DNA of 64,000 bases. Source: Anaeramoeba ignava BMAN (lineage: Eukaryota; Protista; Anaeramoebae). The stretch covers positions 62,001-126,000 of the forward strand of contig JAPDFW010000108.1 of the NCBI GenBank assembly GCA_028826165.1, read 5' to 3'. A program made the translations under genes and the position numbers. Below the pieces are notes generated by a model that worked only from the letters and a program-made list of their open reading frames with translations, searched no databases and was not told where the DNA came from. Below, piece by piece: positions 1-64,000 of the stretch (positions are counted from its first letter, which is position 1; each line of letters opens with the position of its first letter).

Positions 1-2445
1 AATCAAAAAGATCATTTAAAACTTCTTGAGGAATAAATTTTGGATCATAACTATTTTTGATTTTAATTTTAATTTTATAAATGAATTTTAATTTTAATTT
101 TAATTTTTTGATTACTGATCTGGTTTAAAATTTGAAAGTAATGAATAAACTTGTGAATATGTAAGTGATGGTGCAACTTTGAAAAGTGCTTGTGAATTAA
201 TTTGATTTTTTTGGATAAATGAATTTTTCTCTAATATACAATTTGCTGCATCATTTACTTGAGAAACTTCTTTTCTTTTTATTTTATAAATTGTTTTATT
301 ATTTTATAAATTATTTTATTAATTTATTTTTTTTTTCTCTTTACAATGCTTCTTGAAATCCTTGTTCTGTTAACCAATCTCCAAGTTTTGATAAAGAATA
401 TTTAAATTCATTTGCATTTGAGTGAGTTTCTAAATCATGATTTTTCAGAATTTCACTAAAAAGTTTTTTATTAATTTCAAACATAAGTTGTCTAAATATT
501 GAAAGAATAATTTGATTTGGAAGTTGATAATGTTTTGAGATGTCAAGAAATCTGGAAAAGTTGTGAATAATTAAATCAGGTTTAATTTGATGACTTTCTT
601 TTTGAAACTGGATATTTTTTTCTGAATTCTTTGATTTTTGATTCTTTGATTTTTGATTCTTTGATTTTTGATTCTTTGATTTTTGATTCTTTGATTTTTT
701 ATGTGTGTTATTTTGTAAGAAGTTTGGAGGCATTGGTGTTGCAATTTCTTGTCCCAGAAATGCAAATACAATCATATTTGAAAAATCTTTCAAAATTAAA
801 CGAATAATTGACCAAAAAACTTGGAAAAAAATATCAAACAACATTTCTTTAAATCTGGAAACTATAAGATTATTTTCTTCAATATTATCTTCTTGTCTTT
901 GTGGTGTTGGTGTTAGCGTTATTTCACCAGTTGAATCACCAAATTTGTTCTCATTTAATCGAATAAAACTATTATATTTGCTCATCCCAAATTCATTTAA
1001 AGAAAGAACACCAAGTTGAAATTCTGAAGCTAATAAAACTAAAATAAAATGAATATTTTGTAGTAACCAAATTTGATAATTTAAATTCTCATTATTTTTT
1101 TGAGCCAAAAATTGAATCAAATCAGTGAAATTTTTCAATATTATCATTTTTCTTGAATTTCGATTATAATCTCCATCTTCAAATAAATTTAAATCCTTGA
1201 AAAATTTATAAATAAAACATCCAGGAACAGGAAATTTATTTTGATGAAAACTTGGATAAGAATGGAAAAATAAATTTTCAATTATATATAATTCTTGATT
1301 CTGGATTAAATGGAAATTATATTCCTTTGTAATATTTTGGATTCTTTGTTTCTCTTGATCTACATTTTCTTCCTTTTTGTTTGAAAACAGAAAATTTGAA
1401 TTTTTTGACATCATTTCCAAATTGTCTTGCATATTAAGATTATTTTCATTATTAGGAAAAACAATTTCTTCAATTGAATCTGAATCTGAATCTGAATTTG
1501 AATTTGATAAAAAATGATTTTTTGAATATTGATTTGGATTTGGATTTGGATTCTCAATAGAATCTTCATTTAAAATTTGTTTTAAAATTTGGCTTAAATC
1601 TTGATTTGAATCTTGACTTAAAACAGGGCTTGATTTTTGATTTTGATTTTCATTTGAATTTTCATTTGAATTTTTATCAAAATAATTAAAATAGTCATCT
1701 CCTTCATTTTCACTGTTTGATTTTGAAGGATCTTCAAATTCATCATCATTAAAAACATCTCTATATTGTTCCTTTTCGAATTTTTGATTTCTAAACCATT
1801 CCATATGATTTTTATTTAATAAATTAATTTTCTGTTCAATTTCAAGTGAAGTTAAAAGTACCCAATCAACATTACTTTCTGGACTTTCTGGAAATGATAA
1901 AGCTATGTTTAATTTGGGGGTTGTTTTGTGAACAATTTGTTGATCAATTTCTAAATTAAATTGTTCGAATATTGGCTTTCTAATATTTAAATAATCAACT
2001 AAATTAAATTCAACCTTTCCAATAGTTTCTAAAGATCTTTTTGATAATAATTTGGGTCTTTCCTAAAATTATAACATAAAACAGTTCCAAAAATGAAAAT
2101 AGAGTAAAAAAAGATGCAGATAATTTGAAACGAGTGGTTTTTTTTTTTTAAAAAAAAGAAACCAATTTATTTAAATTTTTTTCAATTTACAATCTTAACA
2201 AAAAGTTGAAAATATTTTGGATCCATTTTGTTTGTTTTTTTATTATAAGATAAAGTAATTGGAATCTTAAACTCTTCAGTCCATTCTGCTTTTGCTGATT
2301 TTATTATTGATTTTTGTGTTTCTCCTGTTGAATTATTTATTTTCCAAGAAATATAAATAATTGAATCTTCTTCTAAAATTTCAGTTATTGAAATTATTAA
2401 AATTCTAAAATAAGTTTTAACAATTTTTTTTCCAATTTGATTCAT
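1..2445 (-). CDS. NT-C2 (EEIG1/EHBP1-type) N-terminal domain plus C-terminal Dilute (DIL) domain protein; multi-exon, 3' end runs off the window
   Basis: Exons about 2445-2191, 2062-345, 274-116, 50-<1 join in frame at GT-AG sites. N-term has YISWK...AEWTEEF...GKVEFNLVDY (NT-C2-like). C-term has FRQLMFEINKKLF...LGDWL...SQVNDAANCIL...APSLTYSQVYSLLSNFKPD (DIL-like). Confidence 0.75.
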
Positions 2446-2603
2446 AAAAAATGAAAAAAATGAAAAATGAAAAAATGAAGAAAAAAAAATTTAATCAATC
2501 CAAAAAAAAAAAAAATTTTATTTCCTTTTTTTTTTTAATTTGAATTAATGAAAAGAAAAGAAAAGAAAAAAAAGAAAAAAAAAGAAAAAACAAAACTTAA
2601 TTT

Positions 2604-5600
2604 TTATTGATCATCTTCTGTTATAATTTTTGAAATAATTCTTTCCAATCTTAATCTTTCACCAATTTGAGTTGCAATTTGAAGTTTCAAATCTTTTATT
2701 TGAGAAATCATTGTTTCAATAGTTCTTTCCAAAGCATCTTTTGCTGGTTCACCTTTTTTTTGTTTAAAACTATTTAATTGAGAAATTAATTGTTTATTTG
2801 CTTTTTTTGCTTTTTCTATTGTAGTTTGAGCTGGAACTAAACAACTCTTTAATTCTGTTGGTTGAGAATGTGTAGAAACAATTCTTGTGTAATTTGAAGG
2901 AAATAAACCGCAAGTATTTCCTATTTTTCCAGCCCACCAACCTGAAGGATCACATTTTAAAACCACAATTAACTTTGAAATAATTATTTTTAATTTTTGA
3001 TTTTTGATTTTAATTTTTTTGATAATTTTTTTTTTTTGATTTTAATTTTCAAAACTAACATCTCCTCTTGTAAATGAAAGTTGTCTTGGTCCTTGTGCTA
3101 CATAATCATATAAAGCTTCAAGGATAGTTCCTTTATGATCTAAATCTTGATAAATTTGTTTTTTAGATTGAAAATTTTCTTCTTTCTATTTTTTTTAAAT
3201 CAATTTTTAAATTAATTATTAAATCAATTATTAAATCAATTTTTAAATCAATTTTTAAATCCAAATCATTTCATTTCCATTTCCAATTATTAAATCAATT
3301 ATTAAATCCAAATCATTTCATTTTCATTTCCATTTCCAATTATTAAATCAATTATTAAATTAATTATTAAATCAATTATTAAATCCAAATCAAATCCAAA
3401 TCATTTTCATTTTCAATTTTTAAATCAATTATTAAATTATTTATTAAATTAATTATTAAATTCAAATCAAATCCAAATCATTTCATTTCCATTTCCATTT
3501 CCAATTTTTAAATCCAAATTAAATCCAAATCATTTCATTTCCATTTCCATTTTCATTTTCATTTTCATTTTCATTTTCATTTTCATTTTCATTTTCATTT
3601 TCATTTTCATTTTCATTTTCATTTTCATTTTTATTTTCATTTTCATTTTCATTTTCATTTTCATTTTCATTTTCATTTTCATTTTCATTTTCATTTTCAT
3701 TTCCAATTATTAAATCAATTATTAAATCAATTATTAAATCCAAATTAAATCCAAATCATTTCATTTCCATTTCCATTTTCATTTTCATTTTCATTTTCAT
3801 TTTCATTTTCATTTTCATTTTCATTTTTATTTTCATTTTCATTTTCATTTTTATTTTCATTTCCATTTTCATTTTCATTTTCATTTTCATTTTCATTTTC
3901 ATTTTCATTTTCATTTTCATTTTTATTTTCATTTTCATTTTCATTTTCATTTTTATTTTCATTTTCATTTTCATTTCCAATTTTTAAACCAATTATTAAA
4001 TCAATTATTAAATCAATTTTTAAATCCAAATTAAATCCAAATCATTTCATTTCCATTTCCATTTCCATTTCCAATTTTTAAATCCAAATCATTTCATTTC
4101 CATTTCCAATTATTAAATTAATTATTAAATTAATTATTAAATCAATTATTAAATTAATTATTAAATTCAAATCAAATCCAAATCAAATCCAAATCATTTC
4201 ATTTCCATTTTCATTTCCAATTTTTAAATTAATTATTAAATCAATTATTAAATTAATTATTAAATCAATTATTAAATTAATTATTAAATTCAAATCAAAT
4301 CCAAATCATTTCATTTCCATTTTCATTTCCAATTTTTAAATCCAAATTAAATCCAAATCATTTCATTTCCATTTCCATTTTCATTTTCATTTTCATTTTC
4401 ATTTTCATTTTCATTTCCATTTCCATTTTCATTTTCATTTTCATTTTCATTTTCATTTCCAATTTTTAAATAAATTTCATTTCAAATTCAAATTAATTTT
4501 ATTTCAAATTCAAATTTCATTTCGTTAAAAAAAAAATCAAATTGAAATTTACAAATAAATATCGAAATTGATCTAAAAATAAATCAAATAATTCTTTTTG
4601 AATAGGGAAAGCTTCATGAATTTCTGTTTGTGATGGATTTTCTTTATGAAATATAATTGGACCGAATAACTAAAAATAACAAAAATAAAAATAAAAATAA
4701 AAATAAAAATAAAAATAAAAATAAATTTTTTTGATATAATAATTTAAATTACTTCTGAAATTTCATCTTTTGAAGTTGTTTTGACTAAAACAATTCGATT
4801 CAAATATCCAATTAAATGTTTTAATGCAAAAAAATTAACCAAAGGAAGTCTAAGAATGCAACTTCTAATTGCTGGTAAATGTTGAGATTTTGGAGTCATT
4901 GCTGAAAATAATTAAAATATTTAATATTTGATTTAAAAATAATAAATTATAAATATATTTAAGCTTTTCCTTTTGAAATAAATATTATCATTTGATACTG
5001 AGAGTATGATAAAAATCTGAATAAAGATCAAAAGTTAATAAAGGTTCTGGTAATTCTTGTAAATATTGAACTAATAATCCTCCAACAACTTTTGGATCTT
5101 TTACACTTGTAAATGAAATTTCAGTTCCTAAATTTTTTGGATTTTTGAATTAATTTTTTTTTTGGATTGTTCTTTAAAAAATGTTTTTTCTATATCAACC
5201 TTTGTCAATATTTTGTTTTATTTCTTCAATATCATCTTGGAATTCTGAAGATTTAAAAATTGCCATATCAAATTCTATTGTGTTTTTTGATTTTTTCAAA
5301 AATTAGAAAAATAAAAAGCAAAATAAAAAGAAGTAAGAAAAATTACTCTTTTCCTTCACAAAATAATCAATAGTTTTTTCCAAAACTAAAGGAATTGGAG
5401 TTCCGTCTTTTTTAATATTTAAAACATTTTCAATAGATTCACCAAATACTTGTTTACTATCTAAAATCCAAAAAGAATAAATAAATTTTTTTTTGGATTT
5501 TTTAATTCAAAATTCAATTATAATTTTTTAATTCAAATTTGATTTTACTTTTGATTTTATTGACTTCTTGCTGTAAACAAGATGTCCAAATTTTGGTTTC

Positions 5601-6247
5601 ATCTTTTGAATTTGTCGAAAATAACAATCTAAAAATATTATTATTATTATAATTATAATTATAATTATAATATTTATTTATTTATTTATTGAATATAAAT
5701 TACAAACTATTTCTTAAACAATTTGAAATTTAAATTGTTTTTATTTTTTTCTTTTACGTTGTTTTTTCATCTTTTGTAATAATAATAAACACGTTTTGTT
5801 TAGTTGGATGTCTTTCTTCTCTAATAATACATCCATGTAAAAATAATTCAAAGAAAGGTTTTTTATCCTTTTTTTTTGTTTTTTTGAATAAAATTTTTTT
5901 TATTATTAATTTTAATTGAAAAATTTTTTTTTCATTTTGAATTTTTTTAATTTCTTTTCTTTACATTTTTATTTTTAAATCCAAATAAGTAAATATCTTT
6001 TAAAATGTAGAAAAATTCTTCCCATTCTTTATTACTTTCATTCTTTTGAAATTTTTTTAAATTAAATTAAATTATTTTAAATTTTATAAATATTTTTTTT
6101 TTACATATTTAAAAATGTTTCCAGAAAAAATTGGCACACCAATTAAATTATAATTCTATAAAATAATAATAATAATAAAAAAAAAAGCAAAATGAAAAAT
6201 TAATTCAAATTACAATTTGGAAAATGGGAAATTACTTGATTAGACAT
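2604..6247 (-). CDS. PH-RhoGAP-SH3 domain protein, multi-exon
   Basis: Spliced pieces give a PH domain (EWEEFFYILKDIYLFGF...NVFIIITKDEKTTLLFSTNSKDETKIWTSCL), RhoGAP (VFGESIE...IPLVLEKTIDYF...VGGLLVQYLQELPEPLLTF) and SH3 (ALYDYVAQGPRQLSFTRGD...GWWAG...GLFPSNY). Start ATG at 6247 is tentative. Confidence 0.8.
3186..4552 (-). repeat. Satellite-filled intron of the RhoGAP gene: (GAAAAT)n plus 12-bp ATTAAATCAATT blocks
   Basis: GT at 4552 and AG at 3186 on the minus strand; flanking exons join in phase 0; interior is low-complexity tandem repeat. Confidence 0.85.
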
Positions 6248-6352
6248 TTTTTTTAAAAAGAAAATAAAAAAATGAAAATAAAAAAAAAAAATGAAAAATG
6301 AAAAATTATTTTTGAAAAGGAAAAAAAAAATTTAATTCTAAAAGGATCTAAA

Positions 6353-9300
6353 TTAATAATTAAGTATAATTTTTCTTTTTCTTCTACTTATAATTCTTGG
6401 ATTTTTTAAAATTAAAGGAACTTTTGGAGGAGCATTTAATCCAAAAGATTTTGCTAATTCTTTCAAATTTAGATTAAGAACATCAAAAATTTCTTTTAAA
6501 GTTGTTCCTGAATAAGATTGTAAATAATCTCTATAAGCAAATCTTGAAAGAACATGAATTCTATAATTTTGTTCAAGTATTTTCTCAATAATTTGTTTTT
6601 TATTATCTTGAATTTTTGGTTTTTCATATTCTGTTAAAATAAAATTCATTTTCTTTAACATTTCTAAGAATTTTTCTTCTTGATGTAATAAGAAAAGGAT
6701 AAATTGTGGATTTTCTTGATTTTCTTCAATATTTTGATTTTCTTGAATATTTTCATTTTCTTCAATATTTTCATTTTCTTGAATATTTTCATTTTCTTGA
6801 ATATTTTCATTTTCTTGAATATTTTCATTTTCTTGAATATTTTCATTATTTTCATTTCTAATAATTTTTAATAATTGATTTAATAATTAATTTTTTTAAT
6901 AATTTTAATTAATTTAATGAATTAATTTAATAATTGATTTAATAAATAATTTAATAATTGATTTAATAAATAATTTAATAATTAATTTAATAATTAATTT
7001 AATAATTGATTTAATAATTGATTTAATAATTGATTTAATAATTAATTTAATAATTGATTTAATAATTGATTTAATAATTGATTTAATAATTGATTTAATA
7101 ATTGATTTAATAATTGATTTAATAATTGATTTAATAATTAATTTAATAATTGATTTAATAAATAATTTAATAAATAATTTAATAATTGATTTAATAATTG
7201 ATTTAATAATTAATTTAATAATTGATTTAATAAATAATTTAATAAATAATTTAATAATTGATTTAATAATTAATTTTAATAAATAATTTAATAATTGATT
7301 TAATAAATAATTTAATAAATAATTTAATAATTGATTTAATAATTGATTTAATAATTAATTTTAATTTATTTAATAAATAATTTAATAAATAATTTAATAA
7401 TTGATTTAATAATTGATTTAATAATAATTGATTTAATAATTGATTTAATAAATAATTTAATAATTGATTTAATAATTGATTTAATAATTGATTTAATAAT
7501 TGATTTTAATAATTTAATAATTGATTTAATAATTGATTTAATTTATTTAATAATTGATTTAATAAATAATTTAATAATTGATTTAATAATTAATTTAATA
7601 ATTGATTTAATAAATAATTTAAATAATTGATTTAATAATTGATTTAATAAATAATTTAATAATTGATTTAATAATTAATTTAATAGTGATTTAATAAATA
7701 ATTTAATAAATAATTTAATAATTGATTTAATAATTGATTTAATGATTTAATAAATAATTTTAATAATTGATTTAATAATTGATTTAATAATTGATTTAAT
7801 AATTGATTTAATAATTGATTTAATAATTAATTTAATAATTGATTTAATAAATAATTTAATAAATAATTTAATAATTGATTTAATAATTGATTTAATAATT
7901 GATTTAATAATTAATTTAATAATTGATTTAATAATTGATTTAATAATTGATTTAATAATTGATTTAATAATTGATTTAATAATTGATTTAATAATTAATT
8001 TAATAATTGATTTAATAATTGATTTAATAATTAATTTAATAAATAATTTAATAAATAATTTAATAATTGATTTAATAATTAATTTAATAATTAATTTAAT
8101 AATTGATTTAATAATTGATTTAATAAATAATTTAATAAATAATTTAATAATTGATTTAATAATTGATTTAATAATTGATTTAATAATTGATTTAATAATT
8201 GATTTAATAATTGATTTAATAATTGATTTAATAATTACTTGAACAGAATCAGAAGGATCAAATTGAACAACAAAATCTACCTTTGGAAAATCAAAATCTA
8301 AATAAATAATAATTAATAAATAATAAAAATTAAATAAATAAATAAATAAAAATTTAACCTCTTGAAATAATATTTGTGCAAAATAAAACACCAGCATTTT
8401 TTTTTTCAAAATTCTTCATAATTCCAACTTGATCTTCTTGAGTTTGATCGCCATGCAATGAAAAACAATTTATTCCTAATTGGAAAGATAATTCAGTATA
8501 AAATTGAACAGAATTTGTTGTTGAAACGAAGACAATAATCTTTTTAAATCTATGATAAGCATTCAAAAAAACATTTAAAAATAAAAATCTTTCATCCTCT
8601 TTGCAAATTAAATATCCAATATTTTTTTTGCCCAAAGCAATATTGTTTATATCAAAAGAATCACGAATTAAAAGAGGTTTTGCTGGGAATATTTGAAGAG
8701 AAACATTTTCCACTTGAGGTGTTAAAGCAGATGAAAAAACAAACAATTGATTGATTTTTTGGAAATTTTTCATAATTTCAAGTAGTTCTCTTGTGTTTCC
8801 AAATTGGATGATTTTATCAATTTCTGTGATTATTACAATCTTGCAATTAGAATAAATAAACGCTTTTCTCTTCAAGTTCTCCAATAATCTAATTGGTGTT
8901 GAAATTAAAAGATTAACTCCTTTTTTTAATTTTTTTGATTGAAAAGAAATATTTGCTCCATCAAAAGTCAATCCACAAGATTGTTTATCGTTTTTTTCAA
9001 AAAATTGTTTTGTGATATAATATAAATGTGTTGCAGCTTCTTTTGTGGGTGCAATAATTATTGCTCCAGTTCCTTCCAAAATGAATTCAAAAAGGAAATA
9101 TTAAAACAAAAAATTTTTGCCAAAAAAATTTGGGTAAATTTGTACCATTTTGAGGTTGAAATTCTAGATTGGATAAAATTTCTAGTGAGGGAATAATCGA
9201 AAGAAGTGCTTCTCCAGAACCTGGTGGTGCAATACCAATGAGGCTCTTCTTTTTAAAAGCATGCGGGAAACACTTAGACTGAAAGTCAGTTAAATCGATT

Positions 9301-9605
9301 TTGTTCATTTGATCCAATTTATTTATTGTTTTTTTCGAAATTGGAAGTTCGTTAAATTTTTTCGGAAGTTCATTTTCTTGTAATTCAGGTTCTGTATATT
9401 CAAATTTTTCAGGTAATTTGGTTTTTTTTCGTTGAGAATTTCGATTTCTTGGTTTTTTCTTTTTGAGAATAATTTTTTTTGGTTTTTTTTTCTTTTGATA
9501 AATTTTTTTTCTAAATTTAAGTTTTTTTTTATTTTTAAATTGTGGATGATTTTGTTTGTTTGAGTTTGTTTGAATTTGTTGTTTTTCTTCTTCAACAAAA
9601 AACAT
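6353..9605 (-). CDS. Has1/DDX18-like DEAD-box RNA helicase paralogue with degenerate catalytic motifs
   Basis: FQPQNG|TGAIIIAPTKE and KKGVNLLISTPIRLL; C-terminal NYRIHVLSRFAYRDYLQSY...LAKSFGLNAPPKV matches the Has1 tail. Walker A reads GSGEA, DEAD reads TEID, and no motif VI exon was found. Confidence 0.75.
6860..8236. repeat. 12-bp satellite (AATTGATTTAAT)n filling an intron of the Has1-like gene
   Basis: Directly visible tandem array of about 1.4 kb. Confidence 0.95.
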
Positions 9606-9751
9606 TTTTAAATTTTATTTTTAATTTGAAAAGAAAGAAAAAATGAAAAAAAATGAAAAAAATTTTTTTTATAAAATTAAAAAAGAAAAATTTTTTTTTC
9701 ATTTTTTCTTTTTTTCTTTCATTTTTTTTTTTTTAAATTGAAAATAATCAA
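9606..9751. promoter_or_regulatory. Head-to-head (bidirectional) promoter between the Has1-like gene and WDR7
   Basis: 146 bp between divergent ATGs; AAAATGAAAA copies on the left, TTTTCATTTT copies on the right. Confidence 0.6.
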
Positions 9752-12700
9752 ATGCAATTTTTTAACCTTGTTTTTCCTTTTTGGGAAAATCATAATCCAC
9801 CAAAACATCAAATAACAAAAACATTAATTTCTGAAAATCAAACTTATATTGCAACAGGAGGAATTGATGGATTAATTACAACTTGGAAGGTTAAAAATGA
9901 ATTTGATAAATATTCAATTTTTCCAATTTCTGTACTTTTTGCTCATAATTCTGAAATTACTTCTTTAATAAATATATTGTATAGATTTTCTCTTGCATTT
10001 GCAAGTGGTAAATATATCTCTTTTCTTTTTATTTTTTTTATTTTTAATTTGCTGATTGAAAATTTTTGACAGATTTTGATGAAAAAATTTTTTTAATTTA
10101 AAATTGATTTAATTTAAATTTAAAATTGATTTAATTTTAATTTAATTTTGATTTAAATTTGATTTAAATTTGATTTAAAATTGAATTTAAATTGAATTTA
10201 TTTTAATTTTAATTTTGATTTAAATTTGATTTAAATTTGATTTAAATTTAATTTAAATTTGAATTTAATTTAATTTAAATTTGAATTTAATTTAATTTTA
10301 ATTTAATTTTGATTTAAATTTGATTTAATTTAAATTTGATTTAAAATTGATTTTGATTTGATTTAAAATTGATTTAAATTTGATTTAAATTTGATTTAAA
10401 TTTGATTTAAAATTTGATTTAAATTTGATTTAAATTTGATTTAAATTTGATTTAAATTTGATTTAAATTTGATTTAAATTTGATTTAAATTTGATTTAAA
10501 TTTGATTTAAATTTGATTTATATTTGATTTAAATTTGATTTAAAATTGATTTAATTTTGATTTAAATTTGATTTAAAATTGATTTAATTTTAATTTAATT
10601 TTGATTTAAATTTGATTTAAATTTGATTTAAAATTGATTTAATTTTGATTTAAATTTGATTTAAATTTGATTTAAATTTGATTTAAATTTGATTTAAATT
10701 TGATTTAAAATTGAATTTAAATTGAATTTATTTTAATTTTAATTTTGATTTAAATTTGATTTAAATTTGATTTAAATTTGATTTAAATTTGATTTAAATT
10801 TGATTTAAATTTGATTTAAATTTGATTTAAATTTGATTTAAATTTGATTTAAATTTGATTTAAATTTGATTTAAATTTGATTTAAATTTGATTTAAATTT
10901 GATTTAAATTTGATTTAAATTTGATTTAAATTTGATTTAAATTTGATTTAAATTTGATTTAAATTTGATTTAAATTTGATTTAAATTTGATTTAAAATTG
11001 AATTTAAATTGATTTTAATTTTAATTTTGATTTAAATTTGATTTAAATTTGATTTAAATTTGATTTAAATTTGATTTGAATTTGAATTTGATTTAAATTT
11101 GATTTAAATTTGATTTGAATTTGATTTGAATTTGATTTAAATTTGATTTAAATTTGATTTAAATTTAATTTAAATTTGATTTAAAATTGATTTAAATTTG
11201 ATTTAAAATTGATTTAAATTTGATTTAAAATTGATTTAAATTTGATTTAAAATTGATTTAAATTTGATTTAAAATTGATTTAAATTTGATTTAAAATTGA
11301 TTTAAATTTGATTTAATTTTGATTTGATTTGATTTAAATTTGATTTAAATTTAATTTAATTTTGATTTAATTTTGATTTAAATTTGATTTAATTTTGATT
11401 TAAATTTGATTTAATTTTGATTTAAATTTGATTTAATTTGATTTAAATTTGATTTAAATTTAATTTAATTTTGATTTAAATTTGATTTAAATTTGATTTA
11501 AATTTGATTTAAATTTGATTTAAATTTGATTTAAATTTGATTTAAATTTGATTTAAATTTGATTTAAATTTGATTTAAATTTGATTTAAATTTGATTTAA
11601 ATTTGATTTAATTTTGATTTAAATTTGATTTAAATTTGATTTAAAATTGATTTAATTTTGATTTAAATTTGATTTGATTTTGATTTAAATTTGATTTAAA
11701 TTTAATTTAAATTTGATTTAAAATTGATTTAAATTTGATTTAAATTTGATTTAAATTTGATTTAAATTTAATTTAATTTTGATTTAAATTTGATTTAATT
11801 TTGATTTAAATTTGATTTAAATTTGATTTAAATTTGATTTAAATTTGATTTATATTTGATTTAAATTTGATTTAATTTTGATTTAAATTTGATTTAAATT
11901 TGATATGAATTTAATTTAAATTTGATTTAAATTTGATTTAAATTTGATTTAAATTTGATTTAAATTTGATTTAAATTTGATTTAAATTTGATTTAAATTT
12001 GATTTAGATTTGATTTAAATTTGATTTAAATTTGATTTAGATTTGATTTAAATTTGATTTAAATTTGATTTAAAATTGATTTAAATTTGATTTAAAATTG
12101 ATTTAAATTTGATTTAAAATTGATTTAAATTTGATTTAAAATTGATTTAAATTTGATTTAAATTTGATTTAAATTTGATTTAAATTTGATTTAAATTTGA
12201 TTTAAATTTGATTTAAATTTGATTTAAATTTGATTTAAATTTGATTTAAATTTGATTTATATTTGATTTATATTTGATTTAAATTTAATTTATATTTGAT
12301 TTAAATTTAATTTATATTTGATTTAAATTTGATTTAATTTTGATTTAATTTTGATTTAAATTTGATTTAATTTTGATTAAAATTTGATTAAAATTTGATT
12401 AAAATTTGATTAAAATTTGATTTAATTTTAATTTAATTTTGATTTAAAATTGATTTAAATTTGATTTAAATTTGATTTAAATTTGATTTGATTTTGATTT
12501 AAATTTGATTTAGTCTCAATCGATGGAACTTTATGTATATGGAATTTTTCAGATGGATATTGTTATTTTAAACATGAAAAATTTTTTAGTTGTAATCCAA
12601 CAAAATTATTATTTCATTCTAGTTCTGCAAGATTTTTAATAGCATCAGGAAGATCTAATATTATTGAAATAGTAGATTTAGAAACAATGAGAATTGCAAG

Positions 12701-15700
12701 AACTTTCCAAATATCCGAATCATGGGTTTTGGATATAGAATTGATTAAAGATGCTTATAATATTTGTAAGAAAATAAGAAAAAGCAAAATAACTTTTTCC
12801 TTGTTTTTAATTTTTGAAAATTTGGAATTAAGATGGAACAAATATTTTATTATGTTTAAGTGATGAAAGATTATATTATTGGCACTTACCAAGTCATAAC
12901 GAAGTAACTTTTACAGAAAACTCCAAATCAACTCAAACCTTTTTATTAAAAAGATATCTTCCAGAAAGAAATCAAAATTCAATCGCTTTATCTCCAAATC
13001 AAACATTATTACTTCTTGTTGGAAAAATCAAATTTTATATTTACACTCCAACTCTTAAATATTTATATCATTCACAACCCCTTGAAAGCAAATTAAATGA
13101 TGCTCAAGGAGAATTTTTAGACAATTTTCACTTTATGATTTGGTCGTTGAATTCAGGAAAAATATGGATTTATCGAATTTTTTTTGAAGAATATAATTTA
13201 GAACTAAATCTTTCGATCTATCATTTTATTCAGTTTGGAACGGATAATTCTCATATCGAAATAAGATTTCGTCCAAAAGAAATACAATTTATGGAAGAAA
13301 ATGAAAATGAAAATGGAAATGAAAATGGAAATGGAAATGAAAATGAAAATGAAAATTCGGAATTTGAATTTTCAGTAAAACAAAAAACCAAAGAAATGAA
13401 TAGTAAATTGAGCAATCTTAAATCTTCACAAGAAATTATCCAAAATTTGGATGATTTAGTTTGCACATTCAAAAATAATCACGAAGATTCAAATGAAAAA
13501 ATCATAACAATCAATTCAGATGCGAATAAACTTGAACTTGAAAATATGAAATTTATCGATAACGAAGTTGAATCAAATGATTCCAATTCAAATATATCAA
13601 GCATGAGTAACTCAAATTCAATGGAATTTTCAAACCAAAAAATTATAGATGAAATGGAGTACAGTCACAGCAATAGTTTTGAAGATTCAAATATATCAAG
13701 TATGAGCAATTCAAGCTCAATGGAATTTGCAAACCAAAAATTATTTAATGATGATTTCGAACCCCAAATAAAGGAATTGGATTTATCTTTTAATTCGATG
13801 GAAATTAAAAATCAAAAATTGAGTGATCAAGAAATCAATCTTAAAAATAGTAAATTGAATACTTCGATAAATTCAAACACTCTTCAAATGGAGGCAAAAA
13901 TTCAATTTGTTTCTATGATAAACGAAGTTGAAACAACAGAAACAAAATCGATGGCATGGATCCAATTCAATCAAAAAGAAGAGGAATGTGTCAATAAAAT
14001 ATCTTCAGTAAAAAAATACGAAATATTGTTATCAGATGATTTTTATCAAAAACAAATCGAAAATATCGATCAATTTTCCATTTCAACTGGGATGAAGTTT
14101 GCAAACAATATCCCTAACTTATTATGTTCAGGAAATTCTTTTGGAGAAGTATCACTTTGGAGATTTGTGACTGGAAAAGAAAAACAAGGAAAATTGCAAA
14201 TCATTCCATCTTTTCTGAGCTTGAAATTAGAAACAAAATCAAGTTTAAATGATGGATGGGAAAAATATCCAGATGAAAAAAGAGTGACTTGCAATTATAT
14301 ATTCAATGAATCAAAAGGATTTCCTACAAGAATACTTGAGGGAACTGTTTCTGGGATAATCAATTTAAAATCCATTCCTTATCAGTCCTATGATCCAAAT
14401 CAAAAATCCTTTGTTGGACATGACTCCGAAATCACTGCCTTGCTGATTCCTGATCTAGAGTATTCAGGAGGGAAAAGGATTCTGATCTCTGCATCTCAAG
14501 ATCTAACCATGAGAATTTGGGAAATTGATTCCAAAAAACAAACAACTGTTTTTTATTTGAATTCCGCATCTGTTTTTGCACTATTCCAATTAGATGAAAC
14601 TAAGTTTGATAAAAACGCAAGTGATCATTATTTTTGCGGAGTTGGAATGGATCATAGTGTGTATATTTGTTCATTTGATTCAAATAAAATCAAATTCCGT
14701 TTTGGTCATCCACAAAGAATACAGAGAATATTTTGGAATACTTCACTCCAATATTTCGCTGTTCAGTGTTTTGATGATGTGATTTATCTATGGAGCTTGA
14801 AGCATGGTTGTATTGAAAGAGTACTCACTGGAGAGCTTGCTGAGCAGTATCTCCTTGTTTTGGAGAAGGATTATTTTCAATATGAAGTTGGGTTAAGGAA
14901 AAAATTTCCGAATCAACAAAAAACAACAGGGATTTTCACATACATGAATCCAAATTCTTTGTCAATAAGTGGAGTTCTTCTTGATATTCCCAAGGTTATT
15001 GAGTATTATAAGAATGCGACTATTGAGAATGATTTTGTAAATATTTTAAATATTTTAAATATTTTAAATATTTTATATTGATTTAATTGATTTAATTGAT
15101 TTAATTGATTTTATATATTTTAGAATTTCTCATCCTTGATTCCTTTGCACTACTTATCTTGCGCATTCCCGCAAAAATTATCAATTAAACTTGATAATCT
15201 TATGTATGATGATTTGGGAATTCCAGAAGAAAGAGCAGAAAACTCTTTCGGGATTCTTGGAGATTCAGGAGCACTTTCATTAATAGTACCAAAACAAACA
15301 AAACAATGGATCGAATGGGATATATCAAGAATAGCAACAGCAACAACTATGCTTGCCTCAGTATCAATAGGAACAGCACTTGCAAATTCCCGTCACAATT
15401 ATTTGCAGAAAATTGGCAAGGAATTAATAAGTCATTTCCAAGATATTATCCCGATCCAATTAGATCATTTCAAATTTCCTAGTCTCCACACATTGTGTCA
15501 ATTTTCTCAAGAATCAAACCAAGAAATCAGTCAATCTGCACAGAAAATTCTCAGTAATTGCTTAGCTCAGTTGGAAATGCCGAAACTGAAGGCTTTGGCT
15601 CATAATTGGGAACTTCGAGCTGAAAAAACAGTTTCAAATCAATATAGATCTGACAGCTATCTGATCTTAGCTTATATTGGAGTGGCAAATCCTGAAGCAC

Positions 15701-16572
15701 TTAGTGATCTTGCAGCAAAAATGGTTTTGAACAATCTTCTCAATTCGCTGAGAAATAACGATTCCAGTTTGAGTTTGTCAATGGAGCTTTTGGGATCTGG
15801 GTTTTCTCTCTGGAAACGTTATGTTGAAGATCCACGTTCTGTTATTCATCAGTTACTTTTTTTCACACGCAATTCGGAAATCGATCTTCAAGACACGTTG
15901 AAAACAACTCTTTTCCAGATTGGAAGAACTGATCCAGGAACGTTTCTTGCCTCGATTCGCTCCCAGCTCCTTGATCCACAGTGTCCTGTGAAAACAAAGT
16001 ATCTTGCTATTTCTGTGATTCATTCGCTGTTTCAAGTTTTTATGGGAAATTTTTTGGATCATCTTCTGGAACTTGCTCAAGTTTTTATCATTTTGCTTTT
16101 CTCTCCTGATTGGAATCAAGATCCAATTTTCCAAATCAACACATCAACCGCTTTTAATCATATTGTGTCTTATTTGCCAATGGTTGACTATAATTACAAA
16201 TCAAATATACTTGCTGTTGGTTGTAAATCGGGAGACTTGGTTATTTTTGCTCTTGATAAACAGACAAAAATCAAAATTCAAGGTCATAAAGGTGTTATTT
16301 CTGCTCTGAAATTCAGTCCTTCTTCTCGTCATCTTGCTTCTTTTTCTTTGAGAAGTTGTTCTGTTAAAGTTTGGAAAATTTCTTTTCCGATTTTTAGTTC
16401 AAAACATTTGAAAATTCAACCTCTCAAAAGATTTCCTATTGATAAATCTTTGATTGTTAAACAAGAAGATCCATTGTATTATTTGAAATATGTTTCTTTG
16501 ACTTGGTTATCAAAAAAATTATTAAGATTGTCACTTGGTTTACAAAAGAAGATTGAATTTGAAGTCAAATGA
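9752..16572 (+). CDS. WDR7: WDR7/WDR72 (Rabconnectin-3 beta)-like WD40 protein
   Basis: LFAHNSEITSL...AS|VSIDGTLCIWN across the 10008-12513 intron; GHDSEITAL...SASQDLTMRIW; C-term LPMVDY...LAVGCKSG...IQGHKGVISALKFSPSSRHLASFS. Confidence 0.8.
10008..12513 (+). repeat. 2.5-kb first intron of WDR7 made of an 11-bp satellite (AAATTTGATTT)n
   Basis: GT at 10008 and AG at 12512-12513; the join G|TC gives in-frame Val within a WD40 repeat. Confidence 0.92.
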
Positions 16573-16921
16573 ATTTTGATTTAAAATTAAAATTAAAATT
16601 AAAATTTTTTCTTCTTTTTCCTTTTTAAAAAAAATAAGATTAAAATAGATAAAATAAAAAATATAATGAAAATTTGTTAATTTTTGTGCTTGATTTCTTG
16701 TTTTTGTAAAAATTCTTCTTGGATTAATTATCATAAAAAAAAAAAATATAATCCAAAAACACAAACACAAAGAAGATAAAGAAGAAGATTGAGAAAAAAA
16801 AAAAGTAAGTAATTAAGTAAGTAAGTAATTAAGAAAGGAATTTCGAAAAAGTAAAGTAAAGTAAAAAAAGAAAGAAAGAAAAAAGAAGATCATTTTGGAA
16901 AAAAAAAATTGTGAAAGAAAA

Positions 16922-19900
16922 TTAAAGGAAATAGAGTTTGTCATGTAAATGAGAATGAACTTCTTGATGAATAGATTGACCAACAAGAAATGATAACTTA
17001 TGAGCATATTGACAAACAGCAGGCACTCTAACAGGGCCTGGCCAATTGTAATAAAGATGACATAATTTGAATGTGATCTGTTGAAGAATATCGCCTGGAA
17101 TTTTTGAGTCATCATAAAGACATTGGAAATGAGTTGGAGTTGCACTTCCTTGGTTAACAAATTGAGGAATCATGAAGAAAATCAAATCTATTTGGAGTAG
17201 TAATATCTAGATCTACAACTGTTCCTGGTTGTGGGTTTTTATATGTGCCATTTTTTGCCTCGAAAATTCTTGTTTTGATACGTTTTTGAACCACAACAAA
17301 TGTTACATTGGGTCGTTGATAAGAATCGGGTGTTTTTTTGAAAGCTTCAAAAATAGCCGGAATTTCATTCTCAATTACATATTGCATTTGTGAATCACCA
17401 ACTCCATCTCTGAAAACCATTATATGTTTGGGTGCAACTTTGTCGTTTTTTAATCGGTACATTTTGATTCCTTCGAAAAAGAATGATGCTAAGTTGTTAA
17501 CTAATTCTTCTTTTGTTTTTTGCATAATAACTCGACTGTAGAAGTTGGTACAGTTATGATTTGTTGATGATACAAATCCTGCTACTGATTGACTTCTTTT
17601 GTATGGATCATGGCATACATCAAGTCCGCAAAACATGATTTCTTTGTTTTTTGGGAGTTCAATTCCCCATAAAGATCCACCAGCTTTGCAATTAATCTAG
17701 ATTATTAAATTTTATTTTTGAATTTATTTTTAAATTTATTTTTAAATTTATTTTTGAATTTATTTTGAATTTATTTTTAAATTTATTTTTAAATTTATTT
17801 TTAAATTTATTTTTAAATTTATTTTTAAATTTATTTTTAAATTTATTTTAAATTTATTTTGAATTTATTTTAAATTTATTTTTAAATTTATTTTAAATTT
17901 ATTTTAAATTTATTTTAAATTTATTTTGAATTTATTTTTAAATTTTTTATTAAATTTATTTTGAATTTATTTTTAATTTATTTTAATTTTATTTTGAATT
18001 TTTAAATTTCATGTTTTTAAATTTATTTTGAATTTATTTTGAATTTATTTTGAATTTATTTTGAATTTATTTTGAATTTATTTTTAAATTTATTTTAATT
18101 TCATGTTTTTGAAAAAAAAAATATAACTAACCTGCATCACAATCTTAGTGCAAATTGACATTAATTTTGGACTTCTTCGGAGATTATTAGCAAGAATACA
18201 TTGTGAAACAACTGGTTTATGAAGTGTGATAATTTGCTTAATTGCATCATATTTACTTTTTTGTTGTCGAGGAAGAACACAAATAACTAAACTATACTCA
18301 GGTGTTAATTTTTCAAGTTGCTCAAGATAATTTTTAGCTTCAGGATATCTAACAGAATTAAGATCAACTTTGTTTGGATCAAATTCAATTCCCATTCTTT
18401 GACCAACCTTTTTAAATAAAAAGTATAAATATATACATTTAATTTTTAATTTTTATATTTTAATTTTTAATTTTTAATTTATTTTTTTTGAGTTAAATTA
18501 CATCAATTAACGCATTTAAAAATCCATCAATATCTCGATCAATACTTTGTGGATAAACAATCATCCAACGATTAAAAGTTTGAGGAGAAATTACAGTAGC
18601 TTGTTTTAAAAGACCATCCCAACTTGGTCTTTCTCCATCATGAACTTTATTTTTGAAAAAAACTTTGATTGGATCTAAAATTCTTCCTTCAACTCTTACA
18701 ACATTTGGATCAATTCTCATTCCCCATTCATCCATAATCTAATTAAAAAAATAAATATAAAAATAAATATAAAAATAAATATAAAAATAATCAAAAAATA
18801 TTTTTTTTCCAAATGATACTTTTCTTGCTTTTTCATTCTTCAAAATTGTTTGAACAAATTCTTTAAGTCTTGAGCATCTTTCATCAGGAGAAATATGAAG
18901 ATGTTTACTTAAACTCTGCATTAATTTTCGATCTTCTCTCATTGAATTAGTTCTGTTTGTTTTTTTATTTTTGAAAACGATTTAAAATTATATAAAAAAA
19001 ATTGTTTTTTAATTCCAAAAATAAATACAATCCAGTCATTGAACATAATTCAGGAATTAAATAAATTTCTTCTCTTATTGGTCTTCCTGTTGAATCTTTT
19101 TTTTTTCTTTCAACAACAAGAAGAGGTTGATCAGGATCTGCGATATTCTTATGATATTGATTTGCATAATAATCTTTAAGAGTAATTTTTGTTCCTTTGC
19201 GAGCATCTTCAAATGAGAACATTGGAGATTTACTAAATATTTTTTAATATTTTTAATATATTTTTAAATATTTAATATTTTTATATATATTTTTATATAT
19301 ATTTCATGTTTTAATATTTTAATATTTCATGTTTTAATATATTTTTTATATATATTTTTATATATATTTTTATATATATTTTTTAAATATTTAATATTTT
19401 TATATTTCATGTTTTAATATTTTTATATATATTTTTATATATATTTTTATATATATTTTTATATATATTTTTATATATATTTTTATATATATTTTTTAAA
19501 TATTTAATATTTTTATATTTCATGTTTTAATATTTCATGTTTTAATATATTTTTATATATTTTTATATATTTATATTTTTATATTTTTATATTTCATATT
19601 TTATATTTTTCATATTTTTAAGCATTTTTTTATATATTTTTATATATTTTTATATTTTTTTTTGCTAACCTGAAATCAACAGATGTAACAGAATAATATT
19701 TGTTGTTATAAATAGTCATGACAACAGAATTAGAAACCTCTTCAACAATACGTTGTTGAATTGCAGGATTACTATAATCGATTCTTGAAGGAGAACGACG
19801 ATCACGATCATATCCTCCACCGCGTCTATCAGACATGAAACTAACAACCATTTTGATTTGATCAAGGACAGTATCTTGTCTAACAACTTTGTGAATCAAA

Positions 19901-20992
19901 TCCAAATTTAGTGATAATCCTTTCTTTGTTTTGTAAATTGCGTGAAAAAATCCATGCCAAAGTTCAAAATGAAATTGATCGTTTCGAACAGGATTTCGAT
20001 TATCATAATAATTCCTTCGAATTTGTTGGAAATCAAGACAATTCATTACTCTTCCAAAAATAATATTGTAAAGTTGTTCAAATGGTTGAAGATCATTATC
20101 ATCTGAAGATAACACTTTAGTAAGTTTTATGATCACCTATTAAAAATTAATAAAAGTTTATTATTTTATTATTTTATTATTTTAATTATTTTATTATTTT
20201 ATTATTTTATTATTTTATTATTTTATTATTTTATTATTTTATTATTTTATTATTTTATTATTTTATTATTTTATTATTTTATTATATTATTTTTATTATT
20301 ATTATTATTATTTTATTATTTTATTATTTTATTATTTTATTATTTTATTATTTTATTATTTTATTATTTAATTATTTTATTATTTTATTATTTTATTATT
20401 TAATTATTTTATTATTTAATTATTTTATTATTTTTACTTTCACATTTTTTCTTCGGAATGGCACAACTTTCTCATAATCAGGTATTTTTTGCATCATATA
20501 AAGAATTGAAAAACCATCATAAACAAAAGATCCTTATTTTTATTTTTTTTTTATTTTTATTTTAATTTTTATTTTAATTTTTATTTTAATTTTTATTTTA
20601 TTTTTTAATTTATTAAATAATAGAAAAAAGAAGAAGAATACCTAAATCCTTTTCAATTTGACTGAGTAAAGAAAATCTTGGTCTAATAGCTTGTAAAGGT
20701 TCCTTTTATAAATGAAAGAAATTCAAAAATTAATTTAAATGTTTTTTTTTTTTTTGTTTTTTTTTTGTTTATTTTGTTTTTTTTTTAAATTTACTTCAAA
20801 CTTAACATCATATTGATAAATTTCTTTGACTCTAATACTAACTGGAAAATAATTGGCAATCATTGGTGTTTTATATCCATTTTGACCCAGTCTTGGTTCA
20901 GGGATATTTTCTTTATTTTATTTTTTTTAAAATTAAAAAATTAAAAATTTTAAAATAAATAAAATTAAAAATAAAAACGTACTTAAATCCAT
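16922..20992 (-). CDS. PIWI: Piwi-clade Argonaute (N, PAZ, MID, PIWI) with intact DEDH tetrad
   Basis: MDLKNIPEPRLG...IANYFPV; PAZ DYYANQY...QPLL...YLIPELC; MID YDAIK...VSQCI; PIWI GLDVCHD, FRDGVGDSQ, HLYYNWPGPVRVPAVCQYAHKL, C-terminal LYFL. One apparent +1 T homopolymer slip near 17178. Confidence 0.93.
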
Positions 20993-21337
20993 TTCAAAAA
21001 ATAACAAAAAAAAAATGAAAAAAAAAATAAAAAAATTTTGCTTTTCTTTTTATTTTTTTCTATATATTATTTTTATTATATATATAATAATATATATATA
21101 TATATAGAAATATTAAAATAAAAACAAAAATAAAAATTTTAAATAAAAAAATTTTCATTTTTTTTTCTTTTTTTTTCTTTTTTGTGTTTTACTTTTTCTA
21201 TTTCTTCAAAAATTTTTTTAAAACAACAACAACAACAACAAATCAATCTAATTTTAGATAAAAGAAAAGAAAAAAAAAAAAACGAAAAAAAACTTTTTAA
21301 ATTGTGCTTTTTTTTTTATCAATTTTAATTATTATCT

Positions 21338-24300
21338 ATGAGTAGCAAAAAACATCCAATTCATTCAATTTCAATAGCTGGTTGAGTTTTATTTAATTTT
21401 AAATTAAAAAAAAAAAACAAAATAATTAATTAATTAATTAATTCTTTAAAACTGATAATTTATTTTTCAATTTATTATTAAATTCTCAATTTAAAAAATC
21501 AAAACAAAATAAATTAAATGAATCGAATTTATTCTTTTTAACAACGATTGTTTTTACAGAGTTTGATATTGATAAAGGAAATACTTTAACTGTTCGTTAT
21601 CCAGATTTTAAATTAAAAAAATATGATTATGAATATTTAGCAAATCTTTCAATTCCAGATGGTGCTCATATTCATCATGAAGATTGGACTTATATACTTC
21701 TTGATATTTCTGATGATGATGGTATTTTTTTTGTTTTATTGTTTATTTTTTTTTTTGCTTTTTTTTTATTTAGATGAAAAGCAAAACGAAATTTCAAATT
21801 TCGAATTTGAATTGAATTAATAAATTGAAATGAATTGAATTAAAAATTGAATTGAATTAAATTAAAAATTGAATTGAATTAAAAATTGAATTAAAACGAA
21901 TTGAATTAAATTAATAAATAGAATTAAATTAATAAATAGAATTAAAATTAATAAATAGAATTAAAAATTAAAAATAAATTGAATTAATAAATTGAATTAA
22001 AAATTGAATTAATAAATTGAAATGAATTGAATTAATAAATAGAATTAAAATTAAAATGAAATGAATTAAATTAATGAATTGAATTAATAAATAGAATTAA
22101 AATTGAAATGAATTGAATTAATAAATTGAAATGAATTAAATTAAAAATTAAAATATAATTGAATTAAATTGAATTAATAAATTGAAATGAATTGAATTAA
22201 AAATTGAATTAAAACGAATTGAATTAAATTAATAAATAGAATTAAATTAATAAATAGAATTAAAATTGAAATGAATTGAATTAATAAATTGAAATAAATT
22301 GAATTAATAAATTAAATTGAAATAAATCGAATTAATAAATTAAAAATAAATTGAATTAATTAAATTAAATTAAATTAAATTAAATTAAATTAAAATTAAA
22401 TTGAATTGAATTAATAAATTGAAATGAATTAAATTAAAATGAATTAAATTAAATTGAATTGAATTTAAATTAAATTGAAAATAAATTGAATTATTAAATT
22501 AAATTAAAATTATTAAATTTAAATATAATTGAATTGAATTAAATTGAATTGAATTAATAAATTAAATTGAATTGAATTGAATTGAATTGAATTGAATTAA
22601 TAAATTAAATTGAATTAATAAATTGAATTAAATTAATAAATTGAATTAAAATATAATTGAATTGAATTGAATTAAAAATTAAAATATAATTGAATTGAAT
22701 TAAATTGAATTAAATTAATAAATTAAATTAATAAATTAAATTAATAAATTAAATTAATAAATTAAAATATAATTGAATTGAATTGAATTGAATTAAATTA
22801 ATAAATTGAATTAATAAATTGAAATTAATTGAATTGAATTAAATTAATAAATTAAATTAATAAATTGAATTAAAAATTAAATTAAAAAATAGCATTCAAA
22901 AAAGAAGATCAAAAAATATTATACGGATTAGGATTATTTCGATGTGTTCACGACGAAACAGTACGACGAGGAGCTATACAAAGATCAATTCTAATATTAA
23001 GCTGGCTTCCCTATTTTTCATTATATTTACCATTATTAAGAGCATGTTTAAATCAATATTTTCCATCACCAAACAAAAAATACATCCAGGCTCTCTACAA
23101 CTCACTAAACGAGAATCTGCTTAAAGAAAATCAGATCAAACTTTGGGGAGAAACATTCCCGTTGAATATCCCAGTTCTTCATTATGACGAAATGGCAGGC
23201 GCTTCACTTGTCGAATTGATCAAAATTTTCAAGATTGATACAATGATTCTTTGGTACGCATTACTGCTACAGAAAAGAATACTCTTTGTCGGAAATAGCG
23301 CGAATTCAGTTGGGAATTGTGTGCTTGCGGCGCCGCTTCTGGTATCTCCAATTTACGGTTATAAAGAAGTGTTGGCACCGTATATTTCACTTATTGACAC
23401 AACCGCTGTTATGAAGCCTCATTTTATTGCTGGAACCACAAATATTATATTTGAAGAAAAGGAGAGTTGGAGTGATTTTCTGGGATCGTTCCAATCAACA
23501 AGCATAATCCAGCACGAGTTTAATATTAAGATCACTGGAGATGATAGAAGACATATACAGAATGTTATAAGTGGAATAAATGATAATAAAGGTGAAGCCT
23601 GGGTCAGACAGCAGTTCAGAGAATATACAGATTCCTTTCTCTATTCTGTTCTTGTGGAGAACCAAAAGGGATCGCATAAGAAATATCTTCCAAATTTTAT
23701 TGACTCTGATCTATTCAAAAAATACTTTGCAGAAGTTGGACATAAAGAGGATACTGACAACATCAAACGTCCTTCAGAAGTAATTGCTATTCTTTTATCT
23801 TGTTTTTATTCATCTTTCTTCTTGTTTTATTCATTATTTTTTTTTCTTTGTTTTATTTACTCTTCTTTTTAATTCCCTTTTTTTCTTTAGTTGATTAATA
23901 ATTTGGAGAATTCTTTTGATCAATTACCTCCATTAGAAAAGACTAAGTTAATTTATAATCTTCATGAAAATCTTGTAAATCTTACTGCTATTGATGAAGC
24001 TTGTAATGCTGATGGTGTTAGAATTGTTTCTGAAAAATTGAAAGAAAAATCTCCACAAATCCGTAAATACTCAACAGCAATTATAGCACAGGTGAATATA
24101 AAAATAAAATTAAATTTAAAATAAAATTTAATATAAAAATTAAAATATAAAATTTATATTAAAATTAAATTTAAATTTAAAATAAAATTAAAATTAAAAA
24201 TTAAAATTTAAAATAAAAAAATAAAATTAAAATTTAAAATTTAATTTAAAATTAAAATTTAAATTTAAAATTAAAATTAAAAATAAAATTAAAATTTAAT

Positions 24301-25755
24301 ATAAAAATTAAAATATAAAATTTATATTAAAAAAAAGATGGCTCTTTGTGTAAAAGGACAAATCGCAATTCTTTCTGGACCAACATTTGAAACAATTTTA
24401 TCTTTATTAAATGATACAATGTCTAATGTTAAAAATGCAGCATGCTATTGTTTAATGAAAATTTCTTCATTGTATATTGGTGCTGTTTATTTAGTTCAAC
24501 ACAACGTTCATTCAACAATTTCACAAATGATTTTTGGAACAACAGATTTAAAATTAAAATCATCAGCAGTTCGAATGCTTGTTAATGTAAATCAAATAAA
24601 ATTTTTACTTTAATTTAAATTAAAAAAATTATTTTAATATAAATAATTTCCATTTCAATTTAAAAGATTTATTCATTCCTTCCAAATACTCTCAGACTAA
24701 ATACACAAGAATTCCAAAAAGAATTCGATTCAAAAGATCCAATTTATATATCAAATCTAATGCTATTATTTGATTTATGGGAACAAAACATACCAAACGA
24801 AGAAGAATTAATATCAAGCAAAATCAAAGAACAAATAGAAGGGTTGAAAAGCGAGTCAATGGAAACAAGAGTATTATCAACAACATACTTACTATCTGAA
24901 CTATCAGCAAATCCAAACTTGGTTCTGGAATTAATTTTAGCAAATGGAATAGAAATTCTGTCAAAAAACGAAAGACAAAATAAATCAGAAGATAAAATAT
25001 CTGCATTGTCATTTGCAGTGCTAGGATTGGCTGCAGATTTCTATCATGGAAGAACACAAATCATCTCACAAAATCTGATTGAGAGAGCAATTAATGGCTT
25101 GAAAAATGAGAGTGATCCTGTTTATCTTTTTCATGTCTCAAGATTTCTTGAAATACTTTCACAACATAAAGAAACATTGCAAATTATAGAACAAAATAAC
25201 GGTCTATCTATCGGAATCAATTTCGTTGTTAAATACGTCGACCAAGCCATGCTGAATAATTTATGCTTCCCAATTTTTGGAATGATCCAATCAATCATTT
25301 TAGAAAACTCAAAAAAAAATATAGATGTTATTCCAGATGTTCTCGCTTTAGAGACACTTTTTATCCATCCCAAAAAGCGTTTTGTTAGTCAACCCTCACA
25401 CGATCATCAAATACAAGAAATGATCGCAACTCTTCTTCGTTTATCGGGATTCGATATGGATTCCGTTATGGAAAAAGCACTAAAAAAAGAAAGTTTCCAA
25501 CAACAATTAACAAAATATCAGCCAGTTGCCCAAAAGAAAACTCACTTTACAAAATATCCTGATTCTTTACTAATTGGTTATACCGAGAGTGAACTTCTTC
25601 CTATGATGAGTGATGAGCGCAAAAAAGAAATTGAGGATTTTATTCAATTAATGCAAACTCCTTTTACTGGTGAAACTGGGTTGGAAAATTCTCAAGAAAT
25701 TCAATTAGATCAAAATGAAGATCTCCAAGAAAAAGATAACCAATCTAATAATTAA
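21338..25755 (+). CDS. Afi1/MesA-like DENN-module protein with C-terminal ARM/HEAT repeats
   Basis: ISIA|EFDIDKGNTLTVRYP...SIPDGAHIHHEDWTY (Afi1-like uDENN); ILWYALLLQKRILFVG...PY...FIAGTTN (DENN core); helical ARM-like C-terminal half. Confidence 0.7.
21800..22890 (+). repeat. (AATTG/AAATT)n satellite in an intron of the DENN-ARM gene
   Basis: About 1.1 kb of pentamer-based low-complexity repeat between coding exons. Confidence 0.9.
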
Positions 25756-26203
25756 TTAATTCTTTTTTTTTTAATTTTTTAATTTCTTTTTTTGGATCAA
25801 ATTTTTTGCTTTTTTAACTTGCTTCTTAAATTCATCACTTTTTTTTTTTTCTTTAAAAATTCGTTCATTCTAAATGATATTTTCCGATTCCTCGTTTAAT
25901 TAATTTTAATAAGAAAATTATATCAACACCGAAAAGAAAAACAAAAACAACAATTAAAAAGAAAATTAAAAAAATGAAAAAGAAAAAGAAAACGAAAAAG
26001 TGGAATGAAAAAGTGGAATGAAAAAATTCTTCTTTTTTTATTTTCTTTCTTTCTCTCTTTTTTTTTCCTTTTTTTTTAATTTTCTTCTTTTTTTTTTTTC
26101 GATGTTGTTAAAGTAATTAAAGAAAATCAAAACAAAAACCAAAACAAAATAATTTGAAATTTGAAATTTTTTTAATGAATCAATCAATTCAAAAGGATTG
26201 GAT

Positions 26204-29200
26204 TTAATCATCTTTTTTTAAAGGAAAATCGAATAAATTTTGTCGATATAAAAATGAATTTTTAGAATGCATTTGATAAAATTCACTAGCATTTTCAAGT
26301 TCTTCGAATTCAGATTGAGTAATATCTTCTGGAAGTTTATCAAGATAAAAATAATGAATCAAAGCCTTAATTGCACCAAAAGTTTTCTGAGAATAATCAC
26401 GAACTTGATTAGAATCATCCTTTACATTAACAAACATATTGAAAAACAATTCACTTCTAATTGCAAGAATAAGTTTATGAACTTTAATTGGTTGATCTTC
26501 AACTATAATTGCAAAATCCTTTTCTTCTTCCTTTTTAGACCAAGCTTCCAAATCACGAACCAATCCAAATCTTCTTGATTTCGATAAAATAAGTTCGTTT
26601 GACATCCCAATTTCATTAAGTAAAACGGATGTTTCTTCTGGATTTCCTTCAAAAATTCCTGAATAAATCCATTTCATCATATTTTCTACTTCTTGTTTTT
26701 CTTTTTTCTCACAAAATGGGATTAGTTTCTCAACCAAATCCTTTCCTAATCTCATTTCTATTATCTGTTTATGACAATTAATAGTTCCATTATCGCTTGT
26801 AATTATAAAATCAGTTAATTCACTTTTTTGATAAAATTCCAAAAATTCTTGACAAATATTCTCATAATTATCCAAAAAATCCTTTAAATATTGATCATAA
26901 CATTGTACCGATATTTTTCTTTTATTGTATAACGCATAAACTGGTGCTCCATTGTCAATCAATATTGTTAAATACTTCAATTTCTCTTTATTATCCAAAG
27001 GTGATCGAAGACAAAATACTAAAATTGGGATAACCTTAAAATATAATAAATAAAAATCATTTTGATTTTTTTCCTTTTTGTTTTTTTTTACTTTATCATT
27101 CCAAAAATTTGTTTTTGTCGCAAGCAATTTAATCACAGATTCTGGACTTTTTTGATTTATTGCTGTATGAATTACTGTTTGATTCTTTTTTTTTTTTTCA
27201 AATTATTTTCCAAAAAAAAAATTATTTAATCTTCACTTTAAAAAAAAATATTTTTTTTTACAGACTTTTGAAAAAAATATGAATTAAAAAACAAACACAA
27301 TCAATTTTGAGATTAAATCATTTCTTTTTTACTGCCTAAATTAAAAAATTAATTAATTAATTAATTTCTTAATTATAATTAATTTAAAAATTACATCCTT
27401 TTCCAATTATAAATTTTATAAATTTTGTTTTTTTTTGGAATTATTTTTTTTAATACAGTAATATTTGGATCAAGTCCTTTTGAAAATAAATATTGAATAA
27501 AATCTAAATCATAATCATTTTTTCTAATCATTTGATTTAGAATTGTTCCATCCCAATTATTCATTAAAAACTTCAAAACAAAAACAAAAACAAAACCAAA
27601 AACAAATTTAATTTTCCAATTTCTTCTTTTTCTTCTTCTAATAATTATTTACAACCTAAATCAAAAAAGCAAAAGAAATGATTAATTTATAAAAAAAAAT
27701 TAACAAAAAATTAATCATTTACATTTGTTGAATGATTCACATTATCTCCAAGTTCAATAAATTTACGGAGAATTTCTTTTGGCAATTTTTCTTGATATGC
27801 TAAAAATAATGGTGTAAATGCCTAAATAAATCAATTAATAAACCAATTAAACTAAACTAAGATAAATTAAATTAAATATTTTACATACTATTTATTTTTG
27901 TAATTAAAAAAAAAGAAAAAAACTTTCTAAAAAAAATTATTCCTATTTTTAAAATTCTCACTTCCTATTTCAAATATTTTTTTTGGTTTATCAAAAAAAT
28001 ATTTCCATTTTCTTTGAATTTACTTGCTAAATATAAGAATTTATTTAATATTTTACAAAAAAAAAGAAAGTATTCTTTTTCTATTTTCAAACATGCTAAA
28101 TATTATTTTAACAAAAAAAAAGAACAAGAACAAAAAGAAGTTTTAATTTGATTTAATATAATTTAATATAATAAATTATCTACAATTAGTTAAATTATTA
28201 CATACTATTTTTTTTTATTAAAATTTAGATTTTTCATTTTAAATTTAGATTTTTTTACTTTCTAAAATTTAAAAATTAAAATTTAAAATTTAAAAATTAT
28301 TTCATTAAAATAATAAAATAATTACATGCTAAAATGAAAAATAAAATGAATAATTTATTTTCGAAAATAATTTAATGATTAATTTTTTTACGTTCTAAAT
28401 CCAAAAAAAAAAGGAATGAATGAATAAATAAATAAATTTATTTTCCAAACTAAAATAATTGTTTTGGTTTTCACTTTCTAAAAATAAAACAATAAGAAAA
28501 TCGAAAAAAAGGAAAGTATTCTTTGATAAAAGTTACATGCTAAAAAAAAAAGTGATTAATTTTTATAATTTTGATTTTGATATTAATTTTGATTACAATT
28601 AAAAAATTCAAATCAACTCCAGAAGAAAGTAAATAATCAATTAATTCAAGATTATGATTTTTAATTGCAAAAATCAAAGGTCTATATCCCTTTTTGTTTT
28701 ATAAATATAAATATATAAAATCTAAATAAAAATAAAAATAAAAAGTTTTTACTTCCTTTTTTAAATTTGAATTTTTAATTAAAAGAAACGAAAATGATAA
28801 TAAATTTTTACATACTAATTTCCAAAATTTTCAATTTTAATTCCAAATTTATAATAATTTTTCAAATTAAATTTACAATCTAACAAAAGAAAAAAAACAA
28901 ACTTTAAGAATTAAGTCATTTCAAAATAAAAATAAATACCATCTAAAGAAAATTTAGCAAAAAAAATTTAATTATTTCTTAAAAGAATTATAGATTAATT
29001 TACTCTCTTTTTATTTATTAAATTAATTATTATTATTATTATTTAATCTTAAAAAATGTTTTAAAATTAAAAATGGAAATATTTTTACTGACTAAAGAAA
29101 AAGAAAATAATCAGAAAAAAAAAATTTCGAAAATGGAAAAATTTGTTTTGTTTTGTTTTGTTTTTTTACAGAAGAAAAATTTATATCAGCTCCTTTTGAA

Positions 29201-29487
29201 ACTAATAATTGAACAATTTTTAAATCAATATCTTTTTTTTGACAAGCAAAAGAAAGAGGAGAAATATCAAACTATTTAAATAAAGAGAAGAAGTTTAATT
29301 TGCTTTTTTTTTTAATTTGCTTTTTTTTTTTTACATTCTAAATTATAAATTCAATTAATTTCAATTATAAATATTAATTCAATTATAAAAAAATACTTAC
29401 ATTTGGTGTGTTTATATTTTTTTCATTGAGAACTTTTTCAACTTCTTTTAAAGAATTTGAATCAATTACTTTAAATAAATCAGTCAT
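26204..29487 (-). CDS. Ankyrin-repeat plus tandem BTB/POZ protein with one-repeat-per-exon structure and 21 single-codon microexons
   Basis: Large exons, all phase 0: 29487-29401 (MTDLFKVIDSNSLKEVEKVLNEKNINTPN), 29271-29170 (FDISPLSFACQKKDIDLKIVQLLVSKGADINFSS), 28689-28597 (GYRPLIFAIKNHNLELIDYLLSSGVDLNFLI), 27821-27723 (AFTPLFLAYQEKLPKEILRKFIELGDNVNHSTN), 27570-27457 (FLMNNWDGTILNQ...SKGLDPNIT), 27184-27092 (NQTVIHTAINQKSPESVIKLLATK...), 27034-26204 (last ankyrin plus BTB LTDFII...CHKQII and BTB KDFAIIV...VHKLILAIRSELFFNMF). Confidence 0.88.
27262..27397 (-). other. Three 3-nt microexons GAT(D) 27395-27397, GCA(A) 27333-27335, TCT(S) 27262-27264
   Basis: Each is flanked by AG and GTAA on the minus strand; including all three gives GLDPNIT-D-A-S-NQTVIH, canonical ankyrin spacing with the conserved Asp. 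Confidence 0.85.
27653..27655 (-). other. Single 3-nt microexon GTT(V)
   Basis: TTAG|GTT|GTAAAT, with flanking introns of 67 and 82 nt. Confidence 0.7.
27885..28539 (-). other. Array of ten 3-nt microexons between ankyrin exons 3 and 4: H,K,N,H,K,Y,H,Q,E,Y
   Basis: AG|NNN|GT at 28537-39 CAT, 28475-77 AAA, 28392-94 AAC, 28326-28 CAT, 28259-61 AAA, 28202-04 TAT, 28093-95 CAT, 28024-26 CAA, 27962-64 GAA, 27885-87 TAT; introns 54-106 nt. Confidence 0.82.
28753..29091 (-). other. Array of six 3-nt microexons between ankyrin exons 2 and 3: S,R,M,I,Y,E
   Basis: AG|NNN|GTA at 29089-91 TCA, 29004-06 AGA, 28940-42 ATG, 28877-79 ATT, 28812-14 TAT, 28753-55 GAA; introns 56-82 nt. Confidence 0.82.
29335..29337 (-). 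other. Single 3-nt microexon AAT(N)
   Basis: TTTAG|AAT|GTAAAA, both flanking introns 63 nt; restores canonical spacing NINTPN-N-FDISPL. Confidence 0.78.
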
Positions 29488-29664
29488 AATTTAAAAAATT
29501 ATTATAAATTTAATTCTTTTTGCTATTAATTTTGTTTTGAATTTAATTGTGAAAAAGAAGAAAAAATGAAAAAAAAATTCTTGCTTTTTTTTTTTAAACA
29601 TAATCTTTATTAAAAATTAAAAATAGATTCATTTTTTTTTTACTTTTCTTCTTTTGCATTCTTT

Positions 29665-30390
29665 TTAAAATCCAATAAACCTCATTTTATATTTTTTAAG
29701 TGGAATATAAAACAAGAAAGAATTCAATATAATTAATAAAAAAATCAGAAATTCAACAACAGATGCACTTGAAGAATGTTCACTTTGAAGAGCAGCCAAA
29801 ATTACAAAAATAATCGTAAGAATGAAAATTGTTGCAAAAATTACAAAATGAAACACAGCAAGTTTCATTGACGATTTTGGATCTTGGATGTCTAGTTTCT
29901 TTGAAAATCTTGCAACAATTGCATAAATAACATCGGTTATTAAAGAATGAAAGCAATAAAATATATAAAATAAAACTGCAAATGTTGTGTGAGCTTTATA
30001 TGAATGTCCGATTGGGAACGCTCCAGCTAATCCAAGGAAAATTGAGCTTAGAACTCCAAAAATAAATGAGAATTTGATTGTGCGAATAAATTTATTTCCT
30101 TGAACTAAACTCATTGTTAGCTGTATTTGATGTTTCTGTTGATAATATATGCAAGCACAAAATATAAAAAAAAAGAATGAACTGAATAAAACTCCGATTG
30201 TAAAAATATTGCGTTCGGGTATTCGATTTCCTAACTCGCTAATAAATGGAAAAGTTCTTTTTGTTTCATTTGTGCTAACTGTAATTATAAAACTTAGCAT
30301 CACAGTAACAAGGAAACCCACTGAAAAAATTATTGGGAAACCTGCCAAATTAATATTAAGTTGTCCTTTTGGAATTGAAAGGTTGTTCAT
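29665..30390 (-). CDS. DRAM/Frag1/Sfk1 (TMEM150) family multi-pass membrane protein, single exon
   Basis: FPFISELGNRIPERNIFT motif, about six hydrophobic segments, AHTTFA, and a C-terminal VVEF helix. Confidence 0.8.
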   Translation of the reverse strand: MNNLSIPKGQLNINLAGFPIIFSVGFLVTVMLSFIITVSTNETKRTFPFISELGNRIPERNIFTIGVLFSSFFFFIFCACIYYQQKHQIQLTMSLVQGNKFIRTIKFSFIFGVLSSIFLGLAGAFPIGHSYKAHTTFAVLFYIFYCFHSLITDVIYAIVARFSKKLDIQDPKSSMKLAVFHFVIFATIFILTIIFVILAALQSEHSSSASVVEFLIFLLIILNSFLFYIPLKKYKMRFIGF

Positions 30391-30486
30391 TTTTTATAGA
30401 AAAAAATGAAAATTAAAAAATTAAAAAAAAATTTTTTTTTCATTTTTCATTTTTTTCTTTCATTTTTTTTCATTTTCTTTTTATAA
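30391..30486. promoter_or_regulatory. 96-bp quasi-palindromic bidirectional promoter between DRAM and Pam16
   Basis: AAAAAATGAAAA, then a poly-A to poly-T switch, then TTTTCATTTTTCATTTT, between divergent ATGs. Confidence 0.6.
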
Positions 30487-30879
30487 ATGACGGCTTTAAC
30501 AGATTTAGTTAAAATTGGTGCACGTACAACTTCTAATTTTTTTGAAGTTCTTTTAAAATCTTATAAAGAAGCTGCTTGTGCAAATGCTCCATCTGGTGGA
30601 GTTCTTCAAAGATTTCTTGGAGCAACACTTGGATTAAAAGCACAAAATCCTCTTTCAGTTCAAGAAGCTTTTTCTATTTTGGGTTTATCTCAAAAAGAAA
30701 CATCAGAAGAAAAAATACTTCAAAGAGCTAAAGAACTTTTTAAAATTAATAATCCACGAAATGGTGGATCTCCTTATCTTCAATCTAAAATTTTAACTGC
30801 TCAACAAGTTTTAATGAAAAATAAACATGAAAATGAAAATGAAAATGAAAAAGAAAAAGAAAAAGAAAAAGAAAAATGA
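30487..30879 (+). CDS. PAM16: Pam16/Tim16 J-like subunit of the mitochondrial (MRO) import motor
   Basis: LSVQEAFSILGL...LFKINNPRNGGSPYLQSKILTA; J-like domain lacking HPD. Confidence 0.8.
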   Translation: MTALTDLVKIGARTTSNFFEVLLKSYKEAACANAPSGGVLQRFLGATLGLKAQNPLSVQEAFSILGLSQKETSEEKILQRAKELFKINNPRNGGSPYLQSKILTAQQVLMKNKHENENENEKEKEKEKEK

Positions 30880-31149
30880 AGTAATTACTTAATTACTTAA
30901 AAGTTTTTTTTTTTGATAAGGAATGAAATACAAAAACACAAAAATATAATAAATTTTTATTTTCAAATTTAATTTCCTTTCCTTTTTGTTTGATGTTGTT
31001 TTTAAACAAAAAAATATGAATTTGTATACTTAATTTCTTAATTTTTTGTTTAAAATTCTCATCAAGAAAAAAGAAAAAATGAAAAATGAAAATTTGAAAT
31101 TGAATTTGAATTTGAATTTGTTTTTGTTTTTTTGGAAAATTTGACATTT

Positions 31150-32660
31150 CTATCTTTTTTTATATTCACAAGGTTTTAATTTAATAGAATTTTTTAATTG
31201 ATCTTGATCTTTTTTAGAGATTAAAGGTTTTTTGTTTTGTGGAATTTGAAAATCTATTAAAACAAACATTTTATTTGTTTCATCCTAAAAAACAAAAAAC
31301 AAAAAATAAAAGTTTTGAATGTCAATTTGTTTTTGTTTTTGTTTTTGTTTTTGTTTTTGTTTTAAATTTACAAGAGAAGAAAATTTAAATCCAATTTTTT
31401 CAATTGCTTTTATAAATTTTTTGATATCTTTAATTCTTGATTTTACTTCTGCAATTTTAAGTATTCCACTTTTTTTATTTTTAATTGAAAAAAAAATGGA
31501 ATTAACACGTGTTTTTTCACCTTTTTTTTTTTTATTTATATTTACTTTGAAGAAAGAACTCGATAAGCTTCAAATAAATAATCAAAAAAGTTTATTCCCA
31601 TTAAAGATAAAGAAAAAACCGCAACATTAATTGAATTATCTTTAAGAGGAACCTAATAAATAAATAAATAAATTAAAATTAAAATTCAAAATAAATAAAT
31701 GAATGAATTTTTACGTGAGAAATATTGCAAGCAGTAACATATTTATTTGTTGGTATTAAATCAAAAGAATAAACTTTATGTTTAAGTGATTGAGCAATTT
31801 TTGCATCTCCACAACCAAAATCTCCAATAATCCAATTTTTGGGATATTTTTGAAGAGATTGAATTATTTTATCTAATGGATTTTCTTTCCATTTTTTTAC
31901 TTGAGATTTAAATCCTTCATGATACTTATAAACAAAATTTTTGATATTGAAGGAAAAATAAAATGAGAAAGAAAGTTTGTTTATTTACTAATTTTTAATT
32001 TGATTAGAATACAATATGAAACAAATTCTCATCTTTTTGAAACATTTTTTGTGCTTCATCGCCAGTTGTTTTATAAAATTTTTCATTTATCCATCTAAAT
32101 CGAGATCCTTTTAATTTTTCTTGAAATTTATTGAAAATATTGATTTGATTTTGATTTTGATATTGATTTTGATTTTGATTTTTATTTAGATTTTGATTTT
32201 GATTTTTATTTTGATTTTGATTTTGATTTAGATTTTGATTTTGATTTTTATTTTTATTTTGATTTTGATTTTGATTTTGATTTTTATATTGATTTTTATT
32301 TTGATTTTTATATTGATTTTGATTTTTATATTGATTTTGATTTTGATTTTGATTTTGATTTTGATTTTGATTTTGATTTTTATTTTGATTTTGATTTTGA
32401 TTTTGATTTTGATTTTGATTTTGATTTTGATTTTGATTTTGATATTGATTTTGATTTTGATTTTGATTTTGATTTTGATTTTGATTTTGATTTAGATTTT
32501 GATTTTGATTTTGATTTTGATTTTGATTTTGATTTTGATTTTGATTTTGATTTTTTGTTTTTCTTCCAATTTTAAAGAAAACAACTTCTAAATCGCCATA
32601 ATTTCCATTTTCTTTTTTTCTTTTAAGTTTTTTTCTTGAAAATTTATGATTAATATCCAT
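31150..32660 (-). CDS. RRP8: Rrp8/nucleomethylin rRNA adenine-N1 methyltransferase
   Basis: KLKGSRFRWINEKFY...YHEGFKSQVKKWKENPLD...GDFGCGDAKIA...VAVFSLSLMG...KIAEVKSR...PCEYKKR*; (NQ)n tract in exon 1. Confidence 0.92.
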
Positions 32661-32751
32661 TTATAAATTAAATGAAAAAAAAATGAAAAAAAATTTTTTT
32701 TTAAATTTTTCATTTTTCATTTTTCTTCTTTAGTTAATAGCTTCATTTAAA

Positions 32752-34997
32752 ATGGATTCAAAACAAAAATTAATTGATTCTCTTAAAGAATTAACAGGAC
32801 TTGGAGATAATTTTTGTCAAAATCTTCTTGAAAAACATAATTGGAATATTCAAGTTTGAATTTTTTAAAAGATTTTTCATTTTAAATAATTTCTTCGTTA
32901 TTTATTTTTTATATTCATTTTATGTTTAAAGGAAGCCACAAATGATTTTTTTCGAAATTCTATAATTGATGATTCAAATGAAGATCAAAATCAAAATCAA
33001 GATGAAGATCAAAATCAAAATCAAAATCAAAATAATCAAAATAATAATGATAATAATGATAATAATGATAAAAATAAAAATCAATCTATGGAAATTGAAA
33101 AAGAGAATTCACAAAATGTGTTCAAAAAATTATTTAGCAATATTATGGATAAAATACAATTTTATGCAACAGAATCTTCAAGTAGTTTTAAACTTCTTTT
33201 AAATTTTTCATTAATTTATTAAAAAATTATCTTTTTTTTTTGAAAAAAAAATGATAAGATTTTCCACAATATTTAAATCAAAAATATGGAAAAGATCATC
33301 CAAATTTCTTTGAAGGTTAATTTTTTAATTTTTAATTTAAATGGAAAAAAAAAGAAAAAAGGAATTTAGATTTTTTACATTTTGAAAAATTTAATTTTTG
33401 GAAATCAAAATAGGAAATTATCAAGAAGCAGTTAATTATGCAAAAATATCACAGAAACTTCTTTTTGTATATCTTCATTCTGATCCTCATTTTCGAACAC
33501 CAGATTTTTGCAAGTGAATTTTAAAACAAAAAGAAATCAAAAAAATTTTTTTATTGAAATCCAAAAATTATCTTTTAAAATTTGTTTCATTTTATTTTTC
33601 ATGGTTAATATTAATAATAATTACAGAAATATTCTTTATGATAATCAAATTGTGGATATATTAAACAATGATTTTGTTTGTTGGGGTGCTTTTGTTCAAC
33701 AAGAACAAGGGTTTAGAATATCAAGAATGTTAGAAGCAACAACATATCCTTTTATTGGTATTATTTGTTTTATTCCTGAAGCTCAAACATTATGGAAAAG
33801 TTTAGAAGGTGATTTTACAAAAGAAGATTTATTAAAAACTTTACAAAGTAATTTAGAGAAATTTAGTGTAGAAATTGCAGTTCGTCGTTATGAAGAGTAA
33901 ATATTTAATTTGAATAATTTAAATAATTTAAATAATTTAAATAATTTGAATATTTTGGATATTTTAAATATTTTGGATATTTTGATATTTTGAATAATTT
34001 AAATATTTTGAATATTTTGAATAATTTAAATATTTTAAATATTTTGAATAATTTAAATATTTTGAATATTTTGGATAATTTAAATATTTTGAATAATTTG
34101 AATATTTTGAATATTTTGAATAATTTAAATATTTTAAATAATTTAAATAATTTGGATAATTTAAATATTTTAAATAATTTAAATATTTTGAATAATTTGA
34201 ATATTTTGGATAATTTGAATATTTTGAATATTTTAAATAATTTTGAATAATTTAAATATTTTGAATAATTTAAATATTTTAAATAATTTAAATAATTTGA
34301 ATATTTTAAATAATTTAAATATTTTAAATAATTTAAATATTTTGAATAATTTAAATAATTTAAATATTTTGAGTAATTTAAATAATTTAAATATTTTGAA
34401 TATTTTAAATAATTTAAATATTTTGAATAAATTAAATATTTTAAATATTTTAAATATTTTGGATATTTTGAATAATTTGAATAATTTGAATAATCTGAAT
34501 AATTTTCATTTCTCCTTATTAGAGAACAAGCACAAGAAAGTAAAATTATTCGCGAAAATCAAGACAAAGAATATTATCAATCACTTATTCTAGATCAAGA
34601 AAGAGAAAGAGAAGAATTGAGAGAATTAGAACAAAAAAAGCAGAAAATAGAAGAAGAAAAACAAAAAAAAATAGCAGAAGAACAAAAAGAAAAAGACAAA
34701 AAAGAAATGTTAGAAACATTCAAAAAAAGACTTCCAAAAGAACCAACAGAAAATAACCAAAACACACTCACAATCGCAATAAAACTTCCTGATTCTTCAA
34801 GAATTCAACGTAAATTCTTAAAAACTGATACTTTACGAGATCTTTATGATTGGGTTCAAATTAAATCTCCAGATCTTATTGGAAATGATTTCGAACTTGC
34901 TAAAAATTTCCCTACAACCCATTTTCAGAATAATGAAACTAGTTTAAGTTCAGCTGGAATTCTTAATTTTGATATGCTTTACTTAATCAAAAATTAA
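32752..34997 (+). CDS. FAF2/UBXD8-like UBA-UAS-UBX p97 adaptor
   Basis: UBA-like LKELTG...LLEKHNWNIQ; UAS HPNFFEG...KLLFVYLHSD...FVCWG...TTYPF; UBX LPKEP...IKLPDSSRIQRKF...NFP. Confidence 0.85.
33900..34500 (+). repeat. 9-bp satellite (AATATTTTG/AATAATTTA)n in an intron of the UBX gene
   Basis: Visible tandem array; source of the spurious NNLNIL ORFs. Confidence 0.9.
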
Positions 34998-35111
34998 ATC
35001 AATAAAAAACAAAAATAAAAAGAAAACAAAAAGAAAATTTTTCATTTTTTTTCATTTTTTTTCATTCGAATTTTCTTTTTTTTCTATTTTGTAATTTGAA
35101 TATTTTTAATC

Positions 35112-38100
35112 ATGGGAAATTGTGGAGGAAGTGAAAAGCAAGAGGCTCGTACAAAAAGAATTGATGAACAACTCAAATCTCAACGACCAAAATTAGATAA
35201 CGAAATTAAGATTCTTCTGCTTGGTAAAAAAAATTTAATCAAAATTTAACAGAAAATTTGTTAACCAATTTTTTTTTGAAAAAAAAAATTTTTTTCGTTG
35301 AATTTTTTGTTAATGATTCCTTGTTGGAAAAAAGGTGCTGGTGATAGTGGAAAGTCTACAGTTATGAAGCAAATGAAAATTATTCATGGAAAAGGTTTTA
35401 CTGATACTGAAAAAAAAGAGTTTATTGATGCAATTTATGAAAATCTTATAATTAATGCAAAAGCTCTTGTGCATGCAGTTTCTCGTTTTGGTTTAGAATT
35501 TTTAGAAGAAAATGAAGTAAGGATTCTTGAAAAGTTTTTTTCTTAATTATCAAAAAAGATCGAAAAAAAAAAAAAAAGAAAAAAATAAAATAAACAAAAA
35601 AATAAATAGATAGGAAGATATAAAGGAAAACAAATACAATTTCATCATTTAATAATAATTTTAATAATAAATTAAATAATAAATTTAATAATAAATTTAA
35701 TAATAAATTTAATAATAAATTTAATAATAAATTTAATAATAAATTCAATAATAAATTCAATAATAAATTTAATAATAAATTTAATAATAAATTAATAATA
35801 ATTTAATAATAATTTAATAATAATTTAATAATAAATTTAATAATAAATTTAATAATAATTTTATTAATAATTTTAATAATAATTTTAATAATAATTTTAA
35901 TAATAATTTTAATAATAATTTTAATAATAATTTTAATAATAAATTTAATAATAAATTTAATAATAATTTTAATAATAATTTTAATAATAATTTTTAATAA
36001 TAAATTTAATAATAAATTTAATAATAATTTAAATAATAATTTTAATAATAATTTTAATAATAAATTTAATAAATAATATTATTAATTTTAATAATAATTT
36101 TAATAATAATTTTTAATAATAATTTTAATAATAATTTTAATAATAATTTTAATAATAAATTTAATAATAAATTTAATAACAATTTTAATAATAATTTTAA
36201 TAATAATTTTAATAATAATTTTAATAATAATTTTAATAATAAATTTGATAATAATTTTAATAATAATTTTAATAATATTTTTAATAATAATTTTAATAAT
36301 AAATTTAATAATAATTTAAATAATAAATTTAATAATAATTTTAATAATAATTTTAATAATATTTTTAATAATAATTTTAATAATAATTATAATTATAATT
36401 ATAATAATAATTTTAATAATAATTTTAATAATAATTTTAATAATAATTATAATAATAATTTTAATATTAATATTATTAATAATTTTAATAATAAATTTAA
36501 TAATAAATTTAATAATAAATTTAATAATAAATTTAATAATAAATTTTAATAATAATTTTAATAATATTATTAATAATTATAATAATAATTTTAATAATAA
36601 TTTTAATAATAATTTTAATAATAATTTTAATAATAATTTTAATAATAATTTTAATAATAATTTTAAAAATAATTTTTAATAATAATTTTAATAATAATAA
36701 TTATAATAATAATAATAATAATTTTAATAATAATAAATAATAATAATTTTTAATAATAAATTAAATAATAAATTTAATAATAATAATTTTAATAATAATT
36801 TTAATAATAATTTTAATAATAAATTTTAATAATAATTTTAATAATAATTTTTAATAATAATTTTTTAATAATTTTAATAATAATTTTAATAATAATTTTA
36901 ATAATAAATTTTAATAATAATTTTAATAATAATTTTAATAATAATTTTAATAATAATTTTAATAATAAATTTTAATAATAATTTTTAATAATAAATTTTA
37001 ATAAAATTTTTAATAATAATTTTAATAATAATTTTAATAATAAATTTAATAATAAATTTAATAATAATTTTAATAATAAATTTAATAATTTTAATAATAA
37101 TTTTAATAATAAATTTAATAATAAATTTTTAATAATATTTAATAATAAATTTAATAATAATTTTAATAATAATTTTTAATAATAATTTTTAATAATAATT
37201 TTTAATAATAAATTTTAATAATAATTTTAATAATAAATTTTAATAATAAATTTAATAATAAATTTAATAATAAATTTAATAATAAATTTAATAATAAATT
37301 TTAATAATAATTTTAATAATAATTTTAATAATAATTTTAATAATAATTTTAATAATAATTTTAATAATAATTTTAATAATAATTTTAATAATTTAATAAT
37401 AATTTTAAATAATAATTTTAATAATAATTTTAATAATAAATTTAATAATAAATTTAATAATAATTTTAATAATAATTTTAATAATAAATTTAATAATAAT
37501 TTTAATAATAATTTTAATAATTTTAATAATAATTTTAATAATAATTTTAATAATAATTTTAATAATAATTTTAATAATAATTTTAATAATAATTTTAATA
37601 ATAATTTTAATAATAATTTTTAATAATAATTTTAATAATAATTTTAATAATAATTTTAATAATAATTTTAATAATAAATTTAATAATAAATTTTAATAAT
37701 AATTTTAATAATAATTTTAATAATAATTTTAATAATAATTTTAATAATAATTTTAATAATAATTTTAATAATAATTTTAATAATAATTTTTAATAATTTT
37801 AATAATAATTTTAATAATAATTTTAATAATAATTTTAATAATAAATTTAATAATAATTTTAATAATAATTTTAATAATAAATTAAATAATAATTTTAATA
37901 ATAATTTTAATAATAATTTTAATAATAATTTTAATAATAAATTTAATAATAATTTTTAATAATAATTTTAATAATAATTTTAATAATAATTTTAATAATA
38001 ATTTTAATAATAATTTTAATAATAATTTTAATAATAATTTTAATAATAATTTTAATAATAATTTTAATAATAATTTTAATAATAAATTTAATAATAATTT

Positions 38101-39431
38101 TAATAATAAATTAAATAATAATTTTAATAATAAATTAAATAATAATTTTAATAATAATTTTAATAATAAATTAAATAATAATTTTAATAATAATTTTAAT
38201 AATAATTTTAATAATAAATTTAATAATAAATTTAATAATAATTTTAATAATAATTTTAATAATAATTTTATTATAATTTTATTAATATTTATAATTTTAT
38301 TATAATTTTATTAATATTTATAATTTTATTATAAATTTTAATAATAAATTAACTAGCAAAAAGTTTCACGTTTTGAAAAATTAGCTCCACATGCAAGTTC
38401 TTTTTCTTCAGAAATTGCACAAGATATGATGGATTTATGGAAAGATCCAGCTATTAAAAGTGCTTATACCAGAAGTTCAGAATTTCAATTAAATAATAGT
38501 GCAGAATAGTAAATCAAAATCCAATATTATTCCAAATTATTTATTTTTGAATTAAATTAAATGTGAATTTGTTTTTTTGAAGTTTTTTTGGTAGAATTCC
38601 TGATATTATTAGTTCTGGATATGTTCCATCCGTTGATGATATTTTACGAGTAAGAATTAAAACTACAGGAATCAATGTTTCTCGTTTTGAGGTTGATAGT
38701 GTCGAATTTCAAATGGTTGATGTTGGTGGTCAACGTAACGAAAGAAAGAAATGGTAAATTCATTTACTTATTTATTATTTGGAGAAAAATCTCCAAAATT
38801 TAAACGCAATATTTAATTCAAAAAAAAAAATATCACAATTTCTGATTTGCTTCAAAAGGATTCATTGTTTTCAAGTAAAAAAAAAATATCCTCATTTATA
38901 ATCAAAAAAAAACCATTTACAAGAAAAGAATAATTAAAAATTTCCAATTTTTAGAATGTAACATCCGCAATATTTTGTGTTGGTACAAGTGAATATGACC
39001 AAGGTTTATATGAAGATCAATCAGAAAATAGAATGATTGAAGCACTAAATTTATTTGCAGAAATTTGTAATTGCAAATGGTTCGAAAATACTGAGATGAT
39101 TCTTTTTTTTAACAAAGATGATCTTTTCAGAGAAAAGATTAAAACTGTCAGTTTAAAAACTTGTTTTGATGATTATGATCAAGGACTTGATTATGAAGAA
39201 GCTAAAACCTTTCTTACTCGAAAATTTAAGTCTGTTTGCAATAATCAGTCAAAGCGAATTTATGAACATTTCACAACAGCAACAAACACAAAAAATATTG
39301 AATATGTTTTTTCTGGTAAATTATTTTCTTATCTTTTTATTTTCTTATCTTTTTATTTTCTTATCTTATTATTTTTATTATCTTTATTAGATATTAAGGA
39401 TATTCTTCTTTCAAACATTAAACATATTTGA
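35112..39431 (+). CDS. Heterotrimeric G-protein alpha subunit
   Basis: MGNC lipidation start; ILLLG|AGDSGKST; RIKTTG; [12 protein letters not shown]|IHCFQ; NKDDLF; TTATNT. Includes a 16-nt exon at 38859-38874. Confidence 0.95.
35517..38356 (+). repeat. 2.8-kb G-alpha intron filled by an (AATAATAATTTT)n satellite
   Basis: GT at 35517 and AG at 38355-38356; phase-0 join NE|QKV; interior is almost pure A/T. Confidence 0.92.
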
Positions 39432-39629
39432 TTCTTTCTTTTTTTTGGATTTCTACTCAAGATTTTTGACTTCTTCTTTCTTTTATTCTTTCTTACATTC
39501 TTTTATTCACACTTTGATTTATAACAACAACAGATCCAACAACTTTTTTTTTTTTTGAATTTCTTAATAAAATTGTTATTGATTTTTTTCAAATTTTACA
39601 TAAAACAAATTTCCATTTTAATAATTTTG

Positions 39630-40230
39630 CCAATTAAAAAATTAATAGAAAATTAAAATAAATTTATAATTTATTTTAAATTATTTATTAATTAAATTCC
39701 AAAATAAATTGATTATTAAATATTATTAAATTTTATTAAAAAGAAAAGAAAAAAATATTTTTTTTGATTATTTTGATCATAATTTTCGCAATTAAAAAAT
39801 TAATAGAAAATTAAAATTTATTTATAATTTATTTTTAAATTATTAATTAATTAAATATTAAAACAAATTGATTATTAAATATTATTAAATTTAAAACCCT
39901 AAAAAGAAAAGAAAAATATTTTTGATTATCTTTTAATCATAATTTTTGCAATTAAAAATTAATAGAAAATTAAAATAAATTTATAATTTATTTTAAATTA
40001 TTAATTAATTAAATTTTAAAACAAATTTATTATTAAATATTATTAAATTTTAAACCCTAAAAAGAAAAGAAAAAAATATTTTTTTTTGATTATTTTGATC
40101 ATAATTTTGTTAATTAAAAATTAATAGAAAATTAAAATATATTTATAATTTATTTTAAATTATTAATTAATTAAATTCCAAAATAAATTTATTATTAAAA
40201 ATTTTTAAAAATATTTTATTAAAAAGAAAA
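39630..40230. repeat. Four-copy ~160-bp intergenic tandem repeat
   Basis: AATTAAAAATTAATAGAAAATTAAAAT recurs near 39632, 39790, 39949 and 40112. Confidence 0.85.
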
Positions 40231-40569
40231 AGAAAAATATTTTTAATAAAAATTAAATAAATAATTTTGATAAATAAAAAATTAAATAAAAATAAAATCT
40301 TTTTTGTTTTTATTGTTGAAAAGGGTTATTTTTTTTATTTATTATTTTTTTTTTATTTAATTTTTATTTAAAAAAAAAAAGAAATCAAAAATTTAAAAGG
40401 AAATAAAGTTAATTTACAGTTGGAAATGAAGGTTTTTTAAAATAAAAAAAAATAAAAAAAAAAGATCATTTTTTTCTTCTTTTTTTAATTTTTCTTTCTT
40501 ATTAATTTCCCAATAAAAAAAATAAAATAAAAAAAATAAATAAAATAATAAAGTAAATAAATAAAAAGT

Positions 40570-40851
40570 ATGAATTTCCCAAAACTAACAAAAGAAACAA
40601 AAGAGAATCGAAATGAAGCAAGTGAAGAACAACAACAACAACAAGATTTAAATGAAACAGATTTAACTGAAGAACAATTTAAAGAGATTATTTCACAAAG
40701 AATGCAAAAAGCACTTGATAACAGAAACAAAGCAATTGAAGAAGCTTATAATACTTATTTTCAAGCTCAACAAAAATTAATGCATGATTTTTTGGATAGT
40801 ATTAAACAATTTGAGATTGAAGAGTTTCTTTCTTCTCTCAACAAAAAATGA
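40570..40851 (+). CDS. Small helical hypothetical protein (93 aa)
   Basis: Uninterrupted ORF with coding-like composition inside AT-rich intergenic DNA; no family recognised. Confidence 0.5.
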   Translation: MNFPKLTKETKENRNEASEEQQQQQDLNETDLTEEQFKEIISQRMQKALDNRNKAIEEAYNTYFQAQQKLMHDFLDSIKQFEIEEFLSSLNKK

Positions 40852-41329
40852 TTCTCAACTAATTATTCTTTTTTTTCTATTTTGGCTTTTTATAAAACAA
40901 TTTTTTCTTTGTTTTTTGTTTTTTTGTTTTTTTTAGTTACTCTCCTTTTTTTTAAGAGAAAAAATTCTTTTATAAAAACTAAAAAAATAACCCTAATTTT
41001 AATTTGGTTTTGTTTTTAAATTTAATTTTAATTTTAATTTTAATTTTTATTTTAATTTTAAAAATTTTTTTCAAGATCATTTATAGTTATTCTGAAATTA
41101 TTCAGAAGCAATTAACTTAAAAATTTATTAAATATAATTAAATTAAAGTTAATCCATTTATTGGTTTATTTATTTCCAATCTTTTTTCCTTTTATTTTCT
41201 TATTAAAAAAGGGGGATAAACAAAAAAAAAATAAAAGAAAAAAAAAATACCCTTTTTTGATTTTATTTAATTTCTTTAATTATTTTAAATTAAAACAAAA
41301 CAAAATTTAATTTGAAATTAATATGAAAA

Positions 41330-43995
41330 TTATTAAAATAAATTAATAAATTAATATAAAATATTATAATTATAAATAATTATAAATAAATCTTTAATTA
41401 TTTTAAATTAAAACGAAATATATTTGATTAATAAAATTTCTTATTTTGGATCATTTCCTTTTATAACAAATTTAAAATGAAATTAATTTGAAAATAATTA
41501 AAATAAATTAATATATTAATATAAAATATTATAATTATAAATAATTATAAATAAATCTTTTATTATTTTAAATTGAAAAAATATATTTGATTAATAAAAT
41601 TTCTTATTTTGGATCATTTCCTTTTTAAAACAAATTTAAAAATGAAATTATTGATAAAATAAATTAATAAATTAATATAAAATATTATAATTATAAATAA
41701 TTATAAATAAATCTTTAATAATTTTAAATTGAAAAAATATATTTGTCAGCAAAAAGGAAAAATTTCCTAAAGCATAAATAGATCTTTAGAATAATATTAA
41801 ATTAAAATAAATTAATAAATTAATATAAAATATTATAGTTATAAATAATTATAAATAAATCTTTAATAATTTCTAATTGAAAAAAAATATATTTGATTAA
41901 TAAAAATTTCTTATTTTGGATCATTTCCTTTTAAAACAAAATTTAAAATGAAATTAATTTGAAAATAATTAAAATAAATTAATAAATTAATATAAAATAT
42001 TATAATTATAAATAATTATAAATAAATCTTTATAATTTTAAATTGAAAAATATATTTGATTAATAAAATTTCTTATTTTGGATCATTTCCTTTTAAACAA
42101 ATTTAAAATGAAATTAATATGAAAATAATTAAAAATAAATTAATAAATTAATATAAAATATTATAATTATAAATAATTATAAATAAATCTTTAATTATTT
42201 TAAATTGAAAAATATATTTTGATTAAAAATTTCCTAAAAGCATAAATTGATCTTTAGAATATTAAATTAAAATAAAAATTAATAAATTAATAATTTTAAA
42301 TTGAAAAATATATTATAGTTATAAAATTTCTTAGATTTTTAAAATAAATTTAAAATGAAATTAATTTAGAAAATAAATTAATAAAAAATAAAATATTTTT
42401 ATAAAGCAAAAATTTTTTAATAATTTTAAATTGAAAAATATATTTGATTAATAAAATTTCTTATTTTGATCATTTCCTTTTAAAACAAATTTAAAATGAA
42501 ATTAATTTGAAAATTATTAAAATAAATTAATAAATTAATATAAAATATTATAATTATAAATAATTATAAATAAATCTTTTAATTATTTTTAAATTGAAAA
42601 AAATATATTTGATTAATAAAATTTCTTATTTTGGATCATTTCCTTTTAAAAACAAATTTAAAATGAAATTAATTTGAAAATAATTAAAATAAATTAATAA
42701 ATTAATATAAAATATTATAATTATAAATAATTATAAATAAATCTTTAATTAATTTTAAATTGAAAAAAAATATATTTGTCAGCAAAAAGAAAAATTTCCT
42801 AAAGCATAAATTGATCTTTAGAATAATATTAAATTAAAATAAATTAATAGATTAATATAAAATATTATAATTATAAATAATTATAAATAAATCTTTTAAT
42901 TATTTTAAATTAAAACAAAAATATATTTGATTAAAAATTTCTTATTTTGGATCATTTCCTTTTAAAACAAAATTATTTTGAAATTAATATGAAAATATTT
43001 AAAATAAATTATAGATTAAAAATTGTCATAAATAAATCTTTAATTATTTCGAAAAAATGAATATTTGATTAAAAAATTTCAATTAGATCTTTAAAAACAA
43101 ATTTAAAATGAAATTAATTTGAAATAATTAAAATAAATTAATAAATTAATATAAAATATTATAATTATAAATAATTATAAATAAATCTTTAATAATTTTA
43201 AATTGAAAAAAAATATATTTGATTAATAAAATTTCTTATTTTGGATCATTTCCTTTTAAAACAAAATTTATTTTGAAATTAATATGAAAATTATTAAAAT
43301 AAATTTATAGATTAATATAAAATATTATAATTATAAATAATTATAAATAAATCTTTAATTATTTTAAATTGAAAAAAAATATATTTGTCAGCAAAAAGAA
43401 AAATTTCCCTAAAGCATAAATTGATCTTTAGAATAATATTAAATTAAAATAAATTAATAAATTAATATAAAATATTATAGTTATAAATAATTATAAATAA
43501 ATCTTTAATAATTTTAAATTGAAAAAAAATATATTTGATTAATAAAATTTCTTATTTTGGATCATTTCCTTTTAAAACAAAATTATTTTGAAATTAATAT
43601 GAAAATTATTTAAAATAAATTAATAAATTAAAATAAAATATTGTAATTATAAATAATTATAAATAAATCTTTAATTATTTCTAATTGAAAAAAAATATAT
43701 TTGATTAACAAAATTTCAATTAGGTCTTTAAAACAAATTTAAAATGAAATTAATATGAAAATAATTAAAATAAATTAATAAATTAATATAAAATATTATA
43801 ATTATAAATAATTATAAATAAATCTTTAATTATTTCTAATTGAAAAAAAATATATTTGATTAAAAAAATTTCTTATTTTGGATCATTTCCTTTTAAAACA
43901 AAATTATTTTGAAATTAATATGAAAATAATTAAAATAAATTTATAGATTAATATAAAATATTATAATTATAAATAATTATAAATAAATCTTTTAT
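41330..43995. repeat. ~150-168-bp tandem satellite, about 17 copies with alternating monomer types
   Basis: Shared core TAAATAATTATAAATAAATCTTT recurs every ~150-168 bp; variants carry TTCTTATTTTGGATCATTTCC, CCTAAAGCATAAATTGATCTTTAG or CAATTAG(A/G)TCTTT. Confidence 0.9.
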
Positions 43996-44072
43996 AATTT
44001 CTCAATATTTAAAAAAAAAAATTAAAAAAAATTTTTCCATTTCACTTTTTTTCTTTTTTTTTTTTTCTTCTA

Positions 44073-44832
44073 ATGTGTTGGAGTTTTGAAGTGTCAATAG
44101 TATTCTCAATCCTAGAAATTTTGATAATGAGTTTTTTTAATCTGGAGAAATCAAAAAAGAGATCGATGGTTCAGTTTTTTTTTTTTTTTTGTAATGATGG
44201 TAGAATTTTCAGAAATTTTTATATGGAAATCATTAAAAAAAACGGAATCCAAATGTGCATCAACAAATAAGCTATTCACAGCAATTCTATTTTTTATAAT
44301 TTTTTTACAACCATTAGCAGGCAACATTTTCCTGCGCAAAACAACGGAAACCGAAAACAAAACGATGTATACAGTGACTGTAGTTTTATCATTTATAACA
44401 TCAATATTTCAATTTATAAAATTATTTATTGAATGGGGTAAATTGGGTTATAATGGCAATTGTAGTTACGAAACAGATGATGGCCATCTAGCTTGGGGCT
44501 GGAAAACCTACAAGTCCGCTCTTCTTCCTCAAGATTTTAATTACTTTTGTATGACTTCCTTGCCGGTTTTCTTTTATAAACCTCGTCTCTTTGCTTTGGG
44601 CTTTCTTTTGATCTATCTTTCAACTATTGCTATTTGCTATTTTACTTTCCACATGAATTCATTCGCTTCTACATGGTGCTGGACTGCAATAGCTTTTCTT
44701 ATTCTTTCTATTTTGGATCCTTGGTTGATTCAAAAGAAAAGTTTTCGCTCAATTTTTAAAAGAGAATCACAAGAGGAAGAAATACATGCTCCTTTGGATT
44801 TTGAATATATTGAAGTTGAATTTGATAAATAG
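44073..44832 (+). CDS. DUF5765-like multi-pass membrane protein (MCWS...GHLxW...STWCW), intronless
   Basis: Removing one T from the run at 44132-44138 joins MCWSFEVS...MSFLIWRNQKRDRW to ORF 44194-44832, which contains QP, GHLAWGW and FASTWCW motifs. Confidence 0.65.
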
Positions 44833-44949
44833 TTGGCTAAAATGATAATAGGATTAATTTAACATGGAAAGAATTTGGAAATTTTTTATTTTTTTTTTCA
44901 TTTTTTTTTTTTCATTTTTTTTTTCATTTTTTTTTTTTTGCTTTTTTAA

Positions 44950-47445
44950 ATGAATCCATTTCAACAAAATTCTGATAGTGAAGTAATAAATCAATTCTAT
45001 AAAATATTTAATCTTCATTTTAATACTTAATTTTTTACTAAACAAATTTTCCAAATTGGAAATTATTAATAAAAAGGATACATCTTCACATAAAAAAACC
45101 TCATCAGAAAAAGAAGAGAACGGGTTAGCGAATTACAACCCTTTTGCAAATGATCAGCAAGTAAAATATTTTTAAAAACAAACTGATGAAAAATTATTAA
45201 GATTTTATTTGAAATTTTATGAAAAATTTTTTTTAAATAAAAATTAAGATTCATTTATAAAATTAAAATTAAAATTCAAATTCATTTATAAAATTAAAAT
45301 TAAAAATTAAAAATTAAAATTAAAATTAAAATAAAAATAAAAATTAAAATTAATATTAATATTAAAATTAAAATTAAAATTCATTTATAAAATTAAAATT
45401 AATATTAAAATTAAAATTAAAATTAAAAAAAAAAAATTAAATTTAAATTAAAATTTTAAAATTAAAAATTTATAAAATTAAATTTATAAAATTAAAATTC
45501 ATTTTATTTATAAAATTAAAATTAAAATTAAAATTCATTTATAAAATTAAAATTAACATTAATATTAAAATTCAAATTCATTTATAAAATTAAAATAAAA
45601 TTAAAATTAAAATTCATTTATAAAATTAAAATTCAAATTAAAATAAAAAGAATCATCAAGATTCAAATCAATATAAAGATAATCAAAGAGATAATGATGG
45701 ATTTGATCCAGACATGGATTTTAATCAAGATGTAGAAAATAATCAGAATACATCAGCAAATCCTTTTAAATCTCAAGCTGCAATGACTAATACTTCAAAT
45801 ATGACACTTGAAGAGTTAGAGTATTATACTCAAAAAAGAGAAACAGAATTAGATGCTAGAGAAAAAAAGCTTGGCAAAATTGAACAGAATTTAGGTTTGT
45901 ATTGGTTATTGATTTAAACTCAATTTGATATTGATATTGAAATTCAAAATCAATTTTAATTTCAATTTTAATTTTAATTTCAATTATAATTTTAATTTCA
46001 AATTCAATTTCAATTTTAATTTTAATTTCAAAATTAATTTAAATTTTAATTTAAATTTTAATTTTAATTTTAATTCAAAATTAGGTGTTGATCCACAAAG
46101 ATATAAAAATTGGCCAGTTTGTAGACCAATTTTATTTCATTCAATTAAGAAAGATATTCCAAGTGGTTCTCAAGGATATGTTAGATTAGCTTATCTTACA
46201 TGGATCAGTAAATTTTCCTTTTTTTTTTATTCTTTTTCAAAAGGAAATTAATTGAAAATTTTTTTTAGTTACTTATTGTGCTTTTGGTTGGAATATGATT
46301 TGTATGTTTGCTAAATTGAGTGGTGGTGAGGAAGTTACTAATAAAGGTGCTGATGTTGGATTAAGTATTCTTTATGTGATTGTTGTTCCTGTTCTTTGTT
46401 GGCCTTTATGGTATAGACTTCTTTATAATGCTGCAAGGTAAATTAGTTAGCAATTTCCAGATGAAATTTATAATGAAATTTAAAATTAAATTTAAAATTA
46501 AATTTATAATTAAATTTAAAATTAAATTTAAAATTAAATTTAAAACTAAATTTATAATGAAATTTATAATTAAATTTATAATTAAATTTATAATGAAATT
46601 TATAATTAAATTTCCAGATGAAATTTATAATTAAATTTAAAATTAAATTTATAATTAAATCTATAATTAAATTTATAATTAAATTTATAATGAAATTTAT
46701 AATTAAATTTATAATTAAATTTATAATTAAATTTATAATTAAATTTATAATTAAATTTATAATTAAATTTATAATTAAATTTATAATGAAATTTATAATT
46801 AAATTTATAATTAAATTTATAATTAAATTTCCAGATGAAATTTATAATTAAATTTATAATTAAATTTCTAATCAAATTTATAATGAAATTTATAATTATA
46901 TTTATAATCAAATTTCCAGATGAAATTTATAATTAAATTTCCAGATGAAATTTATAATGAAATTTATAATTATATTTATAATCAAATTTCCAGATGAAAT
47001 TTATAATCAAATTTATAATTATATTTATAATTAAATTAATCTAAAAGAAAATCAAAAACTCGTAAATTCTCCATTTTCTTTTGTACATTCATTTTATTTT
47101 TAATGTTTGTGGTTGTAATAATGATTGGAGTATCTGGAACAGGTTGCGCGTATGTTAAGAAATTAAATCAAAAATATAAACATTAATTTTAAATCAAAAA
47201 TATAAACATTAATTTTAAATCAAAAATTTTCTTTTTCATTTAAAATAAAAAGGGGAGTTCTTAATCTACTTGCTTGCCTTGATAAAAACGCAAAAACTGC
47301 TGCTTATTTAATGATTCCAAATATTGTTGTTTGGTTTTTGATATTAATTTTTGGAGTAATTATTTTAAAACAAGCAATCACAAAATATCGAGAACTTAAA
47401 CCTAAAAAAGAAGAAGAAAATCAAGAAAAAACAAAAAATAATTAA
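44950..47445 (+). CDS. SCAMP: Secretory carrier membrane protein (SCAMP)
   Basis: Three NPF motifs (MNPF, YNPF, ANPF); KRETELDARE coiled coil; KNWP...HSIKKDIP; E-peptide CWPLWYRLLYNAA; four TM segments. Confidence 0.9.
46450..47040 (+). repeat. 12-bp satellite (ATAATTAAATTT)n in a SCAMP intron
   Basis: Visible tandem array punctuated by TTTCCAGATG units. Confidence 0.9.
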
Positions 47446-47693
47446 ATTATTTTCTTTTTTTTCTGTCAAATCAAATTTGATCCAAAAAAAAAAAGAAAGA
47501 AAGAAGAACAAATTTCTTTCATCTTTTTTTTTTCAAAATCTTTTCTATTTTTTTTTTCTTTTTGGAATTATGTTTTTCCAGTTTTTTTTAAAAAAAAATA
47601 TTTTTTTTTTTCATTTTTCTTCTTCCTTTTTTTCTCTTTTATTTTTAAAACAAAAACAAAAATTAATTTTTAAATTTAATTTTAAATTTTTTA

Positions 47694-49433
47694 ATGACTG
47701 AAAAATTTTTAAGAAGTATTGTTAATTCTTTTGAAAAAACAATTGATAGTTTTGGATTTCAAGATGTTAAAAAAGAAGAAAAACCAAAAAATAATCAAAA
47801 AACACCAAGAAAAACACCAATAAAAACACCAATAAAAAAATCAGAAGAAAAACAAGATTCAAAACAAGATTTAAAGCAAGATTCAAAAGAAAAAATAAGT
47901 GAAAAAATAAGTGAAAAAATTACAGAAATCAATGAAAAAATTAAAGAAATTGATAATTCAAGAAAATTATCAGAAAATGATAAAGAAAATGATAAAGAAA
48001 ATGATAAAGAAAATGAAAATGAAAAAGAAAAATGAAAATGATAATTTCAAAAAAGAAAATGATAAATTAAGACAAGTTTGCGTTGAACTCAATAATACTT
48101 TGTTTCAATATCGAGATAAATTCCAAGAAATTGAAAAGAATTTCGAAGAGAAACTTAGTCAATTAAACTCAGAAAAAAAAACACAACAAAATAAAATTGA
48201 ACAGCTTTCAAATGAACTTGAACACAAAAATAGTGAAGTTACTATGTATTTGAATCAGTTAAAAGACATGAAATCACAAAACGAAAAAGTACAATCTAAA
48301 TTGCAAAATATGATGCATCAAAACACTAAATTAAAAGACCAAATTAATGACCAAAATACCCATATTGATGTTTTAATTAGAGAAAAAGAATTAATTCAAA
48401 AGGAAAATCTGGAAAACAAACAAAATATCAAGCGATTGGAAGAAAATGAATTACAACAACAAAAAACAAAGGAATTTGAAATTGAAATGAAGACAATTTT
48501 GCAGGAAAAAGAAAAAAACGAGAATTTCTTCAATCAGGAAATTTCGTTATTGAGAGCACAATTAGAACAAGAAAGAGAAAAATACGAAAATCTATCGATA
48601 TCAATCCCAAATACAACACAACCATTAGTAGAACAAATTGAGGAACTTAAAGAAAAATTATCAACCTTTAAATCGCAAAATAAAGAACTCAAGAAATTTA
48701 ATTCTCAAAAACAAGTTGATTATGAAGACAAAACAAACTCGATGAAAATCAAAATACAGAATTTAAAGCAATCTCAGTCTGAGTTTGCAAGCAAAATGGA
48801 AAAAAACAAGATTAAGAAATTGCAGTTAAAAAATGAAGTCAAAAATCTGCAAGAAAAAATTTCCGTTTTAAATCAGGAAATTCAAAATTTATCACTTAAA
48901 AGCCAAGGAAATGAATCGCTTGAAAATAAATACAATCAAGAAGTTAGTAAGTCCCAAAAGTTAGAAAAAGATTTATTTGAAATGGCCCAAAAAAAGTCTG
49001 ATTTAGAGAAACAAGTGGAAGAATTCAAAGAAAAAATATCATTTATCAAATCCAAAAAAAATAAACACAAAAAAACAATTAAAATTATCCCAACAAAAAT
49101 TGACCAAGAAACCCAAGACAGAATTCTTCCAACAAAATTTGGCTCAATCAGAAGAAATTCAATATTTGAGAAAACACATATCTTCATTAAATGAAGAACG
49201 ACAAGGTCTAACAAATAATTTGGAACATTTCCGAAAAGTTAATCAAGATTTAATTCAAAAAATTGAAAATTTTCAAAAAACTACAAATGTTTCAGAAATT
49301 ATTAACAAAATATGAAATGACAAAAAAACAACTTTTTGAAAAAGAACAACAACTAGAAGAACTCAAACAAGATTTCCAAGATTTTAAATCTTTTTATCAA
49401 GAGCAAGTTCTTGAGTTTGTGGAGAAAAAATAA
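47694..49433 (+). CDS. TMF1/Sgm1-like coiled-coil golgin (frame broken at poly-A runs)
   Basis: TTQPLVEQIEEL resembles TMF TRPLLRQIE; C-term EKEQQLEELKQDFQDFKSFYQEQV resembles the TMF C-terminal domain. Frame changes near 48030, 49080 and 49320 coincide with A-runs. Confidence 0.6.
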
Positions 49434-49569
49434 ACAGAAAAAAAATTTTTTTTTCTTTTTGGGAAAATTCTTTTTTAAAAAAAATTTGATATCAGCAAAA
49501 AAAAAAATGAAATTAAAATTGAGAATGTAATCAAATGATGGATTAAAATAAATTAAAATTAAATCAAAA

Positions 49570-50824
49570 TTAAATTAAAATTAAATTGGAAAAAGGAGGT
49601 TTTGGAAGTGAAAAAGGAGTTTCTTTTGCCAGTTCAAGACCATCAGGAAGTTTTGGAAGATCTTCAATAGGAACAACATTTTGGAGAAAGACAGTAGTAT
49701 TAGTTCTTTCATAAGTTTCTTTCAAACGAGAAATATCTTTGACCTCCTCAGCTATTCTGTTTTGGATTTTTGAAGCGAAATTAATTGCTGTTGATTTTGG
49801 AATAGTTTTTAAATAATTAGTTGCTTTTTCAAGATAACCAAGAGCTATTCCAAGTTTATCTTTTGTAGCAAAATGTTGAGCAAGAAATTTGCAAGCCATT
49901 GAATAGAAAATAAGCTTTGATGCTGGTAAATATGATTGGAAAGCAAGTGAGAATGAATTCCATTCAGTATCTTTTTCTTTGAAAGTTTTTTCTGCTTGTT
50001 CAATTAAGTTTTGAGATCCAATGCATAATTTTGCTAAAATCATAGGTTTTGTGTCTGAAAGTTCTCCTTTTTTCATTGCAATATAATTTGCAAATGATCG
50101 TGATAATAAATTCATCCCTTTGGCATATAACGGTACAAATTCTGGTGGATGAACTTGTGGTGGATCTCCATTTGATTCTATTTCTTCTGCCATTTTGGAA
50201 AAGATTCCTGCTGATTTTTGGAAATATTTTATGGCTATTTTAAATTATTGAATTTTTAAATATTAAATTTTTAAATATTGAATTTTTAAATAATAAATTT
50301 TTAATTTTATATCAACAATCATTTGCAACACGATCTTTTTCTAATTCTTCTGCTTTTTCAAAAACAGAAATTCCATAATTAAGATAAAGAATAGCAATCA
50401 AATTCAAAACCATAGAAATATCAAGACTAAAAATTAAAATCCATTTTGAAAATTAAAATCCATTTTGAAAATTAAAATAGATAAAATACCTTAAACCTTT
50501 TGAACATTTTTCAGAATCTGTAACAATAGGAAAATAATTTGTGGATTGAGTTGAAGAACTTTTCCAATACAATTTCAACAAAGTTTTAAGTTGAATTTTT
50601 TCTAAATTATTTACTGAGTTTCTTAAACCTAAAATTAAAGAAAGATAATTTTGAGTTTGTTCAATTGCAGAAGGAATTGTCATTTCAGATAATTTTTGTA
50701 ATTCAGTTCTTTTTTGTGTAATTTGAATTAAGATTTGTTTATTTTGTTTATTTTGTTTATTGAATTTAAACAAAGTTTCAAAACTAAATTTTTTAGGTTT
50801 TGGAAGTGGAAATCGAAAGAACAT
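49570..50824 (-). CDS. BRO1-domain protein (BROX-like)
   Basis: MFFRFPLPKPKKFSF start; LKLYWKSS; KSAGIFQ; LGIALGYL; YERTNTTVFLQNV; LPKP tail. Confidence 0.75.
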
Positions 50825-50942
50825 TTTGAAATAAAAAATAAAAAATTAAAAAATGAAAAATGAAAAATTATTTTTTTCTTTTTATAATTTTTTAATAAAA
50901 AAAAAAAGCAAAAAAAAATATAATAATAATAAATAATTTTTG

Positions 50943-51437
50943 ATGTCAATTCAATCAAAAAAAAAATTACAAAATTCTTTAATTCCAAAACAAATATTAT
51001 TTCGAACATTTGCTTCAAAACTTAAACCATCTGAAGAAGCAAAAAGAGTACTTAAAATTGGAGGAAAAGGAGTTAAAACAACATTTGTCTCAAAAGATTT
51101 AACAACAAATAGAACAGGAAAAGAAAATGATGATGTTTTATCAACACCTTCAATGATTTTATTGATGGAATTAGCTTCAGTTGAAGCAATTGATCCTTTT
51201 CTTGATAAATCTTTTGCTACTGTCGGTTTTCATGTTAATGTCAAGCATCTTGCTAGAACTAATAAAGGTGCCACTGTCACTACTGAATCTATTATTGAAA
51301 AAATTGATGGTTCTAAAATTACTCTTGATGTTAAAGCTTTTGAAATTGATGGGAATAAAAAAAAATTAATTGGTGATGGAAAACATAGAAGAGCTGTTAT
51401 TAAATTTGATGATGATAATGATAAAAAGAAGAATTAA
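50943..51437 (+). CDS. FlK-type (fluoroacetyl-CoA thioesterase family) hotdog thioesterase with probable organellar presequence
   Basis: VLSTPSMILLME (Thr, Glu), TVGFHVNVKHLA (His), IGDGKHRRAVI; basic N-terminal extension ending FRTFAS; intronless. Confidence 0.85.
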   Translation: MSIQSKKKLQNSLIPKQILFRTFASKLKPSEEAKRVLKIGGKGVKTTFVSKDLTTNRTGKENDDVLSTPSMILLMELASVEAIDPFLDKSFATVGFHVNVKHLARTNKGATVTTESIIEKIDGSKITLDVKAFEIDGNKKKLIGDGKHRRAVIKFDDDNDKKKN

Positions 51438-51449
51438 CATTTCAATTTC

Positions 51450-52450
51450 AAATTTAAATTATAATTCAAATGAAAATGAATATGAAAATGAAAATGAAAA
51501 TTAAAATGAAAATGAAAATGAAAATGAAAAACAAATTAAAATGAATATGAAAATGGAAATTCTAATTCTAATTCTAATTCTAATTTTAATTCTAATTTTA
51601 ATTCTAATTTTAATTCTAATTTAATTCTAATTCTAATTCTAATTCTAATTATAATTCTAATTTTAATTCTAATTCTAATTCTAATTCTAATTTTAATTTT
51701 AGTTTAATTTTAATTTTAATTTTAATTTTAATTCTAATTCTAATTTAATTTTAATTTTAATTTTAATTTTAATTCTAATTCTAATTTTAATTTTAATTTT
51801 AATTTTAATTTTGATTTTAATTTTAATTATAATTTTAATTTTTAATAATTTTAATTTTAATTCTAATTCTAATTCTAATTCTAATTCTAATTCTAATTTT
51901 TAATTTTAATTCTAATTTTAATTTTAATTCTAATTTTAATTTTTAATTTTAATTTTAATTTTAATTTTAATTTTTAATTTTAATTTTTAATTTTTAATTT
52001 TAATTTTAATTTTAATTCTAATTTTAATTCTAATTCTAATTATAATTCTAAATTTAATTCTAATTCTAATTCTAATTATAATTTTAATTTTAATTATAAT
52101 TTTAATTTTAATTTAATTTTAATTCTAATTCTAATTATAATTTTAATTTTAATTTAATTTTAATTTTAATTTTAATTTAATTTTAATTTTAATTTTAATT
52201 ATAATTATAATTCTAATTTTGATTCTAATTTTTGATTCTAATTATAATTTTAATTTTAATTCTAATTTTAATTCTAATTATAATTCTAATTTTGATTTTA
52301 ATTTTAATTCTAATTCTAATTCTAATTCTAATTTTAATTCTAATTTTAATTTTAATTTTAATTTTAATTATAATTATAATTTTAATTTTAATTTTAATTA
52401 TAATTTTAATTATAATTTTAATTTTAATTTTAATTTTAAATTCTAATTTT
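51450..52450. repeat. Intergenic hexamer satellite (AATTTT/AATTCT)n
   Basis: About 1 kb of visible hexamer repeat. Confidence 0.9.
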
Positions 52451-52870
52451 AAAATTAATCGATCAAAAGGAATAAAAGTCGAATTAAATAAAAAATAAAT
52501 AAATTGAAATTAATTTTAATCGATCAAAATAAAAGCAAAAATTTCCAATTTAAAATGAGTTTAAAAAAAATTTTTTTTTTCTTTTTTAAAAAAATAAAAG
52601 TTTTTATAATAATTATTATTAATTTTATATTAATTTTATATTAATTTTTTTAATTAAAAAAAAAAATAAAAAGATCCAAAAAAAAAAACAAAAAAAAATT
52701 CATTTTTTTTCTTTCAATTTCATTTGTTTACACTTTATATTTTTTTTTTTATTCAATTTTATTTTAAAAAAAAATTTTTTTTTAAATTTCAAAAACAAAA
52801 ACAAAAACAAAAACAAAAACAAAAACAAAAACAAAAACAAATTAAAAAACAAAAACAAAAACAAAAAAAA

Positions 52871-55800
52871 ATGAATCAAAACAATTTAAATCAAACAGAA
52901 AACAGTCCTTCAAAACAAAATTCAATTGAAAAAAATAAACCACTTGAACAAATATTCTTGAATTTTTCTCAACTCAATCTTTCTAGAACAAGATCAGCTC
53001 CTCCTACTTTAGTTAAAGAAATGGTAACATTTGATCCTTTTCTTTAAACTTTTTTTTTGATTTAAAAAAAAATGAAACAAATTCAGATCGTTTTAGATCA
53101 AAATTCAAAATTCAAAATCAAAATCTAAATTAAACTTAAAATTAATATTCAAAATCAAAATTAAAATTAAAATTAGAATTTAAATTAAACTTAAAATTAA
53201 AATTAAAATCAATATCAAAATTAAAATTAAAATTCAAAATTCAAAATCAAAATTAAAATTAAAATTAAAATTAAAATTAAAATTAAAATTAAAATTCAAA
53301 ATTAGAATTATATTCAAAATTAAAATCAAAATCAAAATCAAAATTAAAATTAAAATTAAAATCTAAATTAATATTCAAAATTAAAATCAAAATCAAAATC
53401 TAAATTAAAATTAATATTAAACTTAAAATTAAAATTAAACTTAAAATTAAAAATTAAATTTAGAATTAAAATCAAATTAAAATTAAAATTAAAATTAAAA
53501 TTAAAATTAAAATTAAAATTAAAAATTAAAATTAAACTTAAAATTAAAATAAAATCAAAATTAAAATTAAAATTAAAATTAAAATTAAAATTAGAATTTA
53601 AATTAAACTTAAAATTAATATTAAAATTAAAATTCAAATTAAAATTAAAATCAAAATTAAAATTAAAATTAGAATTTAAATTAAACTTAAAATTAAAATT
53701 AATATTAAAATTAAAATTCAAATTAAAATTAAAATTAGAATTAAAATTTAAATTAAAATTAAAATTAAAATTAAAAATTAATATTAATATTAAAATTAAA
53801 ATTAAAATTAAAATTTAAATTAAAATTAAAATCAAAATCAAAATTAAAATTAAAATTTAAATTTTAAAATTAAAATCTAAATTAAAATTAAAAATTAAAA
53901 TTAAAATTAAAATAAAAATTAAAATTAAAATTAAAATTAAAAATTAAAATTAATATTAAATTTAGGCGAAAACGCAATTAACACCACAAGAACCAGAAGA
54001 TTTTCGTTTTAAACCAGAATATCATGAAGAATATAAAAAAACTTTATATCAAAATCCAAGATATCCTCCTCCACTTTTTGCATTTCCTATGAGAAAATTT
54101 GAAGGTAAACTTTCTTTCAAAATCTAAATCTAAATTTAAATCTAAATCTAAATCTAAAAATATTTTAATTTTAGAAAATAATCCAAATCAACCAAAAGAC
54201 TTAAAATTTGATTTGAACTTTCAAAGTAAAATACGACAAGAAATAACACCATTAAAGTTTCCTTTATTTTCAAATTTAAGCAAAAATACAAGTAATCAAG
54301 AACAAGATAAAAATCCTCAAATTGATAACTTAAATCAATTACAAATAAAACCGAATGCAAATGCAAAAGAAACATCATTTGAAAAAAATGATGAAATAAA
54401 ACCAAAAGAAACAAACAAAGAACAAACAGAATCACCAACAAACATTTCATTTTCACATTTCCCATCAAATCCAATTCAAAATCCAATCCAAAATCCAATC
54501 CAAAATCCAATCCAAAATCCAATTCAAAATCCAATTCAAAATTTAAATCAAAATACAATTCAAAATCCAATCCAAAATACAATTCAAAATCCAATCCAAA
54601 ATACAATCCAAAATACAATTCAAAATCCAATTCAAAATCCAATTCAAAATCAAATCCAAAATCAAATCCAAAATCCAATTCAAAATTCAATTCAAAATCA
54701 AATCCAAAATCAAATCCAAAATCAAATCCAAAATCAAATCCAAAATTCAAATCTAAATCAGAATAAAAATCTAAACAAGATTAAAGAATCACTCTCTTCA
54801 CCTAAAAAAACAGAAAATTCAATGTTAAATATTCAACCAAACCAATTTTCATATAATCCAACATCACCATTGAAACAATATCCACCAAGAAACCAAAAAA
54901 TGTTTTCATTATTTGATAATTTTGAACAAGAAAATACATTCAATTTCAATCAACTTCGACCAAAAGTCTCATTAACACCAGAACCGAAATCAACAACATT
55001 TTTCCCAACTCAATCAGGGATATTATCACAAGAAGATTCCTCAAAAATACCACGTAGTCAAACAATGAGTCCTTTACTTCAAAGAACATCTAGTAATCCA
55101 AATAATAATTTTTATAATTTGGATTCATCATTATTAGCACCAAGAACACCATCACCACAAATTATGAACCGATATACTGAATTTCAACCACAAATGGAAA
55201 CACCATCTTATTCCTATGATTCTTATTATAATCAACCAGGTAAATAAATATATATTTATAAAAAATATATATAAAAAAATAATTTGATATTTTTATAGAT
55301 TATTCGCACACTAATAATCCTAATTATGAATATCAAAACCCAATGAACCAAAATCCATATCAACCATACTTCTTTTCGCAACAACAACAACAACCTCTTC
55401 AACAACCACAAGCATATCATTATTCACCTGATCCTTCATATTGGGAACAAAATCAATATTATGATGCCAATTATCAATATTCAATATCAAAGCAAAGTTA
55501 TCCATCACAATTTCCTCATTCCAGAACAGAAAGAGGTGTGAATCCAAGATCAAAGACTTTTAAAAACGGATTAAATCATCACCGATCTGGATTGCGTCCA
55601 AATTCTGTTACAGCAATTTTAGAAGATATTTCCTATAACAAAAATACACAAGGTTATGAACTAAAAGATATTTTTGGGCATTTATATCAATTTAGTATTG
55701 ATCAACATGGCTCAAGGTTTATACAACAAAAATTAGAAACTGCGAACGAAGAGGATATGCAAAAAATTTTTGAAGAAATTCGAGACAATTTCTTTAACTT

Positions 55801-56886
55801 GATTGAAGATATTTTTGGGAATTATGTTGTGCAAAAATTTTTCAATCATGGTATTTTAATTGAAAATAATATTTAGAAAAATATTGACAAAAGATTATTT
55901 ATAAAAATAAAAAGGAACTAAACAACAAATCAATGAGTTAGTTGAACTACTTAAAGGGCATGTAAATCAATTTGCAGTTCATATTTATGGATGCAGAGTA
56001 ATTCAAAAAGTAATTGAAGTAACATCAATTGAACAACAGGAATTTATCATTTCCGAACTTAAACAAAACATCAAAAAATGTGTTTATGATCAAAACGGAA
56101 ATCATGTGATTCAAAAATGTATTGAGTTGATTCCTCAAAAACACATCCAATTTATAATTGATACTTTTTATGACCAAACAATACAATTATCAACACATTC
56201 ATATGGATGTCGAGTAATTCAAAGGATCTTAAAGCACTGCACAGGAACTGAAGTTGTAAATTGATTTAAAATTGAAATTGAAAATGAAAAATTTCTTTTA
56301 AATAATAATTTCGATTTCTTTTTTTTAGGATCGAATTATTGAAAAAGTTCTTAGTTCTTCTATGGATCTTGTTTTTGATCAATTTGGAAATTATGTTATT
56401 CAACATATTCTTGAAAATGGAACAAATGAACAAAAAAATTCTATTATTCAAAAAGTTTTTGGAAGAGTACTTGAAATGTCTCAACACAAATATGCTTCAA
56501 ATGCTATTGAAAAATGTATTGAATTTGGAACTCCTCAACAAACAAAGCAATTATTAAATGAGATTCTTGATAATGGAGGGTAAAATTTATTTAATAATCT
56601 ATTTAATAATTTATTTAATAATCTATTTAAAAATTTATTTAATAATTTATTTAATAATTTATTTAATAATTTATTTAATAATTTATTTAAAAATTTTAGA
56701 GAATATCTTAGAGTTATGATGATTGACCAATATGCAAATTATGTTGTTCAGAAATTTTTGGAAAGATTAAAAGGAAAAGACCAAAAAAAACTTCTTAATG
56801 TTTTAAAACAAAACATGAGATCCTTAGAAAGCAATTCATTTGGAAAATTTGTTATTGCAAAAATGACTAATTTAGGATTAATTTAA
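52871..56886 (+). CDS. PUM: Pumilio/PUF RNA-binding protein with eight Puf repeats
   Basis: N-term RTRSAPPT and NPRYPPPL motifs; repeats with SRFIQ, NYVVQ, CRVIQ, NHVIQ, CRVIQ, NYVIQ, SNAIE, NYVVQ (canonical UGUAnAUA code). Confidence 0.93.
53100..53960 (+). repeat. (AAAATT)n satellite in Pumilio intron 1
   Basis: Visible hexamer array ending at the acceptor TTTAG near 53965. Confidence 0.9.
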
Positions 56887-57149
56887 TTCATTTAAGGAAT
56901 ATTATTGTTATATTTTGTTTTGTTTTTTTTTTTTTTAGTTATATGTTCAGTGAAATTTGGATAATTAATTATTAATTATTAATTATTGATTTGATATAAA
57001 AAAAAAATTTAAGAAGAAAAAATTTTTTGGAATTGATAAAACAAGTATAAAATTATAATTAAGAATAAGAACAAAAATAAAATGTTTTCCAAAAATAAAA
57101 GAAAGAATTTGTTTTGATTTTTATTAAAAATTAAAATTAAAAATTAAAA

Positions 57150-57993
57150 TTAAATTGCTTTAAATTTAAGTATTTCTTGAAAAGATGTTTCTAAATTTTT
57201 TGTAAATTGATCTAATTGTTTAACAGATAAATCAAGTTTTGAAACACTTTCACTCATTAAATCAATTTGTTCAAAATAAATTTGTAAATCAGTTTCTAAT
57301 TATAAAAATATAAAAATATAAAAATATAAATTATAAAATTATAAATTATAAAAATATAAATTATAAAAATATAAAGTTTTTGATACTTTTTTCTTCTAAT
57401 GTTTTTAAAAATGTAGAAAGTTTTTCTGTTTTTTCTTTAATTGATTCATATTTTTCTACAGTATTCAAATTAATTTTTGAAATGAAATCAAAATCATTTG
57501 AAAAAACTAAAATAAAATAAATAAAATAAAATGAATAAAATTATTTGAATAAATAAAATTAGAATAAATTACTTTGTTTTTCATTTTGAGAATATTCTTG
57601 AAGAGTTGAAAACATTTGATTGACTTGAGATTTTAATTTTTGTTCTTGTTTTTCAGTTTCTTTTAAATTTTTATTTTCTTCATTTTCTTTATTTTCAATA
57701 TCTTTTGTTTCTTTATCTTCAATATCTTTTGTTTCTTTATTTTCAATGTCTTTTGTTTCTTTATCTTCAATATCTTTTGTTTCTTTATTTTCAATGTCTT
57801 TTGTTTCTTTATCTTTAATGTCTTTTGTTTCTTTATTTTCAATGTCTTTTATTTCTTTATCTTTAATATCTTTTGTTTCTTTATCTTCAATATCTTTTGT
57901 TTCTTTATCTTCAATGTCTTTTGTTTCTTTATCTTCAATGTCTTTTGTTTCTTTATCTTCAATATCTTTTGTTTCTGTTTGTTGTTGAGACAT
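57150..57993 (-). CDS. BLOC1S2: BLOC-1/BORC subunit 2 (BLOS2)-like, with N-terminal 8-aa repeat (DKETKDIE)
   Basis: QMFSTLQEY...DFDFISKINLNTVEKY...YFEQIDLMSESVSKLDLSVKQLDQFTKNLE; three exons; 24-bp coding tandem repeat at about 57690-57975. Confidence 0.75.
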
Positions 57994-58077
57994 TTAGAAA
58001 AAAAAATGAAAAAAAATGAAAAAAATGAAAATCATTTTTTTTTCTTTTTTCTTTAGAAAAATTAAAAATAAATTTAA
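57994..58077. promoter_or_regulatory. 84-bp bidirectional promoter between BLOC1S2 and the DENN gene
   Basis: (AAAAAAATG)x3 followed directly by AAAATCATTTTTTT between divergent ATGs. Confidence 0.6.
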
Positions 58078-61000
58078 ATGAATTCTTCTTTTAAAAATAT
58101 TGATTCATTTTTATTAATTAAACTAACAAATTCTGTTCCACAAATTTTACAAGCATATCGTTCACATCAATCAAAGTTTCAATTACTAAATAGTGTTAAT
58201 GATTCTTTTTTTCATTCAAAAATTATTCATGGAATTCTTTTATTAAATTTCCCTGATTATCAATATAATTTAGAGAATGAAAACAAAGAAAATGAAAAAA
58301 CAAATGAAAATATCTCAATTAAGTAAAAAAAGAAAAAAGAAAAAAAATTATTTAAAAGTTTAATTTCAAAAAAAAAAAATTTTCAAGTCAACAATTTTCC
58401 TCTTTTATTTTGGATTCAAAACAACAACAATTATTTGTGTTTTGTCGGAGAATAAATATCAAAGAAGGATTATGTACAATGTGTATATTAAGTCGGAAGT
58501 AAATATAAAAAAAATTATTGATAAAAAGGAATCCAAATATTTAATTTAGAAAAAAAAAAACAAAATTATTTTTTAAAATAATTAAATACACAAATTTGCA
58601 AGATCTTGGTTTCAAGTATTTGGAGAATTAGTAAATATTATTCTTTCTCATCTTAACCAACCAGAACAAATTGTTGAAATATTGGATTCAATTAACAATC
58701 AAGATATTCCAAAACCAAGTGATATTTTTTTGGTTAAAATCAAGTCGAATGAATTACTTTATACAGAATACAAAATTCTTCGACCTGAAGATGATGATAC
58801 AATGACTTTTCTTTCCAATTTTGAGGAATTGTTTGGCTGTTTAGAGATATCCAAAATTATATCAGTTTTTTTTGCATTGCTATTTGAAAAAAAGATTGTG
58901 CTTGCAAGTTCAAATTTTTCGAAATTGTCGAATTGTTGCCACACCTTTTTAGGGATGTTATATCCTTTTTTTTGGCCATGGTTGTTTATTCCAGTAATGC
59001 CCAGTAGTTTAATTACAGAGTTTAAGAAATATAAATCAGGAATTATTGGGGTTCATTCTGATTTAATTCCGAAGATCAAACAAGAAGTTGAATCTCCGTA
59101 TTTAATAGTTGATTTGGACAATAATCGAATTGAACGTTTAAACAAGTTCCATTATAATAGTGGATATTATCCCAAGGAGGATGTTGATATTTTAACAGAG
59201 AAATTGCAGGAAGTTATTTCAAATCAATCCAAAAGTAAAAAAACTTAAACTTAAATTTTAAATTTAAACTTAAAATTTTTAAATTTATTTTATTGGAAAA
59301 AGATAAATTTTTTCCTGAATTGGATTGTTCAAGAGCTTTTCTAGATTTTTTTCTTGGTATTTTTGGAAGTTATATTAATTTTATTAACCGAGAAAATTCA
59401 GGCAATAATTTTGTTGATATGAAAGCATATGTTGAATCTTTGAATGAATCAAGGAAGAAAGTATTTTTTAAAAGGAAAAAAAAATGGAATGATTTTTTTA
59501 ATCACAACAAACAAAACAAATATATTTTTTGAATTAAGTTTGTGTTGAAATTGATGAAGTTGAAAATGATTCATAACTTTTCCGAAACACATTTAGAGAA
59601 GGTTTTGAAGTATGGAAAAGACTCAGGATCTTTTGAGCGAAAGTTTGAAGAAAACCAGAAAAAGGAAAAGAAAAGCGAAGAAAATGATCAAAAGAAGAAG
59701 AAAATGGAAGAAAAGAATCAAATCAAGAAAATGGACAAATCACAAAAAATCAAGAATAAATTGAAAGGGATTGGGAATGCCTTTCGAAAAATTCGAGATA
59801 AAACAAAAGGAAAGAATAATGTAATAAAAAAACAGGAAAATTTACCTAAAGAAGAATTTAGAAAACCAATAAAGAATGAAAGAAAGCAGAATATTATGGA
59901 TTCATCAATTTTTGAAAATGGAGTTATTGATGTTCCAGAAGCTTTAATTGACAATGTGAATTTAAATTAAAATTTCAATTTAAATTGATTTAGATTTAAA
60001 TTTAAATTTAAATTTATTTATATTTTTTTTTAAAAGGTTTTAAATGTTCAAAGAATTGTTGATTTAAGGAAATTTCAAGATTTTCAATTTGATCTAAAAT
60101 TTGAAGCAGTTCATGATTTAGTTAATCCAAATAAAGTTAGGAATATAAACGGAAGTAAAAATATTATTTTGAAATTAAAATTAAATTAAATTTATTTTGA
60201 AATTAAATTTACAAATATTAGATGGTGATTTATTAATTGATATAGTAGTTAATTCTCCAAATCAAATAAATCAAATAAATCAAAATGTTAATTTCAATTC
60301 AAATGAAGAGAATATTAAAAATATTCCAAAAAGAAAGAATCAAATAAATCAAAATGTTAATTTCAATTCAAATGAAGAAAATAATCAAAATATTCCAAAA
60401 AGAAAGAATCAAATAAATCAAAATGAAAAAGATTTACTTAATTTCAATCAAAATGAAGAAAATAATCAAAATATTCCAAAAAGAAACAATCAAATAAATC
60501 AAAATGAAAAAGATTTACTTAATTTCAATTCAAATGAAGAAAATATTAAAAATATTCCAAAAAGAAAGAAAGAACAATTTAATAAAAATGAAAAAGATTT
60601 ACTTAATTTTAAACAAAATGAAGAAAATAATCAAAATATTCCAAAAAGAAACAATCAAATAAATCAAAATGTTAATTTCAATTCAAATGAAGAAAATAAT
60701 CAAAATCTTCCAAAAAGAAACAATCAAATAAATCAAAAAGTTAATTTCAATTCAAATGAAGAAAATAATCAAAATATTCCAAAAAGAAACAAAGAAATAA
60801 ATCAAAAAGAAAAAGATTTACTTAATTTTAAACAAAATGAAGAAAATAATCAAAATATTCCAAAAAGAAAGAAAGAACAATTTAATAAAAATGAAAAAGA
60901 TTTACTTAATTTTAAACAAAATGAAGAAAATAATCAAAATCTTCCAAAAAGAAACAATCAAATAAATCAAAAAGTTAATTTCAATTCAAATGAAGAAAAT

Positions 61001-61675
61001 AATCAAAATATTCCAAAAAAAAACAATCAAATAAATCAAAAAGTTAATTTCAATCAAAATGAAGAAAATATTAAAAATATTCCAAAAAGAAACAATCAAA
61101 TAAATCAAAATGAAAAAGATTTACTTAATTTCAATCAAAATGAAGAAAATATTCAAAATATTTCAAAAAGAAAGAACCAAATAAATCAAAAAGTTAATTT
61201 TAATTCAAATGAAGAAAATATTCAAAATATTCCAAAAAGAAAGAACCAAATAAATCAAAATGTTAATTTCAATCAAAATGAAGAAAATATTAAAAATATT
61301 CCAAAAAGAAAGAATCAAATAAATCAAAATGAAAAAGATTTACTTAATTTTAATCAAAATGAAGAAAATATTAAAAATATTTCAAAAAGAAAGAAAGAAA
61401 TAAATCAAAATGAAAAAGATTTACTTAATTTCAATCAAAATGAAGAGAAACAAGAATTAAAAAAAGATATTTTAGATAATACTGAAAAAATAAAGAAAAA
61501 AAATGGAAAGAATTTATTAATGGATTTTGGAGAAGATTTTTTTAAGAGAAAAGAAAAAAATAATTTAAAGAAGAAAGAAATGACAAATGGTGGAGATGAT
61601 TTATTGATTTTTGATAATGAAAAAAAAGAAGAAAAGAAGGAAATCAATAAGAATTTAATAGATTTAGATTTCTAA
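58078..61675 (+). CDS. DENN-domain protein (Rab GEF-like) with a long repetitive Asn/Gln/Lys-rich C-terminus
   Basis: FSSFILDSKQQQLFVFCRRI (uDENN); ALLFEKKIVLASSNFSKLSNC...LYPFFWPWLFIPVMP...IIGVH (cDENN); AFLDFFLGIFGSY (dDENN); acidic-dileucine-like tail motifs DLLIF and LIDLDF. Confidence 0.85.
60260..61450 (+). repeat. Coding tandem repeat of about 23-28 aa (NFNQNEENxxNIPKRxNQINQ) in the DENN protein
   Basis: About 16 in-frame copies in ORF 60197-61675. Confidence 0.9.
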
Positions 61676-61916
61676 TTTCTAATTTCTAATTTTTAATTCT
61701 TTAAAAGATTAATTAATTTAATAAAGAAATTAAAAGATTATTTTTTTGGAAAAATTTTAATAAGAAAATTTGATGAAAAAATCTTAATTTTATTTTTTTG
61801 CTTTTTTTTTAATTTGTTTTGTTTTAGTTTTGTTTTGTTGGAATAAGAAAAAACAGGTGGAAAAATAAAAAAAAAAATAAATTCATTTTTCTTCTTTTCT
61901 AAAATAATAAAACAAA

Positions 61917-63812
61917 ATGGAAAAATATGAAAAATTTTTTATACAAAAACAAGATTATCAAAAACTTCTAAAGACACAGAACCAAAAGCTGTACAAGATT
62001 ATTCAAGAAGCGATTGACAGAATGAAGCCGAAAGATGTAGTAGTAATAGATGATAGCAAGGAAGATCGAGAGCGTATTCGGAAGCTAGCGATTGAACGAG
62101 GAGAAGAGCGTGGATTAAAAATTAAGGGGCACACGATTCACTATGACGCGTACAACGATCAAGGACGGGACAAAGCAAACACGCGAGTACTTCTTGAGAA
62201 AGGGGAGACGTTGAGCAGGAGCTTGTCATTTGGCGAACGGGAAAGTAACTTAAAGGATATCTATAACATCATGGACGGGATCATGGACGGAAAAACAATG
62301 ATCATTGCTTTCTTCACACTCGGCCCAAGAAACTCGCGGTTCATGATCCCTGCGTTGCAGATTACTGACTCGTTCTATGTAACGCACTCGGAGCAAATCT
62401 TATATCGACCAGGTTTTCAAACTTTTTGCGATTTGAAAAATAAAGATGATTTTTTTTACTTCTATCATTCGGCAGGAAAACTTGTCAATAACGTCTCTGC
62501 CGAGCTTGACAAACGTAGAATATACATTGATCCCAAAGAAGAGCGTGTGTTTTCGATGAACAATCAGTATGCAGGAAACTCACTGGCATGCAAAAAACTA
62601 GCGTTGCGACTTGCGATCCATCGGGCAAACAACGACGTCAAAGAACCCTGGCTTACTGAGCACATGTTTTTGGCAGGTTTCCCGTCGCGTCGTGGAGATC
62701 GTTACACATACTTCACAGGCGCATTCCCGTCGGGTTGTGGAAAGACCTCGACAGCTATGATTCCAGGTGGGAAAATTGTCGGAGATGATATTGTGTACAT
62801 AAGATCCGACGATCAAGGCAGAATGATGGCCGTGAATATCGAACAAGGCTGCTTCGGAATCATCGAGGATGTTAATGCTCATGATGACCCCGAGATCTTC
62901 AAAGCAATCACAACCCCGAAAGAAGTTATTTTTTCTAACGTTCTTAACGATTCCGACGGAAATGTTTTTTGGACAGGTTGCGGAATGGAAATTCCAGATA
63001 AAGGAATCAACCACTCTGGAGACTGGAAACTAGGCAACAAGGACAGCAACGGGAAAGTGATCCCATGTTCCCATCCAAACTCACGTTACACAATCAACAT
63101 TGACGAACTTTCAAATGCGGATCTTGAAAACCTTCACAATCCAACTGGCGTCGCTGTCGATGGCATTCTTTACGGCGGAAGAGACCCCGACACCACAGTC
63201 CCAGTCGCGCAAGCTTTGTCGTGGGAACACGGCGTTTTCATCGGTGCGACTATCATGTCGGAAACAACCGCTACTACGATTTCTGGAGCGCAAAAAAGAA
63301 TCGAGAACTCTCCAATGGCAAATTTTGATTTTCTTATTGTTCCTCTTGGAAAATACCTCACAAACCACATTAACTTCGGACGATCCCTGAAGAAATGTCC
63401 GAAGGTGTTCTCGACAAACTACTTTCTTAAGGACTCCAATGGCAAATGGACGAATACTAAACTTGACAAGAAAATTTGGATCATTTGGGCTGAGGGCATC
63501 ATCCACAACGAATTCTCAGGAATCGAGACTCCGATCGGAATTATTCCAAAGTACGATGATCTCAAACAGCTTTTTGCTGAGTTCTTTACTGACGACAATG
63601 GCTCGCCAAGGCTCTATACCATCGAGGAATACAACGAACAGTTTAGTATCCGTGTTGATAAATATTTGTCAAGAATGAATTCCATTAAGAATCTTTTCAA
63701 AGACGACAAGGATATGCCTCCAGAGTTTGATAAAGAGTTCCAACGCATTTATGATGCTCTTACAGAGCTCAAGAAGGTTGGTGGTGTTATTCCTCCTTCT
63801 CATTTCATCTAA
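61917..63812 (+). CDS. pckG: GTP-dependent phosphoenolpyruvate carboxykinase, intronless, prokaryote-like
   Basis: QITDSFYV, QYAGNSLACKKLALR, WLTEHM, GAFPSGCGKTSTAM, VGDDI, HPNSRY and YGGR motifs; 631-aa uninterrupted ORF. Confidence 0.95.
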   Translation: MEKYEKFFIQKQDYQKLLKTQNQKLYKIIQEAIDRMKPKDVVVIDDSKEDRERIRKLAIERGEERGLKIKGHTIHYDAYNDQGRDKANTRVLLEKGETLSRSLSFGERESNLKDIYNIMDGIMDGKTMIIAFFTLGPRNSRFMIPALQITDSFYVTHSEQILYRPGFQTFCDLKNKDDFFYFYHSAGKLVNNVSAELDKRRIYIDPKEERVFSMNNQYAGNSLACKKLALRLAIHRANNDVKEPWLTEHMFLAGFPSRRGDRYTYFTGAFPSGCGKTSTAMIPGGKIVGDDIVYIRSDDQGRMMAVNIEQGCFGIIEDVNAHDDPEIFKAITTPKEVIFSNVLNDSDGNVFWTGCGMEIPDKGINHSGDWKLGNKDSNGKVIPCSHPNSRYTINIDELSNADLENLHNPTGVAVDGILYGGRDPDTTVPVAQALSWEHGVFIGATIMSETTATTISGAQKRIENSPMANFDFLIVPLGKYLTNHINFGRSLKKCPKVFSTNYFLKDSNGKWTNTKLDKKIWIIWAEGIIHNEFSGIETPIGIIPKYDDLKQLFAEFFTDDNGSPRLYTIEEYNEQFSIRVDKYLSRMNSIKNLFKDDKDMPPEFDKEFQRIYDALTELKKVGGVIPPSHFI

Positions 63813-64000
63813 TTAGTTTCTTTTTTTTTTTTTTTTCTTTCAAAAACGATCAATAATAATTTTTCCAACAGATTTTTATTTAGATTTTAAAAAGATTTCT
63901 CAAAAGATTTTTCTTAAGATTTATAATTAGATTTATATTTAGATTTATATTTGATTTTTCAACAGATTTTTAATTAAATTTATAATTAAATTTATAATTA

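Follow-up and report, generated by a model that had tools for sequence, protein, structure and literature searches.

In Dscam1, tandem exon clusters encode ligand-binding positions, and exactly one exon of each cluster is included. Schistosome micro-exon genes (MEG) form multigene families that are hard to annotate and generate protein variability by alternative splicing; their tiny exons come in series, have lengths mostly divisible by 3 (mostly 15 nt; range of 6-81 nt, or 3-81 nt according to the abstract) and are separated by introns of 0.1-5 kb, and the proteins carry a signal peptide (PMC10526429). In the brown-algal ROCO LRR genes, which are candidate immune receptors, each exon holds one whole repeat, and DNA-level exon shuffling, diversifying selection and alternative splicing have all been reported (PMC3341825, PMC11378527). 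The aphid bicycle genes, a large and fast-evolving family of putative secreted effectors, have many small internal exons of phase 2 along the gene (PMC9168663). Isolated microexons no longer than 3 nt also undergo splicing and are often missed by annotation, e.g., in Drosophila hth (PMC7392893), cytohesin-1 (PMC6314551), MAP4K5 (PMC8632122) and plants (PMC8831610). Among engineered proteins, DARPin libraries randomise the beta-turn region of ankyrin repeats, to which a long loop can be added (LoopDARPins; PMC4384111). While isolated exons of 1-3 nt are thus already known, a literature search that covered few subscription papers found no report of consecutive single-codon exon arrays, and the same incomplete coverage yielded no passage on microexons in the Anaeramoeba papers searched and no paper linking Anaeramoeba to microexons.

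Such arrays are present in an Ank-BTB gene of Anaeramoeba ignava BMAN, an anaerobic metamonad amoeba with an intron-rich genome and introns of 92% A+T (PMC11550330). The gene occupies positions 26204-29487 on the minus strand of the window (i.e., the whole stretch of 64,000 nt that was analyzed) and consists of seven ordinary exons and 21 units of 3 nt (Table 1). The units were found where the original prediction had mapped them; the start of the last exon had to be corrected to 27034. The last exon so delimited is identical to part of the NCBI protein P0001, a 472-aa model that joins the ordinary exons directly and omits all 21 microexons, and the full product is predicted to be an ankyrin-BTB protein of 493 aa (the 472 of P0001 plus 21). 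Ankyrin exons are in phase 0 and 90-114 nt long, with one repeat per exon, as in the ROCO genes. Of the two BTB domains initially proposed, one is clear (C-terminal, Pfam PF00651, E 1.6e-14, with weak similarity to the A55 BTB in the PDB, E 2.8e-4); the second, more N-terminal BTB-like unit is suggested by the model of a paralog. No hydrophobic stretch was seen by eye at the N-terminus of P0001, and the product is probably intracellular. The gene belongs to a large family, with at least 140 Ank-BTB-like matches.

Table 1. Exons, microexons and a confirmed intron of the Ank-BTB gene, in window positions and in the order of transcription
Feature	Position	Strand	Evidence and remarks
Exon 1 (ATG, N-cap, 29 codons)	29401..29487	-	Sequence and agreement with NCBI P0001
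Microexon N, loop 1	29335..29337	-	Genomic pattern; yields canonical 7-residue spacing; outside RNA coverage
Exon 2, ankyrin repeat, 34 codons	29170..29271	-	Pfam Ank E 8.9e-5
Array of six microexons S,R,M,I,Y,E	28753..29091	-	Genomic pattern; 11-residue loop if all retained
Units of the six-unit array	S 29089-91, R 29004-06, M 28940-42, I 28877-79, Y 28812-14, E 28753-55	-	
Exon 3, ankyrin repeat, 31 codons	28597..28689	-	Pfam Ank_3 E 1.7e-4
Array of ten microexons H,K,N,H,K,Y,H,Q,E,Y	27885..28539	-	Genomic pattern; 15-residue loop if all retained
Units 1-5 of the ten-unit array	H 28537-39, K 28475-77, N 28392-94, H 28326-28, K 28259-61	-	
Units 6-10 of the ten-unit array	Y 28202-04, H 28093-95, Q 28024-26, E 27962-64, Y 27885-87	-	
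Exon 4, ankyrin-like repeat, 33 codons	27723..27821	-	Spliced contig and P0001; without a Pfam match of its own
Microexon V, loop 4	27653..27655	-	RNA contig letter count; loop of 13 residues including V
Exon 5, ankyrin repeat, extended N-terminal loop, 38 codons	27457..27570	-	Weak Ank_3 and RNA contig
Microexons D,A,S (27395-97, 27333-35, 27262-64)	27262..27397	-	Read in RNA contig; canonical spacing
Exon 6, ankyrin repeat, 31 codons	27092..27184	-	Weak Ank_5 and RNA contig
Ordinary GT-AG intron, 57 nt	27035..27091	-	Absent from RNA contig
Last exon: C-terminal repeat/cap, linker, degenerate BTB-like unit, BTB, stop	26204..27034	-	Pfam BTB; P0001

All 21 AG|NNN|GT units are in phase 0, none is a stop codon and their flanking introns measure 54-106 nt, in full agreement with what had been predicted. 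The DNA between the ankyrin exons (1,808 nt) contains 23 matches to AG-N3-GT, whereas the other spacings from N1 to N12 occur 0-1 times each and N0 occurs 5 times; dinucleotide shuffles gave 2.0 ± 1.4 AG-N3-GT matches (maximum of 8 in 2000 shuffles). As the two extra matches (TTT at 28901 and AAA at 27926, both with GTT donors) would require introns of 19-38 nt, i.e., below the minimum of 52 nt found among 193 introns, the count was left at 21. The layout extends genome-wide: with a strict pattern, the 42.8-Mb A. ignava assembly contains 176 matches to paired 3-nt units 45-75 nt apart, as compared to 1, 0, 1 and 2 matches for paired units of 2, 4, 5 and 6 nt, respectively. The feature is therefore specific to one codon rather than to any frame-preserving length. 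Other unit lengths were taken as controls because reversed-pattern controls were highly variable, probably owing to simple repeats. A chance origin of the units is ruled out by the shuffles and the other-length controls.

Transcript data show that the 3-nt units are true spliced exons. One public sequencing run contains the window gene; the type of this run is unrecorded, but its 1,008-nt contig (depth of approx. 7) is spliced, the 57-nt last intron having been removed. At the junction between exons 5 and 6, where single-codon exons had been postulated, this contig carries eight extra letters which, together with the adjoining G, give D, A and S in genomic order. After exon 4 it continues with GT, and the five unaligned letters before 27566 are what inclusion of V predicts by length; a further 32 unaligned letters beyond 27821, towards the ten-unit array, are consistent with 30 + 2 (i.e., all ten units) or with 6 + 26. 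For the window gene, RNA thus covers 4 of the 21 units, D-A-S by direct reading and V by length. Among the paralogs, P0158, a EukProt protein derived from transcripts, exceeds the NCBI protein P0023 by 14 residues. In their order, these additional residues match 14 of 14 AG-NNN-GT units found at locus L046, where a 678-nt intron separates the members of one pair. Protein comparison likewise placed loop residues K-T in EukProt P0153 and not in NCBI P0091. The two RNA sources, which may come from related libraries, cover different genes. Overall, 18 units were open to comparison with transcripts, and every one was included, in genomic order, in arrays of at most three units and in assembled contigs and EukProt proteins, which give one dominant path and lose rare isoforms. 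A transcript-derived protein of the window gene, searched by exon, was not found, and a profile built from four single exons of long-array loci recovered only TLDc paralogs, including one EukProt protein with a 4-residue loop.

Annotated family members show a hairpin spacing of either 5 or 7 residues; wherever the locus was examined, a spacing of 5 reflected two microexons missed by annotation, and an intron-poor paralog has a spacing of 7. These data also bear on the possibility that the units are never translated and serve as motifs within introns or as sites of recursive splicing, so that the 472-aa NCBI model would be correct. Public annotation does join the ankyrin exons directly, as this explanation would have it, but it leaves the annotated proteins two residues short of their intron-poor paralogs, and the presence of the codons in transcript sequences refutes the explanation as far as D-A-S and the 14 P0158 units are concerned; we give it virtually no credence.

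In the AlphaFold model of P0158 (pLDDT of 90.9), the units are located in the loop preceding helix 1 of the ankyrin repeats, at the common structural position that had been anticipated. For every microexon pair, the surrounding loop ends three residues ahead of helix 1; a beta-bridge flanks one pair, and the best fold matches of the model are DARPins and ankyrins. The loop is the beta-turn region randomised in DARPin libraries (PMC4384111), as originally suggested, and the short clusters N and D-A-S of the window gene do provide canonical spacing.

Arrays of 3-nt units were also found outside the ankyrin fold. BTB-BACK-TLDc genes on contig C1 carry them in phase 1, so that each codon of a TLDc array spans two exons; joined in order, these units give open loops rich in D, Y and F. 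More than 100 TLDc paralogs are listed, and among those annotated the array loop ranges from 2 to 12 residues, with one of 21. Tandem TLDc paralogs, with 97-99% identity over the 300 nt upstream, have 16, 15 and 25 units; errors in assembling A+T repeats could exaggerate this difference in array length and content. The loci L034, L031 and L048 contain cloned introns; in the latter two, which have 20-36 units, introns are 89-95% identical while only 35-50% of exon bases are shared. Tandem duplication or conversion of intron+codon units followed by rapid codon change would leave this trace. Introns of the window gene, on the other hand, are no more alike than chance (similarity of 0.57-0.61 as compared to 0.56-0.59 in shuffles), except for one 21-nt match between two introns following H units, a trace of duplication. 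As its introns have diverged to background, the arrays of this gene are probably older, and, apart from the 21-nt match, unit duplication in this gene is inferred from the paralogs. In many paralogs such introns are missing and the loops are canonical. For A. flamelloides, the mean identity of orthologs is 37% (PMC11550330). Genomic sequence of three of its loci contains a candidate E-N pair approx. 105 nt apart, near the end of 2.5-7-kb introns, as well as a single candidate Y; E-N and Y would restore a spacing of 7 in both loops, which suggests that the one-codon-exon layout predates the split between the two species.

Whether the units of an array are all used was assessed in 49 loops (144 units from 11 genes; curated coordinates) at loci picked by a triple-unit pattern, so these statistics do not describe a random sample. 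Canonical spacing of 7 results for 33 of the 49 loops if all units are included, as compared to 2 if none is. Four flanking residues are paired with three units (4 loops), five with two (26 loops) and six with one (3 loops), and no stop codon occurs among the 144 units. Taken with the transcript checks, this offsetting of flank length by unit count makes full inclusion look like the rule; three-unit arrays do not represent a choice of "two of three", because the flank shrinks to 4 residues where units number three. The original prediction that the spliceosome picks subsets thus finds no support among the checkable units (arrays of up to three units, assembled sequences), for which no skipped form was seen, and the 675 or 2^16 patterns derived from it are arithmetic on a hypothetical mechanism. 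Its premise that about two residues are needed per loop is also weakened. Loop 4 of the window gene has 13 residues in the RNA contig, mostly coded within exon 5, with the lone V unit adding to an already long loop, and the A. flamelloides paralog P0059 has a 20-residue loop inside one exon; as long loops exist independently of microexons, the argument fails. Moreover, arrays of at least 5 units contain 42% F/W/Y/H as compared to 11% in short arrays, as expected for extended binding loops.

One could still propose that loops of 1-3 units are constitutive and that long arrays (6-25 units) are skipped combinatorially, one gene giving many loop variants. Outside animals, few exons are skipped, and skipping tends to accompany long flanking introns; exceptions are B. 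natans, Ectocarpus and Klebsormidium, where it goes with short exons and short introns (PMC6142364). Symmetric micro-exons of MEG genes (PMC10526429) and repeat exons of ROCO genes (PMC11378527) are alternatively spliced, near-identical adjacent splice sites could compete, and the frame survives any subset of phase-0 units. Skipping would be tolerated in the phase-1 TLDc arrays as well, where stops would arise at only 2 of 733 skip joins; with 0 of 87 at adjacent joins, stop codons give no indication of the joining order (P = 0.47). In these arrays, skipping would also create new codons. Against this stand the complete inclusion of the checkable units, unit counts that fit full inclusion, and paralogs that differ already in DNA. 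Mutual exclusion is not forced either, because every intron is at least 52 nt long and hence of normal spliceable length, comparable to the RNA-confirmed 57-nt intron. Overall, we consider combinatorial skipping of long arrays rather unlikely; if it occurred, it would amount to a single-residue splice library in a protist.

Taken together, these data make it probable that the loops are constitutive, with one codon per exon, and that their diversity arises mainly in DNA, where intron+codon units are gained, lost and mutated. Under this model, each residue of the hairpin tips between most repeats would be its own 3-nt exon, and the short (approx. 69 nt), very A+T-rich introns would be recognised singly (intron definition), so that a 3-nt exon would need no recognition of its own and inclusion would be the default. 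Arrays of 6 and 10 units would then encode invariant long loops (11 and 15 residues, respectively), comparable to the loop added in LoopDARPins. An intron+codon unit may act as a frame-safe module subject to tandem duplication, deletion or conversion and to rapid mutation of its codon, and turnover of units could provide paralogs with loops differing in length and sequence. Judging from domain class, the expanded BTB families (Ank-BTB, TLDc) may form a repertoire of putative Cullin-3-type substrate adaptors with variable binding surfaces. A defensive role of the family would be plausible. A combined scheme, in which DNA reshuffling of cloned introns with one variable codon is joined by spliceosomal sampling of long arrays to give hundreds of loops per gene in BTB ubiquitin-ligase adaptors, strikes us as unlikely.

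A non-adaptive origin also has to be weighed. Introns could have proliferated by tandem duplication at a permissive surface loop, with the 3-nt spacing kept for the sake of the frame and long loops tolerated as by-products; an intron-rich genome with introns of 92% A+T (PMC11550330), the cloned introns of the three loci named above and the many paralogs with canonical loops and no such introns would all fit. Against such a process stand the near absence of paired 6-nt units, which keep the frame equally well (2 as compared to 176), the confinement of the units examined to one ankyrin-repeat loop position or to an already hypervariable TLDc loop, the aromatic richness of long arrays and the faster divergence of codons than of the surrounding introns, and we judge it quite improbable.

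For intron-definition splicing, uninterrupted rows of 3-nt exons (three are seen in RNA, and 10-25 or more are predicted) represent an extreme test set by nature; they also probe the order of intron removal, and the cloned introns bear on intron gain. An intron+codon unit would offer a frame-safe route to lengthen or re-spell a binding loop residue by residue, a device found in at least two unrelated domains (ankyrin and TLDc) and two intron phases, with candidates conserved in A. flamelloides. Many NCBI proteins of A. ignava appear to lack precisely their putative contact residues.

Compared with the systems described above, the Anaeramoeba genes share with Dscam1 tandem, alternative-looking exons at ligand-binding positions, but not the use of one exon per cluster: a single transcript contains D, A and S, and all pairs of P0158 are included. 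As in DARPins and LoopDARPins, variable residues are placed on the ankyrin beta-turn and a long loop can be added (PMC4384111); unlike those engineered libraries, these are natural genes, in which hairpin positions and not helix positions have separate exons, and most of the variety seems to lie between gene copies. Like bicycle genes, they belong to a large family that evolves quickly and has numerous small exons in a single phase, although bicycle exons are not described as single-codon loop arrays (PMC9168663). With MEG genes (PMC10526429), the window gene shares many symmetric micro-exons (21 of 3 nt) and, at family level, difficult annotation and a link to protein variability. The Anaeramoeba exons are, however, exactly 3 nt long and confined to the loop of a folded domain, their introns are approx. 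69 nt (54-106 nt in the window gene) rather than 0.1-5 kb, no signal peptide is evident by eye, and no skipping was seen in 18 of 18 units from arrays of up to three. Whereas the unit of ROCO genes is a whole repeat (PMC3341825, PMC11378527), Anaeramoeba adds a second tier of one-codon exons in an Ank-BTB context to its repeat-per-exon organisation. Finally, the microexons of hth, cytohesin-1, MAP4K5 and plants are isolated, while those of Anaeramoeba are predicted to occur in rows of up to at least 25 and in many paralogs.

Arrays of 3-nt exons were found adjoining ankyrin exons at several further loci. Ankyrin genes at two of these (L037 and L040), which adjoin putative RING-kinase ORFs, mostly carry three microexons per loop, with an exon start that is shorter by one residue; an array of 10 units encoding aromatic residues is also present at L037. 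At L050, where the array is rich in W, F and Y (see table), one entire ankyrin exon was also left out of the NCBI model (P0115). Four other loci (L036, L042, L043 and L047) have arrays adjoining an ankyrin-like exon that are shorter than those of 32 to 36 phase-0 single-codon exons found downstream of BTB-BACK-like genes at L031 and L048. In the latter two arrays, the introns are near-identical (approx. 72 or 105 nt), the layout resembles that of repeats and spacers, and the residues encoded form a low-complexity, charged stretch, for which no host domain was identified.

Tandem BTB-BACK-TLDc genes (L032-L034) contain 7 to 25 3-nt exons per array, here in phase 1 (i.e., each codon spans two exons) and located in the loop after GPxFG; the same loop is intron-free in an adjacent paralog within L032. 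Candidate E-N and Y microexons, conserved and placed within introns of 1 to 7 kb, were observed at three A. flamelloides loci (L052, L054 and L055). A BTB protein of the type described here (P0096; NCBI MFH0789039.1) is labelled as originating from a Pseudomonadota MAG (6-kb contig), which probably reflects eukaryotic contamination or transfer.

Within the window, a Frag1/DRAM/Sfk1 family gene is located directly upstream of the Ank-BTB gene, and long A+T satellites are present. The PEP carboxykinase ORF shows a GC content of approx. 41%, as compared to approx. 20% across the window, and it may be of lateral origin.

Location of additional arrays, satellites and genes
Feature	Location	Description
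L031	G000:C1, ~409-413 kb	BTB-BACK-like gene, then single-codon exon array
L048	C57, ~595-598 kb	BTB-BACK-like gene, then single-codon exon array
L032-L034	G000:C1, ~942 kb and 1.058-1.073 Mb	phase-1 arrays in BTB-BACK-TLDc genes
L050	G000:C60, ~868 kb	14-unit array
A+T satellite	window 10092-12512	11-nt unit, 2.4 kb
A+T satellite	window 35648-38347	12-nt unit, almost 0% GC, 2.7 kb
A+T satellite	window 39621-44018	blocks with ~160-nt units
Frag1/DRAM/Sfk1 family	window 29665-30390 (-)	single ORF
PEP carboxykinase, GTP-type	window 61917-63812 (+)	unbroken 631-aa ORF
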